Shown: positions 1 to 64,000 of the stretch, in pieces | Layout: each line of letters begins with the position of its first letter | How positions within the stretch are numbered: the stretch's first letter is position 1 | DNA from: Podarcis muralis | Lineage: Eukaryota | Assembly: GCF_964188315.1 (NCBI RefSeq) | Contig: NC_135655.1 | Span: forward strand, 78,058,001-78,122,000 | DNA: 64,000 nucleotides | Direction of reading: 5' to 3' | Notes under the pieces: model-generated | Told to the model about the DNA's origin: nothing | Databases searched by the model: none | Seen by the model: only the letters and a program-made list of their open reading frames with translations | Program-made: the position numbers and the translations under genes

Positions 1-73
1 AAAATTCAGGAATGAAGATTTGAGAAGCTTTTAACTGCATGACTTCATGAAAGCATTCAATTCATTTACTTAC

Positions 74-211
74 ATAGTTTGTAGCCCACCAAGATTTCAG
101 TTTCAAGTACCATTGTAGCTTTGGTCCTAGATTATGTGCAAAATCTTTGCCAAGGCCTTCCATCCTTTTAAATTCCTCATCGTTCATAAGTGGTCGAACT
201 GATTCCAAATA
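74..211 (-). CDS. CPT1A: Carnitine palmitoyltransferase 1A, coding exon 6 (138 bp); gene continues beyond the left edge
   Basis: Reverse complement translates [46 protein letters not shown]; ttccAG acceptor (213-212), GTaagt donor (73-72); phase 0/0. Confidence 0.96.
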
Positions 212-2657
212 CTGGAATTGATAAGAAGAACTGGTGTCAATGCAGAAGGGTGTACCAAAACCAAGTCAGTAATTTACAACAGAGCAGCAGCAACTGGCAA
301 TGGGATACAGTGGGATGATCAGGAGAAACCCTAGTTACAGGATTTGTTGATGCTGTTGCAAGTCATCACTGGGAACCTGAGAAACAAGCTAACAAGAACA
401 ACATCAAGAAGATGGAAACAAGTCTCTGTAAGAAAATAAGCGAGCAAGAGAGACTTGAAGAATGTCAAACTATCTGTTGCTTATATTTCCATTCAAACTA
501 CGATTAAAAAGTGTTTGCATCTACCGTCACCTTGTAGAAAATACCTGGAAATATTTTGTAGGTTGTTTTGTTTTGACTAGAAGATCTTCCAAATGGAGTT
601 GCTAACCCGTGGCATTGTTTGCATGCATTGTTTGGAACTCCAGCTCACATCAGCCCCAGAGAGTGTGGCAGGTGATAAAGGATGATGGGAGTTTGAGTCC
701 CACAACATTTGGAGTGCCACAGGTAAGCCATCCCTGAAGCAGATCATGTTGTTGTTTAGAAGAATCGACTCTTTATTGGAAGGTGTCATTCTCTCTATTC
801 TGATGTTCAGGTGAGAGTGCCAATGTTTGTGCAGCAAAAACAGCACCGCACAAACGCACATAAGAGGGAAGTGTTAGCAGGTGCTGTGGAGACATGAAGC
901 TTGCAAAAGTACAAAAAAAAAACCCTATGGTGAAAGGAGGAAACCCTTCAACTCCGACGAAGGTTAACACAACTGCACATGGGTCATAAATTGCACCTGA
1001 CTCATCCTACAAAGAACTGTGGAAACAAGGTTTGTGTGGCAGGCCCCCAACAGCCATTGTGCAGGCATGAGGCTGTGTGTGCTGGTAAAAGGAAAACTGG
1101 GGGTGGGGGAGGTGAACAAAGGGCCAAGGACACAAGATGGAAGAGTCTAGAGCAGAGAAAGCTTAGTGGGGGAAGGGGAAAGAGGCACGACAAAAGTAGG
1201 AAAAAAGAACAGGGCATGCGGAGAGATAAAGAAACAAATGAGACAATAGGGGAAGGAATGAAGTGAAGACAGAGCAGGAACAGACTGGAGAGGAGGAAAT
1301 AGCAGCACAACTGACAGGAGAGGAGAGGAAAAAGGAGAAGTGAGAAAAAGCTGGAAGAGTGGAAGAGGAGTTACATATAAGGGAAAGGAAATGGGAGAAA
1401 CTAACCCATTAACTGAGCTCTAGCTTATAAGCTATCAAGTCACATTTTAAAGCTTATGGCAAATTAGCAGGTCTCTAGCTATTAAACATGTTTTCAGTTT
1501 TTTAGTTCTTCCACACATACAAATTTCATTTTACTATAGAAGCACAGCGCCACAACTTGCACAGTTACTCTTTAGTTATCAGCACTTCCATTTGCCTCCA
1601 AAATTTAGCATGAACCATTTTCCCAGCAGCAATGAAAGAGATCAGTTCTCCGGCCCAGTTTCAATGTCTGTTCCTGCATTGCAAAACTCTTTTTTGCAAG
1701 TCTGGAGTGTGTGTTGGGCTCATCATCTCTATCAGCACGTTGATCCTGGTGGGCTTAAACTATCATTCGTTGTTACATCTGAAACTGTTCCAGCCATGTT
1801 AAAACAATTGTTTAAGATCTTGGGTAGTAAACTGACATTAAATCAGTTTCTCATTTCTATTGTAATGGGGAACTATAGTTAGGCTAGCCAGGAATGGTGT
1901 CTTGACGAAAGAAGACAGTGGAAGGCCAAGGAGGTAGAGTTTTGACCCAATACACATTCTCCAAGTACTAAACTGCAGTTTAGGAATCCATGAATGTACC
2001 TGTGAACAATTCCCACAAATGGTTAAAACAAACAAAAACCTCTCTCTTCATGATATTGCCAGAAATTTGAATATGTTTGTATTACTTATCATTTTCAGAA
2101 TGACAACATTTAAACAAGATCTTATAGTAATTCCTTACAATGTCCATATATAAAAGATAACTTGTGACCAAATTCCCAGAGATATTATCAGAGATGTTTC
2201 AGTATCTTTTCTCCAACTGGGCCCATTTCACCATGTAATAAATTTTGTGTGTTGAAATTTGCACTCATATTCTTGCAAAATGTTATAGACTTTTGAAAGA
2301 ATATAATATGCTATATGCTGGGGGGGGGGGGTTATTTCGTTTGAGAAAAAAATGCACTTTTAAAATTGTTATCGTGGTTTCCTTTCATCATCACGTACTG
2401 GTGATTTTCATAATGTAATTCTTAGGACAAAGTCCATTGAGGAAAACAATCACAAGACTCCAAGCCATTTAAAGATTACACAATGCAGACAGAAGATAAA
2501 AGACATGGAAATGTAAAGACTGACTATCTTGCCTTTAGGGGTATAAATATAAGATAAAGTAAAGGTCTGCCCTTGAGTATTCTTGAGTTTGTTGTGAATG
2601 GATACAGACATACCTTAACCTAGAACCGAACTAATTAGAAATCATGTTACATCTTTA

Positions 2658-2999
<342 letters not shown>

Positions 3000-3200
3000 T
3001 CACATGGCTTTTGGTTTATCCTCTTAATTCAGATCCCCTACTATACCAAGCTAACCCTAGCAACATTTCCCTGCATTCTTTCCTCCCAACTCATCTTTAC
3101 CCTTGTAATCTCCTTCCGGTCAGGGACCTGACTAACTCATGTAAGGTTTGTGTACATTGACAGCACAGTACTGAACTATTAATCATCTCTTCCTTTATCA

Positions 3201-3308
3201 CAGCCTTCCCCACCTGGTGGCCTCCAGATGTTTTGGACTTCAACTCCCACCAACCTCATGGGAATTGTAGTCCAAGACATCTGGAGACCACCAAATTGAG
3301 GAAGGCTG
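3201..3308. mobile_element. Palindromic hAT-type MITE (actacaactccca family)
   Basis: CAGCCTT...AAGGCTG termini and internal inverted repeat; 8-bp flanks only partly similar (ctttatca/ctttactg). Confidence 0.6.
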
Positions 3309-5413
3309 CTTTACTGGAATATTTTCAGTAGCAAAATTGTCAAGGACAGAGGAAAGAGCATAGGTATTCCACATGAACAGCCAGAACACTCAAGTGTTTC
3401 ATGGTGCAGGACAGGACAACTACATCCCTGGGAGCTAAAGCTTTTGAAGGGGGATGAGGCATGTACACCAGATGTAGACCATCTAGACAACATTGAAGCA
3501 TGTTGGCCTTTCCACTGCCTTCCACTGGACTGCCTATATCTTCCGGAACTGCAGCCTGCGGCTGTGCCTTTGTGTGTGTCCAAGTGTGTTTATAAGTGTG
3601 CACTCAGGTTACATTTGAGGATGGCTTGGGGATTTGGAAACTAGTTGAAGCTGGTGTGTGTTTAATGCTTGGTATTTGTCGTTCAAGAGCAGTATTTATG
3701 TTCATTTTAGATTATTTCAGTGTTTTATTAGACTAAGACCATTTTGTTCATCTGGGTTTTTGTTTTTTGTTTATTTTGGCATTCTATATTGCCTGTTTCA
3801 ATTATCTGCTCTGCTGCTTCGCTTCACCTCCACTGTTCATTAGGACAAACGAGGCACTGCTCCACCAATCTCTCTTTGCTCTCAGCTAGCCTCCACCCAG
3901 CTGCATTCTTACTTACAACTAATCCAGGGGGGGGTAAAGGCTATCAACTTCCTCCTTAGATTCAGCGTTGCCTTAGTACTGCTCAGCATGGAGGAGGACA
4001 GGGACAAAACTATTATTAGCTGGCCCCACCTGGCGTTGGCTCTGCCTACTATTGGTCTCCCTGCCTTCCACCTTAGCAGTCCCAGTGGGCACCAACCACT
4101 GCTGGATTAAACTTTCATTTTCTAAACTTTTGCAGAACACAGAAGTTCACACAATGAGCACAGATTAATAATGACACAATCAACCATTGTTCCCAAGGTT
4201 CTTTAATTAGGGAAATAAAGAAAAAATGTGAAAACGAGTTACAGTAAGGAAAGAAGCTTGGGGGGAAAGCTAGACTGGTCAATGGTGTTGTAGTGAAATA
4301 GAATGCTGCAACCTAGCGAGTAAGCCAGTTAGTTTAAAATATCTCAAATATCTGAGAATTTTAGTCCTGGGAGAAGAGAAGCAATGTTAGTTATATTTCT
4401 TAACACACTTGCCATTTTAGTTATAATAAACAGCTTCCTGTCACTGTCCAGGAGTAAAAATCAAGACAGCAAAACAGATTAGTCATAACTATTCACACTG
4501 CTCAAGCTTAGCATTATAAGAAGAACTGGTCTTTTATGTATTGAATTTGTAGAACATGCCAAAAATTCCAGCCAATGAAAACACCAAGCCAGGCTGACAC
4601 AATACTCTAAAGCCTTACCCTTCAGACAGAACCTGTATTCAAATGAGAAAGCTCTTGGGATCCTATCTGAAGAAAACTATCAGACATTTAATTTGCAACC
4701 AGTTTCTATTTCCCACAGAAGTATTCAACATACAATCTATCATTTCCCCTGAACTCCTTTTTACAATCAAGTAATATATAAAAGGGACAGGATGTAATGA
4801 CCACAAGACCACGTTCTTGGTAAGACCTGTTTACCAACAGGATACATTAGACTATTTATGCTGCAAGGCTACACGGGGGGGGGGGGGGGGCATATTTCCT
4901 CCCAGCTACTTCCCCAACACCACCTGACACATTCTCCTCATGCTTTCTTCAAAATAAGGGAAGAATGGTAAGCAACCACTTCCCTCCCTGTAACACTGAG
5001 GAAGCTGCAAGTTCCTGACAGAAGTGGAATTTGGCTTGAGGTCCTTTTACCAAGGCTTGTGTTCCACTACTGAGAGAAGCTAGTCACACGGTGGTCCTTT
5101 GGGAAGGCTAATTGTGTTGAACATTTAGCTATTCAAATATTGCAGTCAAGAGTAGCCAAGCTTCACCCAAGTGGAGGGCTATTCTGCCAGTTCACAAAAT
5201 GTAACCAAAGGGAAATTTTTGAAGAATAAGCAGCAGCACCTCAATGGCATTCCTTGGTTTCCATTAAATATTAAGGGGCAGTAATAAGAAGGAACTGGGA
5301 AGAAAAATATTGAAGCTGCGCCCCTGAAAACTAAGTTACTAATGGCAGATATAATCAAATAAGTGTCACATCAACTACATATTCTAAAATATAGAGAGAT
5401 AAAAATCTCTTAC

Positions 5414-5585
5414 CATCCATATCTTGGTTCCTGTGGAAAGTTTGCCATGTTCAGCAAACATCCACCCATGGTAGGAAAGCAGCATCTTTAGCGTGTAGCG
5501 CATGGAGAAAATGAGGGCCACCCAGAGCCCCGTCCCAAAAAGAATCCCACTGACAATACCTTGCGTTTGGTTGGACATATAGCCT
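5414..5585 (-). CDS. CPT1A: CPT1A coding exon 4 (172 bp), includes second transmembrane helix
   Basis: (T)[57 protein letters not shown]; aacAG acceptor, GTaaga donor; phase 2 matches exon 3. Confidence 0.96.
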
Positions 5586-6259
5586 CTGTTAAAAAATAAA
5601 AGGAGAGAGAGAGCATCTGTTACTCCAAGAATTCTGGACAAATGTAAAAGAGTGAAGCATACCAAAGTAAGCCACTGTTAGTAAGAAGAGATCATTCTGA
5701 ACATTAGGACTGTGCTGAAATAGACCCCCAAATTCACCAAGGCAGCATGTTTGAGGGGGTGGCGTGCTTGATTATTTTCAGGCTAGGCCCCCAAAATGGC
5801 ACAAATGATTAGGAGGAGGAATATACTTATTAATGGCAGCCCCCCCTTTTCTTTTACTGTTTAAAAAACATTTATAGCAGTGGTGGCTGTAACATTTATA
5901 GCAGTGGTGGCTGTAACAGAGCACCAGCCATCATGTGAATGTGAAACTAGTGTATTTGCGGGGTGGTCAATTACCCTTGGCTAGTGCTGGTGGCAGCCTT
6001 TTTAAAATTGTAAGAGGTGGGGGAAGAGGAAGCTGCCAATACTACCATGGTAAATGCCTTGTTACCATGTTTCAACCCCACCCCCTACCTGCACCCACTG
6101 TTTCAGAAGAGGTACATATTTCAGGGCAGGGACACTGTTTCAGGCGGTACACTGTTTCATGGCTGGAGAGCTGCACTGCAAAATTCCAAGAAGCGTTAAT
6201 TTTAAAGGGTGGCTGTGTTTCAGTTCTTGCATTTTTTTTTTCTAAGAAAGCGCAAACTA

Positions 6260-6518
6260 CCGTATTTTTTGCTCTATAAGACTCACTTTTTCCCTCCTAA
6301 AAAGTAAGGGGAAATGTGTGTGCGTCTTATGGAGCGAATGCAGGCTGCGCAGCTATCCCAGAAGCCAGAACAGCAAGAGGGATTGCTGCTTTCACTGTGC
6401 AGCGATCCCTCTTGCTGTTCTGGCTTCTGAGATTCAGAATATTTTTTTTCTTGTTTTCCTCCTCCAAAAATTAGGTGCGTCTTGTGGTCTGGTGCATCTT
6501 ATAGAGCGAAAAATATGG
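6260..6518. mobile_element. Tc1/mariner-superfamily MITE (CCGTA-terminal, Tc2-like), 259 bp
   Basis: TA|CCGTATTTTTTGCTCTATAAGA...TCTTATAGAGCGAAAAATATGG|TA; internal 30-bp-stem hairpin. Confidence 0.85.
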
Positions 6519-6683
6519 TAAATGTGAACTGGATCACATTTTTTCCTCATTCCTAGTGCCAAGAAATGAAATTTCTCAGAGCTCTTTGTGAGTTCTTAAT
6601 GCACACGCACACATAGAGAGAGCTATATTGTGGTCCACAGACCCAGAATAGCTTGGTGCACCGTGTACTTGTCTCTGCATAAG

Positions 6684-7324
6684 TGTGATGGCCTGGGATT
6701 CCGATTCGGAGGATGAAACAGAGGAATCCCAGCCTGCACAGGAGTCCCCGCCTCCAGGGCCGGCTGAACTGGGGCAAGGCCTAGATGCTGAAGAGCCTGC
6801 ACCTGTGGCAGTGCATCAGGAGCTGGCCCCAGGTGAAGCCCTTCTGGCCCCAGAGAGGCTTGACGACTCAGTGGCCACAGGTGAGCCTCCTCCAGGGCCC
6901 AGTAACCCTTCGGCCTCTCCTGATCTGCAGAGGCTTAGAGCAGAGAGGCGAAGGGAACTGGTTGCCCCCAGGAGGAGTGCTCGCCTTAAGGCCAGAGGAG
7001 GCGGGGCTCCTGGGGGCTGGGACCGCCCATGGCCTTAGAAGAGGATAAAAGCCCAGTCAGCCCGGCCCCAGGTTGCGGGAGCAACGTCGTTGTTGGCTTC
7101 GGACCTTCCTGTGTTCCTGATCCCTGCTCGGTCTCCTGTTCCTGACTATCCGGTACTCCTGTTCCCTGCTCGGCTTCCTGTTCCCGACCATCCGGTGTTC
7201 CTGTTCCCTGCACAGCCTCCTGTTCCAGCGTTCCTGTTCCCCGCCCGGCTCTCTGCCTCGGACCTCACCCCTCTTCGTGTGGACTCTGCTACACCCAAGG
7301 TACCTTACCCCCGGGACCAGCACA
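6684..7324 (+). repeat. 5' LTR (641 bp)
   Basis: Starts TGTGATGG, ends CCAGCACA (7/8 terminal inverted match); reads identical to 11689-12329; TATA-like GATAAAA at 7044-7050. Confidence 0.97.
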
Positions 7325-7326
7325 GT

Positions 7327-7336
7327 TTGCTCCCGC
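7327..7336 (+). other. Self-priming primer-binding site (TTGCTCCCGC)
   Basis: Exact reverse complement of LTR 7075-7084 (GCGGGAGCAA), which lies 31 nt downstream of the start of the TATA-like box. Confidence 0.75.
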
Positions 7337-7387
7337 CACACCCGCACTCCCCCTTCGTAGGGGTGCGTTCGGGAAGAGCCAGAGGCC

Positions 7388-10300
7388 ATGGCTGACCAGG
7401 CGGCTGCACTGGTGGCTTTGGCCCAGGAGAACCAGGCCTTGACTCACACCGTGCAGCAGCTCAGTGACGCGGTTGTGGCACTTCAGCAACGCTTGGAAGC
7501 CCTACCGGCTCCTGGGGCCGACGCCCCGGCTCCGGGCAAGTACCCAGTGGCTTTGCCTGAGAAATTTGATGGAGCCCCGGCCAGCTTTCCCATGTTCCTG
7601 GCCCAGGCCAAGCTGTATATTCAGGGGCGAGCCCGGAACTTTCCTGACGACCGCACCAAGGTGCACTTTTTGATTAGTTTGTTAAAGGACCAGGCGGCCA
7701 AGTGGGCGTTGCCGCTACTCAGGCAAGACTCCCCCTTGCTGGCAGACTATACGGGGTTTTGCAATCGTTTGGAGGCCGCGTTCGGCAACCCCCAGAAAGG
7801 GAGTCAAGCCAACCGGGCGATTCGGCGTTTGAAACAAGGCAAGTCCACGGTGGCCGCATATACCACGGAGTTTCGGCTGTTGGCACAGGACTTGACCTGG
7901 AATGACTCGGCACTGCGGGACCAGTATCTCGAAGGGCTTTCGGACGAGGTACTGGACCAGTTGGCCACAATGGAACGTCCCACCACGCTGGACACTCTCA
8001 TTCAACGGAGTCTACAAATAGACGACCGGTTGGAGGATCGTCGTCAGGCCCGGGGTCGCCGACACTTCCAGTTCACGGCACCAGCTTTTTCCAGCAGCCC
8101 CACGGTCACGACTGATTTAACGGAGGAGCCTATGCAGCTGGGGGCAGTGCGGCCACGCCTTTCCCCCGCAGAGAAGGCGCGGCGTCGGGAGGGAAATCTC
8201 TGTCTTTACTGTGGCGGAAGTGGACACTTCGCTCGGTTCTGCCCTGAGAAACCGCCAACCCCAGTAGCTGATGGCCCTAGCTACCGGGGGTCCCAAACCG
8301 CACAGAATGGGCCCGCACCAATGGACTTGCAACATCTTATGGTTTCGGTACGTTTATACCCTCCAGGTGGGCCCTGGATCCTCACCCATGCTTTGGTAGA
8401 TTCAGGAGCAACCCGCTCCTATATGGACGCTGCTTTTGCCGCCCATCATCAGGTGCCACTTCGGAACAAGCCAGTACCGGTCCAGGTGGAAGCGATTGAC
8501 GGTCGACTTCTGCGTTCAGGTGCCGTTACTCAGGAGACCCAGCCCCTGGTCCTGTGTCTCCAGCAGCACCGGGAGTTGCGAACTTTGGACATTGCCTCTA
8601 TGCCCCGCTTCCCCCTGGTGCTCGGGATGGACTGGCTGGAAGCCCACAACGTTCAGATTGACTGGGTCAAACGGACCGTGCACTTCCCAGACCCATGTTC
8701 CCATGCTCAATCCGGAACGCTGGCGGCCGCGCCCTCAGAGGAGGCAGCACCCACGCTCCCAGCCGTGTACCAGGACTACCAGGACGTGTTCGAGGAACGG
8801 GGGGCAGACCAGCTGCCGCCGCATCGGCCTTTTGACTGCGGCATAGACCTCCAACCCGGAGCGCCTTTACCAGTGAGTCGCTTATATTCTCTAACAGAGC
8901 CAGAGCGCGAGGCTTTGCAGGACTTCTTGCGCAAGAACCTGGAGCGTGGGTTCATTAGGCCTTCCACCTCGCCTACCGCGGCACCAGTGCTTTTCGTTAA
9001 GAAGAAATGTGGGGAACTCCGCCCTTGCCATGATTACCGAGCCCTGAACAAAATTACCGTCCCAGACCGGTACCCCTTGCCCCTTATCTCGGAGCTGCTG
9101 GAGCGGGTGCAAGGGGCACAGGTGTTCACCAAGCTGGACCTCCGGGGGGCCTACAACTTGATTCGGATCCGAGCCGGGGATGAGTGGAAGACAGCGTTTG
9201 GGACCCGGTACGGGCAGTTCGAATATTTGGTTATGCCTTTCGGTTTGTGCAACGCGCCTGCTGTGTTCCAACGCTACATCAACCACGTGTTTCAGGACTT
9301 GTTAGACAAGTACGTGGTGGTGTATTTGGATGACATACTGATTTACTCCCGTGACCCGGCTCGCCATGAGGGACATGTCCGGACCGTGCTGCAGCGCTTG
9401 CGTGAGCACCGTTTGTACGCAAAGCTCAGCAAGTGCGAGTTCCATCAGCGGTCTGTGGACTTCCTTGGTCACCGGCTCTCTCCAGATGGGGTGCAAATGG
9501 ACCCGGGGAAGGTGACAGCGGTTCGAGAATGGGCGGCACCCCGGAACCGCAAGGACCTACAGCGTTTCCTGGGGTTCGCCAATTACTACCGGACCTTCAT
9601 CGCTGATTATGCTCATCGCACCACCCCGTTGACCCGGCTACTGCGCCCAAAGACGCCGTTTTCCTGGGACAAGGAGGCAGAGGAGGCGTTTCAGGGGTTG
9701 AAGGCCTGTTTCCAGAGGGCACCAATCTTACAACATCCTGACCCCTCTCGACCCTTTGTGGTGGAGACCGACGCCTCCAGTACGGCTCTCGGTGCCGTCT
9801 TGTCTCAACAGATTGGTCCTGAAGCGCCACTCTTACCCTGTGCCTTCTATTCCCGCCAGCTCCTACCAGCGGAGCGTAACTATACTGTGTGGGAGCGGGA
9901 ACTACTGGCCATCAAGGTAGCCTTTGAGGTCTGGCGCCACCATCTTGAGGGGGCACGACATCCGGTGGAGGTGAGAACCGACCACCGGAACCTGGAGTAC
10001 CTCCAGACCACCCGCAAGCTGAACCAAAGACAGATCCGGTGGGCGTTGTTCTTTTCCCGGTTCCAGTTCCGGATCCGCTACATCCCTAGCTCTCAGAATC
10101 AGAAGGCGGATGCCCTGTCCCGGAAACCTGAAGACAACGCAGACACGGTACAGCAAGCAGAACCCACCACGATCCTACCTCCGGCTGCATTCCTGGCCAC
10201 CCAGGAGGCGCAGCCACTGCAGGTTCGGGTGCGGGAACAGCAGCGGGTCGACGCTTGGGCCCAGGAACGACTCCGGGAGCTGGCTGAAGGGTCCAGCCCA

Positions 10301-12043
10301 CAGTATCCAGGGCTGGTCCTGCATCAGGGCCTTCTGCTGCACCACGGTCGTCTGTACATCCCGCCAGGGCCACTACGGCTGGAGGTTCTCCGGATGGCCC
10401 ATGATGCCCCAGCAGCGGGGCACTTTGGACGGTATCGGACCACCCATCTGGTCAGTCGTGAGTTTTGGTGGCCCCGCCTGAAGGCTGACGTGGCTCGCTA
10501 CGTTGCTGGTTGTGATGTCTGCCGGCGCGCCAAGGGACCTACCGGGCGACCCCCCGGCCTACTTCAGCCATTGCCAGTTCCACCGCGCCCTTGGCACACG
10601 GTTTCGTTGGACTTTGTAGTGGACTTACCCTCGTCTCGTGGCTGTACCTGCCTTCTGGTTTTCTCCGACCATTTCACCAAGATGGTGCACTGCGCTCCCT
10701 GTCCATCTGTACCCACAGCCAAGGAAACTGCTCAGCTGTACCTTCAGCATGTCTTCCGCCTGCATGGCCTACCTGAGCGCGTGGTGTCCGACCGGGGCGT
10801 TCAGTTCACATCCCGGTTCTGGCGAGCATTACACCAGACCCTCGGGACAGAGGTCTGCCTCTCGTCAGCCTACCACCCACAAACCGATGGCCAGACGGAA
10901 CGGGCGAACGCGGTGCTGGAGCAGTACCTCCGGTGTTACTGCAGCTACCAGCAGGATGACTGGGTCGACCACCTGGCATTGGCGGAGTTCGCCTATAACA
11001 ACGCGGTGAATGCGTCCACCCAGCAGACCCCGTTCCAGGCCAGTTATGGTTATCATCCACGGCTGTTTCCAGAGGTGCTGCCGGCATCCGCGGTCCCGGC
11101 GGTGACGGAGTGGCTTCAAGAGCTCCAGTCCCAGCAACAGCTTTTGGTGGAGCAACTGCACCAGGCCAAGGAAGCGTACAAAGCCCAGGCCGACCGCCAC
11201 CGCCAGGTGGGGCCGGAACTTCGCGTCGGTGACCTGGTTTGGCTCTCCACTCGCCACCTCCACCCCTCTCGACCTTCGCGGAAGTTGGACGCCCGCTTCA
11301 CCGGCCCGTTCCCTATCGTAGACCAAGTCTCTCCTGTGGCATTCCGTCTCCGGTTACCCGCAACCCTGAAGGTTCACCCGGTCTTCCACAGGTCCCTTTT
11401 GAGTCCGGTGGCCCCACCTGACGAGTTCCACCCGAACCGTCCCCGACCGCAGCCAGTGTTGGTTCGGGGAGAGCCTGAGTACGAGGTGGAACGCATCCTG
11501 GACTCCCGATACCGCAGGGGAAAGCTGCAGTATCTCATTGACTGGAAGGGGTACGGACCGGAGGACCGTTCCTGGGAACCAGCGGCCAACATCCACGCAC
11601 CTGCCTGCCTCCGAGAGTTCCATGCGACGTACCCCAGCAAGCCGGGTCCGGACCCTCGGTTGAGGGGGGGGCCTGGGAGGGGGGATGGTGTGATGGCCTG
11701 GGATTCCGATTCGGAGGATGAAACAGAGGAATCCCAGCCTGCACAGGAGTCCCCGCCTCCAGGGCCGGCTGAACTGGGGCAAGGCCTAGATGCTGAAGAG
11801 CCTGCACCTGTGGCAGTGCATCAGGAGCTGGCCCCAGGTGAAGCCCTTCTGGCCCCAGAGAGGCTTGACGACTCAGTGGCCACAGGTGAGCCTCCTCCAG
11901 GGCCCAGTAACCCTTCGGCCTCTCCTGATCTGCAGAGGCTTAGAGCAGAGAGGCGAAGGGAACTGGTTGCCCCCAGGAGGAGTGCTCGCCTTAAGGCCAG
12001 AGGAGGCGGGGCTCCTGGGGGCTGGGACCGCCCATGGCCTTAG
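7388..12043 (+). CDS. Single-ORF Gag-Pol polyprotein (1551 aa): PEG10/RTL-like capsid, CCHC knuckle, aspartic protease, RT, RNase H, integrase, chromodomain, U3-encoded tail
   Basis: LPEKFDG capsid motif; CLYCGGSGHFARFC; ALVDSGAT; MPFGLCNAP...YLDD; VVETDAS; HDAPAAGH...CDVC zinc finger; DFVVDLP/SDRG/TERAN core; GPF motif; EYEVERILDSR..YLIDWKGY..SWEP chromodomain; GCCATGG start is the first ATG after the LTR promoter. Confidence 0.97.
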   Translation: MADQAAALVALAQENQALTHTVQQLSDAVVALQQRLEALPAPGADAPAPGKYPVALPEKFDGAPASFPMFLAQAKLYIQGRARNFPDDRTKVHFLISLLKDQAAKWALPLLRQDSPLLADYTGFCNRLEAAFGNPQKGSQANRAIRRLKQGKSTVAAYTTEFRLLAQDLTWNDSALRDQYLEGLSDEVLDQLATMERPTTLDTLIQRSLQIDDRLEDRRQARGRRHFQFTAPAFSSSPTVTTDLTEEPMQLGAVRPRLSPAEKARRREGNLCLYCGGSGHFARFCPEKPPTPVADGPSYRGSQTAQNGPAPMDLQHLMVSVRLYPPGGPWILTHALVDSGATRSYMDAAFAAHHQVPLRNKPVPVQVEAIDGRLLRSGAVTQETQPLVLCLQQHRELRTLDIASMPRFPLVLGMDWLEAHNVQIDWVKRTVHFPDPCSHAQSGTLAAAPSEEAAPTLPAVYQDYQDVFEERGADQLPPHRPFDCGIDLQPGAPLPVSRLYSLTEPEREALQDFLRKNLERGFIRPSTSPTAAPVLFVKKKCGELRPCHDYRALNKITVPDRYPLPLISELLERVQGAQVFTKLDLRGAYNLIRIRAGDEWKTAFGTRYGQFEYLVMPFGLCNAPAVFQRYINHVFQDLLDKYVVVYLDDILIYSRDPARHEGHVRTVLQRLREHRLYAKLSKCEFHQRSVDFLGHRLSPDGVQMDPGKVTAVREWAAPRNRKDLQRFLGFANYYRTFIADYAHRTTPLTRLLRPKTPFSWDKEAEEAFQGLKACFQRAPILQHPDPSRPFVVETDASSTALGAVLSQQIGPEAPLLPCAFYSRQLLPAERNYTVWERELLAIKVAFEVWRHHLEGARHPVEVRTDHRNLEYLQTTRKLNQRQIRWALFFSRFQFRIRYIPSSQNQKADALSRKPEDNADTVQQAEPTTILPPAAFLATQEAQPLQVRVREQQRVDAWAQERLRELAEGSSPQYPGLVLHQGLLLHHGRLYIPPGPLRLEVLRMAHDAPAAGHFGRYRTTHLVSREFWWPRLKADVARYVAGCDVCRRAKGPTGRPPGLLQPLPVPPRPWHTVSLDFVVDLPSSRGCTCLLVFSDHFTKMVHCAPCPSVPTAKETAQLYLQHVFRLHGLPERVVSDRGVQFTSRFWRALHQTLGTEVCLSSAYHPQTDGQTERANAVLEQYLRCYCSYQQDDWVDHLALAEFAYNNAVNASTQQTPFQASYGYHPRLFPEVLPASAVPAVTEWLQELQSQQQLLVEQLHQAKEAYKAQADRHRQVGPELRVGDLVWLSTRHLHPSRPSRKLDARFTGPFPIVDQVSPVAFRLRLPATLKVHPVFHRSLLSPVAPPDEFHPNRPRPQPVLVRGEPEYEVERILDSRYRRGKLQYLIDWKGYGPEDRSWEPAANIHAPACLREFHATYPSKPGPDPRLRGGPGRGDGVMAWDSDSEDETEESQPAQESPPPGPAELGQGLDAEEPAPVAVHQELAPGEALLAPERLDDSVATGEPPPGPSNPSASPDLQRLRAERRRELVAPRRSARLKARGGGAPGGWDRPWP

Positions 12044-12329
12044 AAGAGGATAAAAGCCCAGTCAGCCCGGCCCCAGGTTGCGGGAGCAACGTCGTTGTTG
12101 GCTTCGGACCTTCCTGTGTTCCTGATCCCTGCTCGGTCTCCTGTTCCTGACTATCCGGTACTCCTGTTCCCTGCTCGGCTTCCTGTTCCCGACCATCCGG
12201 TGTTCCTGTTCCCTGCACAGCCTCCTGTTCCAGCGTTCCTGTTCCCCGCCCGGCTCTCTGCCTCGGACCTCACCCCTCTTCGTGTGGACTCTGCTACACC
12301 CAAGGTACCTTACCCCCGGGACCAGCACA
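11689..12329 (+). repeat. 3' LTR (641 bp)
   Basis: Direct repeat of 6684-7324, immediately preceded by the polypurine tract. Confidence 0.97.
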
Positions 12330-12547
12330 GTAAGGATATAAAGACACTTAACTCTTCTCACCCCCCAACACTGTTGATAGAGCAGCAACTGCAAGGTAAG
12401 CATATAAAGGGGGGGGGACACACGATAGGATTCTACTCTGTCATTATTATCTCACTGTACTCTTGAGCCAAACTGAGAAGTGACGTACTACCCATCATTA
12501 ACACTAACCAGAAAAATCTATTCAATGCAAAGAGAGAGTTTACTTAC

Positions 12548-12687
12548 GTTGTATCAAGGGTCTGGTTGATTTTAGCTATTAGTCCCAATGAAGGATCTAT
12601 TTTGGCATACATTGTTGACATAACTCCTACTACTACAATAAGCCAGCTGGATGGACTAGCAGGATAGACTCCTGTGATGATGCCATT
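12548..12687 (-). CDS. CPT1A: CPT1A coding exon 3 (140 bp), includes first transmembrane helix
   Basis: [46 protein letters not shown](T); ttttcAG acceptor, GTaagt donor. Confidence 0.96.
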
Positions 12688-13471
12688 CTGAAAAGGCAAG
12701 AACATAAAAAGAGCCCTACTGAGTCACAAGAATATTATACTTTAATTTTCTGGATTCCGATGCACCCATTTAACACTTCCCAGACATATTTAGTGAACAT
12801 ATCCATGCGAATGCAGACTAACTCACGGCAGACTAACTCAGTGTTCTTTATGGAACACTGTTATATATAATTAGCAAGAATGATGTGTGGATGAACTTCT
12901 TTTTAAAATGTATTGGAGACTGGTAAATATGGCAATAGTGTAAAGATGGCAATATCTGGGAAGCTACAAATCAGCACAGGACCCTCCAAACTGCACCCAC
13001 CAAACCGGGAAGGGGTAGGGCGATACATGCCCACAACTATGATAGGCCCTTATGATGGATGTTTCCCTCATCTGGACTATCTCCTAGCATAGAAAGGCAG
13101 GCCCTAACAAAGGGGAAGAGCTCCTGGATTGCCGGATAACTTTATCTGGCAATCAGATGGCATACAAGAAAGCCCTTTCATTTCCTTCTCTTGCCCATAT
13201 AGCACTAGTGAGAAATACCATATGAGTCAAATGAGGTTTATATCTAAGCAGGGATTTGAACCCAGGTCTGCCTGGTCCAAGATCAACACCCAATACAATG
13301 CATCACTTTCTTAAGGGTCTACTTTTCCATGGCAGTAGGCAGTTCAGATGAAGTGAAAGTAAAGAAAGTGAGGGGAACATTTCATGGGTTTTCACTAAAT
13401 CTATTTCAACATTTCAGAGTAAGATTCACACTATCTGGTTCCACATTTCTGAAACATGTGGTTGCTAGTTA

Positions 13472-13906
<435 letters not shown>

Positions 13907-13972
13907 TTACCTGGCAAACAGAAGAACAAACAAATGTTTATTAGTAGATACTTAATTTGCATGAGAGAATTA

Positions 13973-14076
13973 CGGTATTTTTCGCCCTATAGGACGCACC
14001 GACCCATAGGACGCACACACATTTCCCCTCCATTTTTGGAGGGGGAAAAGTGCGTCTTATAGGGCGAAAAATATGG
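13973..14076. mobile_element. Tc1/mariner-superfamily MITE (CCGTA family), 104 bp
   Basis: TA|CGGTATTTTTCGCCCTATAGGACGCAC...GTGCGTCTTATAGGGCGAAAAATATGG|TA. Confidence 0.85.
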
Positions 14077-15401
14077 TAGAAGCCAAGAATATGATATCTA
14101 CTGCAAATTTGTAAAGGCAAGTAATCATCATCTTTGTTTACTGAAGGTATCAAATACTGCTTGAGTGCTACTCCAGTCCACATCATTAGGCAGCATTCAT
14201 TCATTAAGCCAAACTATGGGTTTGCCTTTTGGTCATGCACACAGCCCAACAAAAATGTTGGCTAGTCTACCATTAACTAAAGTTTCCAGTTTTGTTGGAA
14301 CTGGGAAACTTTGAGTTAACAGATTTGGAGCAGACCAAGATAGTAAGCCATAGTTAATGGTACGTTTTCCACCTTTCACAGCTTGGTTATGTGTGTGGCC
14401 AAAAGGCTGAGTCATATCTTAGCCTAGATATGCCTCATCACACATGAGTGCCCACAATAACTTCAACAAGGCAACTGACAAGAAGTCTGTGCTCTAGAAT
14501 AATCACATTCTCTCATTGAGAAGAAGTGCTATAGTGAAGCCAGACATTGCACCCTATTACTCCAGTGTAACAAATAATTAGAACATCCACTTCCATTAAC
14601 AAGCAGAGTTCTTTTAGAGCAAATTTGGCAATTTGGTTCACTGCCCAAGAACAGCCCAGCTCCTCTCTCCCCATTTCCCAATCCATCCAAACCATAACTA
14701 GATTAAGTTTTGCCACAATAAAAATGAATACTCTTTTTTAAAAAGAGAGATAAATGAACATTTAATTGAATACAATGATTTAAAATATATTTTGTTGAGG
14801 CTGACAGCCCTTTGGGCAGGATTGATGGCTGAATCAGCATTGGAATTGCTATGTACCGGTAAATCTTGCATAGTGGAAAGAAACAGGGTTCCTCACATAG
14901 GAGAATAAAGCATAAACGTTTCGATGATATATTGTAAGCTGCTGAAAAGATAGCTGCTTGTCAAAATCCATAAGCACATTCATGGCTGAGGAGGAGCCAC
15001 CTGATTTATATCTCATTCTCTTCTTTGGTACACTATGACCTAAAGCAGCAGGGGTAAGGAAACCTGTAGGCCTCTAGATGATTTTAGACTTCCAGACCCA
15101 CTCAGTATGGCCGGTGGTGAGGCACGCTGGGAGTTGTAGTCCAACAACATGTGCTAAAGGCTTCCCACAACTGACCTACAGCTTTATGTAAAACAAATTT
15201 GCGTAGATAAAGCTCATATTCATGTAGCAATACAACATTAGCCACAGACAAAGTCACAGGTTGGACTAGTATATAGCCAGGAAAGAGTGACAAAGGATTA
15301 AGGGAAGATTGGCTTTAAAAGGAAGACACAAGAATGAAATGACCATGCAGAGGACAACTTTATCATATTTGCTGTCAGTGTTAACCCTGGAAGCGCATGT
15401 A

Positions 15402-15643
15402 CAGTGGTACCTCGAGTTACATATGCTTCAGGTTACATACGCTTCAGGTTACAGACTCCGTTAACCCAGAAATATTGCTTCAGGTTAAGAACTTTGCTTC
15501 AGGATGAGAACAGAAATCGTGCTCCAGCGGCGCGGTGGCAGCAGGAGGCCCCATTAGCTAAAGTGGTGCTTCAGGTTAAGAAAAGTTTCAGGTTAAGTAT
15601 GGACCTCCGGAACGAATTAAGTACTTAACCCGAGGTACCACTG
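15402..15643 (+). mobile_element. Tigger/pogo-like MITE (CAGTGGTACCTC termini), 242 bp
   Basis: TA|CAGTGGTACCTCG...CGAGGTACCACTG|TA; repeated TTCAGGTTA motifs. Confidence 0.88.
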
Positions 15644-16274
15644 TATATGCCACTGGGCAAATGAAAGAAATGAAAAATAGTTGGGGTCCAAACACCTCCT
15701 CTTATAATGAATACAGGACTTCAACATTCTTTGCAGTAGTCAAGCATGATACAAGTTTAAATGGAAGCTTCCATTTCTACATCAGGCCCTTAACAAGGTC
15801 TGTGACAACATTATTGTTCACTGGCAGAATGAGAGCTGCTTCCTTCCCCGGTGGAGGAGGGCCCAGAGCTTTGTAGCAGAGCTTGTGGCTTTGCATGCAA
15901 AACTAGGATCTCCGGTTAAAATTATCCAGTAGCAGTTGATTGCAAAACGTCTGTCCAAAATCTTCAAGAGCTGCTTCGTGAGTAGGCAAAATTGCTCTAG
16001 ATGGGCAAATATTCTGATCTGCTATGAAGCAGCTTCCTGTGTTCTCAGTGGCTGGTTTGATTCTCATTTCTAACTTCTTAAGCAATGAATTCTAGGCAAG
16101 ATATATGAATAGTTGCATGAAAATTAGAGTTAATTGTATTTCATGTAAAGAGAAAATTGTGTCTCGGACACTGATGTTGAAAACTAGCTTTCTCCCCCCG
16201 CCCCTCTAAATTTTAAAACTGAATGCTTTTTCCTTTCCACCACATGAATTCCCAAAGAAAATGCTCACTCAATA

Positions 16275-16507
16275 CAGTGGTTCCTCGGGTTAAGAACTTA
16301 ATTCATTCCGGAGGTCCGTTCTTAACCTGAAACTGTTCTTAACCTGAAGCACCACTTTAGCTTTTAGCTAACGGGGCCTCCTGCTGCTGCTGCGCCGCCA
16401 CTGCACAATTTCTGTTCTCATCCTGAAGCAAAGTTCTTAACCCGAGGTAATATTTCTGGGTTAGCGGAGTCTGTAGCCTGAAGCGTATGTAACCTGAGGT
16501 ACCACTG
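16275..16507 (-). mobile_element. Tigger/pogo-like MITE, inverted relative to the 15402 copy
   Basis: Same TIRs and TA flanks; interior is the reverse complement of the 15402 copy. Confidence 0.88.
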
Positions 16508-17456
16508 TATTATTTCTCTGAACCAGTTATTATCAACTGGAGGTCCACGGACCCCCAGGGATTCTACGTAACCCACCCAGGGGTTCCACTGCACCATTCA
16601 CATAACAAAAACTACTACAGAGATAGCAAAATTCTCACAAGTAGGGAGTCCATAGCTTGGCTATTGAAAAACAGGGCATCCGCACTCTGCTCTGCACTCA
16701 TGGACAAATATGAGAGGTGAAAATGCTACTCTGATGAAGCCTAAAACACATGAAACTTAAAGGATATGGCAGTGGGCTTATCTACACTGTGCTCTGTAGC
16801 TTTCCTAGAGAAAACCCACTCTTTACTGCTGAATTGGAGCAAATGGCAATCTGTGCAAAACCCAAATTGCTGTTTGTTGTGCTTCAGCTTTAAAGAGTGG
16901 GTTTTTGCAGGGGAAGCTCCAGGGTGGAAAAAAGAACCCGCTCAGACACATAGCTTTAAAACACAGACCTATGACTGGAAAGTACCGTACAGGGCAAAGG
17001 TAAGTATGGATAAGCCTTCAGCCCTAGCAGTGTCACTAACACTTCACTTACATGAGTTTGTAGCAAAATTAGTTTCCCTCCCTTAAATAACAAAATATGA
17101 TTTAGTATTATAAGCAGACAGCTGAGTATTAAAGAAACCCTGAACTATCATTTCTCTTTTAAGATTATTCTCCCGCTTTCTAAATGAGATTTTTAAAATA
17201 GTCTGCTGTACAGCACTTTCCCCCGCCTCCACATTTCTAAAGCAGTCACATGTTTGCTCAGAAAAGTGGGTGAAAGGGCACGGCACTACAGAGCATGTGC
17301 GTTTATGCAGGGGGGGAAATGCAGATCACTACTGCAGGGAAAGCAAAAGCTATACAAAATTACGCAAACGAAAAAATGAGGAAGCTTTTATTTGGGTTGC
17401 CGGCGTGTCATTTGGCAAAGTGCCCTTGGCCAGGCTTTGCTAAAGGAAGAGTAAAG

Positions 17457-17460
<4 letters not shown>

Positions 17461-17499
<39 letters not shown>
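17461..17499. repeat. (AC)n microsatellite
   Basis: About 19 AC units. Confidence 0.95.
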
Positions 17500-17505
<6 letters not shown>

Positions 17506-18123
17506 CTTGAGACAATCTCTCCACTTAGCATAGTTCTCCCAAGTTCTCAATGCCAACAGCATCTGTGCTACATCTGAATGATTTCCTCTGTAGTCATACC
17601 AATATGCTTCAGGCAAAAATAGCACAATGTGTTCTCAGAAGGAATGGATGTAACTATTCCACCGTCTCAACTGATCAAAGGAGCAATTCAATATGTGTTG
17701 CAGTATCAAGTAAAAATGATTTAAAGAGAAGTAGTTACTGCTAATAGCAGTATTAGTTATTTTTTACTAACCTGTAACAAAACACAACATACAAAAAAAA
17801 AAAAGCACACAGTCCGGAATATGAAACAGAACAGATTTCATATCTGTAAGAAGCAAAATGTCCAATCTGTGTTAATATATGTATATTGATTACAATTCTG
17901 CTACCAACAATGATGGCTATCTTTTAACCCAACATGCCCCTGATCCACACTGAACATCTAGCCCTTCTGAAGACTTTAGTACATGAGACATTAGAAAGCT
18001 ATGTATTTTATAGCAGCTTCATTAACTTATAACCCCAGAATTTTGGTTTCCCTCCAAACTGATGCCAAAGTTTTGTGCTTAATGAAGCTTTTATATAGCG
18101 TCAGAGCTAGAAAGCTAGAACTA

Positions 18124-18358
18124 CAGTCATACCTCATGTTACGTCCGCTTCATGTTACGTTCTTTCAGGTTACTTCCCACGGCGACCCGGAAGTAGCAGA
18201 AAGGGTTACTTCCGGGTTTCACCGCTCGCGCATGCGTGCAAAATGACGTCATGCGCAGAAGCGGCGAATTGCAACCCGCGCGTGCACAGACACGCCGCTG
18301 CAGGTTGCGCTCTTTTCATGTTGCGAACAGATCCCGTTCGCAAACAGAGGTACCACTG
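18124..18358. mobile_element. Tigger/pogo-like MITE, different subfamily (CpG-rich, CCGGAAGT motifs)
   Basis: TA|CAGTCATACCTC...GAGGTACCACTG|TA. Confidence 0.8.
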
Positions 18359-18632
18359 TATTCCATTAGACAACAGGGTGAAGTCCATTACTGTGCCATT
18401 TCACTCCACTGTCAAGGAACTGCTTTCTCCCTGTGGATTTAGGTATCCAGTCACTGAACTTGGGCTAGGAAAATCAGAAGATTCCCTGCAGTTTTGGATC
18501 CGTTATTACATTCTGCTGATCTAAGTGCCTGCAGTGTTTGCAAAATTCAGGGCAACAAGGACTCATACAATAGGAAAAGACCAATAATGCATTCAAATAA
18601 TGCAGAAGTGGAGAGCCACATTTCCTCAAGGA

Positions 18633-18768
18633 CAGGCTTCCTCAAACTCGGCCCTCCAGCTGTTTTGAGACTACAATTCCCATCATCCCTGACCACTGGT
18701 CCTGCTAGCTAGGGATCATGGGAGTTGTAGGCCAAAAACATCTGGAGGGCAGAGTTTGAGGAAGCCTG
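18633..18768. mobile_element. hAT-type MITE, 136 bp
   Basis: TIR CAGGCTTCCTCAAACTC / GAGTTTGAGGAAGCCTG; 8-bp TSD CTCAAGGA/CTCAAGGG. Confidence 0.85.
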
Positions 18769-19959
18769 CTCAAGGGCAACTTTCAAGAGGTTGCACACCT
18801 GTGGTGGGTGCGGTCAGAGCAACAGCTGAATCATACGAAAGTTGGGTGTTTCTGCACAAATACACTGCCTCTCATCAGCAAAACAAAAAAGAGGCATTGT
18901 CACAGTTTAAAGACACAATCAAACCAGGCAAAAACACTTGAGGAGGTTGCTGAGCAGGGCAAGTGAGGAGTATGGTCTAGGGAGATTGCCAAGAGATGCA
19001 CAGAGAGGTCTGGAGGGCTGCATTTAGCCCCCAGGCCTGACACTCAGTACCCCTAAAATAATACAAGCACCATTTAGAAAAAAGCAGAGTAGATGGTAGA
19101 AAATGTTTTAGTATTTTCATGGGGAAATAGCATGTTTCGTTTAGTGGCAATGCAATGGCTATGTTTATATTGGTTTTGTATATTTTGACACTGTTTTAAA
19201 ACAATGTTAAATAACTGCCAGTCTAGAAATAGTTTAAACGTATAAGTTGAACATAGTATCAAAATCCTAATATCCTAGGGTGGGAAGTTCTGGTTAATTT
19301 TGCCAGAAGTTTTCCCACCTTCATGTCACTTGTTAAGGCTGTGGTCCTCAACCAAGTGTGGCATAAAGTGAGCGAGCTAAAAAAATAAAAATAATTGGAT
19401 AAGATCAAAGATGGATGTAGCCTGATCACAAGTATGAAGAAGGTGATCACATTTATTAAGGCACATTCTAAGAACTAGAAGCCTTCAACTAGAAAGAAAT
19501 AAAATGGGAAAAGGAGCAATGTGGTTGGCATCCACCTGTCTCGAGAGACAACGGAGTGCGCCTCTGAGAATGAAGTCAAACCACTGTGCTAGCAGCACCC
19601 AAGTGACCTCTCTGGGGCACAAGCCTGGCCAGTGTGTATGGAGGTTCTCAGCTGCCCAGACGACAAGACCCCTGCCCTCAGCCTCATTGATGTGGTCCAA
19701 AGAGCAACACATTTGGCACCAGCCTGGCTGCAGGATTTTCCAGAAGGTGTACACAGTACCATCCAACTGTCTTAGGGACTCCACTCTGAATTAGTGTTTT
19801 CTTCTCCAAATGGGCTATCTTCCCAGGTGGACAAGCCCCATCTGCCCCTCACTTTCCTCTACAGAATGTGAAGACCACCTTCTTCCACTGGCCCCACTAT
19901 TGGTCTCATCTGCTCAATCCACTGGAGCCTGTCTTCAAATGCAAGGGAAGTCTCTAACT

Positions 19960-20097
19960 CAGCCTTTCTCAACCTGTTGATCCCCAGATGTTGTTGAACT
20001 ACAACTCCCATCACCCCTAGCTAGCAAGGCCAGAGCTCAGGGATGATGGGAGTTGTAGTCCAACAACATCTGGGGACCCACAGGTTGAGAACCTCTG
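19960..20097. mobile_element. hAT-type MITE, 138 bp
   Basis: TIR CAGCCTTTCTCAACCTG / CAGGTTGAGAACCTCTG, perfect 8-bp TSD CTCTAACT; degraded relatives near 700, 15060, 27400, 28550, 44600, 44800, 60760 and 63550. Confidence 0.85.
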
Positions 20098-22682
20098 CTC
20101 TAACTCATCAAGGGTTTAAGACCCATCAGCTACCCTCACCTGACTTAGCCGGCTAGTTGAACCCATTCCTGGTGTGTGGCCACTGTCACATGCTAACAGC
20201 CTATAGAAGCCACAGGTGAGAGCTGAGTGGGTTGGGGCGAAAGGTGGACAAAATACCCAAGAAAAAGCACAACGCTTCCCCCAAAAGAGGTACTACCATG
20301 ACTACAAAGAAAACACAGTAGAGAAGAATGCCAACCTGAAAAGGCTTGCACAAGCTAGAGAAGGAAAATGAGTAGAGAGTTACTGGAAACTAATCTATGG
20401 CTTGGAACTCTAGAAATATTGTGTGTGCTTTTCTGGAATGAAGCACATTAGATGCCAATGTCAGAGAACTATACTGTACTCAGATTCTCAACGTAGTTAC
20501 ACAGCATCTGCAAGTCACATCATGAGCCAATGGACAAACAGAAACCCTACGTGGCAAGGAAAACAAAGTAGTACAAAACAGCAGGTCAGCCAAGGACAAC
20601 GACACTGACAGCTGTGCAAGTTCACTTGCGCTTTCCCATCAATAGTCTAAAGGTAAGCAACTCTTTGAAGGCACCCTGTTTTTATCATAACCTGCAATAA
20701 ATGTTAAAAGGTTAATAGATTAATAGGCTTTACTCAAACCTAGAACAACCGGTTGTTTCTTTTAATGAAAGAACAGGTATATTTTAATGCAAAGCCATAT
20801 GGGTATGCAGAGATGCTGTTCTCTTTTCCGAAATCTGCAAGCTTCTCATTCACTTCTAGGGGGCAACATAATCAATGTGGCATGCCCCAAGATCCTTTGC
20901 ACCAAACTGGTACAGAATGCTGTCTGCAACTCAGAAGTGATATGCTGGTATTAGTAATACCCATCCCAGAGAAGGTGGCTAAGACTAAGGGGTTCAGGAC
21001 ATGACTAGAGAAAGCAGAGAGGCTCCCCACTTTAAGTCAGCTGGCCTCTCCCACCACAGGCATGCTGGTAACAGCAAGGTTCTTAATGCTCCTTGAGGTT
21101 ACAAATTTCTTGCCTTGATTAGAACTGGTATTTCTCCATGGGGTGAATCATAAAATCTAGATAAGAAGTGTACTCCTGATACTGAGCATTGTCAAATTAC
21201 TGTAAGAGTAGTGGTCATAAAGAATTATCTATTATCTATGTGTTCCTTAGAAAGAACAGACACTAGTTAATAATTACCGCTTCAGTGTGGTTGCTGCCCC
21301 ATATGTTGCATATGTTAACAGTGAGACCACACAGAAGGTGTCTATTGTTGCCTCCAATGTCAGAACCACTTGGAGTACAGTTTCCCCATTACATACATTA
21401 CCACGACAGCATGGGAAGCAGCCATGTAAATGCAACACCCATTTTATTAAGGTATGAACTGGCCATAGGTCAGAATGCACACACAAGATCCAGTATGAAA
21501 ATGCTATCACATTAGATTACTCATAAAAGCGGTTAATAATTTTCAGAATAAGACAATGGGACCACCCCTTCCTTGTTGTAATAGAAACGGGGCTTAGCGT
21601 CTGCAGGACATGCTGAAAAGTAAGTTGTGTTTGTTTTTAACTTCACGATAGATAGTAGTAATTTCAATTGCATTTCAAAGCAGTTTTCCTCAGGCTTGTC
21701 CTTCACTTATAAATATCCCACTTGAGAATAAAGGAAGAGAACTTTGGCTTTACAACTTTGGGTGTATGCACATAATTCTTAAGAGACCACTGCAAATATT
21801 TCTCAAGTTTCAGATATGCAAAGAAAGAGATAGCAGAAAGAATGACAGATTTGAAGAAACACGCACCAAACCACTTTGATTATTTAACTTTTTATGAGTT
21901 CCTTTCACTGGTTTACAGAATTCTCCAATAAACAGAAAAAAATCAATAGTTATTCTCTGTATTTAAATAGCCTCATTTTGTAAAAGAATGAACTGTGTTT
22001 CCCAAGTACTCAACATAATTACTATGTTACTCCAAAAGAAACAAAAAGGGCGAGAAACCATGGGTATCATGCCAAGGATGGCAGGCACACTGATTAATTT
22101 ACTGGACGAACAAATCTAACAAGCACAAAAAACATTCAAGTCTAACAAATGTATTATGACATAATTGGTTAATCTCTAAGGGAGGACAAACTCTTGCTTG
22201 TATCGGCTACAAAGAGTAATATGGCAACCCATGTGGAAGTCTAACAGGAGATAGAAAGATGTCTAGAACTAAACTTTACTGTCAAATATCAGAATACCCA
22301 ATTTTATAAAAAGGTTATATAAAAGGAAAATAACTGACTTCCATGAAATATGTCCCCAGATCCTTGGAGCTGGCAGTGAAGACGACTTATCTACAACAAC
22401 AGGGCACGCTGCTACTTTTGCTTTTGTACAACTAGGTATTTTCCAGAAGCAATTACTGCAAGCAGGAAGACAGCGTCTACTACAGTATTTCCGTTTCTAG
22501 CAACGCAAGAAAACATACTTGACCTACAACGAGTTCCCAAAATAGTGCCTTCTTGTGCCTTTTCTTCAGTCCGGCCTCTCATCCCCACCCCCCGTTTTAT
22601 TAGGCCCTGGTGATTTAATTTTATGGAGTCATGCAATATGTCATCTGAAAGGCACTTCTGCAAAGCAGCGTACTCCTTGAAA

Positions 22683-22747
22683 CCCCGCCCTTCCTCCACA
22701 GCAAAGAAAGATCACATGACGGACTCAGAAAAGTAGGCAAAAGGTTA
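22683..22747. promoter_or_regulatory. Candidate CPT1A intron-1 enhancer: GC box, E-box and DR1/PPRE-like site
   Basis: CCCCGCCC (22683-22690), TCACATGAC (22712-22720), AAAGT-AGGCAA-A-AGGTTA (DR1 22735-22747). Confidence 0.4.
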
Positions 22748-25217
22748 CGCTGATGCACACAGCACACCACCAAACTACAAAAGCTCCGCTTGCCTTTCAC
22801 GCTCTAGCCTTGATTCTGTTTCAACATCCCAATTCTTAGAAATGGGAAGCACCATCAATGTCCCAAGAAAACGATAAAGCACTTTGAATGGCTCACACAT
22901 ACAAAAGGAAATTCACAGTACGACTAAAATACAGCGCTTTCTTAAAGACAAGCTAACCCAGCAGCAAATTCAACCCTCAGATTTATAAAAGTATAACATG
23001 GATATACAATATGGGGTGCAGGGAGTGAGAGAATAGGATACACTTCCCTCTCTTGTGCCGCTCATTTCTTGATTATGTCCTTGTCCTGCACCCAAATACT
23101 ATTCTAGGTCCCAGGGCTTTCAAAAGGACACACATCCATATAACCTTGCATAGGATTAAAAATTCATATAGCACAATCCTATGCATGTTCACTCAAAGAC
23201 CTACAAAGTTCAATGAGACTCCCATTGTGGATGGAAGAGAAAAGCATGAAAACCTTTTCTGGGAGGTTTCTTGTAACATCTAGGCTTATTTTTACCATTC
23301 TTTCTTTCTCAGCATCATGCACTTCGGGTGTCCACCACTCAACTTTGGGAACAGCATAAAGTGCTACCTACCCTTCTTAAAACACAATGCATTCATGAGA
23401 TGCCCCCGCTTTTCAAATGCTTCATTGTTATGGCCCCCAGCCTCCCTATGCCAAGTGTGCATTGTCTGGTGAAATACTTTATGTATAGCCAAGTACGTGG
23501 AAGGCTAAAATCCCACCCTCCCACCCACCTCTGATCAGTGCCAGCCTGAGATATTTTGCTACCGTAGGCAAAGGTCCTGACAGCACCCCAACGTCCGCCC
23601 TCCCCACCTCTGGATCCCCACTCCATCCCCACCACTGCAATTATACTCTCACCAGCGACTGTGCCCACACTGCCTCCACAATGCAGTGGCAAGGGCACAG
23701 CAGGCAATGGTGCTGTGCCAGCGGTGTGGGAGGAAGCAGTGGGACTAGCTGCGGCGCTTCAGTGGGAGCAGGGAGTGGGTTGGATCTGCCGCCTGAGGCA
23801 AATGGTTTCACTTTGCCTCATGCATGGGCCACCCCTGCTGCTGCCACCTTCAAATCTCCCCTGCCTTGAATTCAGCACTGTTGACATTTCAAGGTAATCC
23901 ACAGTTTTCAAGTCTGGTTTTTGCACAGAAATGGGAAGATCCAATGTGTAAGCTTCCACCTGCCCTATATTAGAATGAAGTGTTTCAGGACTTTCAAAAC
24001 CTCACGCTAAGATGGTCATTGGCTCCTCTGTTGCAGAGGTGATGCGGCTAGGTCACAGAAATCTCAAGCATTAGTAAGCAGTGAGCACTTGGCTTAATAC
24101 ACATTTGATGGCACTGCACATGTGTTAACACCACAATAACTACTTTTTATTTTGTCCATACTAAGACTATTCCTAACCTGCAGCTATGTGAGGAATCGAT
24201 TACATGCTTGCAGCTAATATTGGAGACACTTTCCATTTAAAGGTGTGAGAAACAGGATCCTGCTTATACTACCTCACCCAGCTATTCCAGTTATACTAGA
24301 ACTACCACATTGCTCACGGCAATTTATCCCAAATGTATAGGGCCATGGTCAGGGGGTTGGCGCAGTAAATGATTTTAAAAGAAAATGTTTAGAAATTCCT
24401 CACAAGAGCCCACTAAGAAGCCATCATAATGTTCTCTAAGCAGTAGCCAAGATATAAGCTCAGCCATTATTGTGAGAAATTCATATTAAAACAAAAGCTT
24501 CCTTAAAACCAAAGTTTGCATAATGCCCTGTGTTTCTTCAGTATTAAATGAAGGTCTACAAGTTCCTGCAAGGCTCAGATTCTTGGCAATATGCACAGCC
24601 GCAGGCTCCAGAATTACAGCATTAGTGGTTTATAAGGATAGGTTTACCTGTACACAATGTCCAAAAGATTATGTATTGTTTACCCAATTCCAAAATACAC
24701 CCCCACTGCTGTCAACTCATTGCTGAAAGCAATGTTCTCAAGAGGTGCAACCAGTTCATTTTTTCCACTATTTGTATTGTATAGCGCTGCCCTTCCTCTG
24801 CAAAATGCACCCTAGGGAAACAGAGGGTTGAACTGTACTTGGGAAACATTCTTTATTATGAAAACTACAGCTGCAATTCTACACTTACTTATCTGGGCTC
24901 TTGAACCCAACGGGCTTACTTTTGAGACTGAACTATAAACTACCCAGTGATTTTAAGGTGTGTGTGGGTTTTTTTTTACATAAACAATTTGATTGCCTGA
25001 CTTCTAATGAAGTTTCCCCCAAACCCCCCCCCCCCAATGTTTGTACATCACTGTATGTCATTGATAATATCAAAGGGTATAATCTCCTGTCAAGGTGAGA
25101 CAACATTTGTTCATTATATGTTGTCAGCCACTCCTTAGAGAAGACCATATTGTGAGCAACCTGGACTTTAAGAGACTACAACGGAGCACTGTTTGCTCAG
25201 TAGTTATAATATAATAA

Positions 25218-25277
<60 letters not shown>
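25218..25277. repeat. (AAT)n microsatellite
   Basis: About 20 AAT units. Confidence 0.95.
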
Positions 25278-25402
25278 TATTATTTATTATTTGTACCCCG
25301 CCCATCTGGCTGGGTTTCCCCAGCCACTCTGGGCAGCTTCCATAGAAACCAAAAAACACTAAAATATCATACATTAAAAACTTCCCTGAACAGGGCTGCC
25401 TT
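25278..25402 (-). mobile_element. Non-LTR retroposon 3' tail (L2-like) abutting the (AAT)n tract
   Basis: GTACCCCGCCCATCTGGCTGGGTTTCCCCAGCCACTCTGGGC...AAAAACTTCCCTGAACAGGGC; related sequence at about 40870-41030. Confidence 0.45.
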
Positions 25403-25689
25403 AAGTTCTTACTTAGTGGGAAAAGGTTTCACTCCAATGCAAAATACCAGCTAACTTCAAGTAAAAGCTGGAAGGAAAAATAGTATTTTAATAGCACAAG
25501 CAAAAGTCCTGCTGTGTTCAGCTGGGCTTGCCTCCAAGTTAAGGGTACACCACGCAAAACTTCAGTCTAAATTTTCGTTTCCTAATCTTGGACAGGGCTC
25601 GATGAGCTCAAGGGGAGCAAAGAGTTCTGCTCCGTTAGGCAGCAGAAGACCCTCCTCCTGTCCCAGCTTGCTGCATTAACGGAAGGAAG

Positions 25690-26780
25690 ATTATAAACCG
25701 CGATTCTCCAATGGCCCCTCTTGCACACCCAGGAGCCAAGTTACTCCCCACCCTGGGATGTCCTTCCTCCGCTAAGCGCCAGGGAGCCGCGGAAGAGGAA
25801 GGCGCTCACGTGGGAAGGGACTCTCTCGCGCACGCCGTCTCTCTCTCCTAGACAGTTCCTCAGACGGCGAGCGGAGCAACCCCCAGGCACGGGAACCCCC
25901 GGGCACTCCCCGCCCCAGTATCGTCGCCCCCTCCGGGCCTCGCGTGCTCCTCTAGGTGTGCGCGGGGCCACCCTCCCTAAACGAGAACCGAAAGACACCA
26001 ACCGCGGGGGGGGGGGCGAAAGACTCAACTTACGGGCTATCCGGCGAGGAGGGAAAGGGGCGCCTCCTCGCAGGCGGCTGTGAGGAGACGGAGAGAGTGC
26101 GCGAGGGAAGCCCGCGCGCAGTGCAGCACCCTGGAGCGCCGCCGCTGCTGCTACCGGCTGGGTCCGGATTGGCCGAGCTGTCAGGAGAAGGGCGGGGCCG
26201 GGGCCGAGAAACGGGAATTGCCGCTCCGGGCTGACTGGGCGGGGAAGGAGGAGGCAGAGGCAGCAGCGGGCGCAAAGTGCGAAGCCGGAGGAGGAGGCGC
26301 GGCAGGGGCGCGTTCGGGCAGGGCGAAGGCAGCAGCGGGGCGGAGCTCGGAGGAGCTGAGAGGGAGGAGGGAGGCGGCCTCTGCCCACGCGCGCGCCTCC
26401 CAAAGAAAGAAAGCAAGCGGGGCTCTTCTGGGCTTGGAAGGAGAGAGGAGGGCTCCCTCTTTCTCATACCGGAGCGCGCCTGCACTACTGGTAGTCCAAG
26501 GGAAGAGAGCCTCTTTTCCAAGCCTCTTTTCTCTCCCCGCGGAGGAAGCGGCACAGTCCCGCAGTCCCTCCTCAAAGCCCCGGGAATGGAAGCGTGGCGC
26601 TCCTGGGCCTGGCGGGGCGGGAGGCGAGGAGGCTTCGGTGTGGAAAGGCAGCGAGCTGCCGGCCTTGACACGGGAGAAAGGCTCTGGGCCTCCGCCCAAG
26701 CTGGGCACTCCAGAAAATGAAGCCTTTCGCGGTGCTGAGGAGGAGAACTGCTTTCCCCGACTGCTGCTCAGACATGCCAC
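25690..26780 (-). promoter_or_regulatory. CpG island / TATA-less CPT1A promoter
   Basis: About 1.1 kb GC- and CpG-rich block in an AT-rich background; minus-strand CCAAT (26168-26172); GGGCGGGG boxes at 26190-26198 and 26237-26244; lies upstream of CPT1A exon 2. Confidence 0.85.
26034..26160 (-). other. CPT1A: Candidate non-coding exon 1 of CPT1A (5' end approximate)
   Basis: CCC|GTAAGT donor (26033-26028) inside the CpG island, just downstream of CCAAT and GC boxes; CPT1A has a non-coding first exon; an alternative GTGAGC donor lies near 25810. Confidence 0.5.
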
Positions 26781-28969
26781 GCTTAATTGTGTCATGCTAG
26801 TAAGGCAGGATAGCATACATGCACAAAGCAATCTTAACCCCCCCCCCCCAGTGTAGAAAGTGCGATTTTTGTAGCTTGCAGCAGAAGAGCAGTGATTAAA
26901 GCATTATAGCCAGATGGATGGAATGGATGAAATGAGAACCCACCTGGATCCTCTCCGTATATGAAAACTTCTTTGTACTTTAAATAATAAGAGCCCTGAA
27001 ATGCGATCCTTAAATTACATTTAGGGACCTCCGTTTAGGGATCGCCAGTGACCGTCAAATACAATGAGGGCATGACAGTCTGGATTAGAGGTTGGGTGAA
27101 CCATTGTCCTCAGAAGGAAGACAAATGCTTCTGATTCCTCTGTTGAAAAGTGTAGTAGAAACTATTGTCATGGAATGTGGATTTGTAACTTCAAAGTACA
27201 GTGTTTGCCTGTCATTTGTGGTTTGAGTAAAATAGTGAAATGGGGTAGCAGACTGAAGCAAACCCCACATTAATACCATCGCTATGGGCCCATTCACAGC
27301 CCCTGCAAAAGGTAGATCTGTGTTGTGTGATAAGAGATCTACAATGCTCTTCTAGATCTTTGGGAGTGCATATCCTATCAGCCCCAGTCAGCATTGGACT
27401 GGCTTGACTAGGATGGATGGGAGTTGTAATCCAAAACATTGGGGCATTTGAACCATCGTCTCCCAGATTCTGGACCAACACTCTAGATTGTAGGGGTGGT
27501 TCGTTGGTTTGGAGGAGATAGTTGGGACATCTTCCCATGTGAGGGGTTGGGGCTCTTTGGTCCTGCTCTAAGAGCTGTCTTTTGCTCTGAGGTGGCTGAG
27601 AATATTTTGAGGAATTTTAGTTTTCTGAAGAACACCACATTCCACAACCAGAATCACACAGGTGGGGGGGGGGCATGGCGTGAGAAAGCTGACTGAAGTG
27701 GACCCCATATTAACACCATGGCTGAGAGCCAACTCCTAGGCTTCTCTGTCCTTGAACTAGTTTAATTGCCCACAATACAAGAATCAATGCAATGTACCAT
27801 GGATAGACATTTCACCTTGGGTGACTTCACAGTTTACATGTTTCCAGAGAATGAAATCAAGTTTATTAGCTCTTATGAGCAAGTAAGTTTTTATTTTGCC
27901 TAGCTAGTATAAACATCACAATAATTTCTTATCTATTAAACCCATTTTCCTATTTGCAACAGGCAGTTACAGTTCAGAATTAGGATGTCGCCATAGCAAC
28001 GTACCTTGTAATGAATGACCTGTTTGGAAAGTAGATTGGCATTAACTGAACTGTCACGCTTGCTCAAGAATGTAGGTCAAAGGTACTGGAATTGTTCTAG
28101 TACTTGCTCAGCTACTTAGGTTAATAGGTTTTTCTATAAATCTGTCAATATGCAAATACTGCATGACGCCCTTTCATGAAATTACAGGAAACTGCTAGAG
28201 AACAACATTACAGCTTCTCCAATGGACGAAAGAGTTAAAAGTTTGAATTGTAAAATGTGAGTTAGCTGCAGTTAGCTGCAAAATGTGGCCACTGGCAAAT
28301 ATAGTAAGAGTGACTTATCACACTTATATCTAATGCATACCACTCAGAGGCCATTGAGCCTTGTCTGACATTGTCCTTAGGCCATACTCTGAGCCTGAGA
28401 GGTTGAAAGTCTTGTATTTGTATAGGCCACTGGCCATAACATTTTGAAATGCCTCTCTATGCCTTAGTAGAACGTGGCCTAGGTGATGTTTGGGATGCTC
28501 TTGGTTTTGCTGCAGAATGGGGCAGTGCACCCAGGATGGCAGATGTAGGGAGTCTATGACTCTCCAGAGCTTGTTGACTACAACTCCCATCTGTCCCGAC
28601 CACAAGCATTGGCTACGCTGGCTGGGGCTAATGGGAGAAGGAGTCCATCAACATCTGGAGTAGCATAGGTTCCCCATCCCTGCACACTTTGGGACAAAAT
28701 AGCCACGTGGAAAATCCAGCTACATTGTGTGATCAACATCTGCTAGAAGCTTTTCTTGTGTTATATGTGTACACTGTCAGCAGGTTACTATGATTTATGT
28801 TCTAAGCATGCCAAAATAATAATTGCAAACTAAACAAAGAAATAAAACACACACAACCTCATCCCCAATGCTCTGTTACGTTTGAGGTCTTAACCTACAA
28901 ATGCCTGCCTTGTAATGTCAACCCACCATTATACATGAAAAAAGGATGATGCCTTATACAGTACTGGCC

Positions 28970-29125
28970 CACCCAGCTCAGTATGGTCTATACTGACTGG
29001 CAGCAGCACTCCAGGGTTCCGGACGGGGGACATTCCCAGGCCTACTTGGAGATACCATTGGGGACTGAGCCTGGGACCTTCTGCATGCAAAAGGTGTGCT
29101 ATATCGCTCAGCTACAGCCCTTCCA
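28970..29125 (-). mobile_element. tRNA-derived squamate SINE, degraded
   Basis: Minus strand GGGCTGTAGCTGAGCG...TTGCATGCAGAAGGTCCCAGGCTCAGTCCC head; related copies near 48010-48140, 52980-53095, 63075-63150 and 63655-63800. Confidence 0.6.
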
Positions 29126-32100
29126 CTAAATATTCTAGTTCTTGAGGTTCTGAATAAAGAGCTGATTTAAATAGGAACACAGGAACATGCCTCCTACTGA
29201 GCCTGGCTGCTGATCTATCTAGCTCAGTATTATTGTTTACACTGATTGGCAGCCACTCTTCAGGGTTTCAGGCAAGGCGTGTTCCTGGTTCTACATGGGA
29301 GAGCCAGAGCTCTTCCACTTGTGGCTTTGATCAACCTCCAGTGCAGTGACTACACACACCCTATATTTCCTATTAATCTGTTGCCAAGTTTGATGCTTAT
29401 CTAGGATAATCTGGTTGTGAACCAGAGCTCTGTGGGTTACCATGTCTCATTGCTCCCCTGCCTATTTATCCTTCTGTTATTGGTCTTTGCTGAGCTTTGG
29501 AAACATGGCGATTATTTGCTCCTACAACCTGGAACATGGTGACTGAGTACCCACACAACCTGAAGACAGCCCCTGGGAAGCACAAGATTGAGGCAGACCA
29601 CATGAAGATATAATCAGCTGTTGATCTGCTATTACTGCTAAGTGCTGTGTCTTTTTGAGAGCTTTCTTCATGCATCAGCACCCCAGCCAAAGTGATGAGT
29701 TGGTTGCACTTGAAGAGTTACACACCAATGCACACACCACAGCAGTATCTGCATCATCATCACAAAAAAGCAACTGCATAGTCATGCATGCTACTTGGGA
29801 GCCCGTCTTAGGCAGCCTAGCCTGCATGCTTGTCAAAAATACTGTGGGGGCGTGGAGAGAGAGAAACAACTGATTCCTGACTTTGCCCTCACTGCCCTCC
29901 CCAAAGGAAAGTGCCTGCTTTCACTCAAGCAGATTAAAGAACAAATTGCCTTAAAAATGTTTTTATGGAAAGATTTTCATGGATAATAAAGGCACATATA
30001 ACGTCTCTGTTTTCAGTTCATAGAGTCCTGCCTACAGATCAGTTACACTTGATGTGAGACATTGCTGTCATAGGCTATGTGAGGTTGGGCAGGGGGAGAA
30101 AGGGGGGGGGGTAATGATTTTTCCTGCTTTTGCATAGTTTGTGGTCAGGGTTTTGTGTCATTGTCATGTGGATAGGTTCCTCATCAATTTGTTTATTAGT
30201 TTTTGTTGGTGGTGAGAGAGATGGAGAGCCCAAGGCATGGTTGGTTGCAGAACAAGTTGCCTTTTAAAGAGTAGGACTCAGCCCTTGCAGACATGCGGGG
30301 TGGGGGAGAGTGCGGTATGGAGATGTTCCCCCCCCCCCGTTTCATTTTATTCATTTTCAATTATCACAGGGCTCCACTTCTACTAGTCTCCCATATGAGC
30401 AGAATGCAAAGGGTTAGTAAGAGCATTAAAATACCTTCGGGCATTTAACAAAGTGACAAAGTCATAGGGATGGAATTAATGTCTGCAATTCACTCTTGAC
30501 TTCTTTGCAAACAGCAAAAGGACAATGCCAGCCAGTAACACTGCTTTAAACTACTTTCTACAGCTGCTGGTTTGCCATCAATACCTGTACTTGTGGCAAA
30601 TGTCATCATCCAAAGAAACCAGAATGAATCCCCCACCCGTTTCGCCAGGAAGCAATAGCTGCCTGGGCTGTTTCTGAACTATAATGCAGCCAAAACCTAG
30701 ATCAAGGTAATGACAAATAAAACGCCACTCCAACTTAATAATGAAAGCTGCAGCTGATGTTGCAGCTAAATCCCATTAGCCACTGTATTCTTGCCAGCCT
30801 TTTATGTAGTTTAGGAAGCAAATCCTTTAAACAATTATATCTTTGGAAGAGGTAAAAATAAGGCAGCATGGGTGAAAGAATGGGAACCTTTCAAGAGTCT
30901 TCTTGCACCCTGGTCCTTACGTGCACATGCTTGCTAGAAGTAAGTCCTACTTAATTTTACGTGGCTTCACTGTCAAGTAGCTGTGCATCCCACAATACAT
31001 GAACTAGCAATATCAGGACACACACACACACACCCTGCTGCAAAGCTAGAGGTGTCCTGATTTCTACTGTGTACATATGTGGGGCTCTCATCCCTATCTG
31101 CCTTCACAGCTTCCCCTCTTGCAACTAGCAACGGGAAAGCACCACTGGGACTCACAGGGTTGTTTAGGTGGATGAAAGTCCTCATGCTTACCTATGTTTT
31201 GGGTTTTTAAAATAAAAATAAAAATGGGATGGCTATTTCGTTTATTCAGCCGTATCTAGGGAGATTATGAGACAGGAGGAGCTGGAGTTGGAAGAGTGCT
31301 TGGAAGCTCTATTGCCAGAAGGGTGGGAGCTGGTGGTGACTCAGGGAATCATTCATAGGGTGGAGGACATTTGTCAGAGTGAACTGTAAGCGTGCCAGCA
31401 GATGCCACAATATGCACCGAGGAGCTCCTGGTATATAAGTCCTTTACCCAAAAGATCATATTTGCTTTCTATCCTTTTCCATTTCTACCCGTTGTACTTC
31501 CACTTCTGGATTGTCAAGTAATTGGTTTCACATGGCATGGGAAACACAGGACTAACTGTTCACTGTCTGCAGAATGAAATATGTGAAATAGCCCGAGGAA
31601 ATCCTTTTTGTTGTTGCCTAAGGGCTGAACTACATGTGACTATTAAATACAGTACATCTTTGCATCTAACATGCAGGTGGGTTTTTAGTTTCTTTTTCTT
31701 TTTAAAAAAATGCAGATTGCTCCAGTGGGGGTGGGAGTAACTTAACCCTTTTCTCGCCATCTTCCTTCCTTACCAAATTTCCTCTTTTGAAGCGGATATT
31801 CCTCTTCTGAAGTGGATAATTCTAATCAAAATTATAGATAAATGCTGCCAGGCTTCTCCAGCAGCAAAGTCGAGCTGGGATGGGGAAGTAGAAATCTGTC
31901 ACCTCATCAGTAATGTTATGCTACCCTCACACAAATTCTTTGAAACACTTCTGAAAATCCCACATCCATGGTTGCCTTCATGAAAGTGGGGAGATAATGT
32001 AATGTCTTGTTTTGCTCTAAAGGCCTCACTGAAACTCTTGCTGAGTGCTGTGGAACTTCAGAATCTTCAAACCTTGTTGCTCTGATTGTGCACTGGCAAA

Positions 32101-32377
32101 AGTTGTTTAATGTTAACTTCTTATTTACTGTGAAATTCTCACTGAATTACTTTGAACTACATGACCAAATCAGAAGACCGGTGTCACTTCCAGGCAGTGC
32201 CTTTCTTTTTTGGCAAAATAAGTAAATGAGGTGCTGGTTCCCACTTCTCGATAAAAGGCTGGTGGGTGCCAGCACAAAATGGCTGCCCTGGGCAGGAAAA
32301 CAGAGGTAACAGTACTCTGTACCAGTGAGTATATGGAGACATGGGAGCTCTTTGCCACACAAGCCTAATGAGTTGCA

Positions 32378-32545
32378 ATTAGTGCTCCTTTGGTGTAATG
32401 CTTCGGACTGGGGAGATCCAGGGTTAAATTTCACTCAGCCATAAAGCACATACCTCACAGGGTTGTTGTGAAGATAAACTAAGGCAAAGGAGAACTATGT
32501 ACACCGTCTTAAGCAGCTTGGAGAAAAGGTGGAATATAAATGTAA
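32378..32545 (+). mobile_element. MIR/CORE-like SINE fragment
   Basis: tRNA-like head followed by ACCTCACAGGGTTGTTGTGAAGATAAA core-like segment and GGAATATAAAT tail. Confidence 0.55.
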
Positions 32546-32702
32546 CAATCTTCTTTGGCGATCACTCGTAGCTGAGTAAGATTGTCTTTCATAAACACTG
32601 TTTTCAAAAGTGAGTCCATAAGTGACTGTGGAGGCCAATTCTGGATCCATATGTCCTTCCATAGTAGGGACATAGGTTTCTGGGCAGGAGTTGATCATGG
32701 TG
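32545..32702 (-). mobile_element. 3' end of an RTE-clade LINE
   Basis: Minus frame LLPRNLCPYYGRTYGSRIGLHSHLWTH resembles a decayed RTE C-terminal C2H2-like motif; followed by a short 3' UTR and AAGAAG tail. Confidence 0.65.
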
Positions 32703-32980
32703 AGACTTTAAAATGTAACAATAATACTTATAAAATGGCAGGTGCATATTTGCTGAAACACGTACCTTCCTTGAAAGTTGGTATGTATGTCCATAATATG
32801 CCAATCCTGCCTCCCCACCCCAAACCTTTTTCTTATTAATACCTACCGGTACATGAAACAGTTTTTGGACAAAAATATCAGCAGGTTGTTAGGTAGTTCC
32901 TAGTGCCATCTAGTGGACAGAATCATAATGAAATTGCTTGATGGTAACCCATACTTCACAGTGGGAAGGAATACGGTATA

Positions 32981-33222
32981 CAGTGGTACCTCAGGTTACA
33001 TACGCTTCAGGTTACATACGCTTCAGGTTACAGACTCCACTAACCCAGAAACAGTACCTCGGCTTAAGAACTTTGCTTCAGGGTGAGAACAGAAATTGTG
33101 CTCCGGCGGCGCAGCAGCAGCAGGAGGCCCAATTAGCTAAAGTGGTGCTTCAGGTTAAGAACAGTTTCAGGTTAAGAACAGACCTCCGGAAAGAATTAAC
33201 TACTTAACCCAAGGTACCACTG
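32981..33222 (+). mobile_element. Tigger/pogo-like MITE, 242 bp
   Basis: TA-flanked CAGTGGTACC...GGTACCACTG; close match to the 15402 copy. Confidence 0.88.
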
Positions 33223-35219
33223 TATGTATATTGAAATAGACATTTGAAAATCTGTATAGGTTAGTTGTTAGTTGTCCTCACAGAGGTACAATCCACAAGG
33301 TACCCTGGGAAGAGAAATGGATGGTTAAACCACTCTCTCTGTGAGGGGAATAGGGGTCTCTTAACAACTTTCAGGATCCCTAACACACTGTAGGATTCCC
33401 AAGATTCTTTGTGCTGTCAATGTAAGGTGAACATGTGGCCTTAGTTGTTTTGTGATGCTTCGCCAATGCTATCACATTATCACTATCCAGAGGGGCTATA
33501 GGCTTTTTATCACACATATGGGTGGTCATATAAGATACCGCTTTCAAATACTGTTTGCACCTGCAGATGTTTTGGAGTGGCATCATTTCCAATCAGTGCA
33601 TATTCTGTAAGTTCCTGCTGAAACCTCATAAATTTTCATACCCCAAATGTTCATGGAGAGGTGGGGAGGGGTTGTCCTGCTTTTGTTGTGCTATAGCCAC
33701 CCACCTCTGGGCAAACGTAGGATTTAGTGGACATTGGGCTACTGAAGCAGCAGTAGCAGTGCATCTTCTTCCCAGGTGTGATTCTTCTTTAAAACTGCTT
33801 GGTGAATATATTTTGAATTAAAAGGCCCTTTTCTGCAACTTTAACAGCCTGGGAACTAAAGTTGTTTTACAGTTATTGTGAAATGCCTTCGAGGAAATTC
33901 TGTTTTTGAAAGGCAGGTCAAAAGTCCCTGAAAAATTAATCAGTCAGTGTTCAGTGTATTGAACAACAAACTAAAATTGAAACTATAGCATTATTTTCCA
34001 GGGTAATATTATACTATTTTTCATGTTTAAACAGTATCTTTAGTTTTTTATCATGACTAAAATGAAATATTTTTATGTAAAAGAAGGCATTTAAAGGGGG
34101 AGGGATCTATCAGACAACATGAGGAATGTAATTAATATTTTGGAAAAGTTACAAGTGAACATTAACACAAAAGTTGTTTTGATATTTGTAGACGCGGAGA
34201 AAGCCTTTGACAACATTTCTTGGAGCTTTATGAAGAAAAATCTTCAGGGGATGGGGGTTGGACAAAACTTTGAGAATGGTATAAGTGCGATTTATTTTGA
34301 ACAAAAGGCTAAACTGATAGTTAATAATATAGTGACAGAAGAATTTAAAATTGAGAAAGGGACACGACAAGGCTGCCCAATTTCCCCACTGCTTTTTATT
34401 TTGGTCCTGGAGGTTTTGCTAAATATGATCAGAAGGGACCAGTGGATTCAAGGTATTCAGGTCGGAGCTAAACAATACAAACTTAAAGCCTTTGCAGATG
34501 ATCTTGTACTGACGTTACAGGAGCCAGTATCTAGTACTAATAGGGTACTAGAATTACCGTAATTTTCGCTCCAAAACACGCACTTTTTTGCTCCTAGAAA
34601 GTAAGGGAAAATGCCTGTGCGTGTTAAGGAGCGAATGCACTCGACTGGATCCATGGCTGCCGTCAGTCAAGCAAAGCAAGCTTTGCTTGCTTTACAGCCA
34701 GGAGGAGGGGGAGGAGCCGAGGAGGGAAGGAGGGAAGGAGAGCCATGGCAGCAAAGCGGGCAGCAGCCGCTTACACGCGAGGAGGGACAGACGGGAGCCA
34801 TAGGGAGCCGGAAAAGCGCCGCGTAGCCAGCAACAGCTGCTGCAGCCTCAGCTAGCAACGCTCTCTAAACGGAGCAATGAGGCTGCAGAGGGACGGCAGG
34901 GCACAGGAGGGCTCTGAGCCACGAGCGCAGTGAAAACCAGTAAAAAAGTTTTTAAAAAGGCTGCTGGGGACAGGAGGGCACGGGATGAGGGAGAGAGGGA
35001 AATTACGATTCTCCCAGCGTCTCAGCTGATCCGCTGAGCAGGACTTGGGTTGCAGGGGATTCGCCGTTAGCTGCGTAAAGCAGCAAAGAGGGAGAGAAGG
35101 AGCAAAGTGGGAGAGGAAAGGAGCTGCTTACACTGCTGTAAGTGGCTGCTGTCTGGTTGGCTCCTTTAAAGCAACAGTGCTCTTTCCCTCCCCCCTCCCC
35201 TCTCAGCTCGCCGAAAAGC

Positions 35220-36582
35220 TCCTTTTCCACACACCCCACTCGAGCTCCTTCTCCCCTTAAATCCCTCTCCTGCATCATTAGCCACATCCTTTTCCACACA
35301 CCCCACGCGTGTTCCTTCTCCCCTTAAATCCCTCTCCTGCATCATTAGCCACATCCTTCTCCACCCACCCCACGCGTGTTCCTTCTCCCCTTTAACCGCT
35401 CGCCTGCATCATTAGCCACATCCTTCTCTACACACCCCACGCGTGTTCCTTCTCCCCTTAAATCCCTCTCCTGCATCATTAGCCACATCCTTCTCTACAC
35501 ACCCCACGCGTGTTCCTTCTCCCCTTAAATCCCTCTCCTGCATTATTAGCCACATCCTTCTCCACCCACCCCACGCGTGTTCCTTCTCCCCTTTAACCGC
35601 TCGCCTGCATCATTAGCCACATCCTTCTCTACACACCCCACGCGTGTTCCTTCTCCCCTTAAATCCCTCTCCTGCATCATTAGCCACATCCTTCTCTACA
35701 CACCCCATGCATGTTCCTTCTCCCCTTAAATCCCTCTCCTGCATCATTAGCCACATCCTTCTCTACACACCCCACGCGTGTTCCTTCTCCCCTTAAATCC
35801 CTCTCCTGCATCATTAGCCACATCCTTCTCTACACACCCCATGCATGTTCCTTCTCCCCTTAAATCCCTCTCCTGCATCATTAGCCACATCCTTCTCCAC
35901 CCACCCCACGCGTGTTCCTTCTCCCCTTTAACCGCTCGCCTGCATCATTAGCCACATCCTTCTCTACACACCCCACGCGTGTTCCTTCTCCCCTTAAATC
36001 CCTCTCCTGCATCATTAGCCACATCCTTCTCTACACACCCCACGCGTGTTCCTTCTCCCCTTAAATCCCTCTCCTGCATTATTAGCCACATCCTTCTCCA
36101 CCCACCCCACGCGTGTTCCTTCTCCCCTTTAACCGCTCGCCTGCATCATTAGCCACATCCTTCTCTACACACCCCACGCGTGTTCCTTCTCCCCTTAAAT
36201 CCCTCTCCTGCATCATTAGCCACATCCTTCTCTACACACCCCATGCATGTTCCTTCTCCCCTTAAATCCCTCTCCTGCATCATTAGCCACATCCTTCTCT
36301 ACACACCCCACGCGTGTTCCTTCTCCCCTTAAATCCCTCTCCTGCATCATTAGCCACATCCTTCTCTACACACCCCATGCATGTTCCTTCTCCCCTTAAA
36401 TCCCTCTCCTGCATCATTAGCCACATCCTTCTCCACCCACCCCACGCGTGTTCCTTCTCCCCTTTAACCGCTCGCCTGCATCATTAGCCACATCCTTCTC
36501 TACACACCCCATGCATGTTCCTTCTCCCCTTAAATCCCTCTCCTGCATCATTAGCCACATCCTTCTCTACACACCCCACGCA
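35220..36582. repeat. 67-bp minisatellite, about 20 copies
   Basis: ATTAGCCACATCC recurs every 67 bp from 35277 to 36550 (20 occurrences). Confidence 0.97.
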
Positions 36583-36623
36583 TGCTCCGTGTCCCTTGAA
36601 TGCTTTTCCTTCCCTCCCTACTT

Positions 36624-36905
36624 AAAACGTGGTTACAAAGCACGGATCCACATGGATCCTCAGGATTTTTGCACTGGGTCACCCCAGGTTCACCATCAGA
36701 TCACATAAAATGTCCATGGCTACAGCCTGCACAAAAAAAAATCACGCACCCACTGTTTCATGGGGCTGCAACGGCGCAAAAACGTGGTTACAAAGCATGG
36801 ATCCACATGGATCCACAGGATTTTTGCATTGGGCTACCCCAAACTCACCGTCAGATCACGTTTGTGGCCACAGCATGAACCACAAAAATCATACATCCAC
36901 TGTTT
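36624..36905. repeat. Imperfect ~155-bp tandem duplication inside the MITE
   Basis: AAAACGTGGTTACAAAGCA(C/T)GGATCCACATGGATCC(T/A)CAGGATTTTTGCA occurs near 36624 and 36778. Confidence 0.8.
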
Positions 36906-39900
36906 TGTTTAGAATATTTTTTTCTTGCTTTCCTCCTCTAAAAACTACGTGCGTGTTATGGTCAGGTGCGTGTTATAGAGCGAAAAATACGGTAATTCAG
37001 GAGTTTGGTCAAGTGGCAGGCTTTAAGTTAAATAAGTCAAAAACTAAGGTCTTGGAGAAAAATTTGACACCGATTGAAGGAGAGAGGTTTCAGAAAGAGA
37101 CAGATTTAACATTGGTAAAGAAGGTTAAATACCTGGGGGTGAATATGACTAATAAGAATGTGAATCTATTTAAAGATAATTATGAGAAATGTTGGTCAGA
37201 AGTCAAGAAAGACCTAGAAATCTGGTCAAATTTGAAGCTTTCCTTGCTTGGTCGAATTGCTGTTATAAAGATGAATGTATTGCCGAGAATGTTGTTTTTG
37301 TTTCAATCACTGCAAATTATTGACAAGATGGACTGTTTCAAGAAGTGGCAAAGAGACATCTCTAGATTTGTCTGGCAGGGCAAAAAGCCCAGAATAAAAT
37401 TTAAGATACTTACTGATGCTAAAGATAGAGGGGGGTTTGCCCTGCCGGACCTTAAACTCTACTATGAATCAGCAGCTTTTTGCTGGCTGAAGGAATGGCT
37501 GCTTCTTGAGAACACTGACATTTTAGATCTTGAAGGTTACGATAATGTATTTGGGTGGCATGCATATCTGTGGTATGGCAAGGTTAAAGCGCATAAGGCA
37601 TTTAAAAACCATATTGTCAGGAAAGCACTTTTTAATGTTTGGATAAGATATAAAGATTTTTTGGAGAATAAAACTCCAAGGTGGTTATCACCTATGGAAG
37701 CGAAAGCCTTGAAAAAAATTAACATGGAGGCCAAATGGCCAAAGTATTGTGAAATTTTGGAACAGGATGGTGACAAGCTGAAATTGCAGAGTTATGAGAA
37801 GCTTAAAGGGAAGGTGCGAGACTGGTTACATTATTTTCAAATAAGAGAGGTTTATAATCAAGATAAAAAAATTGGTTTCCAGGTGGAAAAATCAAAATTG
37901 GAAACAGAACTGTTAGAACCCAATGCTAAGATACTACCAAGAATGTACAATTTGCTACTGAAATGGAGTACGGAGGAAGAAACGGTAAAATCTGCTATGA
38001 TTAAATGGGCACAAGATATAGGATATAATATTATGTTTGCTGACTGGGAGCAGTTGTGGACCACTGGGATTAAATCTACGGCATGTAATGCTCTTAGAGA
38101 GAATATTATGAAAATGATGTACAGGTGGTACATGACCCCAGTCAAGCTTGCAAACATTTATCATTTGCCTGATAACAAATGTTGGAAATGTAAAGAAACT
38201 GAAGGTACATTCTTTCACCTTTGGTGGACGTGCCCGAGGATTAAGGCTTTCTGGGAGATTATTTATAATGAATTGAAAAAGGTATTTAAATACACCTTTG
38301 TGAAGAAACCAGAGGCCTTTCTCCTGGGCATAGTTGGCCAATTGGTGTCAAAGAAGGATAGAACTTTCTTTATGTATGCTACAGCAGCAGCAAGAATACT
38401 CATCGCAAAGCATTGGAAGACACAAAGGGATACAAAAAAGGGAGGCGTGAGGAAGTTGGGAAAATAAGTTATCAAAGATAAGAAATTAGAAAAGAGAGAT
38501 CTGTGTTTTACCTCTTTGTGTGAGTATTGACTTTCTTCTTTCTTTTTATTTTTTCCCTTGGTAGGTTAAATGTCTGTATTTTTGTATTGTGAAATTTTGT
38601 ATGTTTTATATTCCATTTGTGTTTATATTGTTTTTGTGGTTGTCTTTTCCCTATTGTTAAACTTAATAAAATATTATTTAAAAAAAAAAATTAAAGGGGG
38701 AGGGAGGCATTATTGTAGACTGGAATTGTAGCAGGAATAAACACTGTTGCTTGCATTTAACCAGTTTGTTGAGGATTTAGGGAGACTAATATATAAACAC
38801 TGTCATATTTTTCAGAACCAACACAGTTCCAAACACAGTTGCAGAAGGTTAAGCTTCTTGTCTACACTTCATGCAATCTGACCTCAGATTCCGTCAAAGG
38901 GGCCAGCTTTCAAATATATTTTTGTAGTAGGTGAACTGTTGTGAAGTGTTCAATGGACTTTGTCCTTATGCAAACGGAAACTGAACTGGTGGCATCAAGT
39001 TTGCCCCTGGTGTAATATGTCTGACTCCTGCAGTTTTGTGGAAGGAGCAGCTTTGACGCATTAAAGCTGAAAAGCATGACGCTGATAAAGATCCAAAAAC
39101 CAATACATAGTTTTGTAACCACTGGCTGTAAACATGTTTTGCAAATTATCTATAGGTGCGTACACAAAGAATTTACTGCAGTGCACTTTGTACACATTGG
39201 CTTTTTCCTTTTAAATGAAATCACATGAACTTTGGATAAATGTCCACATTTCCCAAAATGTTTTTTAAATACTGTAAACATGGCAGTGGAGAAAATGAGC
39301 CAATCCGTCACTTGTTGCCTGCGTCATGGCCCTGAATACATTGTAAAGAAAATGTAGTGATTCAAATATCAAGAGAAAAACCAACTTCCACTTTCAAAAG
39401 AGCTATCAGTAGTTACTGATAGCTTTCTGGTTTGGTTTTTTGTTATAAAATGAAAGAGTTGAAGTGGACATGTATCCTTTACAATCTATTCTCAGTGATC
39501 TGACAGATACTTTTTCACTTTATTTTGTACTTGTTCCCATTATTATATTTTCAACTTTTTACTTCACAGGCATGTGCACTGCCCCAAAGAAAATAAATGA
39601 TAAATTGATGATGAAACAACACTAGTACATCAGCCACATGATGATATGGAAGCATTGATCTGAGGTGTGGGGGGGGGGGTTGGGTTTTTTTTTAAGCTAT
39701 CAGTATTACTAAAATTATCTCCAAGAAAACAGGTCGTGTGCTGGGACTGGAGTGAAGGCTTCAATGAAACTTGAACTAGCTGGAACAATTGACCCTAAAA
39801 TTATTTTTGTGATACAGAAAAAATCCATTTAAAAAGATGAATCATTCTAAATTATTCATTTGATCTTAAATATCTGTTTAAGGATTAGCATTTGTCACTC

Positions 39901-40099
39901 TTTGATGCTAATGTATAACTTTGGATCCTAACGTTCAGTAAGAAACTTGAGGATCAGCTTTTTTACCAGGTGACCCATGGATAGTTTCCAAACTATGTTC
40001 CGGGATTCCTTGGAAGTTTGCATCAGCATCATTACGGTGAGATCAGTAATGATTGACCTGCTTATCTTAAATAAAGCTTAGAGCTTGCTGTCTACAATA

Positions 40100-40417
40100 C
40101 AGTGGTACCTCGGGGTAAGAACTTAATTTGTTCTGGAGGTCCGTTCTTAACCTGAAACTGCTCTTAATCTGAGGTACCACTTTAGCTAATGGGTCCTAAC
40201 GCTGCTGCCGTGCCACCGCTGCATGATTTCTGTTCTCATCCTGAAGCAAAGTTCTTAACCCAAGGTAAATCAAAATGTTTATTCGGCTTTACGCCCATCA
40301 TGAAACACAACACAACACAACAAAACAAATAAAAACAAATCAGTTCAATACCCGAGGTACTATTTCTGGGTTAGCGGAGTCTGTAACCTGAAGCGTCTGT
40401 AACTCGAGGTACCACTG
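40100..40417 (-). mobile_element. Tigger/pogo-like MITE carrying a nested 82-bp insertion
   Basis: Same TIRs; insertion 40268-40349 flanked by ACCC(A/G)AGGTA duplication. Confidence 0.85.
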
Positions 40418-40610
40418 TATGTATAAGCAGGATAGTGGTGGTGTGTTTTGACTACACACTCCATTCATGTGAGGTAACTGTGTCACCCAGCAGGCCTGGC
40501 TGTGCCTTATATGAACCAAGTTTGCATTAATAGGGATGGCAGAGTAATTCAATTTGGTTTGCATTTAAAGGCAAAGTTAACCAAATTTGCATTTCCCAAA
40601 ACAGGGAAAT

Positions 40611-40850
40611 GTACCTCGGGTTACATACGCTTCAGGTTACATACGCTTCAGGTTACAGACTCCGCTAACCCAGAAATAGTGCTTCAGGTTAAGAACTTTG
40701 CTTCAGGATGAGAACAAAAACCGTGCTCCGGCGGCGTGGCAGCAGCAGCAGGAGGCCCCATTAGCTAAAGTGGTGCTTCAGGTTAAGAACAGTTTCAGGT
40801 TAAGAACGGACCTCCGGAACGAATTAAGTACTTAACCCGAGGTACCACTG
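40611..40850 (+). mobile_element. Tigger/pogo-like MITE lacking the first few TIR bases
   Basis: GTACCTCGGGTTAC...CGAGGTACCACTG|TA; inverted relative to the 40100 copy. Confidence 0.85.
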
Positions 40851-43800
40851 TAATAATAATGAGAAGCCACTCATCTGACTAGGTTGCCTCAGCAAAATTA
40901 AAAACACAATAAAACATCAGACATCAAAAACTTCCCTGTACAGGGCGGCCTTCAAATATATATTTAAAATCATATAGTTGTTTATCTGCTTGACATCTGA
41001 TGGAAGGGCGTTCCACAGGGCAGGCACAGCCCGAGATCTGTGGCACTAAGTAACTCACTGACTAAGACTGCAAACCTAACGTCAGTCACTAGAGAATAAA
41101 TTCCATTGAGATCAAGGAGGCATACTTTGAATAAGCAAGTGTAAGGCTTAGAGTATTTATTTCGTTTGCTAGAGGATTAGTTCAAAAACATCTTGAGATG
41201 ACTTACAATGCAAAAAATATATATCATTATCCTCATTGTTTCATTTCTTGCCTACCCTTCACCAGAAGGTCCCAGGGTGGGATACAGCATAGGAAAACAA
41301 AACACAAAATGATTTCTTTTTTTAAAAAAACACACCCATAACATCAAAACAATAATTCCATTATAATACAAAATATACAAAAGAATGAAAAAGAACAGCA
41401 AGCACTGCATCCGATGCACACTTACCTAGGAGAATGCCCTGTTGAACACATGAGGAGAAAGTCACTCTTAAAATCTTCACTGGAGCAAGCGGCCAAAAGT
41501 GCAGAGGCTGAGTAGCAGGACAAAACTATGGCTAGTTGTTAAAGGATGAATTGTGGGGCAATGAAAGCCCTGGCAAATCCCAGGGGACTGAGCGAATATG
41601 GAATTACAATGCTCTGAGCTGAAGACCCATTGCCTGAAGAATGGGCATCATTTTAATATTCAGCCCGGAGTGCTTGAAATCAAATTTGATAAAGGGATAG
41701 ATAGTCCCTAAATCATAGCAAGCACCCTTAACTTGGTTCTTGCAAGATACTTAATGCTGAGGAATCCTGGAGCAGAGCAGCTGTGGACCAGTTCTGTCTT
41801 AATAAGGGTATCCTTCTAGCCAGAGATGCATACGGTACTGCTTTTCTCTAATCTTTGTGCCAGTACGCTATTGCACTGGAATGTAGCTTAGTACCATCTT
41901 TGTTTACAGCTGCACAAAATCTTCCCTATTGTGAAACAGCAGCATATCAAAAACACGCATCTGATACTTAAAAGGGTTTTGCATTCCACTCAGTCTCTTC
42001 GCATGGCCTAATGAGGCAAATACTCTGAAAACTGGGGAAGCAGAACTAAGATGTTTGCTTATTTTGCACATTAGCATGATCAGCTGCACATTTAGATAAA
42101 GTGCCATTTATGCTGGTGGAAGTCAGAGGGCTGGCATAAACTCAGGCTCTTGTCTGCAAAGAGTAAAAGCTCTGTTTATTTTTAGAATATGGCTGTTTGA
42201 TTTTTGCTTAAACATCATGTCATATCAACTGAAGTGCTGTGCTGCAATGCACATAATTTCATGCTATAAAACTACCCAGTCCTCTAAGCAGATATTTCGT
42301 TAAGAAGCAACGTGAAGTAACTTTTACTGACTTTAAATGGCTGTGTGTTTAATTGCCCAAAAATTATCGAACAAAAAAGGGAGGAGGGCTAAAAATAGGG
42401 ATGGGAATGATAGTTTTGACAAATCGTGTGGGTGGGTGGGTGGGTGCAGTCTCTCTGCCAAAACCCATCAGAAAATCTGCAGTGGATTTCAGAGTCCAGT
42501 ATCAAATCTGTACTCTAGCCTAGATGCCTCAATGGATTTTGGAAGGGATCCTAGGCTTTGCCATGCATGTATTAGATCTCCAGAACATTGGTGATTTTGT
42601 CTGCAGATGTGGGCTGAGTCTTTGTGTTCTGGAGACATTTCTGGGCTGCCTTAAGCTTTACTGGGCATCCTCTCCTCCAAAAGCATGCAATGATATTTGT
42701 TATGTATTGAAGTTCTCACCCTGACCACCAGGAGTATCGTGTAGATAGTTTTCACTCAGGTCCACGTCAGTTATTTTAGGCGGGAAACCCTGGGTTGTTG
42801 TTGCTACAATGTTGACAGCCAGCTGCCTATAAAAGCAGGCCGGCTGAGCTGTTTGCGGTTCAGTTCTGTTCCAGCTTACAAAAATAAAGACCTGCTTTGG
42901 AGAAATCGCTGTGTCGTCTGCCATGTCTACCCACTATTCAACAATATTCCTATGCCTCACTTAAATTAGCCTGATGCACAAGGAAATAGGCTCCCGTGCC
43001 TAAGATAGTTGTGTGGAATTGTTCTGACAAGCTACACTTGCTGAAATTCCCTCTTCAGCAAGATTCTCAAAGGTGCAAGGGCCCTATCTTGTCTTCCAGC
43101 TTCCCACTCTGGCACCAGAATAGCTAAAGCCTTTCCCCAAATGTGTCAAGAGACCCGGTGGAGCTTTGGAAGCCTTTGAAAAGAGACCAGAAGCATTCAC
43201 AATCCAGGAGGACTGTCAAGACAAAGGTCTAATTCAGCGCAGGCTTACTGCAGTGGCAGGAAGGTTTATAGTGGGAAACTGGAAACATCTGAAAGAGGCC
43301 TGGTGTAGACAGTTGTGTGTTCTCTTAATTATGGGGAAATGTGGTTGAGTAGGGGACAAATTAAGCAAAGATAATTTCTCAAGTGTCTGGCAAAGCTTTA
43401 TTTTGTACATAAATGATGTTACTATTATCCAAACTGTTCCAGGCAGGGCAGCCAGCATTTGGAATGCTTGCCATCTCTTAAATAAGATTGGGGTCTTGGG
43501 CTAGCTACCTCTTGTAAAAACATGTATATTAGTGAGGGTGCGAGAGTGACAAAAATAAATAACCTGTCATGTATGACATTTGCAAATAACTTGTACTTCC
43601 TTTCCTTATCCTTGTTCTCTGTTTTCTACATCTTATTTATATGTATCTATTTTCTGCCTTTCCCCCTCAGCTATGAGTTTGTATTGTATTTTTGTTTATA
43701 CTGAAACATAATAAAGAATTTTAAAAACAACAGTTACAGCACAGCAGTGTTAATTCTCTCTTAGCTACCATTTCAAAATCAAGCCTGGATTTGATGTGGA

Positions 43801-45874
43801 TTAATGCAGACCCATCTTTTATTTTATTTTCAATGGCTCCTAGAGATGCCTGTAGGCATTTTGGAGGGTCAGAAAGTCCCCATTTCCCTTAGATTCTTGC
43901 CTTCCCATTCCAAACATCACCCCACTGTCAAATTCCACCTCCCCCACATTATTTTTCCTCCTCTCTCCCAAGTTCCTGGATTTTCTTGGTTGTTGTCTGT
44001 TTTGACTTTGGACCCTGCCCCCGTTGTAGCTGACACACTGTGTTTTCTCTGCTGTTTACGATAGCCAGGCCAGTTGGAAATCATCTGCAGGAATGGGGGG
44101 ACGGGGGGGGGGGGAGCCACATATGATATCCCTAATCCTTGTTTCCATGTAAGGCTGTGCATAGCCATGTGGCATGGCCTTGATAGCCTATTGAACTTAG
44201 CTGTAGTGCCCATTGTAGTTTCACATTGCAATATAGTATTTTTAATATCGTAACCAGGGCTGGAAAGTGGAGTAGAAACTGCAGCAGCAATGGCAAGCGT
44301 GCGGCCCTTGGCAGGAAATTTCAGTCTGAAGTGAGGCAGTAGAAAAACTATGATAATAGACTAGGCAGGGGTATTCAACAAAGGTCTGCCAGAGTAATTT
44401 TATCTTGCTCAGATCTAAAGCATACCACTTGGAGGCCAGAGTGAAGCTTTGTCTGATATCGTCCTTAGGCTGTATTCTGGGGCTAATTGGTTGGAAGACT
44501 TGGATGTGTATAGGCCGTAACTGTGTTTCATAAATGCCTTGCCATGTTGTCACTACACTGTGACCTGGGTGCTAATTTCTGATGTTACTGTAGGGCAAGC
44601 TGGCAAACATGTAGCCCTCTAGATGTTGTTGGACTCAAGGCTTCCAATAGCCCAAGCCAGCATGGTCAGTGGTGAGGGATTATGGGAGTTGTAAACCAGC
44701 CACATCTGGAGGGCCACAGGTTAGCCACCCCTGTTGAAAGGCAATGGGCCCATTATGGCAGAAATGGGAAGCTTGTGGCCCTCCACATGTCATTGGACCA
44801 CAACCCATATCATCCTTGACCACTGACCATGCTGGCTGGGAGTTATAGAAGCTGGAGCCCAAGAACTGGAGCTTTCCAAGATGGCTCCCCTCCGCAGGCA
44901 ATAGATCAACTCCTGCTCTAGGTGGACAGATTTGTGGGTGTTTATTATGATCTGCTCTTATTTGTTTATTTAAAGATCCATTTCCTCAAAAGTCCAAGGC
45001 AGCTAACAATCTAGAAACAACAAATATTATAAAAAGTAACAAGGAACACATTTTACAAAGGGCCGCTTTAGGTCTTTTAATCTGTGGTGATAAATAGACA
45101 TTATTTATTTAGCCTGTCATTCTTTAGAGTGTGACAACTAGTTTTTAGGAAATCTCTACACGTCAATTGAATAAGACTGCTGCAATTCTAAACAGATTAG
45201 GCTAGCGAGTCAGCTCTACTTGTCCCAGTGAGATTTACTGCTGAATAAACATGTATGGGACTGCACTACATAAGCAATTAGTTGCCTTGATGCTATACTT
45301 CTTCAGTTTATTTTACAATGTAAACAAATAGATAAACCTCTGCAAAAAAAAAAAAAGAACTCTTACAACTTGAGGAATTATAGACGAAGGGGAAAGGGAT
45401 GAAAAGTGGAGCCCTAAGAAATATTTCTCCACTAGATGTCTCCACGACACAACATTTGTTAACAGGACTGAAAGAAGGCCCCTAGAGAAAAGAAAATGAA
45501 ATTGTGCAAGGGATAAAGGTTGGGTATGAGAAGAGCAAAAGGCAGCAATTGAGGCTTTCATCCATAAGCTGCCTAAGCAAAGGAGCTATGAGGACACCCA
45601 TTGCAACTAAAACAGGGCAAGATCGAGAACGCTGGTTTGTCAATGTCATTGTTTAAGTTTATAGATTGCACTTCTGAGAGATGTTCTGTTGATAACTTGA
45701 TGCCTGTGTCTTTAATGTAAGTTTCTTCTTCTGAGGCTAGAGCTTGAAATGTGGGTTTCTTGTTTTTAAACTGTGTCCACCCCCTGTAATTTATATTGCT
45801 TTATTTACACTGCAACACAGAGAAGGTGTTTGCCCCACACCCTGAGGGCCTAGTTTGTACCACTGCTGAAGAGG

Positions 45875-45995
45875 TAGAATCATAGAATTGTAGAGTTGGA
45901 AGGCACCTTGAATGTCATTTAGTCCAATCATCCATGATGCAGGAATCTCAGCTGAAGCATCCCTGACAGATGGCCAGCCAACCTCTGCTTAAAAA
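45875..45995 (-). mobile_element. CR1 LINE 3' terminus
   Basis: TAGAATCATAGAATTGTAGAGTTGGAAGGCACC...TCATTTAGTCCAA is the typical reverse-complement CR1 tail. Confidence 0.7.
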
Positions 45996-47781
45996 GAGGT
46001 TGGTGGGCAAAGTGTGATAGTTGCTGTGGGAAGTCTACAATTGTACGGTTTAGAATTTTTGCACAATCCTTTACATGTCTAGTCAGAGGCAACTCCCATG
46101 GAGGGGATAAGATTGCACCTTAAGAATATTTCTGTCAGACCCATGTTTTGTATGAAAACATGCGTTGGAAGGTCATCTGAAGTCTCTCATCCGCAACACC
46201 AACCTTCCACTTGTGCCAATGCTGCAAATTAATGCATTACCCCTTTCTGATACCTGAATCAGCCACAAGAGAAAGGTGCTTTGATGGCTCTTGAACATGA
46301 AAAGGAATAATTTTGGCTTTGGCTTTCTAGATCTTTTGCTCTTTGGGTCTTGGAAGCAGCAAGGTGCATTGATTCATGTAAGTCAGAATTATTAAGAATT
46401 ATTAATTATTAATTATTCATCACCTTTTTGCCTCATAAAAACACCCAAGGTGACGTGCATCTCAGTTAAAAAAACAAAACTTTTCACCAAAAAAATCATA
46501 TCACTTTTTCAAACTCATATTGATGGAATGCTCATCTTAGACAGCTAATCCCTCACAGGATTTACAGACGAAATAAAACATTTTATTTTTCCTGTTTTGT
46601 TAGACCAAGCTCCAATCTAGCACCAGTGGTTGTTTGTTTTGTTTGTTTTGAGTGGAGAAAGGGAGAAATAGTCAGCTGATAGCTTTCAAAACAAAAGTAA
46701 ATAATGGGAGGTGTATGTTCTGACACTGGAGAATGGGAGCACACAATCTTGAAAGAAAGTCTAAAAAGAGAAATACTGAAAGGTTTATGAAACAACCCTC
46801 TGTCCCCCCCCCCCCGCCCCGCAAATAACGTTTTTATGTTGTTTTTTTTAAGTCACACCCACAAAATCAATTGCCCTCCCCTTTCTTTTGCTCCACAGGT
46901 AGGCAGCCTTGAATTCCTCTCCTAATTTGCAAAGTCCGTTCCCTTTTCACAACCAAATTTTGGAGACATTTATGGAAAATATCCTAAACGATCAAATCCG
47001 CCTTGGAAAAGAGACTGCATTTTGCCATGGGATTTCATCACAAACAACAATCTGCTAGTGAGGCAGGGGGGAGGACTAAGTTGGAGTGGGGAACTCTTTT
47101 CAGCCGCGACGGCTATACAATATTCCCTCTGAGCAACCTTCTGAGGACCACAGGTCAGTGGGGGGCAGAGCCAGAGGCAAATGTGAGTGGAGTCACAAAT
47201 GTAAACTTTTGTACAGGAAGCTCACATACCCCTCTCTGTCCTCCATCCAGACAAGTGGGAAGCACTATCAGAGCTCAGGGACACATTCCAGCCAGGCAAA
47301 AGCATGCAAGCAGGGTGGAAAGCCTGGCCAGTGAGGGGTGTGGCCTGTAGAATGTTCTGAGGGCCAGATAGAAAGGCCTGGAGGACCACATTTGAGTCCA
47401 AGGCCTGAGGTTCCCCATCATCCTAAGCCCCATCATCCTACTCACCACTCCCCGCCCTGCCAACTGAGTGTTTCAACAGATTCTGCAAAGAGGAAAACAG
47501 GCCTGGGGGTTCGAGGTACAAAATTGTAGCAGTTGCTGTAGTCCCACCAGAAGCCCTTGGAGAACTTTATAATTTTTGGAAAACAGACAGTGGGGAGTCA
47601 AGTCTATTTTAAATGCACACATTTAATAGTTCTTTCAATATACAGATCCTGGGAACATTGCAGTGGACTGGAAACTCTTTTCAGAAAAAGAGAGAACTTC
47701 CTTGTCAACATGGATGCTCTTGTTGGCAATCCTTCTCTGAGATACAGGGAAACCTTCTGAGATCTGAGTCAGATTTGGAAT

Positions 47782-47955
47782 CTAGAAAGTCTTAACGAAA
47801 ACAGGCACATCCATGAGAGAGACTGAATAGCTCCTGATGAAGGTCCCTCCATCAAACACCTGGGCCGTGTTGATGTCCTTCCACTTCTGACCTTCTCTGG
47901 GCAGGTAAATATCTCTTTGACGTTGCCCTTGTTCAGTTATTGGGGCAACAAGGAC
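47782..47955 (-). CDS. GH31-family protein terminal coding exon (57 aa plus TAG); absent from the supplied ORF track
   Basis: VLVAPITEQGQRQRDIYLPREGQKWKDINTAQVFDGGTFIRSYSVSLMDVPVFVKTF*, matching GH31 LVAP....R.IYLP.G.W; tccAG acceptor in phase 0. Confidence 0.92.
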   Translation of the reverse strand, partial: VLVAPITEQGQRQRDIYLPREGQKWKDINTAQVFDGGTFIRSYSVSLMDVPVFVKTF

Positions 47956-48425
47956 CTGGATTGAAAAAGGAAAGTTAGAAGCCTTGGAACATAGAAAACT
48001 GCTTTATACTCAGACCATTGGTCCATCAAGCTCAGTTGTGTAGACACTGCCTGCCTGCCCTATCTGGAGGCATGAGACATTGAACCTGGGATCTAATGGA
48101 TGTGAAGCATATGCTCTACCAGGGCTGTAGCCTTGCCCTTAGAGTATGTAGTCAGAACACTGATAATTTCCGCTCAGCCCCTCCAAGAGGTGGGTGGGGT
48201 TTGCGATCCTGGGACCAGGGTGCCACCCGCCTTGGCTACAGGGTGGCCATCGCCCCACTGATAAAGTAAAGCTCACTTGAAACCAGCACACTATTACCTG
48301 TTCTGATAATGACTTTATATCATAACGGTGAAATCAATAAAGTTTGCTTTGACGCCATCTATTAAAACCCCACCCTTCTTCCCAAAAGATCCTAGGGCGG
48401 CAAACAACAAGTGATAAAACGATTA

Positions 48426-48870
48426 CCGTATTTTTCGGCCTATAGGACGCACTTTTCCCCCTCCAAAAATGAAGGGGAAATGTGTGTGCGTCCTATGGGG
48501 CGAATACAGGCTTTCGCTGAAGCCTGGAGAACCGTGCGCACTGACCCCTCTTGCTCTCCAGGCTTCAGGAAGCTCTGCGCAACCCTCGGGAGCCCGGCGC
48601 AAAGCCGCGCTGGGCTCTGGTGGGTTGCGCAGAGCTGCCTGCGCTCCAGGGCAGAGCGCCCCGCACTTTGGGAAGACATCGGCAGCCCCACAAGCTCAGG
48701 GGACAGCGGGGAGGCGCAGCGCCGCCATCCCACTGTTCCCCGACCTGGTTTGGATTCCCCGACCTGGTTTTGGGGGGGGGATAAAGGAAATTTCCCCCCC
48801 CTTTATTTCCCCCCCAAAAAAACTAGGTGCGTCCTATGGGCCGGTGCGTCCTATGGGACGAAAAATACGG
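48426..48870. mobile_element. Tc1/mariner-superfamily MITE (CCGTA family), 445 bp
   Basis: TA|CCGTATTTTTCGGCCTATAGGACGCAC...GTGCGTCCTATGGGACGAAAAATACGG|TA; GC-rich interior. Confidence 0.85.
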
Positions 48871-50506
48871 TAAGAAATCTTGAAAAGATGTTATGAACGT
48901 CTTTAAAACAATACTGTACTGATGCAAACTGGGCAAAGACTGATCTAAAGAGAGGTTCCAGGAAGACGAGGGCAGCCTTTTTTTGGTTTGTTTTAAAACG
49001 CAGAGTTCTAAGGTACTAGAGTGCACAAATGTTCATCATTACAGCACAATGGTTCTTTCCAAATTCATGAAAGATTCTTTATGAGTGACAGACTTGAGTC
49101 TGAGTCCATACTTATTTTAATTGGAATTGGCAGGAGTTGCAAACACATTACGTTGTATTTTCAGAACTGAACTTTTATCACAAATTTGGATCCCAGCCGC
49201 TCAGCAGAAAGGCCTGATGTTCTTAGTCCAATCTTTGGTTTTGCATTAGCTGTATCGTAAGAAAAGATCTCTTCTTGTTAATGCAGGCCATATTTCTGCA
49301 TTGGAAACTGTCCGATTCAATTTTAGAGATTCCCCCCGCTGCCCCATTTAAGTGATTTTCTGGGAGGAGATATGTGATGATATCTTATAAGTGCAGATTC
49401 CACTTGTCAGCTTACCGTAGGCTGCATTTCACAAATAATGTTTGCCATGAAATTGAATTTATGTTCTTTTTAAAATGCAAGGGCCAAACTAGTGGAATGA
49501 TGGCCTGCCTTGTTTACAGAAATGGATCTGCTGCTCCATTTCTATAAAGTGTGAAGCAGATTTAAAGTGGGAAAATGTCCTTTTCTGCTGCCTGTGCCTT
49601 TTCTCTGAAACCCCTTTGATTTTTCTCCTAGTGGACCTCCATGGCTAAAAGTAACACTGGCTAAGAGGAAAACACATTTCAAATAATTTCACCTGGAAAA
49701 GCATAGATGGGGATATTTAATTCCCCCACTGATGCCATGCTTTAAATTGACCCGGGCACCAATTTAGGAGGAGTCAGGAAGACTCATAGCTAGGTCCTGC
49801 TGCCATCACGTCTAGTTCAAAAGTGGGGAAATGGCCACCTTTATTTGTCGCAAGCTGAATACATCCACTGAAATCAATATAAAAGCATCAAGGTCTCAGG
49901 ACTTGATATATGTCAAAGCTCTGATCCTTTCATGTTGGAAAGTGTAATGGCTTTTTACAAATGGCCATGATTTCCATTTCACCTCCAATGAAATGTACCT
50001 ACTTCCAAGAACAAGGATCTTGGTACAGCGATGCTAGGACATTTGCCCTAGGCCTCTATGCAACAGATAAGAAACCTGTAATTGATGCTGACACTATTAC
50101 GCTTCTGGAGCTGCAGTTCACCTTATGGAATTAAGGACAGGTCATGAGTGTCTGTTTCACTTAACTGAATCAGATGAGGCAGTGGGATTCTGGAGTGCAG
50201 ACCTGACTTGGAATGGATTCTGACACAGAAGAATATATTAACTAGCCCCAATATAACCAGAAAAGGCCACCTATTCCTGAGTTTATAACCATAAACAAAG
50301 GTAATAAAATATGAAGTCAATATAAATGTTTATACTAATGTCTCCATTCCACAAGGGTTTTATATTTCTTTCACTCACAGAATTTCCATGTACAGATGCA
50401 AAGGTGATGACAGCTTTCTGACATACTTGATTTGTTCCCTTTCTGGGGCCTCTGTGTTTTACTACTAATGTTTAAAGATCACAAGGACACAAGCATAAGC
50501 CTAGTA

Positions 50507-51284
50507 CAGTGGTACCTCGGTTATCGAACAGCTTAGTTCCAGAACAACACGGAACCTGAACACTGCAAACCCGGAAGTAGGTGTTTTGGTTTTCGAACTT
50601 TGCCTCAGAAGCCGAATGTGCTGCTGAGCTTCCGTTTTCACTGTTGCGCAGCTCATTTGAGTCCCCTGCATAGTTATTAAGGCTTTTTTCGTGCTGTTTT
50701 TACCCTTGCGCAGCTTATTTAAGTCCTCCCCCCATCGAAATTAAGGCTTTTTTCCTTCCATTTTTACCCTTGCACAGCTAATTTAAGTCCCCTCCCCCCA
50801 TCGTAATTAAAGCCTTCTGTTTCTGATTACAGTGTTCTGAGGTGATATTTGGTGCTTTTGTTTTTGCTAATTTTTTGAGTTTTTGTTTGTGTGGCTTTTT
50901 CATTTTTGTGACTGTGGCTTGTTTTTTGTTTTATGACTGATTGATTGTTTGATTGTGTGACTGTGGAAATGGATAAAAGCCCCCCATCCAAACAGTGACT
51001 ATCATCAGTGCAGGTAAGGGAAAAAAATTAATTTTAATTTTTATCATCTACAATACTGTCTTATTTATTTTATAGTTCAGAACATTGATTATTGCTTTCA
51101 TTTTATGGATCAATGGTCTTGTTAGATAGTAAAATTCATGTTAAATTGCTATTTTAGGGGTTGTTTTTAAAAGTCTGGAACGGATTAATTACTTTCTATG
51201 GGAAAGTGCACCTTGGTTTTGGAACGCTTTGGTTTTGGAACAGACTTCCAGAACCAATTAAGTTTGAGAACCAAGGTAGTACTG
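50507..51284. mobile_element. Longer Tigger-like non-autonomous element (778 bp) with an internal ~60-bp triplet repeat
   Basis: TA|CAGTGGTACCTCGGTT...AACCAAGGTAGTACTG|TA; TTGC(G/A)CAGCT..TTT(G/A)AGTCC unit three times at about 50645-50815. Confidence 0.75.
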
Positions 51285-54200
51285 TACCATTTAAGAAGGC
51301 ACTGCCATTCTGCCTCATTGCAGCTTTGCTTCTTTGTTCACCTGGCTGGATCAGCTAGACTCAAAGCAGAACACCTGATAGTGAAACTGATGTCATCTTC
51401 AGATGTTCCCAACCAGCACCAAAGAGTGCCTTGCCTAGGAAGATCAAAGTTTGACTAGGAAGATCAGATGACTGAAAATAGCCCTTGGACTTGTAGCAAG
51501 GTCACTGTGCATTCCACACAATGGTGGCTGAGCAACCATCTGCCACAAGGTTTAATTGGTAACTAGCTGTTCCTACTCCCTCGCTGTCAGCCCAAAGTCC
51601 ATTTGTCTGTGAGAGCAAGTGTTCTGATTACTTGCACGTCTACATAGTCTGCTTCAAGGTGTATGGAACTTGTCACAATCAGGCAAAAGCCGTTTTCAAT
51701 TATGTGAATCAGAATACAATGAGAAACATGCAGGCCCACGAGAGAGAATTGTGTATCATACCCACTAAAAACATTCCAAGTTCTATAAATAACATTGTCT
51801 AAGAAGACTAAGCACACCCAGGCACACTCATCGTTGCACTCACTTGTGATTTTTCACTTCACAGAAGATATTAGGTTGCCTACATTTTTCACACCATTCG
51901 GCTGTTCACATGAGTTGCCATTTGCAGAAGTGGCCACTGTATTTCGGGCTTGTCTATACGGCAACAAAATGTAGGAGTATCCACATGATGTCAGTCCTAC
52001 CCCCATTTTTGTCTTGGACCTTTCTCCCTTGTAAATGCAGGGATTTTCAATCATCTTACATCTTACATTTTAAAGGGCGGAAGGTCAAGGATCACACTGG
52101 GATGAGGTTCACATTTTACTTTGGACAGTACAGGAGAAAAGACTATCCTAACCCTGCACATTCTCTAATACAGTAGTAACCAAGACAATTTAAAGCATCA
52201 AAGCAGAAATAATTGATCAAAAAGATTGCGATGAGGCAACTACTGCTCTTCTTAAAACGGTCACTGTAAATTTTAGAAGGCCTCAAATGCACACAAAACT
52301 CCATTGCCCTTTGAGCGCTTAATGAGCCCTCAGTGAGAGCCTTCTTAATATGATTAAAGGCAACACTTTAGATCCTACCATGCACCAGCCTCAGAACTAA
52401 AGACACTAAAGATCAATGTGTCGTTGCCTTGATCTGGGAGAAATATTTAAGTCTTTACATTAATCATAAGTTCAGCAAATAGGAAAGTGCTTCAAAAGAT
52501 TTAATTAGATATTGGCTGTATTTGAAATGCTAACAGCAAAAGAAATTAGAGTGTTAACTGCTCTTTAATTTATTTCCAGTTGCTTGTTAATGCTAATTGA
52601 TTATAACATTAACGGAGCACCCAATTGCCTTATTAATCTAGACAAACAAGATCTGAAATACTTGGAGGCATCATTGGCATGAACATCTCATAGAAATCAA
52701 TCTCATAAACAGTCTTCCTTGTTTCAAGATGCCTCTAGGTGTGGACAGCTAGTACCACCACCCATGCCTCCTTTTGCCCATGTCAATGGCATCATAGAGA
52801 AAAGGAGCTGGGTATTCCTAGAGCGGTGGAAGATTCTTCCCCAACATGTAAAGACACACATATGGAGGAGATAGTTGTTTAAATTTTATAGTGGACAAAA
52901 AGGGGGCCAGCATTTTATAGTTCTTTATTTGCATTCTTTTCCTCCTATCTCATATAGGAACTTACAGCAAGTCAGACTGCTTGCCTGTCTAGCCCAGTGT
53001 TGTCTGCTCTTCTGACTGGCAGTGACTTTTGAGGGTCTGAGGCAGAGGACATGATGCCAGGGATGGAACCTCAGACCTTCTGAGTTATGGTCACTGTCCT
53101 ACATTTCTAGGATACAGGGCAGGTTATAGGGTTTCATTATGACCAGTGCAAAGTCAAGATGATTTGCTACAGTCCAGTGGCTTTGCTATGCATGTGGTGC
53201 TTCCAATGTATACCCAAACAGTAATATTTGAAAGGATGTCTCAGTCCTCTTCTAACATATACCCCTCTCAACCACCTCTTGTGGTTCACTTGGATAGCTA
53301 CAGACTTCAGGCTTCAATGGGGAAGCTCAACAACTTTGGTTGCCCCCCCCCAACAAAATTCCTGGCTACACCCATATGGCACCATCACCAAGAGAGCAAC
53401 ATGAAGAACTAGCTTACTGAGCAAACAACGGTGTGACCCCAGCCAGTTTCAGTGGTTCTTTGGGCCAGGGTCTGTTTGCGATCTATCATTCCTAAACTTC
53501 CATCAATGTAATCCAGAGTTCCTTTTCACAAACAGCCAAGGAGAAACTAATCATGTTTCAACAGAATCAATGGAGACATGTGCTTAGATTGTTACCCAAA
53601 CAATAAAGTTGATTTGGAAAGTGGTCTTGATAGAATGGGCCTCTAACTGCCATTGATCTCCAACGGGTTTTAGTCCACTGAGGAAAAGACTGTGGTATTG
53701 AATCCCTATACTATACCACCTCATTTATTTACAGGGGGGGGGGGCATGATTCAGTGATGGAATAATGTGTGATTCAGCATGTTTTTATTGAAAAGTGTCA
53801 TATGAATTAACAGGTAAACCTTTGGTTATAATCTATGGGCAGTCACCAATGTAGAACTTTATCAAGTAGATTCTAAAGCCTGCCATCGTAATCTGTGATT
53901 ATTGTACCAGCAGAACACATGTTCTTATAGTATCCTCATTTCCTCAGTTTTGTCTCTTATTTATACAGGTGAAAGTTGTTTTTTTCCATGCTAGCAAAAA
54001 AACAAACCAAAAACCAGAAGCTTCACTGGGGACGCAGCCAGTCATGCTATAATAAATCAAGTTGATCAACTAAGAATGCCCCATAAAACATCACCTCCTG
54101 CATAACTAGCCACACACAGAAAAAGCGTAACATACAGCTACGTCCAACAGGCTTTCCCAGACTATTGTAGAAGACTCTAAAGTAAACCAACAGATGGGTG

Positions 54201-55809
54201 ATGGATTTTCCAGGATGACAGTAGTAGGAGCCATAGAAGGGGGAGCGGGGTGGAGATGGAAAGAAGCGTGAGAGGAAATGAGAGAAGTGAAAGTGAGATC
54301 TAGAATGTCACTGAATGGAAAGCCCCATATTTCACTCTGGTACTGTAGGCATTTGCTTGCTTTGCTAAAAGCATTGTAAACCTGCCGGTTGAAATACTGA
54401 TGTTGCTGGGCTTTTGTGAGGCTGTGGAAAATGTCACATAAATCACAATCACTCCAGTGAACCCTCTGCCAAAGGGAAGGTAATGGTGGGAAACCAGCGA
54501 GGAATGGTAAATGTGATGTAGTGGCTGGACAGAGGCAGCGTTGAAAGGGAAAGTTTTAAAAGTGCTATTTACTTCTCTGACTAATGGTTGACCTAGTAAG
54601 GAGGTCACAGTGGCCTGGTTCATATGACAGGGAGGGTCAAACTACACGGAAGGATGCATGAATCTGTCGCATTTTGGTTTCTCTTTGTTGCTCATTTTTT
54701 TCAAATCTTAAATTCAGTTCTCCACTTTCTGCATCTAATTTTCAAATTTCTTTTTTTTTTAACCCTCGTGTAGATTCATCAACATTTTAGTGTGAATTTT
54801 TCCTAATAAACACATTTTTGTCTGCAATTTTATTTAATACACACATTTTTGCACGTCGTTTCCCCTGATTTAATGCATTGTTGTGTTATTTTTATGAATA
54901 TACACATTTTTATGCACACCTCCCCCAATATATGCATTTATTTTTAATTATTTTACACATTGATTGGAGAACTGCATTGCAAAATTTAGAGTAGTGCCAA
55001 TTTCAATTCACACATCATTTCTGGAAGTGAGAATTAGGTAGCTTTTTGTTAAATTGAGAATCAATTGCTCTTCCCTGGCCTTTTTTACTGCTGCATTGAG
55101 CTAAGCCAAAGTTTGACCCATCAGACATTCTCCAGGAGCCTGCACATTTTTGCAGCCCTTGTAAGCCATAGTTTGGCTTACTGCACCCTGCAAAACAGAC
55201 TATGGATGGATAGCAAGTTATAGCTGGGGAGTACTGAGACGACATTCTGGAATACTTTGTCAGGAACCATTGGTGCTTTAGGTTATGAGTAGATTCTGAG
55301 GGATGCTACCTTAAACAAGTCAGATACCTGCACCTTTATAAGGAAATCATGCTATAACCTTCGAAACTGGACAACTGATCATATATTCATCTCTCTCCTC
55401 CATTTCTGATGTCCATCACAGTCACATTCCTGTGAGGAATCCAGTTTGCAGCTCTGCCCTCATGATGGATAATGGGCTGCTGCCAGGCCAGATCTAGACC
55501 CTGAAGCAGTTTTATCTGGCTTGCCAGGCAGACTTGACACAGAAGTAAAATTTTGCAACAATTTTTTTTGCAGTCCTTTACAGTATTAGCATATGTCTTA
55601 TATCATCAGCATCCCGCTCATTGTCTGGAAATGACCCTGAACATGAAGAAGTTAGCCACTCCTTCACCCCCACTTAATGTATTGACGCTAAAATTGCCAG
55701 ATGTCTGGACATGTAGAAACCGTTTAGATCCGTTCTATTTTTCCAAGCACAAGAAGTTAATGGGCCAAATAAACCTTAAATCAAAATTTGGCTCTTGATT
55801 GGCTTTCTC

Positions 55810-56420
55810 CCCACACCTTTTTCAATACAATAAGTACATCTCAATCATGTCCTCCTTGACTTTTTGTAAACTTAAAAATCTCTACATGCAAAGTTTTTAG
55901 ACTCTCCTCATGTGGTGGGTACTCCAACCTCTTGATTATTTACTTGCCTGCTCTGTATCTTTCTCCTGTCCTTTAGTATTCATTTGGAGTGAAATATAGG
56001 CATTCCACCAATTTATGTAACAGCATTGTGATAGGGATTATTTTTTTTAGGGGATCAAATATAAAGCTAACATGAGATTTATGTTTCCCCACACACTGCC
56101 ACTACGTGAACTGCTGTTCTTCATGAACTTTCCATTCTGACTCCAAGATCCCCTTCCTGAATAGTCACAGCCAAGTTAGACTTCATATATTAGGATTTTC
56201 ATGTCCCAGCAAGCATCACTTTGGACCTCCTTGCACTGAATCACATTGCCCATTCTACTGCCCATTTGCTCAGTTAGAAGAAAGCTTTCACACACTGCTT
56301 GGGTTTTCACCATCCTGAGTAGTTTTGTGTCATCTTCTACACTTTTGTTCACCTCTGACTCTGAGTCCTTCATGATTAAGTTAAACAGCATGGATCCCAA
56401 TGGAAGACCTCATGGGTGAT
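55810..56420 (-). mobile_element. Decayed CR1 LINE RT/3' fragment
   Basis: Minus ORF GSMLFNLIMKDSESEVNKSVEDDTKLLRMVKTQAVCE resembles CR1 GPVLFNIFINDL..KFADDTKL. Confidence 0.7.
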
Positions 56421-56554
56421 TTTCATCCATTGTTAGTAATACACTTTTATTCTTAGTCTTAGTTTTCTGTTTTTAATGCTTTAATGTTGGAACCTTCTGG
56501 TAACATTTTGTAGGAGTCATTTGGGAGGAAGATGATAAAGATAGAGGCAGACAG

Positions 56555-56556
<2 letters not shown>

Positions 56557-56592
<36 letters not shown>
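56557..56592. repeat. (AC)n microsatellite
   Basis: About 18 AC units. Confidence 0.95.
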
Positions 56593-56594
<2 letters not shown>

Positions 56595-57045
56595 CAAATA
56601 TATAATGTCCACTGGATCACATATGTCTCTGTTTTCCTACACAGAGCAAGAAGTTGGGCAGGCGATGTTCAAGGTCCCTTCCATCACTATCATTGTATGA
56701 TTTTACATTTTGACTGGACAATCTAAATGTGTCTCGTTCCAAAAGTTTAGTGAGGCAAGAATTCCATTTACAGAAGTCATGCTGATTCCTCCTCAGCAAA
56801 GTTAATTCTTCCATGTTTTCAGAATTCTAGCTATAATAAATGTTTTCTGCCAATTTTAATTTATGAGGGTTTTCTATCATCAAGTATTCTATTTTACCTT
56901 TGTAACGTTACATGAATTTTCAAAACCCGCAGAGAACTGAAATGTTCAGTACTCTAATATAAATCCAAATGCCTTATAGAAAATATTCAGTCCCTGAGAT
57001 GCCCTTCCTGGTCCAAAACATGCTGGAGTAAAATTTATTTCTTAC

Positions 57046-57225
57046 CTCATCTCCTATGAGAAATTCATCATCAATTGTAAAGGTAATGGACTCAGTGGGG
57101 CTGAGCCACCATACAGGTCGAAAAATAGGGTATCCTACAGAGAGCCACTCCTTGCTGTATTTTTCAACAAGAGGCACCACAAAACTCTGATGTGTCTGAA
57201 CATAGTGCCTGGTGAGATTCAGCAC
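57046..57225 (-). CDS. GH31-family protein exon (180 bp)
   Basis: VLNLTRHYVQTHQSFVVPLVEKYSKEWLSVGYPIFRPVWWLSPTESITFTIDDEFLIGDE, matching GH31 G.PI.RP.WW..P....D.EFL.GD; tttcAG and GTaaga sites. Confidence 0.92.
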
Positions 57226-58767
57226 CTGAAAGAAAGGAAGTTCAGCATATTATTTAAATACGCTGTGGAGAAGACAATAGAGAAGCAGGTATTTTAGTTT
57301 GATTTATGTTCTCCCAAAGGGAGTAGATACAGAGGGTGGAATTCAATGTCACACTCTTTTAATCATTCCATCTGCACAAGCATTGCAGGGATTCCACCCT
57401 CCCCCACACTGTGTGTTGTAATGGAGGTTCTCTCAACTGAGCCAATTTCAGAGTGTGCACAGGGGAAGGAAGGGGGGCGGGGAGGAGCTGTGTTGTATAA
57501 GCAAAAGTCCTTGTGCAGGTCTTCTCCTGACAGGGATGCCTAGGTGAATCCAACCCAGAGTAGCCAATAAAATATGACTTTAGTGGTATTGTAATCCCAG
57601 CCTATCTAAGTCTCTCATCCTTCAGCTTGGATGAAAACCATCTCTTCAGTCTCTTATCGTGCTAGTCTTTACTGCCACTACTCCTGTAGCCAGCATTGTG
57701 TCGAGAGGAGGAGAATGGCAGCAACCACAAACAAATTGGTATAGAATATTTAGAGCAAATTCTGTAAGGTGGCCTTCTTTTTTCAGAAAACTGCCTCCTT
57801 TGAAGTTTCAGCTGAGCTCTAGAACATAGCTAAAGGACTAAGAGAGCATAGCTAAAGGGCTAAGATAAGAAGATTAGTATAAACAGAATTAATAGTGGGA
57901 GAAAGAATGTGAAAGGGGAATTAGAAAGGAGAGATGGGGCACACAGCATGAAGCAACTAGGAGGAGGGGGTAATTTGAACTGATTAAGAGAAGCAAAAAA
58001 GAAGACTGTGAATGGTAGAATGCCATGAGCAAGGTATGCAGCAGAGTTTAGGGCTGAAATAAGAATTTAAGATGAGGTATAAGAAAGCCCTGGTGATAGC
58101 TGAGGCAAGAAAGTACAAGAACTTGAACCAGAGTTTCTATGAAGAAGAAATATATTGCAAGATCTGGCACCAGAATCTTTTGCTGACGAACAACACAGAG
58201 GCAAATTTCTCTCCCCCTCCCTTTCTCCATAACACACACCCCATGTGCAAAACTGAAGCTCACAGCCAGCCCTACCTTTGGGCAAAGTGAAGCAGCTTCC
58301 CTAGGCAGCAATTACAGCCACCTTGCTGATCCTCCTAAGCCCCTATGTTAGAGGACAGAGCTATATATGCTACATGGCATGTCCTGGCCCCCATAAACTG
58401 ACTTGCTATCTCAGGTGTGGCAGAGGACCCTGTCCTACCACCAGTGTTAGATTAAGATTCAACTGCTGGTCCAGTTAGCTTCTGTATGTGAAATGGACCA
58501 TCTTGTCCTTCACCTCAGGCAGCAAAATGCCTTGGGCCAATCCTGGATGAGAGTACTGATGATGTGTCAAGGAAGATGGAAGTGATGATTTCAGAGAAGA
58601 CATACAGAGTATACTGTTTAATCCACCTTAAACTTTGGTGGTGGTGAATCATCCAAAATGAGACATTGTGGAGATAAAAAATATTAGTAAGAACTGAGGG
58701 AGAGAATTCGGGAACCAAGAGAGCAGAATATTATCATTAGCATACCAGTGGTAGTTGATATACCTAC

Positions 58768-58889
58768 CCAGTCATCACAACAGACCCACGGTGGAGTATG
58801 GAAAGACATCACAGGAAGGAAAGTCACAATCTGCAGCCATCTAATATATAGCTCTTCATCGATCAGAAATTCATTTGCAAGACTTCCTC
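58768..58889 (-). CDS. GH31-family protein exon (122 bp)
   Basis: (G)GSLANEFLIDEELYIRWLQIVTFLPVMSFHTPPWVCCDDW, matching the GH31 ELYIRW..F.P.M.F..PPW motif; AG/GT sites; phase 1 to 0. Confidence 0.92.
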
Positions 58890-61834
58890 CTGCACAGCAC
58901 AAACAAATAAAAATGGTTGGGCAATAGGAAAACCGTTATAAATATTTAGAATTCAACTTTAATCTTTGATCCAGTAATTTAGGAATGACCAGGTTATATT
59001 AATGATAAACCCTGAGATTTGTAACAAGGCCTCTGTGTGCTCTTGTATAATCAAGGTGCTATTGAAACACTGCCCAGTCACCACCAGGCCTCATGTATCT
59101 CAGCTTCTCCTGCACTGCACTGCACTGCACTGCACTGGGTCTTCTGGCAGTGGCATCTGCTGCGTCCACTGCAGAATGCCAACTCTGCCTGTAGTGAAAC
59201 TTCCCTGGATAGCTTTAAGGGAAGGGCCACTGCAATAGACTTCAGTTGTGCTATTGCGGCCATTGCTGAGATGATGATGATGATGATTTACATCCAACAA
59301 AATATTAAAATACAATAGTACAAAATATTAAAATACAATAGCTTCATCCCAGGGCTCTTCCAGACAGCCAGTTAATTGAGCTTTCATCCTGATACAGGTG
59401 CACAAAATCTGCATGAATGTTTTACAACACTGTTCTTTATTGAGACTTCATGCTGCTTTATTTGTGTGCAAGTTACATGCCACAATCACTTTTCTTATCA
59501 CGAAAATTCCAGGGGGGTTGGAAGCAGGTTTGCGGCACAAGAGCACCACAACCACTTTAATTGCACAATCTAAATTTGCTGGTTTACAGCTAGGGGTCAT
59601 TATATGTTGGTCTATCCAGCTCAATGTTGTCTTCATTGTCCGGCAGCAGCAGTCTGGGGTCTTGGAAAGGAACATTCCCATTTCTACCTGGTCTTCCTCC
59701 ATACAAAGCAGATGGCCTACCATTGAGCTATGGCCATTCCCCACAAAAGAGTGACAGCTTGGAAATGGCTTCTGTCTCCTATTTGCTGGTACAGGAGCCA
59801 AAGGGAGAAAGAAGAGGCTAGAGAAGCCAGCGTTGTTAAAAAAGACACATGCCAGATGCTTAAACAGTCTCGACGGCTCAAAGCAAATGGAACTGAAGAA
59901 TGGCCTGATCCAACTCACATTTTGGCATTGCTGGCATTCTGGAAACACAAGTTGTAGGAAGAATTTCAAAAGCAATGGGAAAGTGGGGTGGCGGGGGGAC
60001 GGACGGACGGGGACACTGAGTATATTGAGATTTCACAGAGAAACAACATTTCTGACCATCTGACTCCTAACACAAAACCATGTAATTGGCTTGGTGCACA
60101 TTATGAAGGATTCAAGCTGAGATGTGAAACAAATGGGGGGCAGTTTCCAGCTGGAAAGGAAAAGTACATAGTATAAATAGTGGGCAATCCAGATAATCTG
60201 TTAAAAGAAAGAACATCTTTCATCTCTCTTTCTGGTACGTGCTTTGAATTTGTTGCTTTAGCAGCTTGACTGCTGGCGTGTTATAACATCAACAGTCAGC
60301 AGCCTGGAAGGCAAACCATGGACACAGCAGGTAAAAGACATAATATTGTACTAAAGACCCTGAAAAGAAAATGTTCCCTACTCCTGTGTATCTCATTTAT
60401 TCCTGATAACTGCTGAATTCACACCAGTGTTTGGGGGGTTCTTAGGGGCCATTCCAACCTACCACAAAAAAACCAGAAAAAAACATGTCTATAACATTAT
60501 AACTAAGGACCACAGGGGCATCTTGAAACACATTAACTATGCAGGAGTAGCCAACCAGGCCTTTGGCTGATTAACATCTTATTTCCCTTTTAAATGGGTT
60601 TGTGGGAGGAGGGGTGGGGTTCATTGGTTTGTGTTTCTTGTTCTTGTTTTTATCACGTATTTTGTGTTTCTATATTGCGTTTTATGTTGTGAACCACGCT
60701 AAGATCTACAGATGAAGGGCGGTATACAAATTTAATAAATAATTATAATTATAATGCCTTCCAGATGTTGTTGGACTACAACTTCCTCCTTCCCTGACCA
60801 TTGGCCATGCTGGCTGAGGCTGATGGAGGCTGGAGCCAAAAGCATATTGGGAACACCACATTGGATACCCTGACCTAAAATTTCATGCAATTAAGTTAAT
60901 TTGTTGTCCAGCTGCATAATTTCTTTATCAAAGTAGAAAAGTGTCAGCCCCCCACATACATAAATTTAAATCTTTTTATGATCTGCAGAGACATGACTTC
61001 TTAATCCAACATGAAAGAAACACCTTCTAGGTAGAAATGTAGTGAAGGGACACTTATAGACTGAAAAGTCTTGGGAAGCCTTGTGCCAAAACAGTTCTGC
61101 CCCATCCCCACCCACAGAAGGTAGATGCTGAAGAGTACACCCATACAGCTTGTTTGCCAGATGGGAAGAATGAACTATAACCTTGAAACATAAACCCATC
61201 TATATTAGCAGGTTGCAGACAGTATCTTAAAATCCATGCATATCCAGAAAGATAAAGCAATTCCACAAATGCTACCAATGTCATTTGCAATAGGAAATAT
61301 TGTGTCCTGTCATCCCACTCAAGGTTCTGTAGCGTTTTAACACATCCAGAATACTTCGCCATGTAATGCGACATGACACCTCTTCATCTAGCTTCATAAA
61401 TCCTGAAGGGGTTGGAGATCCTAACACAGGTTTCCTCCACCAGGGCAGAAAACTGAAATAAGGAAAGCATGCTGCAAAGGGGAGCAAGCAGATTTCCTGG
61501 TGAAATCCTAGGTGCTGGCTAGTGGGCAAAAGGGTGAGGGTCAAGAGAGGATTCTTATTAAAAATATTGCCTCAGGCTTAAGGAACCCAATTCCTTCAGA
61601 AAAGGGAATTGCTTTCCAAAACAGAATCTTTCGTTCTGAAACAGCCTCACATTTTATCAAAAGTGACAGCTCACTGTGAGAACAAGGAGTGCATGAGCTC
61701 CCTCTTTTCACCACGAAAAGCAGGATTTACTACAGGGTTCCATTGGTTCAAGACTATTGTTAAAAAAAACTATTAATATTTTTATATCTCTTGCCACAAA
61801 ATTTTACCTCCTCTTCTAAGAGACATAGATATTG

Positions 61835-61835
<1 letters not shown>

Positions 61836-61876
<41 letters not shown>
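61836..61876. repeat. (TG)n microsatellite
   Basis: About 20 TG units. Confidence 0.95.
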
Positions 61877-61878
<2 letters not shown>

Positions 61879-62177
61879 ACAAAGCGGCTGATAGGATTTT
61901 TAAGGCATCACACAGGACTTCAGAAAGTGCTGGCTCCCAGAGGAATGCAGTTAGATGCAATACCAGAAGGGTGATATTCAACTAAAAAATGTGGGAGTTC
62001 AATTACTTCCACTTGTGCAACAGGACTTCTGTCCCATGCTATCCCAAAACCAGCTCCAGAGGGTTGGGGGAACCCCCAGAACAGATTTAGGAGTCACATG
62101 GGGTGGGGGGAAGTCCAACTGTGTAACAGAAGTCCTTCTGCTTGCTCAAATACAAGCCTAATATCATACATTTATTA

Positions 62178-62540
62178 AAAGGTAAAGGTAAAGGTACCCA
62201 TGCCCGTACGGGCCAGTCTTGACAGACTCTAGGGTTGTGCGCTCATCTCACTCTAGAGGCTGGGAGCCAGCGCTGTCCGAAGACACTTCCGGGTCACGTG
62301 GCCAGCATGACAAAGCTACTCTGGTGAGCCAGAGCTGCACACGGAAACGCCGTTTACCTTCCCGCTAGTAAGCAGTCCCTATTTATCTACTTGCACCCGG
62401 GGGTGCTTTCGAACTGCTAGGTTGGCAGGCGCTGGGACTGAGCAGCGGGAGCGCACCCCGCAGCAGGGATTCGAACCGCCGACCATGCGATCGGCAAGTC
62501 CTAGGCGCTGAGGTTTTACCCACAGCGCCACCCGCGTCCC
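62178..62540 (-). mobile_element. Full-length Sauria-type (tRNA-derived) SINE
   Basis: Minus strand begins GGGACGCGGGTGGCGCTGTGG (A box) with GGTTCGAATCC B box (62467-62477) and (ACCTTT)n tail; perfect 15-bp TSD ATCATACATTTATTA (62163-62177 and 62541-62555). Confidence 0.92.
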
Positions 62541-63878
62541 ATCATACATTTATTACAGTAACTAATAACACAGAGATATTAAAGTTTTAAAGCAAATGTT
62601 TCCACTTCTGGCTTCTTCAGTATACTGTACCTCCCCCCAAAGCCACTGTGTCTGGGCTTTACAGGACTGCAGTATGAAGGGAGAATTGCCCCAAAATGGG
62701 AGCCCTGTACATATGGTGCAAAATTCCTCCACCTGATTTCAGGGAATTCGCCTCTCACTGCAGTCCCTTATGGCAAAGCCCTCAATACTTGCTAGGCCTC
62801 ATCAACTTTCTGAAGGGTACAGGTGGAAGAGGGGAAGAGAAAGATTGGTTGTCCAAGCTACCTTCCCATTTGTTAGTTGCATCCCCTGATTTTTTACAAA
62901 TGGACTGCTCTGGAAACTTTGTTCTCATTACACAGTTTTCCCCCAGGTATGCATAACTCTGAATGCTGAATCCAGATCTTTACATTGCAGTCTGAAATGA
63001 AGAAATTTAAACCTGCTGCATGTAGTTTAGTACATCAACGTCAACATAAACGAGAACTTTAAAAAGTTTTAAGGGTGTTTGGCTGTGTGCAGGACTGAAT
63101 CAGGGACCTTCTGCATGCCAAGCATGTGCTCAATCGCTGAGCTATGGGGTCGATGCGATCCATGCTACAAATCAGTTGCAGTCCAAAAGCCCCCGGGCTT
63201 TTGCTAACCAGATGAATGAAGATGAGATGCCATTACTTCTTTTTCTAAACACTTTTTAAAAAACAACACCACCACCTTCTAATTTCGGCAGAACTGAATG
63301 TATATGCAATTCCTGCTTAATTTTTTTAATGCTTAAGAAATGTGCTGGCCAATTCTTGTCAACAGAAAATCAATTAAATCTAATGGTGCACCAAACAGAA
63401 CTTCAGGCACTGATGTCCCTCAAGTTCTGCTTGGTGTAGCCTTCATGAACATAGTTGATTAGGTGAGCAGATTATATGCATTCATCTCCCCTGCAGGAGC
63501 ATAGAAAGCTGCCTAATGGTCCATCTAGCACAGTATTATTTAGAGAGGCATGGTGTCTTCCAGATGTTGTTAGACTCCAACTCTCATCAGCCCTGACCAC
63601 TGGCCTTGCTGTTTGGGTCTGATGGGAGTTGCAGCCTGACATCTGGATGGCAGCTGATCAAGACTCTGCACTGACCAGCAACTTCTCTCCAGTGTTTGAG
63701 GCCTGGGTCTTTTGCAGCCCTTCCCAGAAATGCCAGGGATTGAATCTGGGGCCTCTTAACACACAGCATATGGGCTCTGCCCATGAGATCTGGCCTTTTC
63801 TATCAGGGGCATCTTCAGCCCTTCAATAAAACGGATTCTAAGAAGAACTGGGAGAAGTTGACCTTAAAATAACGTTAC

Positions 63879-64000
63879 CTATTGCATCCGGAATAAAAAA
63901 GTTATAACCAAGAAGACTGTAATGAAGCACCGATGGAATAATCCCTTTCAAGCCAGCGTAGCTCCAGTCGGACTGGCGGGGGTTCATTTGGAGAAAGAGC
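63879..64000 (-). CDS. GH31-family protein (MYORG/SITS-binding-protein-like), internal exon truncated by the window edge
   Basis: LFLQMNPRQSDWSYAGLKGIIPSVLHYSLLGYNFFIPDAI(G); GTaacg donor (63878-63877), phase 1. Confidence 0.88.

What the first reader, a model, noticed from the sequence alone, without database searches (positions are those of the whole stretch)
7044..7336. tRNA-independent self-priming: the PBS pairs with the element's own predicted 5' end
Seen: two nt after the 5' LTR, TTGCTCCCGC (7327-7336) is the exact reverse complement of GCGGGAGCAA (7075-7084), which starts 31 nt after the start of a TATA-like GATAAAA, where transcription would be expected to begin. No TGG-type tRNA PBS is present. 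Known: fission-yeast Tf1 primes with its own first 11 nt after RNase H cleavage, and the same has been proposed for the vertebrate Sushi group. Inference: this intact lizard copy is a tractable vertebrate example of self-priming.
Basis: partly seen in the sequence, partly recalled or inferred. Interest (0 to 1): 0.7.

Follow-up and report, generated by a model that had tools for sequence, protein, structure and literature searches.

The report
Self-priming signal in lizard Sushi-type retrotransposon
A young, intact jumping gene of a wall lizard most likely starts copying its RNA into DNA with the first ten letters of its own RNA instead of a host tRNA, as already known for its yeast relative Tf1 and predicted for its vertebrate relatives, so it is a well-supported but ordinary new example.

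Summary
Two bases after the 5' LTR (6684-7324), 7327-7336 is the exact reverse complement of 7075-7084, which starts 31 nt after the only TATA-like motif of the LTR (7044-7050). No TGG occurs before 7389. A match of 10 nt or more anywhere in the LTR arises by chance in about 0.4% of controls.

The element is an intact chromovirus: identical LTRs and one 1551-aa gag-pol ORF, with a gag like PEG10 and a pol like Ty3. It nests in a vertebrate clade inside a fungal and vertebrate group.

In 17 related metagenome elements with usable LTR ends, 13 show the same layout: TATA, about 30-34 nt, primer, 74-361 nt, CA, often GT, then the PBS. Ten or more different primer/PBS sequences are involved, which is clade-level covariation.

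Tf1-type self-priming is therefore the best reading (about 0.8). It is not shown directly. RNA reads gave no pile of starts at 7075, the R/U5 border and poly(A) signal are unknown, host tRNAs could not be screened, and folding favours the duplex only in a short context.

Self-priming is published for the Tf1/Sushi group from fungi to vertebrates. This scan noted it before on other DNA of this genome (s1-152560 and others). Verdict: new member of a known kind.

The parts
6684..7324 (+). 5' LTR (641 bp, TG..CA), identical to the 3' LTR
7044..7050 (+). GATAAAA, the only TATA-like motif of the LTR. It is the predicted TATA box, and also the only AATAAA-like hexamer.
   Evidence: Relatives have TATAAG or TATAAA 30-34 nt before their primer.
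7075..7084 (+). Predicted self-primer, the first 10 nt of the transcript (start of R). The RNase H cut is predicted after 7084.
   Evidence: Exact complement of 7327-7336. T/G at 7074/7075 fits a pyrimidine-purine start site. The start site was not observed.
7115..7226 (+). CU-rich tandem repeat (42-nt unit, 2.7 copies) in the predicted R/U5 leader. It is variable between copies.
   Evidence: (joint 7175 to 7134)
7325..7326 (+). GT dinucleotide between the LTR's terminal CA and the PBS
   Evidence: The same CA-GT-PBS layout occurs in L013, L016, L029 and L080.
7327..7336 (+). Primer binding site for the element's own 5' end
7388..12043 (+). Single intact gag-pol ORF (1551 aa: gag, protease, RT, RNase H, integrase, SH3, chromodomain). 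It runs 355 nt into the 3' LTR.
11675..11688 (+). Polypurine tract directly before the 3' LTR
11689..12329 (+). 3' LTR. It holds the second copy of the TATA-like motif (12049-12055) and of the primer sequence (12080-12089).

Best explanation
This is the minus-strand priming signal of a Tf1/Sushi-type LTR retrotransposon. Steps marked inferred are not shown here.

1. Transcription starts in the 5' LTR about 31 nt after the TATA-like GATAAAA, at or next to G7075 (inferred).
2. The first 10 nt of the RNA (7075-7084) fold back over about 250 nt of R-U5 leader and pair with the PBS at 7327-7336. The complementarity is shown; the pairing in the cell is inferred.
3. The element's RNase H cuts the RNA after nt 10 (inferred from Tf1).
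4. The freed 3' end primes minus-strand DNA through U5 and R.
5. Because plus-strand synthesis copies the primer back into the PBS, primer and PBS stay complementary in every new copy.

No host tRNA is needed.
For: - The exact 10-bp complement sits 2 nt after the LTR, with about 0.4% chance of such a match anywhere in the LTR.
- It starts 31 nt after the only TATA-like motif.
- No TGG occurs before 7389.
- The element is a chromovirus with a single gag-pol ORF. Its gag resembles PEG10, which is Sushi-ichi-derived, and its pol resembles Ty3.
- In the tree it sits in a vertebrate clade nested among fungal elements. Four loci that carry the signature (L006, L058, L013, L035) bracket that clade.
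- Among two-LTR relatives plus the window, an exact complement of 9 nt or more occurs in 8 of 22, against 11 of 462 cross-paired controls.
- After the LTR ends were corrected and decayed copies allowed, 13 of 17 evaluable loci show the signature, with 10 or more different primer sequences.
- In L013, L016, L029, L035, L048, L080 and L026 a TATAAG or TATAAA box starts 30-34 nt before the primer.
- The CA-GT-PBS layout and a primer-to-PBS spacing of 215-361 nt match the window's 252 nt.
- LTR variants in the same species keep 7048/7054-7090/7093 while the neighbouring sequence differs. No variant letters were reported in 7075-7084.
- Literature: in Tf1 the first 11 nt pair with the PBS and RNase H cuts between nt 11 and 12 (PMC7175516). 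The mechanism is attributed to the Tf1/Sushi group from fungi to vertebrates (PMC4600332, PMC6317226).
Against: - RNA reads did not show molecules beginning at 7075. LTR coverage came mostly from diverged copies, included U3, and partly ran in from other flanks.
- The LTR has no AATAAA-like signal after 7075, so the R/U5 border needed for strand transfer is undefined.
- The duplex has a pair probability of about 0.99 in the 271-nt leader but about 0 once the RNA extends to 7400 or beyond. There the 5' end pairs with CU-rich repeats and the PBS pairs with 7370-7381.
- The duplex is 10 bp, not Tf1's 11.
- The comparative support comes from distant relatives (39-52% identity), mostly fungal-like, and not from vertebrate sister families.
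- Host tRNAs and tRNA fragments were not screened.
Confidence: 0.8

Rival explanations
1. The 10-nt complement is a chance match. Reverse transcription is primed by something else, such as an internal tRNA fragment or another small RNA that pairs with 7325-7345.
For: A match of 10 nt or more arises by chance in about 0.4% of controls, which is not negligible over a whole-genome scan. Half-tRNA priming is noted for copia elements of this same genome (unchecked notes). Host tRNAs could not be screened, and the window has no tRNA gene.
Against: The match falls exactly where the family layout predicts, 31 nt after the single TATA-like motif. Thirteen of 17 relatives show the same layout with other sequences. 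No TGG is present, and the region has no Rfam match.
Confidence: 0.08
2. GATAAAA at 7044 is the poly(A) signal rather than the TATA box. RNA would end near 7065-7085, ahead of the GT-rich stretch 7086-7102. The complement of the PBS would then lie at the end of R rather than at the RNA's 5' end, and priming would differ from Tf1.
For: GATAAA is the only AATAAA-like hexamer in the LTR, and a GT-rich stretch follows at the usual distance. No other poly(A) signal is present, unlike the zebrafish Sushi LTR logo (PMC3601003).
Against: Relatives have canonical TATAAG or TATAAA boxes 30-34 nt before the primer's first base, the spacing of a TATA box to a start site. In Tf1 the primer is the mapped 5' end (PMC7175516). 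U3 is almost wholly coding and offers no other promoter motif. RNA coverage did not stop near 7085, although those reads came from other copies.
Confidence: 0.06
3. The pairing is real but serves another purpose, such as closing the leader for packaging, dimerisation or control of gag translation, while priming uses another primer.
For: Long-range 5' leader pairings serve such roles in retroviruses (general knowledge). The leader also holds a 10-nt palindrome at 7297-7306 and a stem-loop just after the PBS.
Against: The second arm sits exactly at the PBS position, 2 nt after the LTR. No other PBS candidate exists. The experimentally tested relative uses this pairing for priming (PMC7175516).
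Confidence: 0.04

Closest known systems
Tf1 / Tf2 of Schizosaccharomyces pombe (self-primed reverse transcription; Levin 1995-1998, summarised in PMC7175516)
   Same: The PBS next to the 5' LTR is complementary to the predicted first bases of the element's own RNA. There is no tRNA PBS. Both have a single gag-pol ORF and an integrase with a chromodomain. The mechanism inferred here is the one shown for Tf1.
   Different: The duplex is 10 bp rather than 11. The leader between primer and PBS is about 250 nt and carries CU-rich tandem repeats. The host is a vertebrate. The ORF runs through almost all of U3. Nothing has been tested experimentally. Tf1 itself was not in my tree.
Vertebrate Tf1/Sushi group (sushi-ichi of Fugu and relatives; Butler et al. 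2001 J Mol Evol 52:260, cited in PMC6317226 and PMC4600332)
   Same: Both are vertebrate chromoviruses whose gag is related to the Sushi-ichi-derived PEG10/RTL genes. Self-priming was proposed for them from the same kind of LTR/PBS complementarity.
   Different: This is a lacertid lizard family with identical LTRs, so a very young copy. Its LTR lacks the AATAAA seen near the 3' end of zebrafish Sushi LTRs (PMC3601003). I could not read Butler et al. directly, because the paper is not held.
Tj1 of S. japonicus and the Tcn1-like clade of fungi and plants (PMC4600332, PMC6317226)
   Same: Self-priming was inferred from a PBS complementary to an LTR site at the RNA 5' end.
   Different: Tj1 has a gag stop codon and targets RNA polymerase III genes. 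These elements are only distant relatives.

Membership tests
[quoted passage not shown] | A PBS directly after the 5' LTR that is complementary to a sequence inside the LTR of the same element | tested here: met
   7327-7336 against 7075-7084, exact over 10 nt, with about 0.4% chance
[quoted passage not shown] | The complementary sequence is the very 5' end of the transcript (the start site is the first primer base) | tested here: inconclusive
   It lies 31 nt after the only TATA-like motif and fits a pyrimidine-purine start. Relatives show 30-34 nt. RNA reads show no pile of starts.
[quoted passage not shown] | No PBS for a tRNA 3' end (TGG...) | tested here: met
   The first TGG after the LTR is at 7389
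[quoted passage not shown] | RNase H cleavage of the RNA duplex at the end of the primer | not testable with these tools
   Needs biochemistry. An RNase H domain is present.
[quoted passage not shown] | Extra leader structure (U5-IR-like stem) that supports the primer/PBS duplex | tested here: inconclusive
   The duplex dominates the fold of 7075-7345 but disappears in longer RNAs. A stem-loop follows the PBS. The defining papers could not be read.
[quoted passage not shown] | Pol phylogeny places the element in the fungal and vertebrate chromovirus clade, and gag is of Sushi type | tested here: met
   Quick tree: vertebrate clade 97*, inside a fungal and vertebrate clade 100*, with signature-bearing loci on the backbone. 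DUF4939 and PEG10-like gag, chromodomain. Tf1 and sushi-ichi themselves were not available as sequences.
[quoted passage not shown] | Primer and PBS co-vary between families | tested here: met
   Ten or more different primer/PBS pairs in relatives, with 2-4 Watson-Crick pair types at each of 8 duplex positions. This was seen only in distant relatives, not in lizard sister families.
tRNA-primed Ty3/gypsy elements (such as Ty3) | A PBS complementary to the 3' end of a host tRNA | tested here: not met
   No TGG next to the LTR. Internal tRNA fragments were not screened.

The most novel reading that the evidence does not exclude
The LTR has a single A-rich motif, GATAAAA, and no AATAAA-like signal after the predicted start site. 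The same hexamer might act as the TATA box in DNA and as the poly(A) signal in the 3' LTR RNA. Alternatively, RNAs might end only at or beyond the LTR end, making nearly all of R-U5 the terminal redundancy. In addition, the CU-rich 42-nt repeats of the leader offer 13 PBS-like sites that can pair 7-9 bp (with G:U) with the primer. These might tune or misdirect self-priming and so generate the LTR length variants seen among copies.
Probability: 0.12. Interest if true: 0.45.

Novelty: new member of a known kind. Interest (0 to 1): 0.28.

Why it matters
To my knowledge, self-priming has been shown experimentally only in fission-yeast elements, and in vertebrates it rests on sequence inference. 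A very young, intact lizard copy with a clean signature gives a defined place to map the RNA 5' end and look for the predicted cDNA intermediate in a vertebrate. It also explains why annotation pipelines that look for tRNA PBSs will not find one in this family. It does not change what is known about the mechanism.

Tried and rejected
- **RNA evidence for the start site.** Two bulk RNA runs, one single-cell run and one contig run were laid on 6484-11688. The internal part had low sense-strand depth (about 1-3). The LTR had higher depth, but from diverged copies with fixed differences at 7018, 7029, 7132 and 7267. That coverage included U3 and came partly from transcripts running in from other flanks. 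No pile of starts or ends was reported, so neither the start site nor the poly(A) site is resolved.
- **The look-up of encoding contigs.** DNA around the gecko, amphisbaenian, frog and fish relatives could not be fetched, and covariation in vertebrate sister families could not be tested.
- **Folding.** The overall leader fold is no more stable than shuffles (z = 0.54), and the primer/PBS duplex is lost in longer contexts. Thermodynamics is not used as support.
- **Closest metagenome relatives.** L001-L005, L007, L079 and L087 (about 50% identity) had no clean LTR pair or had ambiguous LTR ends. Only candidate pairs were seen, and they are not counted. The L005 repeat is a duplicated coding part, not an LTR. 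L044 shows no convincing complement.
- **Other searches.** Rfam found nothing relevant and ARAGORN found no tRNA in the window. The bacterial promoter and terminator scan is not applicable.
- **Papers.** The primary Tf1 papers and Butler et al. 2001 are not held. Nothing specific to Podarcis was found.

Full report
**1. The observation.**
The two LTRs are identical over 6683-7326 and 11688-12331. With the usual TG..CA ends the LTR is 6684-7324 and 11689-12329, 641 bp.
- After the terminal CA come GT (7325-7326) and then TTGCTCCCGC (7327-7336). This is the exact reverse complement of GCGGGAGCAA at 7075-7084.
- The duplex is exactly 10 bp, because the bases on either side cannot pair.
- GATAAAA begins at 7044, so 7075 is 31 nt after its first base. 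It is the only TATA-like or AATAAA-like hexamer in the LTR.
- The first TGG after the LTR is at 7389, so there is no PBS for a tRNA 3' end.
- A complement of 10 nt or more anywhere in the LTR occurred in 22 of 5000 shuffles and 38 of about 8900 control positions, about 0.4% each.
- With the position constraint the chance is roughly 1e-4, a post hoc estimate of mine.

**2. What the element is.**
- One ORF, 7388-12043, encodes 1551 aa with gag (DUF4939, Retrotrans_gag, Ty3 capsid), protease, RT, RNase H, integrase, a Tf2-1-like SH3 domain and a chromodomain.
- The ORF runs 355 nt into the 3' LTR and stops 5 nt before the TATA-like motif.
- A polypurine tract (11675-11688) abuts the 3' LTR.
- Among solved structures, pol is closest to Ty3. 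Gag residues 132-222 match the PEG10 capsid at E = 3e-17. PEG10 is a Sushi-ichi-derived gene (PMC10570562).
- The best protein hit is 100% identical and comes from Podarcis muralis. The next hits are gecko, anole, tuatara, frog and fish elements at 50-64%, then fungal and green-algal chromoviruses.
- In a quick maximum-likelihood tree the window sits with the gecko protein (98*). That pair lies inside a vertebrate clade (97*), which is nested among fungal elements. Plant and algal elements lie outside (100*).
- No other copy is in the window.
- The target-site duplication reads either TAAG (4 bp, if the LTR ends CAG) or ATAAG/GTAAG (5 bp with one mismatch).

**3. Relatives.**
I used 80 metagenome and 9 IMG/VR loci instead. 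These encode relatives with 39-52% identity in RT-integrase.
- Thirty-three loci had direct repeats, and 21 of those looked like true LTR pairs.
- For these 21 plus the window, an exact complement of 9 nt or more between the first bases after the 5' LTR and the LTR occurred in 8 of 22. In cross-paired controls it occurred in 11 of 462. For 10 nt or more the figures are 7 of 22 against 7 of 462.
- I then corrected LTR ends by eye and allowed up to 2 mismatches in decayed copies. Thirteen of 17 evaluable loci then show the signature: L006, L013, L016, L026, L029, L035, L039, L040, L048, L058, L059, L061 and L080.
- L047, L063 and L065 have 8 nt plus a bulged extension. L044 shows nothing convincing.
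- The primers differ between families: ten or more sequences, with 2-4 Watson-Crick pair types at each of eight duplex positions. The complementarity has therefore been kept through sequence change.
- In L013, L016, L029, L035, L048, L080 and L026 a TATAAG or TATAAA box starts 30-34 nt before the primer's first base.
- L013, L016, L029 and L080 share the CA-GT-PBS layout. Their primer-to-PBS distance is 215-244 nt or so, against 252 nt in the window.
- The four signature loci with intact ORFs (L006, L058, L013, L035) lie along the backbone of the clade that holds the vertebrate group. The trait is thus probably ancestral to it.

**4. RNA evidence.**
No listed run that holds the stretch is on record as RNA. 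I laid two bulk RNA runs, one single-cell run and one contig run of the same species label on 6484-11688.
- Reads lie almost entirely in the orientation expected for sense RNA. Depth is about 1-3 over the internal part and 10-19 over 6832-7353.
- The LTR reads carry fixed differences (7018, 7029, 7132, 7267), cover U3 as well, and some enter the LTR from other flanks. They come largely from other insertions.
- No place where many molecules begin or end was reported. The start site and the poly(A) site remain unmapped.
- LTR variants in this species keep 7048/7054 to 7090/7093 while the sequence on either side differs. No variant letters were listed in 7075-7084. This is weak support for constraint on the promoter-to-primer core.

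**5. Mechanism.**
The best reading is the Tf1 mechanism. [quoted passage not shown] The mechanism is attributed to LTR retrotransposons from fungi to vertebrates (PMC4600332), specifically the Tf1/Sushi group (PMC6317226, citing Butler et al. 2001). Here the primer would be 7075-7084 and the cut would fall after 7084.
- Shown: the complementarity, its position, the family placement and the clade-wide pattern.
- Inferred: the start site, the fold-back in the particle, the RNase H cut, and strand transfer.

**6. Weak points.**
- Folding supports the duplex only in the 271-nt leader (pair probability about 0.99). Once the RNA runs to 7400 or further, the 5' end prefers the CU-rich repeats and the PBS prefers 7370-7381. 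A chaperone or extra structure would be needed, as in Tf1.
- No AATAAA-like signal follows 7075. GATAAA followed by a GT-rich stretch (7086-7102) also looks like a poly(A) site. I give that rival low odds, because relatives show TATA-to-start spacing and because self-priming needs R to extend past the primer.
- Host tRNAs and their fragments were not screened.

**7. Novelty.**
The mechanism and its presence in vertebrate Sushi-type elements are published. This scan has noted the same signature on other DNA of this genome many times. One follow-up (s1-152560) reached the same verdict. No paper on this lizard family was found. It is a new member of a known kind, useful mainly as a young, intact, well-defined vertebrate example.

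Noticed in passing
window 7115-7226: CU-rich tandem repeat (42-nt unit, 2.7 copies) in the predicted leader. RNA reads show copies with one more unit (joint 7175 to 7134). Other LTR variants replace 7091-7223 with unrelated short sequence.
   Followed up: partly
window 7103-7243: Thirteen sites in the CU-rich leader can pair 7-9 bp (G:U allowed) with the predicted 10-nt primer. The repeat motif TGTTCCC differs from the PBS core TGCTCCC by one base. These could compete with the true PBS, or the matches may only reflect low complexity.
   Followed up: partly
window 7044-7102 and 12049-12107: GATAAA is the only AATAAA-like hexamer in the LTR and is followed about 40 nt later by a GT-rich stretch. 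No poly(A) signal lies after the predicted start site, unlike published Sushi LTR logos.
   Followed up: partly
window 7297-7306 and about 7341-7368: A perfect 10-nt palindrome (AAGGTACCTT) lies in the predicted U5, and a GC-rich stem-loop lies directly after the PBS. They are candidates for dimerisation, packaging or priming-support structures.
   Followed up: no
window 11689-12043: The gag-pol ORF continues through the polypurine tract and 355 nt of U3. It ends 5 nt before the TATA-like motif, so almost all of U3 is coding.
   Followed up: partly
window 6484-6657: The left flank of the element is a very high-copy repeat (word depth about 1400 in a contig run). It is transcribed on both strands, with many different continuations.
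   Followed up: no
window 6679-6683 and 12330-12334: The target-site duplication is ambiguous. It is either TAAG (4 bp, if the LTR ends CAG) or ATAAG/GTAAG (5 bp with one mismatch), despite identical LTRs.
   Followed up: partly
L059 and L005: L059 holds nested or rearranged copies: a PBS at 5456 and a 5' LTR interrupted after 691. L005 has a duplicated coding segment rather than LTRs.
   Followed up: no

What the first reader, a model, noticed from the sequence alone, without database searches (positions are those of the whole stretch)
11689..12043. Gag-Pol ORF reads through the PPT and almost the whole U3: a dual-use promoter/coding LTR adding a ~117-aa tail after the chromodomain
Seen: there is no stop after the chromodomain. 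The frame crosses the polypurine tract and 355 nt of the 3' LTR, ending at TAG 12041-12043, 5 nt before the TATA-like GATAAAA. The tail (MAWDSDSEDETEESQPAQESPPPGP...RRSARLKARGG) has an acidic Ser-rich start, a Pro-rich middle and a basic end, plus its own ATG in good Kozak context (gtgATGg, 11693). Known: U3-overlapping coding occurs in retroviruses (HIV nef, MMTV sag). Inference: an open frame ending right at the core promoter suggests a selected accessory or targeting domain in this Sushi-like family.
Basis: partly seen in the sequence, partly recalled or inferred. Interest (0 to 1): 0.75.

Follow-up and report, generated by a model that had tools for sequence, protein, structure and literature searches.

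The report
Retrotransposon integrase tail encoded in promoter
In a young lizard jumping gene, the integrase gene runs on through the element's own promoter repeat and adds a 117-residue tail that natural selection has preserved, and the tail likely helps the integrase grip chromatin, a design known from plant centromeric retrotransposons.

Summary
A Tf1/Sushi-type chromovirus (6684-12329, identical LTRs) has one 1551-aa ORF that crosses the PPT and 355 nt of U3. One copy alone proves little: 3% of shuffles stay open. The copies show selection. The frame is open in four LTR subfamilies (117/120/130/143 codons) and ends at or just before GATAAA. U3 dN/dS is 0.22-0.60, while U3 dS equals integrase dS (0.19). 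58 of 63 young 3' LTRs are in frame, and slips in a G tract upstream of the PPT are copy-specific. Several distant chromovirus families in this genome also read about 70-110 codons into their 3' LTR (dN/dS 0.05-0.48 in close pairs). The 'own ATG' lies in the LTR-end motif and is absent from most sister families, so a separate nef/sag-like product is unsupported. The conserved basic block holds RRSARL, the core of the HMGN nucleosome-binding motif. Best reading: a disordered integrase tail that likely tethers to chromatin; binding is untested. The closest precedent is the plant CRM 'CR motif' encoded in the 3' LTR.

The parts
6684..7324 (+). 5' LTR (641 bp, TG...CA), identical to the 3' LTR; it carries the same U3 frame upstream of the inferred start of transcription
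7075..7084 (+). Inferred 5' end of the genomic RNA; complementary to the primer-binding site (self-priming, Tf1/Sushi type)
   Evidence: 10-nt complement; PMC6317226 passages
7327..7336 (+). Self-priming primer-binding site (not tRNA-like by inspection)
7388..12043 (+). Single fused Gag-PR-RT-RNaseH-IN-SH3-chromodomain-tail ORF, 1551 aa from the first Met
11480..11623 (+). Chromodomain (PF00385, E 3e-15); the three cage aromatics Y/W/Y are present, i.e. type I by inspection
   Evidence: sequence; type definition in PMC3059260
11664..11671 (+). G8 tract in the coding linker; the site of copy-specific length slips that cut the tail off
11675..11685 (+). Polypurine tract, read as codons (G-R-G-D)
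11689..12329 (+). 3' LTR; U3 inferred as 11689-12079
11690..12043 (+). LTR-encoded tail, 117 codons plus TAG: acidic start (constrained), Pro-rich length-variable linker (weakly constrained), basic block (constrained)
11924..11965 (+). Predicted helix, the only ordered part of the tail (block pLDDT 64-76 in an otherwise low-confidence model)
11975..11998 (+). RRSARLKA, an HMGN-like motif (HMGN core RRSARLSA); its RRSARL core is the commonest reading in subfamilies A-D
   Evidence: PMC12487698 passages
12049..12055 (+). TATA-like GATAAAA, 31 nt before the inferred start; its TAA is the tail's stop in subfamilies B, C and D
6679..6683 (+). Left target-site duplication (5 bp, one mismatch to the right copy at 12330-12334)
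   Evidence: most other copies have perfect 5-bp TSDs

Best explanation
The U3 frame is a selectively maintained, in-frame C-terminal extension of this chromovirus Gag-Pol that likely stays attached to integrase and likely acts as a second chromatin contact, with its HMGN-like RRSARL motif predicted to dock on the nucleosome acidic patch (or serve as nuclear-import signal) beside the chromodomain. SHOWN: open frame, purifying selection concentrated in the acidic start and the basic block, in-frame length changes of the linker, retention of frame across a slippery G tract. INFERRED: transcription starts at about 7075, so U3 is in the RNA only at its 3' end and is translated as the end of Gag-Pol. 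The tail is mostly disordered, with one helix. The Pro-rich linker is a flexible tether. The chromodomain would read methylated H3 while the arginines of RRSARL engage H2A-H2B, holding the integration complex on nucleosomes. The acidic start may shield the basic block or contact histones. The U3 DNA thus serves as promoter in the 5' copy and as coding sequence in the 3' copy.
For: (1) Four LTR subfamilies keep the frame open with different lengths (117, 120, 130, 143 codons) to the same end point. (2) dN/dS from differences shared by two real copies per subfamily: A-B 0.40 (p 0.027), A-C 0.56 (p 0.041), B-C 0.61 (p 0.13); A-D 0.22 and B-D 0.31 (both p<1e-4). The other two sense frames give 1.04-3.4. 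(3) Plain DNA alignments show third-position excess: A-D 30/22/47 (p 0.003), C-D 21/23/44 (p 0.0009) (only 2 D copies entered). (4) A-B dS is 0.19 in U3 and 0.187 in integrase, so silent sites in U3 are not held back by promoter constraint; dN is 0.076 against 0.014. (5) Constraint is regional, A-D: basic block 0.14 (p 0.001), acidic start 0.23 (p 0.004); A-C linker 0.97. (6) 58 of 63 young 3' LTRs with a partner LTR are in frame. G-tract phase does not cluster on a tree of older copies (16 changes against 14.7 shuffled), so no tail-less lineage is seen to have spread. (7) Of 20 stretches of distant families, 10 unrearranged elements with a located LTR pair read 69-143 codons into the 3' LTR in the same register. 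dN/dS of the LTR-coded part is 0.05-0.48 in the nine least-diverged of 18 pairs. (8) Gene models from Rhineura, Vipera, Crotalus, Naja and Salvator show an acidic tail after the chromodomain, with a basic end in the first three. (9) RRSARL is read in 6/6 A, 36/39 B, 11/18 C and 15/27 D copies; many departures are CpG-type R>H/C. HMGN binds the acidic patch through RRSAR (PMC12487698). An unrelated chromovirus-like protein (P0064) also ends in LRRSARL.
Against: No protein-level or binding evidence was obtained. Constraint in this family's tail is far weaker than in integrase (0.40 against 0.07). Against the empirical neutral baseline from private mutations (100 nonsynonymous or stop: 40 synonymous), only A-D (p 0.008) and B-D (p 0.037) are significant; A-B (p 0.13) and A-C (p 0.34) are not. 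The pairwise comparisons share branches and are not independent. Only 12 of 30 older subfamily-B junctions are in frame (the query itself was a slipped copy). No full-length C or D element was found, so their fusion to integrase is inferred. The other tail-bearing families end in a different motif (L..LLCW[KR]), so RRSARL is not needed clade-wide. One family in the same genome stops before the PPT (L123, L136, L200). The motif has K/Q/R where HMGN has S. The tails in other species come from gene models, and their LTR location was not checked on DNA.
Confidence: 0.6

Rival explanations
1. The tail is selected and attached to integrase, but works by charge and localisation rather than a specific acidic-patch anchor: a nuclear-import signal or DNA/RNA-binding basic end plus an acidic solubility or histone-chaperone-like segment.
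For: An acidic-then-basic layout recurs in squamate families whose terminal motifs differ. The tail is predicted disordered. Sister families conserve R-rich clusters without RRSARL.
Against: The exact hexapeptide is kept over dS of about 1.4 with silent changes inside the block (dN/dS 0.14) while flanking residues vary. That suits a specific contact better than bulk charge.
Confidence: 0.22
2. The U3 ORF makes a separate accessory protein (nef/sag-like), from its own ATG on a subgenomic or read-through RNA, or released from Pol by the protease.
For: ATG 11693 has a strong Kozak context and is kept in A-D. The N-terminal codons are constrained. Podarcis gene models begin at this ATG (P0049, P0057).
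Against: The ATG lies in the LTR-end motif, which integrase recognition constrains (Sushi 5' motif TGTYANR; PMC3601003). Most sister families start TGTCAGG without ATG yet have selected tails. The frame with integrase is retained. No splice joint or start peak was seen in 4 RNA runs, though at only 0-4x depth inside the element.
Confidence: 0.12
3. Chance read-through of GC-rich promoter DNA; the apparent conservation reflects DNA-level promoter constraint.
For: 3% of shuffles are open. TATA supplies a stop in one of three frames. B-C dN/dS is not significant. 18 of 30 old junctions are out of frame.
Against: Third-position excess. U3 dS equals integrase dS. At neutral divergence of dS 0.95-1.44, 11-17 stops would be expected (P of none 2e-5 to 5e-8; using only the 100 observed differences, P 0.04). 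Sister families give p of 1e-3 to 1e-5.
Confidence: 0.06

Closest known systems
Plant CRM group A centromeric retrotransposons (CR motif / CHDCR)
   Same: [quoted passage not shown] LTRs often start TGATG.
   Different: In CRM-A the CR motif replaces the chromodomain; here an intact type I chromodomain is kept and the tail is added. No CR-motif profile was tested, and the tail hits no Pfam family. This element is self-primed rather than tRNA-Met primed, lives in an animal, and its copies lie on all 20 large contigs with no centromere test done.
Beet chromoviruses Bingo1-4 and Bingo7
   Same: Chromodomain upstream of the PPT and ORF extension into the LTR (PMC3605345 passages); the closest anatomy.
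   Different: Type II chromodomain, plant host. The passages seen give no length, selection test or function for the extension.
Tf1/Sushi-group (V-clade) vertebrate chromoviruses, e.g. Sushi-ichi, Amn-san
   Same: Domain order, chromodomain, self-priming PBS. Fish and frog relatives also show codons continuing past a junction-like 'GG[TDG]V' site (LTR position inferred).
   Different: A long selected U3 tail was not found described for them in my searches. The window copy has gag and pol fused in one frame.
HMGN / tardigrade Dsup nucleosome-binding motif
   Same: Core RRSARL in a disordered protein. HMGN2 RRSAR and Dsup RRSSR dock on the H2A-H2B acidic patch through arginine anchors (PMC12487698 passages).
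   Different: Resemblance of 6-8 residues only (RRSARL-K/Q/R-A against RRSARLSA). No homology is claimed, the PDB search of the basic block found no HMGN hit, and binding is untested.
HIV nef, MMTV sag (U3-overlapping retroviral genes)
   Same: Coding sequence overlapping U3 (recalled, not looked up).
   Different: These are separate ORFs on spliced or internal-promoter RNAs (recalled). Here the frame is fused to integrase and no such RNA was seen.

Membership tests
Ty3/Gypsy chromovirus | Order Gag-PR-RT-RH-IN with C-terminal chromodomain | tested here: met
   Pfam
Ty3/Gypsy chromovirus | TG...CA LTRs, PPT, short TSD | tested here: met
   (5-bp TSDs)
Tf1/Sushi group | Self-priming PBS complementary to the RNA 5' end | tested here: met
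   10-nt complement 7327-7336 / 7075-7084; criterion from PMC6317226
Tf1/Sushi group | Type I chromodomain with three aromatic cage residues | tested here: met
   Y, W, Y read from the sequence; definition
Tf1/Sushi group | RT phylogeny groups with Sushi-ichi/Amn reference elements | not tested
   No named reference sequences were in hand; the tree used integrase C-terminal parts of search hits only
CRM group A (plant) | [quoted passage not shown] | tested here: met
CRM group A (plant) | CR motif in place of the chromodomain | tested here: not met
   Canonical chromodomain present upstream of the PPT
CRM group A (plant) | tRNA-Met primer-binding site | tested here: not met
   Self-priming site instead
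CRM group A (plant) | Centromeric accumulation | not tested
   Copies are spread over many contigs; centromere positions unknown
HMGN-like nucleosome-binding motif | RRSAR(L) core sequence | tested here: met
   motif from PMC12487698
HMGN-like nucleosome-binding motif | Binds the nucleosome acidic patch through an arginine anchor | not tested
nef/sag-type U3 accessory genes | Separate ORF expressed from a spliced or internal-promoter RNA | tested here: inconclusive
   ORF is fused to pol; no joints or start peaks, but depth 0-4x

The most novel reading that the evidence does not exclude
A squamate chromovirus lineage turned its LTR promoter into a coding cassette for integrase targeting tails, and this family evolved an HMGN-type arginine anchor there. 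Its integrase would then read nucleosomes bivalently (chromodomain on methyl-H3, RRSARL on the acidic patch): an animal counterpart of the plant CR motif, with swappable U3-encoded tails setting each family's insertion niche.
Probability: 0.35. Interest if true: 0.78.

Novelty: new variant of a known kind. Interest (0 to 1): 0.55.

Why it matters
How LTR retrotransposons pick insertion sites is a long-standing question, and the passages I read leave the partner of the plant CR motif unidentified (PMC3059260). Here a recently active vertebrate family carries a short, selected, LTR-encoded tail with a motif whose nucleosome-binding mode is structurally known, which gives a direct peptide-level test. 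It also means that U3 in these elements evolves under protein constraint, that standard annotations stopping at the chromodomain or PPT miss a domain, and that a very large number of solo LTRs in wall-lizard genomes carry an ATG-led ORF that already turns up in host gene models.

Tried and rejected
AlphaFold of chromodomain plus tail with a 10-row alignment: mean pLDDT 51 and even the chromodomain failed, so only the tail helix is noted and no fold search was run. Pfam on the tail: 0 families. PDB sequence search of the basic block: one chance antibody hit. Pattern searches for full-length subfamily-C elements: pattern mis-specified, no better than control; 2 hits, no internal region; 0 hits. 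Run search: no RNA holder listed. Laying four 2026 RNA runs (6-12% of each read) gave thin coverage, almost all of one orientation in the two bulk runs, with no splice joints or start peaks in the coding region; too shallow to exclude a subgenomic RNA, and the runs' species was not matched to the window's. A sister family gave flat coverage and no splice. dN/dS among young copies: no power at 99% identity. The script stopped before the B-D 'end' region and all C-D regions. The antisense frame that shares third positions also gives 0.40-0.71; it mirrors the sense frame and contains a stop, so it was rejected as a gene. 'Ends at the promoter' was rejected as independent evidence because the TATA-like box supplies the stop. 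Literature searches that found no description of this tail in vertebrates. The library lacks most subscription papers and Repbase reports, and no supplements were read, so absence from print is not established.

Full report
THE ELEMENT. The window holds a 5,646-bp LTR retrotransposon at 6684-12329 with identical 641-bp LTRs and a 5-bp target duplication with one mismatch. One frame runs from 7361 to TAG 12041-12043; the first Met is at 7388, giving 1551 aa. Pfam finds Gag, zinc knuckle, protease, RT, RNase H, integrase, a Tf2-like SH3 and a chromodomain at 11480-11623, and nothing in the tail. The primer-binding site (7327-7336) is complementary to 7075-7084 in the 5' LTR, 31 nt after GATAAAA. 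This is the self-priming arrangement of the Tf1/Sushi group (PMC6317226, passages) and places the start of transcription at about 7075, so U3 is about 391 nt. A Podarcis muralis protein is 98% identical over the C-terminal 201 residues, so the host is likely a wall lizard. The element lies antisense and downstream of the first coding exon of a CPT1A-like gene.

OBSERVATION. One copy alone is weak evidence, since about 3% of shuffles of this GC-rich stretch are open in that frame.

YOUNG COPIES (subfamily A). The top 30 of 41 DNA matches are 99-100% identical, and 29 read through to the same stop. That set is ranked by score and so favours ungapped copies. A search ranked on the tail protein alone is fairer: of 150 listed hits, 63 have a partner LTR upstream, and 58 of them are in frame with at least 300 codons. 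Four of the other five differ by one base in the G8 tract before the PPT; one was not checked. Assembly error in the homopolymer cannot be excluded.

OLDER SUBFAMILIES. I found B (87% identical in U3), C (about 70%) and D (through protein P0049). Their U3 frames are typically 120, 130 and 143 codons and stop at the TAA of GATAAA. In A and a few B copies a TAG lies three codons earlier, and the out-of-frame length difference between A and B lies after it. Among modal-length copies, 34 of 39 B and 17 of 18 C are open to the typical stop. Of 27 D copies, 16 end at 140-143 codons, 5 run on and 6 stop early. These sets are the best-scoring hits and therefore the least decayed.

SELECTION. To remove post-insertion mutation I counted only differences shared by two real copies on each side. 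dN/dS is 0.40 (A-B, p 0.027), 0.56 (A-C, p 0.041), 0.61 (B-C, p 0.13), 0.22 (A-D) and 0.31 (B-D, both p<1e-4); the other sense frames give 1.04-3.4. DNA-only alignments give third-position excess in A-B (p 0.023), A-D (0.003), B-D (0.008) and C-D (0.0009), but not clearly in A-C (0.065) or B-C (0.20) (2 D copies). Private mutations give a neutral baseline of 100 nonsynonymous or stop to 40 synonymous. Against it A-D (p 0.008) and B-D (p 0.037) are significant, and A-B and A-C are not. A-B dS is 0.19 in U3 and 0.187 in integrase, while dN/dS is 0.40 and 0.07: silent sites in U3 run at full speed, replacement sites are held back, less tightly than in the enzyme. Constraint sits in the acidic start and the basic block; the linker is close to neutral in A-C and B-C and changes length in whole codons. 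At the silent divergence between D and A or B, 11-17 stops would be expected under neutrality.

AGAINST. Only 12 of 30 older B junctions are in frame, through length variation of the G tract (the query was itself a slipped copy). The phase does not cluster on a tree of the upstream integrase sequence (16 changes against 14.7 for shuffled labels), and strongly supported sister copies differ in phase, so the slips look copy-specific rather than inherited. No full-length C or D element was found, so their fusion to integrase is inferred.

OTHER FAMILIES. A Pfam SH3 search of the genome gave distant chromoviruses whose chromodomains are 33-59% identical to the window's. [quoted passage not shown] One was rearranged, one stopped after 14 codons, one family stops 38 nt before the LTR, and seven were broken, mis-hit or lacked an LTR pair. 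The LTR-coded part has dN/dS 0.05-0.48 in the nine least-diverged of 18 pairs, for example 0.05 (p 1e-5) and 0.23 (p 7e-4); the other pairs are near or at saturation. These tails end in L..LLCW[KR], not RRSARL, and most of these LTRs begin TGTCAGG, with no ATG. A profile search of 1.84 billion proteins (best 150 of 4,637 hits read) found the tail itself only in Podarcis among the hits that could be named. It also found acidic tails after the chromodomain in Rhineura, Vipera, Crotalus, Naja and Salvator gene models, with basic ends in the first three. In a quick tree the window's family groups with the Rhineura and snake proteins (support 87) and loosely with the second lizard clade (82), while the tail-less family lies apart. 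These supports are modest.

HOW IT LIKELY WORKS. U3 is in the genomic RNA only at the 3' end, so the frame is translated as the end of Gag-Pol (inference). Four RNA runs show thin coverage through the coding region, with no splice or start peak (too shallow to exclude one). The tail is predicted disordered but for one helix just before RRSARL (low-confidence model). RRSARL is the core of the HMGN motif RRSARLSA, which docks on the nucleosome acidic patch through an arginine anchor, as does Dsup's PPRRSSRL (PMC12487698, passages). I therefore commit to a tether model: the chromodomain on methylated H3 and the tail's arginines on H2A-H2B, joined by a flexible linker. That the tail is a selected part of the protein I put at about 0.9, that it stays on integrase as a chromatin or nuclear tether at about 0.6, and that the acidic patch is the specific target at about 0.35.

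COMPARISON. Gag-pol read-through into the 3' LTR is known in plant chromoviruses. CRM group A encodes its CR targeting motif in the LTR (PMC3059260, passages), and beet Bingo1-4 and 7 extend past an upstream chromodomain into the LTR (PMC3605345, passages). This element works like those but is no CRM member: it keeps a type I chromodomain and is self-primed. A survey of LTR structure that models Sushi LTRs has no occurrence of 'ORF' or 'stop codon' in its main text and gives the 5' end motif as TGTYANR (PMC3601003, passages). Ten searches (listings only, apart from the five papers named here) found no account of such tails in vertebrate chromoviruses. The library is partial and no supplements were read. 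The scan's own notes held nothing on this sequence or genome, and two unchecked notes on LTR-associated ORFs in other genomes.

VERDICT. Real, selected, and shared by several squamate chromovirus families: a new variant of a known arrangement, with a concrete and testable candidate mechanism. Interest 0.55.

Noticed in passing
window 8240-8265; L202, L203, L214, L219: The young family has three gag/pol junction types. Among 150 listed LTR hits, 32 have a 1270-codon pol frame, 15 a 1560-codon fused frame (window type) and 2 a 1568-codon fused frame. The copies read show a GGGAAAC heptamer with a downstream hairpin and a gag stop in the first type, a junction 17 nt shorter without the heptamer in the second, and 7 nt longer in the third. 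Two separate gag-pol fusions are thus present in more than one copy. That GGGAAAC is a -1 frameshift signal as in PEG10 is recalled.
   Followed up: partly
L182-L199, L124-L149: A second chromovirus clade has a degenerate chromodomain, a long acidic 'F.GF'-repeat segment before the PPT, and a U3-encoded end with a conserved L..LLCW[KR] motif under strong purifying selection. One family has dozens of copies with a 1374-codon frame. It is arguably a stronger case than the window's family.
   Followed up: partly
L005, L033, L034, L070, L084, L087, L247: 7 of 118 LTR loci have further LTR sequence of the same superfamily within about 3.4 kb, some nested directly, against 0 of 60 control loci. L202 also sits inside another own-family LTR. 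This may mean self-targeting or shared heterochromatin preference; some small segments may be alignment splits.
   Followed up: partly
P0049/P0160, P0057: Podarcis gene models start at the solo-LTR ATG and continue into non-LTR sequence (LOC114604991; a G-protein-receptor-domain model in P. lilfordi): possible exaptation, or annotation artefact.
   Followed up: no
window 13757-13897 (-): First coding exon of a CPT1A-like gene (PF16484; PDB 2le3). The element lies downstream of it on the opposite strand, likely in an intron.
   Followed up: partly
G000:C20: This 30-Mb contig holds most of the older elements that retain internal sequence, as a non-recombining W chromosome would (inference).
   Followed up: no
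P0064: An unnamed ENA protein has chromodomain, junction-like 'GDTVM', acidic linker and terminal LRRSARLAAAH, and falls outside the squamate group in the tree (only 40% of columns filled): possible convergence on the same motif.
   Followed up: partly
P0095, P0099, P0111: Fish relatives carry repeated PRGRP (AT-hook-like, recalled) motifs after the chromodomain, a different chromatin/DNA-binding tail.
   Followed up: no
window 12107-12231: 42-bp tandem unit in R/U5 whose copy number varies among young copies, in contrast to the indel-free U3 coding part.
   Followed up: partly
window 35086-36725: 67-bp tandem array of about 24 units with strong C skew; unrelated to the finding.
   Followed up: no
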